Source: Pseudomonadota bacterium
GTDB lineage: Bacteria > Bdellovibrionota > FAC87 > UBA2466
DNA: 14,325 nucleotides
Reading direction: 5' to 3'
Assembly (NCBI GenBank): GCA_043767805.1
Contig: JAYUGC010000067.1
Location: 1-14,325, forward strand
Part shown: positions 1-14,325 of the stretch, piece by piece
How positions within the stretch are numbered: the stretch's first letter is position 1
Layout: each line of letters begins with the position of its first letter
Notes under the pieces: generated by a model
What the model was told of the DNA's origin: nothing
Database searches by the model: none
What the model saw: only the letters and a program-made list of their open reading frames with translations
Translations under genes and position numbers: made by a program

Positions 1-84
1 GGCGCAGCCGCCGCTCCCACTAGAAGACATATTTAAAATGGGTTTTCGGATCCGAATCCCCCAAACCAAATTTACTCTTATGAC

Positions 85-270
85 GGGAGCGTAATTTCGA
101 ACTCCTCACAGAGTTCGTCTGATGAGGCGGGCCGGCACAAAAAGCACCTCGATCAAGTAGGCTCGAACTTCGAAAGACAAAGTAAGCTGACCCTCCTCTA
201 CCCGCGAAACGGCACCAGTGTCGGAAGGCACGCGCTCCCTATGTGGCTCGATCTTGCCGCTTTTATTTTT
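85..270 (+). ncRNA. Candidate structured non-coding RNA with hammerhead-ribozyme-like core elements (family unassigned)
   Basis: Not covered by any ORF in the supplied track. Closing helix GGGAGCGT(85-92)/GCGCTCCC(232-239). Hairpin CGAACTC/GAGTTCG (98-117). CTGATGA at 119-125. Helix GCGGG(127-131)/CCCGC(201-205) followed by GAAAC(206-210). GNRA hairpin GTGTC-GGAA-GGCAC (218-231). A -10-like TACTCT lies at 73-78 and a terminator-like hairpin plus U tract at 243-270. Confidence 0.5.
243..270 (+). terminator. Putative intrinsic terminator ending the candidate ncRNA
   Basis: GTGGC(243-247)-8 nt loop-GCCGC(256-260), followed by TTTTATTTTT. The stem is short (5 bp with one G-U). Confidence 0.45.
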
Positions 271-304
271 GACGCCTTTGCGAGCCGCCGCGCGCGAAAA
301 CTAA

Positions 305-373
305 TTCTGAGATTTAACGTGGGCTAATTTCGCTTAATTTGCCGTCAGACGCACGCTTCTGAATTAAACGTGG
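305..373 (+). repeat. Imperfect direct repeat pair upstream of the HNH gene
   Basis: TTCTGAGATTTAACGTGG (305-322) and TTCTGA-ATTAAACGTGG (357-373); 16 of 18 aligned positions identical, separated by 34 nt. Confidence 0.6.
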
Positions 374-452
374 ATGTGGTTTGCGATGACCGGCGCCGAT
401 CGGCCAGGGCCCGTCCCGCGTGCCCGAAATTTCCCATGCTAAAAATATTTTC

Positions 453-1304
453 ATGAAAGACCTAAGCCAATTCAAAGACGAAGAGATTCTCACCCAAACC
501 AAAACGCTCATTGCGACAGAAAGGAGAGCTCACGCGGAGTTCTTGATCTATCTCGCGGAAGTCGATGCACGAAAGCTCTATCTCCCCGAAGGCTATAGCT
601 CGCTGTTTAGCTTTTGTACCGGTGCGCTTGGATTATCCGAAGCTTCCGCTTCGAAGCGCATTCAGCTTGCGCGATGTTCGATTAAGTTCCCAGTCGTCCT
701 CGGGCATATTGCTCGCAATGAACTGACTCTGAGCAATGCTTCCCTTCTGGCACCTGCTCTTACTCAAGATAATCACGAGGCCCTTCTGGGCGCGGCACTT
801 CATAAGCCAAAACGCACCGTCGAAAAAATGATGGCGACGCACTTTCCGAAGCCCGATGCGCCTGAGAAGATTAAGCCCCTCAGCGCAACTCGGACGAAGT
901 TTGAGTTTTCGGCTGATGATGAGGTAGCTGCGATGTTTCGCACTTTGCAGGATCGGTTGCGGCGTAAATTTCCCGAGGGGCGCATGGAAGATATTGTGCG
1001 TGAATCGTTCCGGCTTCTTGTGGAGCAGACTAATCCCGCGCGTGAACCCTCTCGGAAAGTGACGCCTCGCCCGGTGAAGCACACCCGCCGTTCCCCGGCG
1101 AATGTAACCCGTGCGGTGTGGAAGAAAGACGGGGAGCGCTGCACCTTTGTTTCCGCGAGCGGGAAACAATGTGAAGGCACCGCCTTCTTAGAGCTCGACC
1201 ACGTCATCCCCTGGAGTCTTGGCGGTAGTTCTCAAGATGCGGCTAATTTTACCGTTCGTTGCCGAGCGCATAATGCGTGGCGAGGAGGAGCGATTAGGGC
1301 GTAG
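453..1304 (+). CDS. HNH endonuclease with DUF222/13E12-like helical N-terminal region
   Basis: C-terminal VWKKDGERCTFVSASGKQC...LELDHVIPWSLGG...N....CRAHN is a Zn-binding HNH motif. N-terminal GYSSLFSFC...LGLSEASASKRIQLAR..FP is typical of this family. ATG at 453 is preferred; in-frame GTG at 420 is the alternative. Confidence 0.85.
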   Translation: MKDLSQFKDEEILTQTKTLIATERRAHAEFLIYLAEVDARKLYLPEGYSSLFSFCTGALGLSEASASKRIQLARCSIKFPVVLGHIARNELTLSNASLLAPALTQDNHEALLGAALHKPKRTVEKMMATHFPKPDAPEKIKPLSATRTKFEFSADDEVAAMFRTLQDRLRRKFPEGRMEDIVRESFRLLVEQTNPAREPSRKVTPRPVKHTRRSPANVTRAVWKKDGERCTFVSASGKQCEGTAFLELDHVIPWSLGGSSQDAANFTVRCRAHNAWRGGAIRA

Positions 1305-1389
1305 GCACATAGAATCGCGACGCGGCTGGCCGGAGCGGCATGACAGCGAGCGTCTCCTCACGTAATATAGAATCTCACCCTCAAAGCCA

Positions 1390-2430
1390 TTGGCGCCCCC
1401 CTCTTCAAATAAGCTCAGAGTCCTGCTCCTGAGCCATCCGGACCTAGTTCCGCCTCAGGAGGCGAATAGCGCAAAGAGTAAGAACGCGCCTTGGAGCGCC
1501 GAGTTCGACGTCATGAAGGCGCTCTCGACGCTCGGGCACGAGACCCGGATTCTCGGCGTTTACGATACGGTGGACGAGCTCCGGCGCTGCCTGGAGGAAT
1601 GGCGGCCACAAATCGTTTTTAATTTGCTCGAAGAGTTCGACGGCATCGCGACCTTCGATCAAAACATCGTTTCGTTTCTGGAGCTCGCGCGTGTGCCTTA
1701 CACCGGCTGCAATCCCAGGGGCTTGATGCTCGCTCGTCAAAAGGGACTCGCCAAAATGGTGCTCGCGCATCAGGGGATCAAAACTCCCGAGTTCGAGGTG
1801 TACCCCAAAGGCCAGTACGTGCGCGCGCCCGATGACTTCCGCCATCCCTGGTTCGTGAAATCGCTCACGGAAGAGGCGAGCCTCGGCATCTCTCAGGATT
1901 CCATCGTGCGGACGCCGAAGGCTTTCGTGGAGCGCATCCGCTTCATTCACACGAAAGTGGGAACCGACGCCCTGGCCGAGCGTTACATTCATGGACGCGA
2001 GCTTTATGTGGGACTCGTCGGCAATCAGCGTCCGGAAGCGTTTCCCATTTGGGAGCTGAAATTCCGGAAGATGCCGAAAGACTTGCCCCGCATCGCGACC
2101 CGCCGGGTGAAGTTCGATCTCGAGTACCAAAAAAAGTACGGCATCACTTCGGGCCCGGCCATGGGCCTCGACGACATCAGCGTCCGCCGGATCCACTTAC
2201 TTTCAAAGCGCATCTTCTCCGCCTTGGGCCTGAACGGGTATGGCCGCATGGACTTACGGCTCACGGAAGAAGGAGAGCTCTACTTCCTGGAAGCCAATCC
2301 CAACCCGCATATTGGCCGGGAAGAAGACTTCGCCCAATCCGCCCTCAAGGCGGCAATCAGCTACCCCGCCTTGGTCGATCGCATCCTTAGACTCGGCCTA
2401 CGCTGGCAACCCCGTAGACTCGCGGCCTGA
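1390..2430 (+). CDS. D-alanine--D-alanine ligase-like ATP-grasp protein
   Basis: Motifs VFNLLE, VPYTGC, FVKS..EEASLGI, ERYIHGRE, GYGRMDLRL and YFLEANPNP (ATP-grasp ExN). The N-terminus differs from canonical Ddl. TTG start is uncertain. Confidence 0.85.
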   Translation: MAPPSSNKLRVLLLSHPDLVPPQEANSAKSKNAPWSAEFDVMKALSTLGHETRILGVYDTVDELRRCLEEWRPQIVFNLLEEFDGIATFDQNIVSFLELARVPYTGCNPRGLMLARQKGLAKMVLAHQGIKTPEFEVYPKGQYVRAPDDFRHPWFVKSLTEEASLGISQDSIVRTPKAFVERIRFIHTKVGTDALAERYIHGRELYVGLVGNQRPEAFPIWELKFRKMPKDLPRIATRRVKFDLEYQKKYGITSGPAMGLDDISVRRIHLLSKRIFSALGLNGYGRMDLRLTEEGELYFLEANPNPHIGREEDFAQSALKAAISYPALVDRILRLGLRWQPRRLAA

Positions 2431-2605
2431 GCTACTTTTCTCATCCCTTCGAAACTCCTCAGAAATCTCTCGTAGACTGCGGCGCGTCCCTCTGTAAAAG
2501 CCCAGGCGGCGATTTTCCTCCGTTCTCTCCAAGTCTTAAGGCACCCCTCCACTAGCCGTGCCCAAAATTTCGACGAATCACATAAGGTTCTCTAGCTTGA
2601 GTCGT

Positions 2606-2621
2606 TGGCCGGAGGCGTGCA
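2606..2621 (+). promoter_or_regulatory. Possible sigma54 (-24/-12) promoter
   Basis: TGGCCGGAGGCGTGCA has exact GG-N10-GC spacing, about 40 nt upstream of the GTG at 2660, with a GAGGGGGG RBS in between. Confidence 0.35.
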
Positions 2622-2659
2622 GTCTTCAGATCCGGGGATTTCTCTGAGGGGGGCTTTAG

Positions 2660-4189
2660 GTGAAACACTCCGCGACCGCATTATTCCGTGCTTTAGTCTG
2701 TATTGGCTTCACTCTAGGCTCATTCTCGTTCGCCGACACGGCGAGCGAGGACCATAGGCCCGACGAAGCGGTCGTCGAGGCGCCCGCCGCTCCGGTGAAA
2801 CCCGGCAAAGGGAGAAAGCCGAAATCCGCGACCACGGCGGGTACCGCTTCCACGAACGACAGGCCGAGCCAAGCCCAAGTCGATCAATGGGTGCGCCAGC
2901 TTCCCAAGGCCTTCGATAAAAAGTTTCGCGAAGAGTACCGAAAGTCCCTGCTTTCCGGCGGCGGATCCATCAACGTGGACGGCAGCGGAGAGGAGTCCGA
3001 GCCCAGGTCTTCCGATTCGGCGATTACCGTCGATTTAGGATCGGACGGGGAAAAGGCGGCGGCGCCCGAGACGATGCGCGAACGGCTCAAAGGTAGCTAC
3101 GTACTCGAAGTGCCTGGCGCCAACACCCGAATTGTTTTCGTGGAAAGACCACGCACGGACGGGCAATCGGTTTCGCCCGTCCCCAGTAAGAAGGACGAAA
3201 ACGGCGCGAACCAAAATAAAGTTCCGGTAAGCCAGGCTTCCGAGACGCCGGAAACCGAGGCGGGCTTGCCCACCATCATCAAGGCGAGATCGGCGAACGG
3301 TTCCAACTGGGACTTGCCCGCTCAGGCTCCCGCGGCGAAGTGGGACACCGCTCGCGCCGAAAGAGGATTTCGCGCGCTGGATACGTATCTGACCACGCCA
3401 CCTGCGTCCGCGGAAGCCGCGAGTCGCTCCGCCCCAAAAGCGGAAGGCGCCGCGAAAAAAGAAGCGAAAGAACAACCTTGGTCCGAGCAAATCGTTTATC
3501 TCGACGATGCCGAGGAAGGCCAAGAGCCCGCGGCGGGTGGCCGCTTGGCGGGACGCAGTCTCAATTCCGAAATGCGCCAGGCTTCATTCAACCGGAACGA
3601 GACCGATCTGGGCGCGATGGCAAAGGACACGTTGCAGTCATTAAAGCAACGGGCCGACCGGACGCCGCTCGCCGGCATTCTCGTAAACCTTTTGTTGATG
3701 CTCACGGGCTTCACGCTGCTTGCGCTCATGATGGCGAAACGCCGCCGGATCGCGACCGCGGGTTATCCGCCGACCGCGGTTCGAAACACCGCGGCCGTCG
3801 TGAGACAGGCTGAAGTCACGACCGAGATCGTGCCATTTACGCAGACCTATGAAGAGCCGCCTCGGCGGCCCAGCTCGCACTGGACCGAAGAAGAGGAAAC
3901 CGTCACCGACACGGCGGTGACCGCCGAGTCGAGTCTAAACGACGATATCCGCGTGGTTTTCGATCCGCGCCTCGGCCGCTGGGTCCTGAAACGCCAAGAC
4001 GAAGGCCGACTGAGCGCGGCGCTCGCGGAGCTCCAAGCCGGAACGGTGGTCCGGGGCACGGCGCTGGGCTCGACGACGCCCAACGCTCGCTACCGCTTAT
4101 CGGTCACCAATACCTGGATTCCCACGAATGAAGAGGAGCAGATCATCATCGCGGTGAAGGCTCATAATTTTCGGGCGGCTTCCCGGTAA
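2660..4189 (+). CDS. Hypothetical single-pass membrane protein with signal peptide and long low-complexity exported region
   Basis: 509-aa ORF with RBS. N-terminal signal-like MKHSATALFRALVCIGFTLGSFSFA, Ala/Pro/Glu/Ser-rich body, and TM segment LAGILVNLLLMLTGFTLLALMMA followed by KRRR. Confidence 0.7.
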   Translation: MKHSATALFRALVCIGFTLGSFSFADTASEDHRPDEAVVEAPAAPVKPGKGRKPKSATTAGTASTNDRPSQAQVDQWVRQLPKAFDKKFREEYRKSLLSGGGSINVDGSGEESEPRSSDSAITVDLGSDGEKAAAPETMRERLKGSYVLEVPGANTRIVFVERPRTDGQSVSPVPSKKDENGANQNKVPVSQASETPETEAGLPTIIKARSANGSNWDLPAQAPAAKWDTARAERGFRALDTYLTTPPASAEAASRSAPKAEGAAKKEAKEQPWSEQIVYLDDAEEGQEPAAGGRLAGRSLNSEMRQASFNRNETDLGAMAKDTLQSLKQRADRTPLAGILVNLLLMLTGFTLLALMMAKRRRIATAGYPPTAVRNTAAVVRQAEVTTEIVPFTQTYEEPPRRPSSHWTEEEETVTDTAVTAESSLNDDIRVVFDPRLGRWVLKRQDEGRLSAALAELQAGTVVRGTALGSTTPNARYRLSVTNTWIPTNEEEQIIIAVKAHNFRAASR

Positions 4190-4210
4190 AGATAGTCTAG
4201 ACTCGCCTTC

Positions 4211-6760
4211 ATGGAACGAGCTCCGGCCCGTCCCCGGCGCTCGTTGCCGGTCGACGCTCACATCGACGCGATTTTGAAATCCCTGGAAGCGTCGCCTTCG
4301 CTCGTCCTTGAAGCTCCGCCGGGAACCGGGAAAACCACGCGGGTGCCACCCGCGCTTCTCAACGCTCCTTGGAGAAAGCCCGGCGATCAAATCCTCGTGC
4401 TGGAGCCACGTCGATTGGCGGCTAAACTCGCCGCTCGTTTCGTGGCCGAGGAAGCGGGCGAAGCCGTGGGAGAGACCGTTGGTTACCAATTCCGTTTCGA
4501 GAATGTCGGTGGGCCGCGCACTAGGCTTAGGTACCTCACCGAAGGAACTCTCGTCCGCTGGCTTCTTGGCAATCCGACTTTGGACGGGGTTGCCGCTCTA
4601 GTCCTCGACGAATTTCACGAGCGCCATGTCCACACCGACATCGCCCTCGCCTATGCTAGGTGGCTGCAAAGCACGCGGCGGCCGGACCTTCGCATCCTCG
4701 TCATGTCCGCCACCCTCGACGCCGGGCCCATCGCGGCTTATCTCGGCGGATGCCCACGGCTCGCGGTGCAGGGAAGCGTCTATCCGGTGGAGATCCGGCA
4801 TCGGGCGGGGCCTTTGGCCCGCCCTCTCGATCAAGAAATACGACTTTCAGTTTCGGAGTTTCTCACTGCTCAAGCCGGCGGCGATGCCTTGGTCTTTCTT
4901 CCCGGCATGGGAGAGATCAGGAAAGCGGAAGCCGCCCTTCTCGATCTGTCCCGCCAGAAAAATTTCGACGTGCTTCCGCTCCACGGTGAGTTGACGCCCG
5001 AAGAACAAGATCGGGCGGTTCAGCGCGGCGAGCGCCGCAAAATCATTCTGTCGACTAACGTGGCTGAATCCTCCCTCACCATCGAAGGGGTAACCGGCGT
5101 CATCGATAGCGGCCTCCACCGGCGCGCGAGCCATTCCTGGTGGTCGGGATTGCCGTCGCTCAAGACTCGTCCCATTTGCCGCGCCTCCGCCATCCAGCGC
5201 GCGGGCCGCGCAGGACGTACGGCGCCGGGCCTCTGCCTGCGCCTTTATACCCAACATGATTTCAACCACCGCGCTCAAGTCGAAGTGCCCGAGCTCCACC
5301 GCACCGATCTCGCGCAAACCCTTTTGGAATTGAAAGCGACGGGACTCGTCGCGCTTTCGGAATTTCCGTGGTTCGAGCCGCCTCCCGCGGAAGCGACGAG
5401 TGCCGCCATCGATCTTCTCTTTCGGCTGGGTGCCCTCGAAGCACGAGGGCTCGAAGCTCCGCTCACTCCAATGGGCCGCAGTATGGCGCGCCTTCCGGTA
5501 GGACCGAGATTCGCGCGCCTGCTTCTCGAAGCGCAGACTCGCGGCGTTTTAGAAGAAGCCGTGAACTTCATCTCGGGCCGAATGGGCGAAGCGGAACCGC
5601 CAAGAGACGCGCTTTCCGTACGGCCGGAAGCTCCTCGAATGTTCACCGGTAAACGGGTGCGGACTCAAATCCTCGCAAATCTGCCCCAAACGCCCCGTGG
5701 CTCTGCCAGCGCCAACTGGGAAGAAGGATTGGCGCTAGCTTTCTTGGCTGGCTTTCCCGATCGCGTCGCTAGAAAACGCTCGGCTGAACAGGGAAGAGAG
5801 CGCACCAAGCAGGGCGAAGCGGAATTGGTTTTCTCGTCGGGCGGCACGGCGCGGGTGCAAGATAACGGCGCCGTTTCCCACGAGACCACCTTCGTCGTTC
5901 TCGAAGCTCAGGAAAGACAACGGCCTGGGCAAAACAAAGCGGAAGTGTTCGCCGAGTGCTTGGCTCCCATTCACGAGGAGTGGCTTTTTGATTTGGCTCC
6001 CGTCGGCGTGGAAGAGCGCACGGAGCTCAGCTGGGATGCCGCGCGCAAACGCGTCTCTGCGGCGAATCGGCTAGCTTACGATCAGCTCGTACTCGAAAAA
6101 ACTCAGACCGATCCTCCCGCCGACGAGACCACGACTCGTTTTTTGTTTCGAGAGGCCCTGGGTCTCACGATCAAGCCCGGCGAGAAACCTCCGGTCACAG
6201 CGTGGATCGATACCCTAGGCCGATTGATGGACAAGGAAACGGTGGAGAGCTATTTCGCGCGAGCGCAGCTTCTCCACAAGCACTTTCCCGACAAGGTAGC
6301 CGATCCCGCCGAGCTCGATCTTTTCTCGCGGCTCGCGGGGCCTTTGAGCGGCGTTTTCTCGCTCTCCGACCTTTCCGCTTTCGACTGGCCGGGACTTCTC
6401 GCCGAAGCACTAGCCGGAGACATGGGCCGCCGCTTTGATTCCTTGGCGCCGCAGTTTGTGACTTTGGCTCGCGGCAAGAGCGTGCGCGTACAGTACCGCT
6501 GGAATCAAACGCCTTGGATCGAATCGAAGCTGCAAGACTATTTCGGGATGCGCCAAGGCCCCGCGCTTTTAGACGGCCGGGTTCCTCTTACCCTGCATCT
6601 GCTCGCGCCGAACCAAAGAGCAGTGCAGGTCACGGGCGATCTCGCCGGTTTTTGGACGCGCCATTATCCCGAAGTCAGAAAAACCCTGAAGATCAGATAC
6701 CCGCGCCACCCCTGGCCCGAAGATCCCCATTCGCCGCCCGTCCCGCGTCCAAAGCGGTAA
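4211..6760 (+). CDS. hrpB: ATP-dependent DEAH/RHA RNA helicase HrpB
   Basis: APPGTGKTT (motif I), LEPRRLAA, DEFHER (II), MSAT (III), FLPG, TNVAESSLTI (V), QRAGRAGR (VI), and the HrpB C-terminal LLAPNQR..QVT.DL..FW...YP...YPRHPWP signature. Confidence 0.95.
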   Translation: MERAPARPRRSLPVDAHIDAILKSLEASPSLVLEAPPGTGKTTRVPPALLNAPWRKPGDQILVLEPRRLAAKLAARFVAEEAGEAVGETVGYQFRFENVGGPRTRLRYLTEGTLVRWLLGNPTLDGVAALVLDEFHERHVHTDIALAYARWLQSTRRPDLRILVMSATLDAGPIAAYLGGCPRLAVQGSVYPVEIRHRAGPLARPLDQEIRLSVSEFLTAQAGGDALVFLPGMGEIRKAEAALLDLSRQKNFDVLPLHGELTPEEQDRAVQRGERRKIILSTNVAESSLTIEGVTGVIDSGLHRRASHSWWSGLPSLKTRPICRASAIQRAGRAGRTAPGLCLRLYTQHDFNHRAQVEVPELHRTDLAQTLLELKATGLVALSEFPWFEPPPAEATSAAIDLLFRLGALEARGLEAPLTPMGRSMARLPVGPRFARLLLEAQTRGVLEEAVNFISGRMGEAEPPRDALSVRPEAPRMFTGKRVRTQILANLPQTPRGSASANWEEGLALAFLAGFPDRVARKRSAEQGRERTKQGEAELVFSSGGTARVQDNGAVSHETTFVVLEAQERQRPGQNKAEVFAECLAPIHEEWLFDLAPVGVEERTELSWDAARKRVSAANRLAYDQLVLEKTQTDPPADETTTRFLFREALGLTIKPGEKPPVTAWIDTLGRLMDKETVESYFARAQLLHKHFPDKVADPAELDLFSRLAGPLSGVFSLSDLSAFDWPGLLAEALAGDMGRRFDSLAPQFVTLARGKSVRVQYRWNQTPWIESKLQDYFGMRQGPALLDGRVPLTLHLLAPNQRAVQVTGDLAGFWTRHYPEVRKTLKIRYPRHPWPEDPHSPPVPRPKR

Positions 6761-6859
6761 GTGAGGAATTTGCGGGCCTCCGGCTAACTTATGCCCGTAG
6801 TCCAGGAGTGGGCAGTGCGGGAAAGCCTGGAACGCCCATTGCAGCCTAAACTCACGCCC

Positions 6860-7945
6860 ATGGCTTGGATTAAATACTTCATTTTACTGTTTCTCGCCGG
6901 CGCGGCCTTCGCGGAGCCGGCTCAGGTCCGGCGTTTCGAAGCGCCTCTCGAGCGCTTGCGCACTCTCTTTGCCTCCAACGACCCCACCACCGTTGTCGAC
7001 GAGCTCGTGAAAGGTGGTCGCGGCCCTCTTTTCGCGGTCGAAGGCCTGGCGCGGTTGTATGAAGGTCAGCACCCAAAGGCCATGGGAAATCTCAGGGAAG
7101 AAGCGAAATGGCTCGAAGACCGCATCGGAAAGCTCGTCGATCACGGTGAGCACATCAAATATACGACCCAAGTCGGAGTGCAACCGGCGACCCTCGCTCA
7201 TCTCATCAAAGTGCAGGCCGACTACCGCGAAGCGCTTTCGAAGGAGTTGAAAGAAAAAGGCTGGGCCGGCACGTCGTTCATCGATTCTTGGAGTGAGCAG
7301 GTGAAAGCCCCCAAATGGGAGTCCAAGAAGGACGATCGTCAGTATGTTCTCGAACAACTCCTCGATCTCAATCAGGAGCTTCGTAAAGAGAAATGGGACA
7401 TTCGCGATCTGCAAAACGGGCTTCACGACTTTCGCCGCCGCACTCGTTGGATGACCATTTACCTGACCGCCCTGGGAGGCCTCATCGAGTTCGACGGGCG
7501 ACCCTTGGAAAGGTTTGCCGGCATTCTCGAAGATCCCATCACGAAAAGCCCCTACGGTGTTTTGGGCAAAGGCGAGCGGGATAAATTTCCGATTTTGGTT
7601 CCCCGAGAGATTTTCCTTGAGCTCGCCAAAGCCATCGAAGAGCTGGGCTTTGCCAAAGATACAGGAGAAGCGAGCTTCGAATGGCTTCCCGAAGCTCTAG
7701 TGGCGAGCGGAGAATCGAAAGACCACAAAGCAGCCCTAAAGAAAGCCGCGACTCTGGTCAAAAAGCATCCGACCTATCGCCCGGTGTTTGAGACCGGCGA
7801 GAACATCTTGGCTCATCTTCGGGCAAACGATCCTAAAGCCGAAGATAAAACCTCGAGTGGCATTCTTTCCGCTTTAAAGCACGTGCTCGAAGAGCAATTC
7901 GATTGGAAGCTTGCCGACTGCCGGCGCGCCTTGAGTCAGCTCTAA
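6860..7945 (+). CDS. Secreted hypothetical protein, CHAD-like helical domain
   Basis: ATG 6860 gives the signal peptide MAWIKYFILLFLAGAAFA; the ORF is open from 6791. KWLEDRIGKLVD, LHDFRRRTRW and ELGFAKD resemble CHAD motifs (LH..R+..+ and L...LG...D). Confidence 0.6.
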   Translation: MAWIKYFILLFLAGAAFAEPAQVRRFEAPLERLRTLFASNDPTTVVDELVKGGRGPLFAVEGLARLYEGQHPKAMGNLREEAKWLEDRIGKLVDHGEHIKYTTQVGVQPATLAHLIKVQADYREALSKELKEKGWAGTSFIDSWSEQVKAPKWESKKDDRQYVLEQLLDLNQELRKEKWDIRDLQNGLHDFRRRTRWMTIYLTALGGLIEFDGRPLERFAGILEDPITKSPYGVLGKGERDKFPILVPREIFLELAKAIEELGFAKDTGEASFEWLPEALVASGESKDHKAALKKAATLVKKHPTYRPVFETGENILAHLRANDPKAEDKTSSGILSALKHVLEEQFDWKLADCRRALSQL

Positions 7946-9012
7946 GGCTTGCGGAAAATCGGATCGTAGAGATACTCGGCGAAAAGCTTGGCCGCGCTTT
8001 CAGTGAAATGCACTCCGGTCTCGATGAAGAACTGACTGGGATCTCCGGGATGCTTTTGAAAAAAACCGTCCGCGGGAATGACGAGGGCTCCCCACTCCGC
8101 CGCGTATTTCGTACCCGCTCGGGAGTAAGCCGTTAAGAGGCGGTTCTTCGCTTCATCGCCCCCGTACGTCTCTTCGATGAAAACCGCCTTCACGCCGTTC
8201 GCTTTCAAATAATCCAAAGTCGTGTGCAACGTTTCCAGATAGTTGGTCAAAGATTCCGGAGAAGGTTCCTTCGGCCATTCCCAATGAGACTGCTTCATCC
8301 AAAACGACTGCCGCAAACTCTGCAAAGGGTTAGCGACGTAATTGCGCAGGCCCTTGTACAAGATCGAATGGCGCACGAACCAGTTGTCCTGGTCGAGCGA
8401 ATGCGCGAACTCGCCGTAGCGATTTTCCGCCACGCTCTTTTTTAGAGAACGTCCTTCCGCTTCCAGCAGCTCCTCATTGGAGAACTCGTTCACGCCAGAA
8501 TAGAGAAGCACGTAATCGGGCTTCAGCCGAGGTACATCTCGGCGAATCTTCACCGCGATTTGCCCGAGAGACCAAAGAATCACGCCTCCGTTAAGAACCT
8601 GATCCTTCTCTCCCCCCGGCCGTCTTTCCCGCAGCAACTTTTGTAGCTGCAGAGGCCAAGCTTCGTCGTTCAATAGGTTGTAACAAAAAGTCGTCGAGCC
8701 GCCGTAAGTGATGAGGCGAAGGGAATGGGGAGGCTTGGGCTCGAATACGTTCTCACGATTACGAAAGCCGAAATCGTTTAGGACCGCATTCGAGTTGTAG
8801 GAATTTTCTTTGTGGGCCGCGCGTAACTCTTTGTCGTAGCGCCAAATCCCGTACGACTTACCTGGCGCGCCGTAGCGGAGGCAGTAGTAAGCTCTGAGAC
8901 CGCCCTCGGCCAATAAGGCGAGCCACAACGGACACGTCACCAGCAGCGCACGAAACCAAAGGCGTTTGCCCAGTCGCTCTAAACGAGTTTCAGGACTTGC
9001 GTCTTTGACCAC
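7942..9012 (-). CDS. Membrane-anchored SGNH/GDSL hydrolase family protein
   Basis: N-terminal TM helix ending in LLAEGGLR, N..GFR, block I YGGSTT, block II VLNGG, block III YSGVNE, block V TGVHFT. Confidence 0.85.
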   Translation of the reverse strand: MVKDASPETRLERLGKRLWFRALLVTCPLWLALLAEGGLRAYYCLRYGAPGKSYGIWRYDKELRAAHKENSYNSNAVLNDFGFRNRENVFEPKPPHSLRLITYGGSTTFCYNLLNDEAWPLQLQKLLRERRPGGEKDQVLNGGVILWSLGQIAVKIRRDVPRLKPDYVLLYSGVNEFSNEELLEAEGRSLKKSVAENRYGEFAHSLDQDNWFVRHSILYKGLRNYVANPLQSLRQSFWMKQSHWEWPKEPSPESLTNYLETLHTTLDYLKANGVKAVFIEETYGGDEAKNRLLTAYSRAGTKYAAEWGALVIPADGFFQKHPGDPSQFFIETGVHFTESAAKLFAEYLYDPIFRKP

Positions 9013-9083
9013 GGTGAATGCTTTAGCCGGACTTGTGCCTCGCCATTAATGGCCCAAGGGCAATCAAAGTTATCTAGATCGAA

Positions 9084-9284
9084 TCACGATCCAGGAGGCG
9101 GTTCGGCAGGAGCGGGAGCCGGAGCAGCGGCATCCATACCCGGGGCAGGAGCCACGGGAACCTGTTCGCCGGCCGGAGCGGTAACCGCAGCCGGTTCCGT
9201 CGGGGCCGCTTCGTCTTTTTTCGTGCAGGCGGAGAAGGCAACAGCCATCAATCCCACAATCGCCACAGTCATAAGCCGCTTCAT
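9084..9284 (-). CDS. Small Pro/Ala-rich lipoprotein
   Basis: AGGAG RBS upstream of ATG. MKR + hydrophobic stretch + lipobox FSA-C; the mature part is a PA-rich disordered tail. Confidence 0.8.
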   Translation of the reverse strand: MKRLMTVAIVGLMAVAFSACTKKDEAAPTEPAAVTAPAGEQVPVAPAPGMDAAAPAPAPAEPPPGS

Positions 9285-9388
9285 TGCAACTCTCCTGAAA
9301 AGGGACCTAAGAAATAGGTCGGGGTTAATAAGACATAAGAATGTACCCGCCAGTTCTCGATCTTTTCAATGGTTTTTCTCGGGGTGTG

Positions 9389-10369
9389 TCAGGCCTTTAA
9401 GCCCTCAAAAACCTTCCGGAACCGTTTCATGACGGTCTCCACCGGTTCCACGGTCTCGATACCCGCGACGCTCCGGCCGGCCTGCCAGTAATCCTTGGTC
9501 GAAAAGCCTCGGTGAACCGACCGTTTCATGCTCCAAAGGGCCTTTACATTGTAGTAAAGGCGCATCCATTCCTTGGTTTTACGGTGCTTGAGGAAGAACC
9601 GGGCCAGCGGACCGGCTTTAGTTCCGACTTTGTCCACATAAGGGGTCCGGATGACCGCAAGCGGAATGCCGGTGACCCGCTCGGTGTGGACGATATCCTT
9701 TTCTTCGGCATGGACGATGGCGTCTTTATAATCCTGGTGGGAGAGGCATTCGGCGGTCGCGATGAAGCGAGTTCCCATCTGAACGCCGGTGTAACCGAGT
9801 TTCAGCATGGCTCCGAACGTCTTCTCATCGCCCACTCCTCCCGCGCAAATGAGCGGAAGGCCTAAGTCGGAAACTTCCTTATAAAGCGCTTCGGGAGAGA
9901 GTCTCCCCGCGTGGCCACCCGCCCGGGTATTCACGCAAATGAGACCGTCGACTCCGCCCTCTTTGGCTTTGATCGCCCATTTGCGCTCGGTGACATCGTG
10001 AAAAACCACGCCTCCCGCCGCGTGCACGCGCTCGGCGGTTTCCTTGGGGTTGCCGAGAGCCGAGACGAAAAAGCGGCACTCTTCTTCAAGGGCGATGTCG
10101 ATCCACTTGCGCATGCGGGCTTCGTAGACGCGGGAGGTTTTTTCGAGAAGGACGTTCATGCCCCACGGCTTATTGGTGATGCCGCGGATTTTCTTGATCC
10201 CTTCCCGGAAGTCGTGGCCCCAGACATAAACGAGAGAGAGCGGCTGTACGATGCCGATGCCACCCGACGCGGAGACCGCGGCGACCAACTCGGGATTGCT
10301 GCAAGGGTACATGGCGCCGCAGATGACCGGCACCTGCAGGCCGATTTTATCGACGAGAAAATTACTCAA
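9389..10369 (-). CDS. Nitronate monooxygenase / FabK-like FMN-dependent oxidoreductase
   Basis: PVICGAM..SNPELVAAVS..GGIG, AGGHAG, PLICAGGVG, GVQMGTRFIAT.E and QAG.SV motifs. Likely TTG start at 10369 overlapping the upstream TGA (TTGA); the track's extension to 10507 lies inside the neighbouring gene. Confidence 0.9.
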   Translation of the reverse strand: MSNFLVDKIGLQVPVICGAMYPCSNPELVAAVSASGGIGIVQPLSLVYVWGHDFREGIKKIRGITNKPWGMNVLLEKTSRVYEARMRKWIDIALEEECRFFVSALGNPKETAERVHAAGGVVFHDVTERKWAIKAKEGGVDGLICVNTRAGGHAGRLSPEALYKEVSDLGLPLICAGGVGDEKTFGAMLKLGYTGVQMGTRFIATAECLSHQDYKDAIVHAEEKDIVHTERVTGIPLAVIRTPYVDKVGTKAGPLARFFLKHRKTKEWMRLYYNVKALWSMKRSVHRGFSTKDYWQAGRSVAGIETVEPVETVMKRFRKVFEGLKA

Positions 10370-10833
10370 AACTTCGCGCTCCTCGGTTTGCGATCCAGCG
10401 TCCAGTGGGCTTTGGCGCGGCAAACCACCTCGCCCGAAGCGTCTTTCACTTCGACGGGGACCTGAAACTCCAACCGCTTTTCGATCTTCGGAATCTCCAA
10501 GTGGCATTCCGAAGTGAGGGTTCCCCGCGCTTTTTTCACGAACTCGATCTCGAACTTGGTGACGATGCCGCGCTCCTCGTCGGAAAGGCCAGAGACGAGC
10601 GCCAGGCCGGAGCTAAGCTCCGCGAGATTCATGAGCGCGACGGCATGGACGCTCTTTAAGTGATTGCGCACGCCTTTGCGATCGGTGAGAGAAATCTTCG
10701 CGTGGCCGGGAGAGAGCTCCAGGACGGTGGCGCCGATGCTGCCGCTATAAGGCGCGAACCGGCCGACGAGACGGCTGAAGATGTGCCTTCCCCCGGGAAG
10801 AGGCGAAAGCCGCTGCCACCATTGCAAGATCAT
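10366..10833 (-). CDS. PaaI-like hotdog-fold thioesterase (DUF4442-type)
   Basis: APYSGSIG, RNHLKSVHAVALMNLAE, IEFVKKARGTL and V.D..G..V. The start overlaps the upstream stop (ATGA). Confidence 0.85.
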   Translation of the reverse strand: MILQWWQRLSPLPGGRHIFSRLVGRFAPYSGSIGATVLELSPGHAKISLTDRKGVRNHLKSVHAVALMNLAELSSGLALVSGLSDEERGIVTKFEIEFVKKARGTLTSECHLEIPKIEKRLEFQVPVEVKDASGEVVCRAKAHWTLDRKPRSAKF

Positions 10834-11657
10834 CGTTTGGCTCCTTGTCGGTACTCCAGGAATAAAGGATCCCGGTGCCGCTGAGGAACCGGATACCCCG
10901 AATACCCCGTTGCTTCAATCGCCAAAGCCAGCTCGCTGGCTTCCTCGTCGAAAAACCGCTTCAACGCCTTTAAGTCTTCCTGCACCTCGGCGCTTCGGGC
11001 CCGCGCGGCGCCGCTATCCAAGAGGCGCAAAGTCAGCGCTTCCAGGGCTTCGCGAGATTGGCCGCGAAAGAACTGCTCCCATAAAAAGGAAGCCTGGCCG
11101 GGCAGGCGGCGAAAACCAAAGAGGTAAGAGTGCGCCTGCTTCGGGCTGATGGAAAGGCACTGGGATTTGGAGAGCGGATTGGCCACGAACTTAAATAGAC
11201 GCATCAGGGAAAAGAAAGCTTCGCGGGCGATGTAGCGCGAACGAAACGCGCCGTGGAATTTAAATGGGAGAAACCCTTCGGGCGTCGTCGTCAGACAGAA
11301 AAAGAGATCGGCCTCCCGCTCGAAGAGGCCCACGAAGGGATAAAGAAACGGAAAAGCCCCGGCGATGTTCTTCGACGGGCTCAAGGATTGAATGAGGCGG
11401 ATCTCTTTGAGCGCGGCCTCGAGCTCGCTTTCGCAAACCTCGAACTCGATGCGAACCGCGGCCTCGACGATACTACGCGGCTTTTTCGTTTTCTTGATCC
11501 GCCGCGCGGTACGGTACTGGGAAAGCCGGCGGCGCAGATCCTTCGCCTTACCGACGTAGAGGAGCTTACCCGCCTCGTCGTAAAAACGGTAAACCCCGGG
11601 CGAGCGAGGGACCCCGGCCAGAAACTCCGCTCCGAATTTCCGATCGAACCGTTTCAA
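10830..11657 (-). CDS. Stand-alone GIY-YIG nuclease (UvrC N-terminal/Cho-like)
   Basis: P.SPGVYRFYD..G.LLYVGKAKDLRRRL.QY ... SELEAALKE..LI....P..N. Only 275 aa, with no UvrC C-terminal nuclease or HhH region. Confidence 0.85.
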   Translation of the reverse strand: MKRFDRKFGAEFLAGVPRSPGVYRFYDEAGKLLYVGKAKDLRRRLSQYRTARRIKKTKKPRSIVEAAVRIEFEVCESELEAALKEIRLIQSLSPSKNIAGAFPFLYPFVGLFEREADLFFCLTTTPEGFLPFKFHGAFRSRYIAREAFFSLMRLFKFVANPLSKSQCLSISPKQAHSYLFGFRRLPGQASFLWEQFFRGQSREALEALTLRLLDSGAARARSAEVQEDLKALKRFFDEEASELALAIEATGYSGYPVPQRHRDPLFLEYRQGAKR

Positions 11658-11685
11658 TCAATAAATTTTCTAGAAGAGGTAGAGT

Positions 11686-11928
11686 TTACCCCGTCTTGGC
11701 CTTAAGCGCCGTGTCGTTGGCTTTGATGAAGTTCCGGATCTCTTCGGCCATATCCAGAAGACGTCCCCATTGTTCTTTATAGAGAGTAACCGGAAAGCGG
11801 CCCAAGCCGTAAACGGACAAGGCGCCCTTCTCGCTCACCTTAAGGCTGAGGCCTTTGGCGCTGGTTTTTTTCAAGGCCTGGTTCTCGGCCCGGAGACGTT
11901 CCAATTCTGCCTGCATGTCTTCGCTCAT
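11686..11928 (-). CDS. Small hypothetical protein (coiled-coil N-terminus, possible PC4-like domain)
   Basis: ATG 11928 preceded by a GGGGG RBS. ELERLRAENQALK coiled coil, then LKVSEKGALSVYGLGRFPVTLYKEQW. Confidence 0.8.
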   Translation of the reverse strand: MSEDMQAELERLRAENQALKKTSAKGLSLKVSEKGALSVYGLGRFPVTLYKEQWGRLLDMAEEIRNFIKANDTALKAKTG

Positions 11929-11950
11929 TATGACCCCCAAACTGCGTGTC

Positions 11951-11978
11951 AGTATATCCGTCGAAAAGTTCCAATCAA
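11951..11978 (-). promoter_or_regulatory. Putative sigma70 promoter for the 11928-9389 cluster
   Basis: Minus strand TTGATT-16 nt-TATACT, 22 nt upstream of ATG 11928, immediately after the fur stop. Confidence 0.55.
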
Positions 11979-11979
11979 G

Positions 11980-12519
11980 TCACTTTCCCAAAGTCCGTTT
12001 CAATCGATCGCAGCGCGCAAAGAGAACATGGCGGTGCCGGACCTGGGTGAACTCCAAGGTCTCGGCGACTTTTTGCTGCTGCGCTTCGATCTTGGAATCG
12101 TGAAACTCGAAAATTTCCCCGCAGTCGAGGCACACGATGTGATCGTGGTGCTCTTCGTCGTAGGGCTCATAGACCACCGTGCCGCTCGCATCGGTAAGGG
12201 TCTCTCGTAAAATCTGCGCGTCCGACAACACCTTGATGTTGCGGTAAACGGTTGCGGCGCCGATGCCGGGGTTGGCTTTCATGACGTCGCGGACGATGTC
12301 CTGGGCACTGAAGTGGCCCGTGGAGGTAAGGATCTGCTTTGCGATCTTCCAGCGCTGATCGCTGTACTTGAGGCTCGCCTTCTCAAGGTAAGCCCTCAGC
12401 TGATCGTGCCAGCGATCGAGCTTGCGCTCGCCGCCAGTGCGCATCGAAACCGGAACCGGGCGGCCACAAGGCAATGCCTTGGGCGTCGTTCCCGTCGTCG
12501 TTTTCTTGGTGCTGACCAC
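11980..12519 (-). CDS. fur: Fur-family transcriptional regulator
   Basis: S.QR..I, HFSAQDI, IGAATVYRNIKVL, HHDHIVCLDCGEIFEF and H.LFARC. Start uncertain: GTG 12519 chosen; the ORF is open to 12558 and there is an internal ATG. Metal specificity (Fur/Zur/PerR) cannot be fixed from sequence. Confidence 0.9.
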   Translation of the reverse strand: MVSTKKTTTGTTPKALPCGRPVPVSMRTGGERKLDRWHDQLRAYLEKASLKYSDQRWKIAKQILTSTGHFSAQDIVRDVMKANPGIGAATVYRNIKVLSDAQILRETLTDASGTVVYEPYDEEHHDHIVCLDCGEIFEFHDSKIEAQQQKVAETLEFTQVRHRHVLFARCDRLKRTLGK

Positions 12520-12527
12520 GGCGCCAC

Positions 12528-12546
12528 GATAATGAGGGTCATCGCC
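12528..12546. promoter_or_regulatory. Fur-box-like site upstream of fur
   Basis: GATAATGAGGGTCATCGCC matches 13/19 of GATAATGATAATCATTATC, with the first 8 nt (GATAATGA) perfect, 8 nt from the proposed start. Confidence 0.35.
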
Positions 12547-12742
12547 GAATTCAACCACGCTATAACCCAGAGCATGTTCTTACCTCTGGCACGGTGCTCG
12601 TTCGCGTGGGCAAGGGAACCAAGATGACTATACGTATTTCGCGGATCTGGGTGGAGATTTCGGAGACTCGGTGAACGAGAAGGCTTGGAAGCACGCGCCG
12701 GTGAAGTATTTCGAGGCGGTGCGGGCGGCGGCTAGGTAAGCA

Positions 12743-13135
12743 CTATTTGGTTTTTTCGCAAATCCAGCTCGTCCAGAGGCGGGCGCCGTCTTTGCAATTT
12801 CTTAGATTCACGTCGTCAAAAAATTTCCAGTACGTCTGGCGCTTCGTTCCCCGTGCTTTCAGATCGCCCGTATCCAAATATCCCGACGAGCTGCTGCGCA
12901 CTTTTGCGCCGACATAAGCCGTGAGGCGCTCATCCTTCGCGCATTTGTGTCCGGCTACGGACACCCCCGATAGACCCACCGCGTAATTCCATCGCTCCGA
13001 TTGCTGCTTGCGATAGACTTGCACCTTACCGATACCCACGCCGTCATAATTCTTATCAAAAGTAAACGTACACACCTTCTGCCAACCGAAGGCTGGAAGC
13101 GCTGCGACAAATACGACAATAGCTAGTTTCTTCAT
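12743..13135 (-). CDS. Secreted hypothetical protein with 4 Cys
   Basis: Signal peptide MKKLAIVVFVAALPAFG, purine-rich RBS, and a basic beta-rich mature domain with four cysteines. Confidence 0.7.
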   Translation of the reverse strand: MKKLAIVVFVAALPAFGWQKVCTFTFDKNYDGVGIGKVQVYRKQQSERWNYAVGLSGVSVAGHKCAKDERLTAYVGAKVRSSSSGYLDTGDLKARGTKRQTYWKFFDDVNLRNCKDGARLWTSWICEKTK

Positions 13136-13166
13136 AGGCTTCTCTTATAGACGATACAGAGGCAGT

Positions 13167-13237
13167 CGTCGCGACACTATCCGAGTTGTCGCGACGGGTC
13201 AAGAAAGGGACGCAGGATGACACGAGACGACTTGTCA
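13167..13237. promoter_or_regulatory. Tandem dyad sites GACA-N10-TGTC in a divergent promoter region
   Basis: CGTCGCGACA-N10-TGTCGCGACG (13167-13196) and TGACA-N10-TGTCA (13218-13237). Confidence 0.5.
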
Positions 13238-13316
13238 GAGCCACCACCGGCCGCCAAAGTCCGATCCCAGGGGTTACACTGTGCATAACAAACTGTTTCA
13301 GGGGGTTACCGTAGGT

Positions 13317-14153
13317 ATGAGAGCGCTAGTCGGCATAGCAATGTTCTCGGCACTGACGGCGTGGGCGGCACCACGTACGTTGTCCTTAAACGCACCGACC
13401 ACGATTGACGGGATCACGACGTATCTCGAAGAAGTAAACACGCCTTCTTCCGTTGCTCGCACCATGGAAAGTTCCTCTTGGGACCTTCCTATCGGCAACG
13501 ACATTCTCGATCCGATTCCGAAGCCCGATGACTTTAACCTGCCTCTTCCTATTCCCGGTCCTATCGGCGGCAACGAGACTCTCGTGCTGCTCGAGCAGAT
13601 CGTGAACTTGGGCGAGCGCATCTGGAAGTTCATTTCGGACAACAAGCCCGTTATCAACATCAAGCGCAATTACGCTAACGCTCTTCCCAAAGGCGTGCGT
13701 AGCTCGGAAGACTTGGATGGCTGGTCTGCCCTCCAGTACCGCAGCTACCGCATCTACGGAAAGAATCCGTTCGGCGGCATCTGTTACGACTCGACCTATA
13801 CGCTCATTCATCGCTTCCAGGGTAATTACGACGGCAAAGGCCAGTACCTCGAAAACGCGACGATCCTTCCGCAAAAAGTGGAAGCCCTCTGGGGTTACAC
13901 TGTGGAAGTCGGCGTGGATAACGTCGGTGCGGTCAATGTCGGCACGAAGGCCGATCCCGTGGGAAGCTTAATCATGGAGATGTCCTTCAAGGTCGGAACC
14001 GTGGTCAAGGCCCAGGAGTTCCGCTCCGTGTACGAGTTCCGCGGCGATCGCTCGGGCGTTTCGACGATCCGGGAAGAGGGTCCGCCCACTCCGCACGGAC
14101 CGATCCGAGTCCCGGCTCCGGCACCCGCGCCGAATCCGGCTCCGAAGCCGTAG
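13317..14153 (+). CDS. Secreted hypothetical protein with Pro-rich linker and tail
   Basis: ATG 13317 gives the signal peptide MRALVGIAMFSALTAWA; the ORF is open from 13281. Strong C/G-ending codon bias; followed by a terminator. Confidence 0.8.
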   Translation: MRALVGIAMFSALTAWAAPRTLSLNAPTTIDGITTYLEEVNTPSSVARTMESSSWDLPIGNDILDPIPKPDDFNLPLPIPGPIGGNETLVLLEQIVNLGERIWKFISDNKPVINIKRNYANALPKGVRSSEDLDGWSALQYRSYRIYGKNPFGGICYDSTYTLIHRFQGNYDGKGQYLENATILPQKVEALWGYTVEVGVDNVGAVNVGTKADPVGSLIMEMSFKVGTVVKAQEFRSVYEFRGDRSGVSTIREEGPPTPHGPIRVPAPAPAPNPAPKP

Positions 14154-14173
14154 GTCGGTATCCAGTTCTACTT

Positions 14174-14205
14174 AAGGGGAATGGGGAAACCCATTCCCCT
14201 TTTTT
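14174..14205 (+). terminator. Rho-independent terminator
   Basis: AAGGGGAATGGG-GAAA-CCCATTCCCCTT perfect 12-bp stem with a GNRA loop, running into a T tract, 20 nt after the stop at 14153. Confidence 0.9.
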
Positions 14206-14227
14206 ATTTTCCGGCGAATATCGCCGA

Positions 14228-14325
14228 ATTGGGTAGGAGGGGGGCTCACGCCCCCCGTCCTCCCACACCACCGTACGTACGGTTCCGTATACGGCGGTTC
14301 ATGTCCGAATTAAGTTTGAGCTGCT
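14228..14325 (-). mobile_element. 3' end of a group IIC intron (domains V and VI); the rest lies beyond the right edge
   Basis: Minus strand reads GAACCGCCGTATACGGAACCGTACGTACGGTGGT. Domain V is 14267-14298 with the CGC triad and GAAC loop. Domain VI follows as GT-GGGAGGAC-GGGGGGC-GTGA-GCCCCCC-TCCT-A-CCC-AAT, with the bulged branch A at 14234 and terminal AY at 14228. Confidence 0.93.

Follow-up and report, generated by a model that had tools for sequence, protein, structure and literature searches.

The window, a 14,325-nt stretch on contig C67, opens within a repeated element: its positions 1-1304 are the right-hand 1.3 kb of an element of ~1.5 kb found in the genome of a member of the Pseudobdellovibrionaceae. 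The host group comprises relatives of the predatory Bdellovibrio in the phylum Bdellovibrionota. Below, the host genome is labeled G000 and a congener G001, with C numbers denoting contigs. Two ~185-nt units form a head-to-head inverted pair with arms ~65% alike, of which the right arm is followed by a spacer of ~185 nt carrying two direct repeats of 17-18 nt and by a gene for an HNH nuclease. The following features were recorded; positions are those of the window unless a contig is named.

C181 20847-21027, minus strand: remainder of the left unit, upstream of the window (model R1)
1-21, minus strand: head of the left, outward-facing unit (nhmmer leader profile on the opposite strand; model R1)
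40-61, no strand: central palindrome separating the two unit heads, GGATCC core at 49-54 (inverted repeat search)
82-267, plus strand: right ~185-nt unit, the 'RNA' of the initial annotation (model R1, 101.7 bits; nhmmer 78-261)
103-128, plus strand: hypervariable stretch in the unit, different in all four close copies
215-230, plus strand: near-invariant 16-mer, consensus CCAGCGTCGGAAGGCA, window version CCAGTGTCGGAAGGCA
243-270, plus strand: predicted terminator-like hairpin (site 243-260) and T run, after the unit
305-322, plus strand: direct repeat 1, candidate operator or binding site, TTCTGAGATTTAACGTGG
357-373, plus strand: direct repeat 2, candidate operator or binding site, TTCTGAATTAAACGTGG, 52 nt from repeat 1 start to start
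453-1304, plus strand: HNH nuclease gene (ORF 420/453-1304), 283 aa from the ATG at 453; the element ends on the right at its stop codon

As described in the initial annotation, the upstream region, the repeat pair and the HNH gene all run on the plus strand within 1.2 kb. The direct repeats are real: a degenerate pattern for them matched once and in 0 of 200 shuffles, and the alignment shows both retained with few changes in three other copies. The second repeat lies 80 nt ahead of the ATG and differs from the first by a 1-nt indel. The TCGGATC core of the central palindrome also adjoins the unit heads in genome G005 and likewise in leaders of Y1 transposase genes in G002 (by eye).

Copies, boundaries and coding sequence

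A BLASTN search of window positions 1-1500 against the genome identified three full copies, on C67, C62 and C102, with ~88% nucleotide and 94-95% amino acid identity (C62:23607-24912, 88.2%; C102, 87.3%). C160, C126 and C189 bear decayed copies with internal deletions, and C75 bears a partial copy. The HNH stop codon forms the right boundary in all three full copies, with flanks diverging beyond it, while the left boundary lies ~270 nt upstream of the window start. The left part was read from contig C181, whose last 91 nt are identical (100%) to window positions 1-91. Inspection of the element ends revealed no terminal inverted repeats or target duplications. Breakpoints in decayed copies fall at positions 78 (C160) and 90 (C126), placing a module boundary at 78-91, with which the left edge of the originally annotated RNA region (85) coincides. 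The core of the left-boundary palindrome, TCCCCGGGGA, was considered as an enriched motif and discarded, occurring 10 times in the genome versus ~10 expected.

Neither orthologous site of G001 carries the element. Where the window locus would be, the congener has the two flanking genes almost side by side (C14 about 40730-40780), and at the counterpart of the C62 locus a Y1-type gene takes the place of the element. The joints of the element copies recur in three metagenome contig sets. Among sequencing runs, window positions 1-3000 are represented in four DNA runs of one study and in no RNA run; the metagenome contigs of these four runs showed only the known paralogue joints and right-end loose ends, and no empty-site contig. 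With three full copies, additional decayed ones, presence or absence between congeners and sharp boundaries, the earlier proposal of a mobile module is supported for the element as a whole.

The HNH assignment of the gene held up. Although the window protein itself matches Pfam HNH weakly (E 0.0086, 16.6 bits, cut-off 21.4), 25 of 26 aligned homologues match the family (best E 8e-9). Residues C230, C240, H250, N265, C270, H273 and N274 are invariant or near-invariant in the homologue alignment, giving the His/Asn/His plus Cys set of the beta-beta-alpha-metal HNH nuclease superfamily. The initial comparison to DUF222/13E12-type genes found only weak support: three of the 26 homologues match at E values up to 0.01 (best E 1.3e-4), and the window protein has no match at E values up to 10. 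That the protein is not IscB was borne out by a score of 15.8 bits against NCBIfam NF040563 (guided_IscB; cut-off 175), limited to residues 218-274. Matches to the family reach 36 in a single genome and occur in 25 of 41 related genomes. Scanning a genome collection with a nine-sequence alignment returned ten loci, nine of them from G001, and a single-protein scan of metagenomes for relatives gave 99 pattern matches and no confirmed one.

Codon usage sets the gene apart from its surroundings. Its third-position GC content (GC3) is 0.556, compared with 0.741 for the ATP-grasp gene, matching the reported preference for A/T-ending codons, and six other neighbors range from 0.63 to 0.71. Among the HNH copies, dN/dS is 0.046-0.069 at dS 0.47-0.60; the protein is under strong purifying selection. 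The leader (1-452) is also under constraint, with a divergence of only 9-14% versus 35-41% at synonymous sites.

The unit family and its neighbors

The sequence model R1 gave 39 matches at E values up to 1e-3, in five of 34 family genomes, and 38 of these units were examined for adjacent genes. A co-oriented HNH homologue follows within ~400 nt downstream of 19 units in four genomes; these homologues fall into three deeply divergent protein lineages, 25-31% identical to each other. Three units stand just upstream of a co-oriented IS200-type Y1 transposase gene, including one on C86 directly before an intact Y1_Tnp gene (Pfam E 6e-5) and another in G015. The other 16 have neither gene, eight of them being outward arms of pairs. 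Orientation toward the downstream gene is kept in all 22 gene-linked units. Simple adjacency had been considered equally possible in the initial annotation, and many HNH homologues do have other leaders. However, HNH genes make up a tiny genome fraction (for example, 13 matches in the 5.1-Mb G005), and an unrelated intergenic sequence lying by chance beside such genes in 19 of 38 units, four genomes and three lineages is hardly credible; the link of upstream element and HNH gene is nonrandom.

Several observations separate the unit from the gene. It is missing from G000 paralogues on C2, C57 and C182 (55-57% amino acid identity), from the nearest paralogues (56% and 52%), from eight congener copies (47-54%) and from G005 copies that are 95-98% identical in nucleotide sequence to unit-bearing ones. 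Conversely, units occur upstream of Y1 genes and as solo inverted pairs lacking a detectable gene, on C52 and C110 of G001. Both outcomes that the initial annotation had named as refuting its reading were observed: HNH homologues without the supposed RNA, and the RNA region without an HNH gene. Because the closest paralogues and near-identical G005 copies do without it, the unit is, judged from these comparisons, a separable module.

We consider possible, if rather doubtful, an alternative in which the inverted pair is an independent palindromic repeat resembling a MITE or REPIN, either mobile itself or a landing pad, beside which HNH and IS200-type genes insert at a fixed point. The solo pairs would fit such a scenario, as would a G001 pair that is 93% identical at two loci and flipped relative to the HNH remnant. 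On four contig ends, a hairpin-bearing repeated flank is followed by three different unit types that begin at the same nucleotide, with some junctions resting on fragmented assembly, as several contigs end within these repeats (C181, C67 and C102; C151, C160, C168 and C185). The palindrome CCCCGGGG, which marks the outer end of the left arm, has been entered by another insertion sequence (IS), and in G005 ~50-nt direct repeats flank the unit, of which unit-less copies carry one. Against independent insertions, the three G000 copies comprise pair, spacer and gene as a single block with identical end points in unrelated contexts. Pair and gene are jointly missing at both orthologous G001 sites, which one insertion at each locus explains more parsimoniously than two would. 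Arms ~65% alike are, moreover, poorly suited to a hairpin-forming REPIN, and one HNH clade retains the unit in three genomes of two genera at 31-38% protein identity.

The region 82-267 had been annotated as a structured RNA. By sequence comparison, it is far from random, belonging to a conserved repeat family with conserved blocks, but fold tests gave a different picture. For positions 60-300, the minimum free energy was -71.3 kcal/mol, compared with -67.5 ± 4.5 for shuffled sequences (z -0.85; 39 of 200 shuffles as good). A closing stem is present, pairing GGGAGCG at 85-91 with CGCTCCC near 233-240. An Rfam scan of positions 1-1500 with 4,227 families at E values up to 10 gave no matches, HEARO included. 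RNAalifold found one compensatory pair among 47 in the four close copies, -9.5 kcal/mol for 11 units and -0.4 kcal/mol with two pairs for 31 units, and a helix scan of the units detected nothing beyond 3-bp helices, with the limit that these alignments were sequence-based and could hide indel-rich helices. The part equivalent to the hypervariable stretch showed no significant structure in 22 units (z mostly -1 to +1). The structured-RNA claim is, therefore, not upheld. A search for tRNA or tmRNA found none, and at gathering thresholds Rfam reported only a group II intron tip for the whole window, at 14228-14299.

We weighed these data against the possibility that transcription of the unit yields a small RNA or 5' leader, serving as scaffold or guide of the nuclease or as antisense or cis regulator (compare omegaRNA-IscB and IS200 leader-tnpA). 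Strict orientation and leader constraint are compatible with such a role. The window copy has a terminator-like site after the unit, but the alignment shows this stem to be absent from the other three close copies. In a GUC-GGAA-GGC mini-hairpin, two substitutions in the G005 and C86 units keep G-U pairs on the plus strand, whereas at least five weaker unit members disrupt it. The hypervariable patch at 103-128, located between conserved blocks, was considered as a possible guide and set aside: it lies inside the repeat rather than at its edge and has no conserved hairpin. The unit also serves Y1 transposase genes, in G005 the HNH gene has a good -35/-10-like site on the downstream side of the unit (by eye), and the protein model described below is filled by DNA-binding-type domains and the HNH domain. 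RNA-guided IscB and TnpB carried by IS200/IS605 elements, as described in a preprint (bioRxiv 10.1101/2023.03.14.532601), provide a precedent. Given that 31 units show barely any consensus structure or covariation and that close relatives lack the unit, we consider transcription into a functional RNA improbable.

Conserved blocks of the unit may instead be read at the DNA level. Allowing up to one mismatch, the 16-mer has 12 sites in G000, six in G001 and nine in G005, compared with none for reversed-pattern controls, and matches were detected in seven of 61 genomes. Its near-invariance beside very different proteins makes a binding site for each element's own protein an inadequate explanation and suggests that some shared factor acts on it in trans.

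A predicted protein-guided nuclease in a proposed composite element

An AF2 model of the 283-aa protein (pLDDT 89.2) suggested three domains:

residues ~22-135: predicted ParB/KorB-like helical DNA-binding domain (VIA-align, Foldseek)
residues ~145-201: predicted RHH-like domain (VIA-align)
residues 208-283: HNH domain (VIA-align, Pfam matches of homologues)

In VIA-align, residues 22-135 resemble ParB/KorB/Spo0J DNA-binding domains at Z 6.5-7.3 (6s6h, 7.3; 8qa8, 6.8; 1r71, 6.5; 1vz0, 6.5) and the second domain resembles RHH proteins at Z 4.3-4.7, all values being below Z 8, where a match may reflect a common helical arrangement. Foldseek additionally retrieved the Noc DNA-binding domain (TMt 0.60). 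C-terminal structural matches comprise the HNH domains of McrA, GVE2, Gme and IscB at Z about 6-7.5, led by EcoKMcrA (Z 7.5), with IscB HNH at Z 7.0 over 59 residues. Outside the HNH domain, sequence-level comparison to the PDB gave no match, and the protein model contains nothing like the RNA-holding parts of IscB. The predicted ParB/KorB-like, RHH-like and HNH domains together suggest that the protein itself guides DNA recognition. The initially proposed RNA partner, guide or scaffold of the nuclease is unlikely in light of the missing conserved fold, the two modeled DNA-binding-type domains and the separable unit. The parS and NBS consensus sequences in PMC7383237 bear a loose likeness to the direct repeats and boundary palindrome, which we treat as a lead only.

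We propose that the locus carries a composite selfish element, a reading that we hold to be evenly balanced between right and wrong. Its first part would be the two ~185-nt units placed head to head around the GGATCC-centered palindrome, with 82-267 as gene-proximal arm; its second, the spacer with the two direct repeats; and its third, a small nuclease that would find DNA through its own ParB/KorB-like helix-turn-helix (HTH) and RHH-like domains and cut it with the HNH domain. Rather than a dedicated guide or scaffold RNA, the unit would be a separable module, acting in cis as DNA or as a leader and shared by deeply divergent HNH genes and IS200-type Y1 transposase genes. As a precise junction point, the unit head behaves like the end of a mobile element. 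The unit may act at the DNA level: it could be a left end or landing site for mobilization, possibly through a trans-acting Y1 transposase, or else a promoter or regulatory region. The direct repeats could be operator sites for the DNA-binding domains of the protein itself, and the nuclease may promote spread or retention of the element.

At the other end, nhmmer and model R1 detected no unit-like sequence at or after positions 1200-1304 at the sequence level. The lack of a right-end structure at the HNH stop speaks against the composite element as proposed, since mobilization in trans in the manner of IS200/IS605 would proceed without a second end. Also counting against it are the near-invariant 16-mer beside very different proteins, the wider spread of Y1 homologues compared with units, the fold matches below Z 8 and the contigs that break within the repeats.

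Relation to known systems

To our knowledge, the mechanism by which REP13E12 sequences spread is unexplained, and we know of no way of moving for DUF222-like HNH genes, which are among the commonest dispersed selfish genes. The element resembles REP13E12 of Mycobacterium in its dispersed multi-copy genes, a protein with helical N-terminal and HNH C-terminal parts, and the lack of an own transposase. It differs in host phylum, in the missing Pfam DUF222 (PF02720) match of the window protein, and in a modular leader with an inverted pair of 185-nt units that also occurs at IS200-type genes. REP13E12/HNH endonuclease/DUF222 is listed as a category of repetitive elements in PMC10589994. In the accessible portions of the literature on DUF222-HNH, REP13E12 and Bdellovibrio HNH repeats, we found no description of the element reported here.

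Like IscB-omegaRNA (HEARO) loci, the element has an HNH gene after a conserved noncoding element of a few hundred nucleotides, a link to IS200-type Y1 transposases as a selfish element, and an HNH domain that superposes on that of IscB. Unlike them, it has no Rfam HEARO match and no conserved fold, and its protein shows no RuvC or PLMP parts, matches IscB structurally in residues 216-282 only, and carries DNA-binding-type domains instead. Free-standing HNH homing endonucleases and McrA-type HNH enzymes are protein-guided nucleases with DNA-binding domains of their own, as predicted in our case, and several homologues are named McrA by JGI. The copies, however, are found among unrelated host genes rather than in one conserved target gene, a distribution not described by classical homing into a cognate allele.

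Comparison to IS200/IS605 left ends and their non-autonomous derivatives is supported by units directly upstream of Y1_Tnp genes (C86, G015) and by unit heads forming exact junctions next to hairpin-bearing sequence, with no TIRs or target duplications seen. On the other hand, sequence-level searches found no matching right-end hairpin at the HNH stop, and the element contains no Y1 gene. IS200/IS605 ends are also not known to occur as inverted pairs, unlike the units here. Y1 homologues exist in 21 of 34 genomes, with up to 14 matches, compared with units in five, and by model R1 the Y1 elements of other genera lack the unit. Its role as a general IS200-type left end was accordingly dropped: R1 was not significant on Y1 leaders of G002 and G010 (E 0.14-0.19; filters off for G002), where the resemblance is by eye only.

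In REPIN/RAYT systems, too, a repeated sequence forms inverted doublets and flanks a Y1 (HUH) transposase gene. The locus does not qualify as such a system: the arms here are ~185 nt long and ~65% alike, whereas REPs are far shorter; the Y1 genes are multi-copy in many family genomes (up to 14 matches) and not single-copy like a RAYT; and most units lie at HNH genes.

A bolder proposal, which we judge unlikely, takes the unit as the shared left end of IS200/IS605-like cassettes, in which the small HNH nuclease with its ParB-like and RHH-like domains would replace IscB or TnpB as a protein-guided, inheritance-biasing counterpart; alternatively, the unit, as RNA or ssDNA, would be a new cofactor that connects HNH nucleases to Y1 mobility. 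If true, either the cassette or the cofactor reading would supply a concrete mechanism, open to testing, for how DUF222-like HNH genes spread.

Returning to the composite element, its description removes the unsupported reading of a new RNA-guided HNH nuclease, which should save effort in nuclease-mining screens. At this locus, the nuclease gene travels with a constrained modular leader, the module is shared with IS200-type transposase genes, and its head is an exact DNA junction. Which protein binds the 16-mer, and whether a Y1 transposase moves the HNH cassettes, thereby offer a handle on the mechanism.

A repeated HNH element and its boundaries

The window corresponds to contig C67 in a host genome of 4.5 Mb and 204 contigs (contigs of this genome carry C-numbers). 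ORF 420–1304, the HNH gene of the initial annotation, encodes a 283-aa protein with a weak Pfam HNH match; by comparison with the paralogues, ATG 453 is the most likely start. The preference for A/T-ending codons reported there was reproduced (GC3 of 0.556 versus 0.63–0.74 in seven neighbor genes). Further 3′ are genes for an ATP-grasp protein and an HrpB-type helicase, among other ordinary genes. The window also contains a second nuclease-type gene, a GIY-YIG nuclease-domain ORF at 10830–11657 (−) (Pfam, E = 4.2e-11), and an Rfam Intron_gpII match at 14228–14299 (−) (49.5 bits, E = 2.4e-7), which corresponds to the tip (domain V/VI) of a group II intron right at the window end; the intron body would extend past it.

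Searching the genome with positions 1–1500 by BLASTN revealed two further full copies (C62, 88.2%; C102, 87.3%), copies with internal deletions (C160, C126 and C189) and one partial copy (C75); contigs of three metagenome runs show the same copy joints. In all three full copies the right boundary is the stop codon, beyond which flanking sequences differ; the element's right end is a bare stop codon. On the left, similarity continues for ~270 nt before position 1 of the window, within the tail of C181; this contig tail is identical to the window over 1–91 and terminates close to a CCCCGGGG palindrome. Congener G001 has no element at the window locus, where the two flanking genes almost adjoin, and its locus orthologous to C62 has an IS200-type gene in the element's place. 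The mobile module proposed initially is borne out as a repeated, mobile element. Proteins of the three full copies share 94–95% identity with dN/dS values of 0.05–0.07 (dS 0.47–0.60), and the 452-nt leader, the sequence 5′ of the gene, diverges by only 9–14%, about one third of synonymous divergence, indicating that gene and leader are both constrained.

The HNH protein

A first search returned 408 homologues (E up to 1e-3), of which few are named, solely as HNH endonuclease or McrA; of 41 related genomes, 25 contain the family, the richest with 36 matches. Modelled with AlphaFold from 26 sequences, the protein reached a mean pLDDT of 89.2, and Foldseek found no match to the model at E up to 0.001. 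VIA-align related residues 22–135 to ParB, KorB and Spo0J DNA-binding domains (Z 6.5–7.3), residues 145–201 to ribbon-helix-helix proteins (Z 4.3–4.7) and residues 208–283 to HNH domains of McrA, IscB, GVE2 and Gme (Z 6.1–7.5), all below the tool's safe level; the predicted ParB/KorB-like and ribbon-helix-helix-like N-terminal domains are, therefore, leads. Sequence matches to solved structures covered the HNH part only. The protein was rightly distinguished from IscB, whose RuvC and RNA-binding parts have no counterpart in it. For DUF222, the type mentioned initially, three of 26 homologues gave a match and the window protein itself gave none.

The repeat unit and its gene partners

A leader profile also matched the opposite strand just upstream, identifying 82–267 as the right one of two ~185-nt units inverted head to head; most of the left arm lies on C181. 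The direct repeats had been noted correctly.

Features of the element in the window
40–61, GGATCC-centered palindrome, midpoint of the inverted pair
82–267, right unit (~185 nt), arm of the head-to-head inverted pair
305–322 and 357–373, direct repeats

C86, C26 and C151 each carry the same unit immediately 5′ of a Y1 transposase gene of IS200 type; the C86 gene is intact (Pfam Y1_Tnp, E = 6e-5), those on C26 and C151 are truncated. Units share sequence blocks, foremost a 16-mer (consensus CCAGCGTCGGAAGGCA) with 12 sites at ≤1 mismatch in the host genome, six in G001 and nine in the related genome G005; the reversed-pattern control had no occurrence, and seven of 61 related genomes contained any match. 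A sequence-only covariance model, R1 (E up to 1e-3), detected 39 units in five of 34 genomes of the family. G-run tracts (GGGGGTGGGTGGG, GGGTAGGGAGTGGGTAGGGG) are present at the outer boundary of left units at C62:23445–23470, C26:20–45 (directly 3′ of an HNH stop codon) and C181:20855–20880; the matching place in G001 (C18, 19600–19700) has long poly-C tracts and an assembly gap.

Gene context covered 38 of the 39 units, one G005 match being left out. A co-oriented HNH homologue starts within ~400 nt downstream of 19 units (five homologues are truncated), a Y1 gene follows three, and 16 have neither, eight of these being outward-facing pair arms. The HNH partners form three lineages with 25–31% protein identity between them, and one clade retains the unit across three genomes and two genera at 31–38% identity; the unit–HNH linkage is, therefore, both real and old.

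That the unit is an RNA partner of the nuclease is unlikely. The 'structured RNA' initially annotated here was not confirmed as such. The fold of 60–300 was no better than shuffles (z = −0.85), Rfam gave no match within 1–1500 even at E = 10, and four close copies showed one compensatory pair among 47 predicted pairs. For 31 homologous units drawn from four genomes, RNAalifold yielded −0.4 kcal/mol and two pairs, a search for stacked columns with predominant pairing turned up nothing beyond four 3-bp helices, and the variable 5′ third had no significant structure in 22 members. A terminator-like site lies 3′ of the unit in the window copy; its stem is not preserved in the paralogues.

Nor does the unit always travel with HNH homologues. 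The proteins closest to that of the window copy, three same-genome paralogues (55–57% aa) and eight G001 copies (47–54% aa), have their own unrelated leaders of 115–270 nt, without R1 or nhmmer matches. G005 HNH copies 95–98% identical in nucleotides exist with and without the unit, and their 5′ ends fall near −385, −350 and −205; in this genome the unit lies between ~50-nt direct repeats, one of which unit-less copies retain. In G001, a 387-nt pair at two loci (93% identical) is flipped relative to the HNH sequence. Y1 homologues spread far wider than the unit (21 of 34 genomes), and R1 did not significantly match Y1-element leaders of the related genomes G002 or G010. These comparisons show that the unit is separable from its partner genes.

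Near-identical G005 HNH copies (L131–L134; C7:226662, C4:455262, C7:198882, C6:621167) have a common 3′ region and differing 5′ end points, a truncation pattern that could be informative on how HNH copies are made. The eight G001 copies (L039–L046) constitute their own element type, with an abrupt left end (GTCATGCC..), a leader of ~270 nt and, on the 3′ side, a tail of ~110 nt that contains a long GC hairpin and a variable loop; a GGGTCACATGCC motif echoes the left end, and no target duplication was seen.

Junctions and a proposed composite element

Relative to the window, the C160 copy starts at position 78 and the break in the C126 copy is at 90. A hairpin-bearing sequence shared by four contig ends (C151, C160, C168, C185) gives way, always from the same nucleotide, to three different unit types. 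The unit head is a junction point, behaving like an element terminus with a fixed site of insertion or recombination. The hairpin-bearing flank recurs as a module of 85 nt or more that has a GC-rich hairpin and a GCAA loop and ends ..CCTACCTACA; as a similar hairpin and CCCTACA (by eye) follow the C86 Y1 gene, it may be a right end of the Y1-type element.

At C181:20784–20854, both ends of a further IS (starting CTCATCATTGATCACTTATCGC) together make up a 71-nt near-perfect palindrome, which splits the CCCCGGGG palindrome bounding the left unit on its outer side. This IS end also adjoins similar CCCCGGGG-type sites at four other contig ends (compare C126, C69, C170, C123 and C135), which suggests that this IS is site-specific. 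On C126 (9200–9441), a 5′-truncated HNH copy begins directly after a GCGTTCCCCGGGGA palindrome; since the HNH coding sequence holds a similar stretch (window 1079–1100, CCGTTCCCCGGCGAA), the truncation looks like recombination of the boundary palindrome with a look-alike in the gene.

Most likely, the unit acts as DNA, either as a promoter/leader region or as an end or landing module that IS200-type cassettes share. The main rival is an independent palindromic repeat serving as a landing pad. The inverted unit pair would be cis-acting, the two spacer repeats may provide operators to which the protein's own predicted DNA-binding domains bind, and the HNH nuclease would be protein-guided. The best-supported overall reading is a composite selfish element comprising an inverted unit pair, a two-repeat spacer and an HNH nuclease gene.
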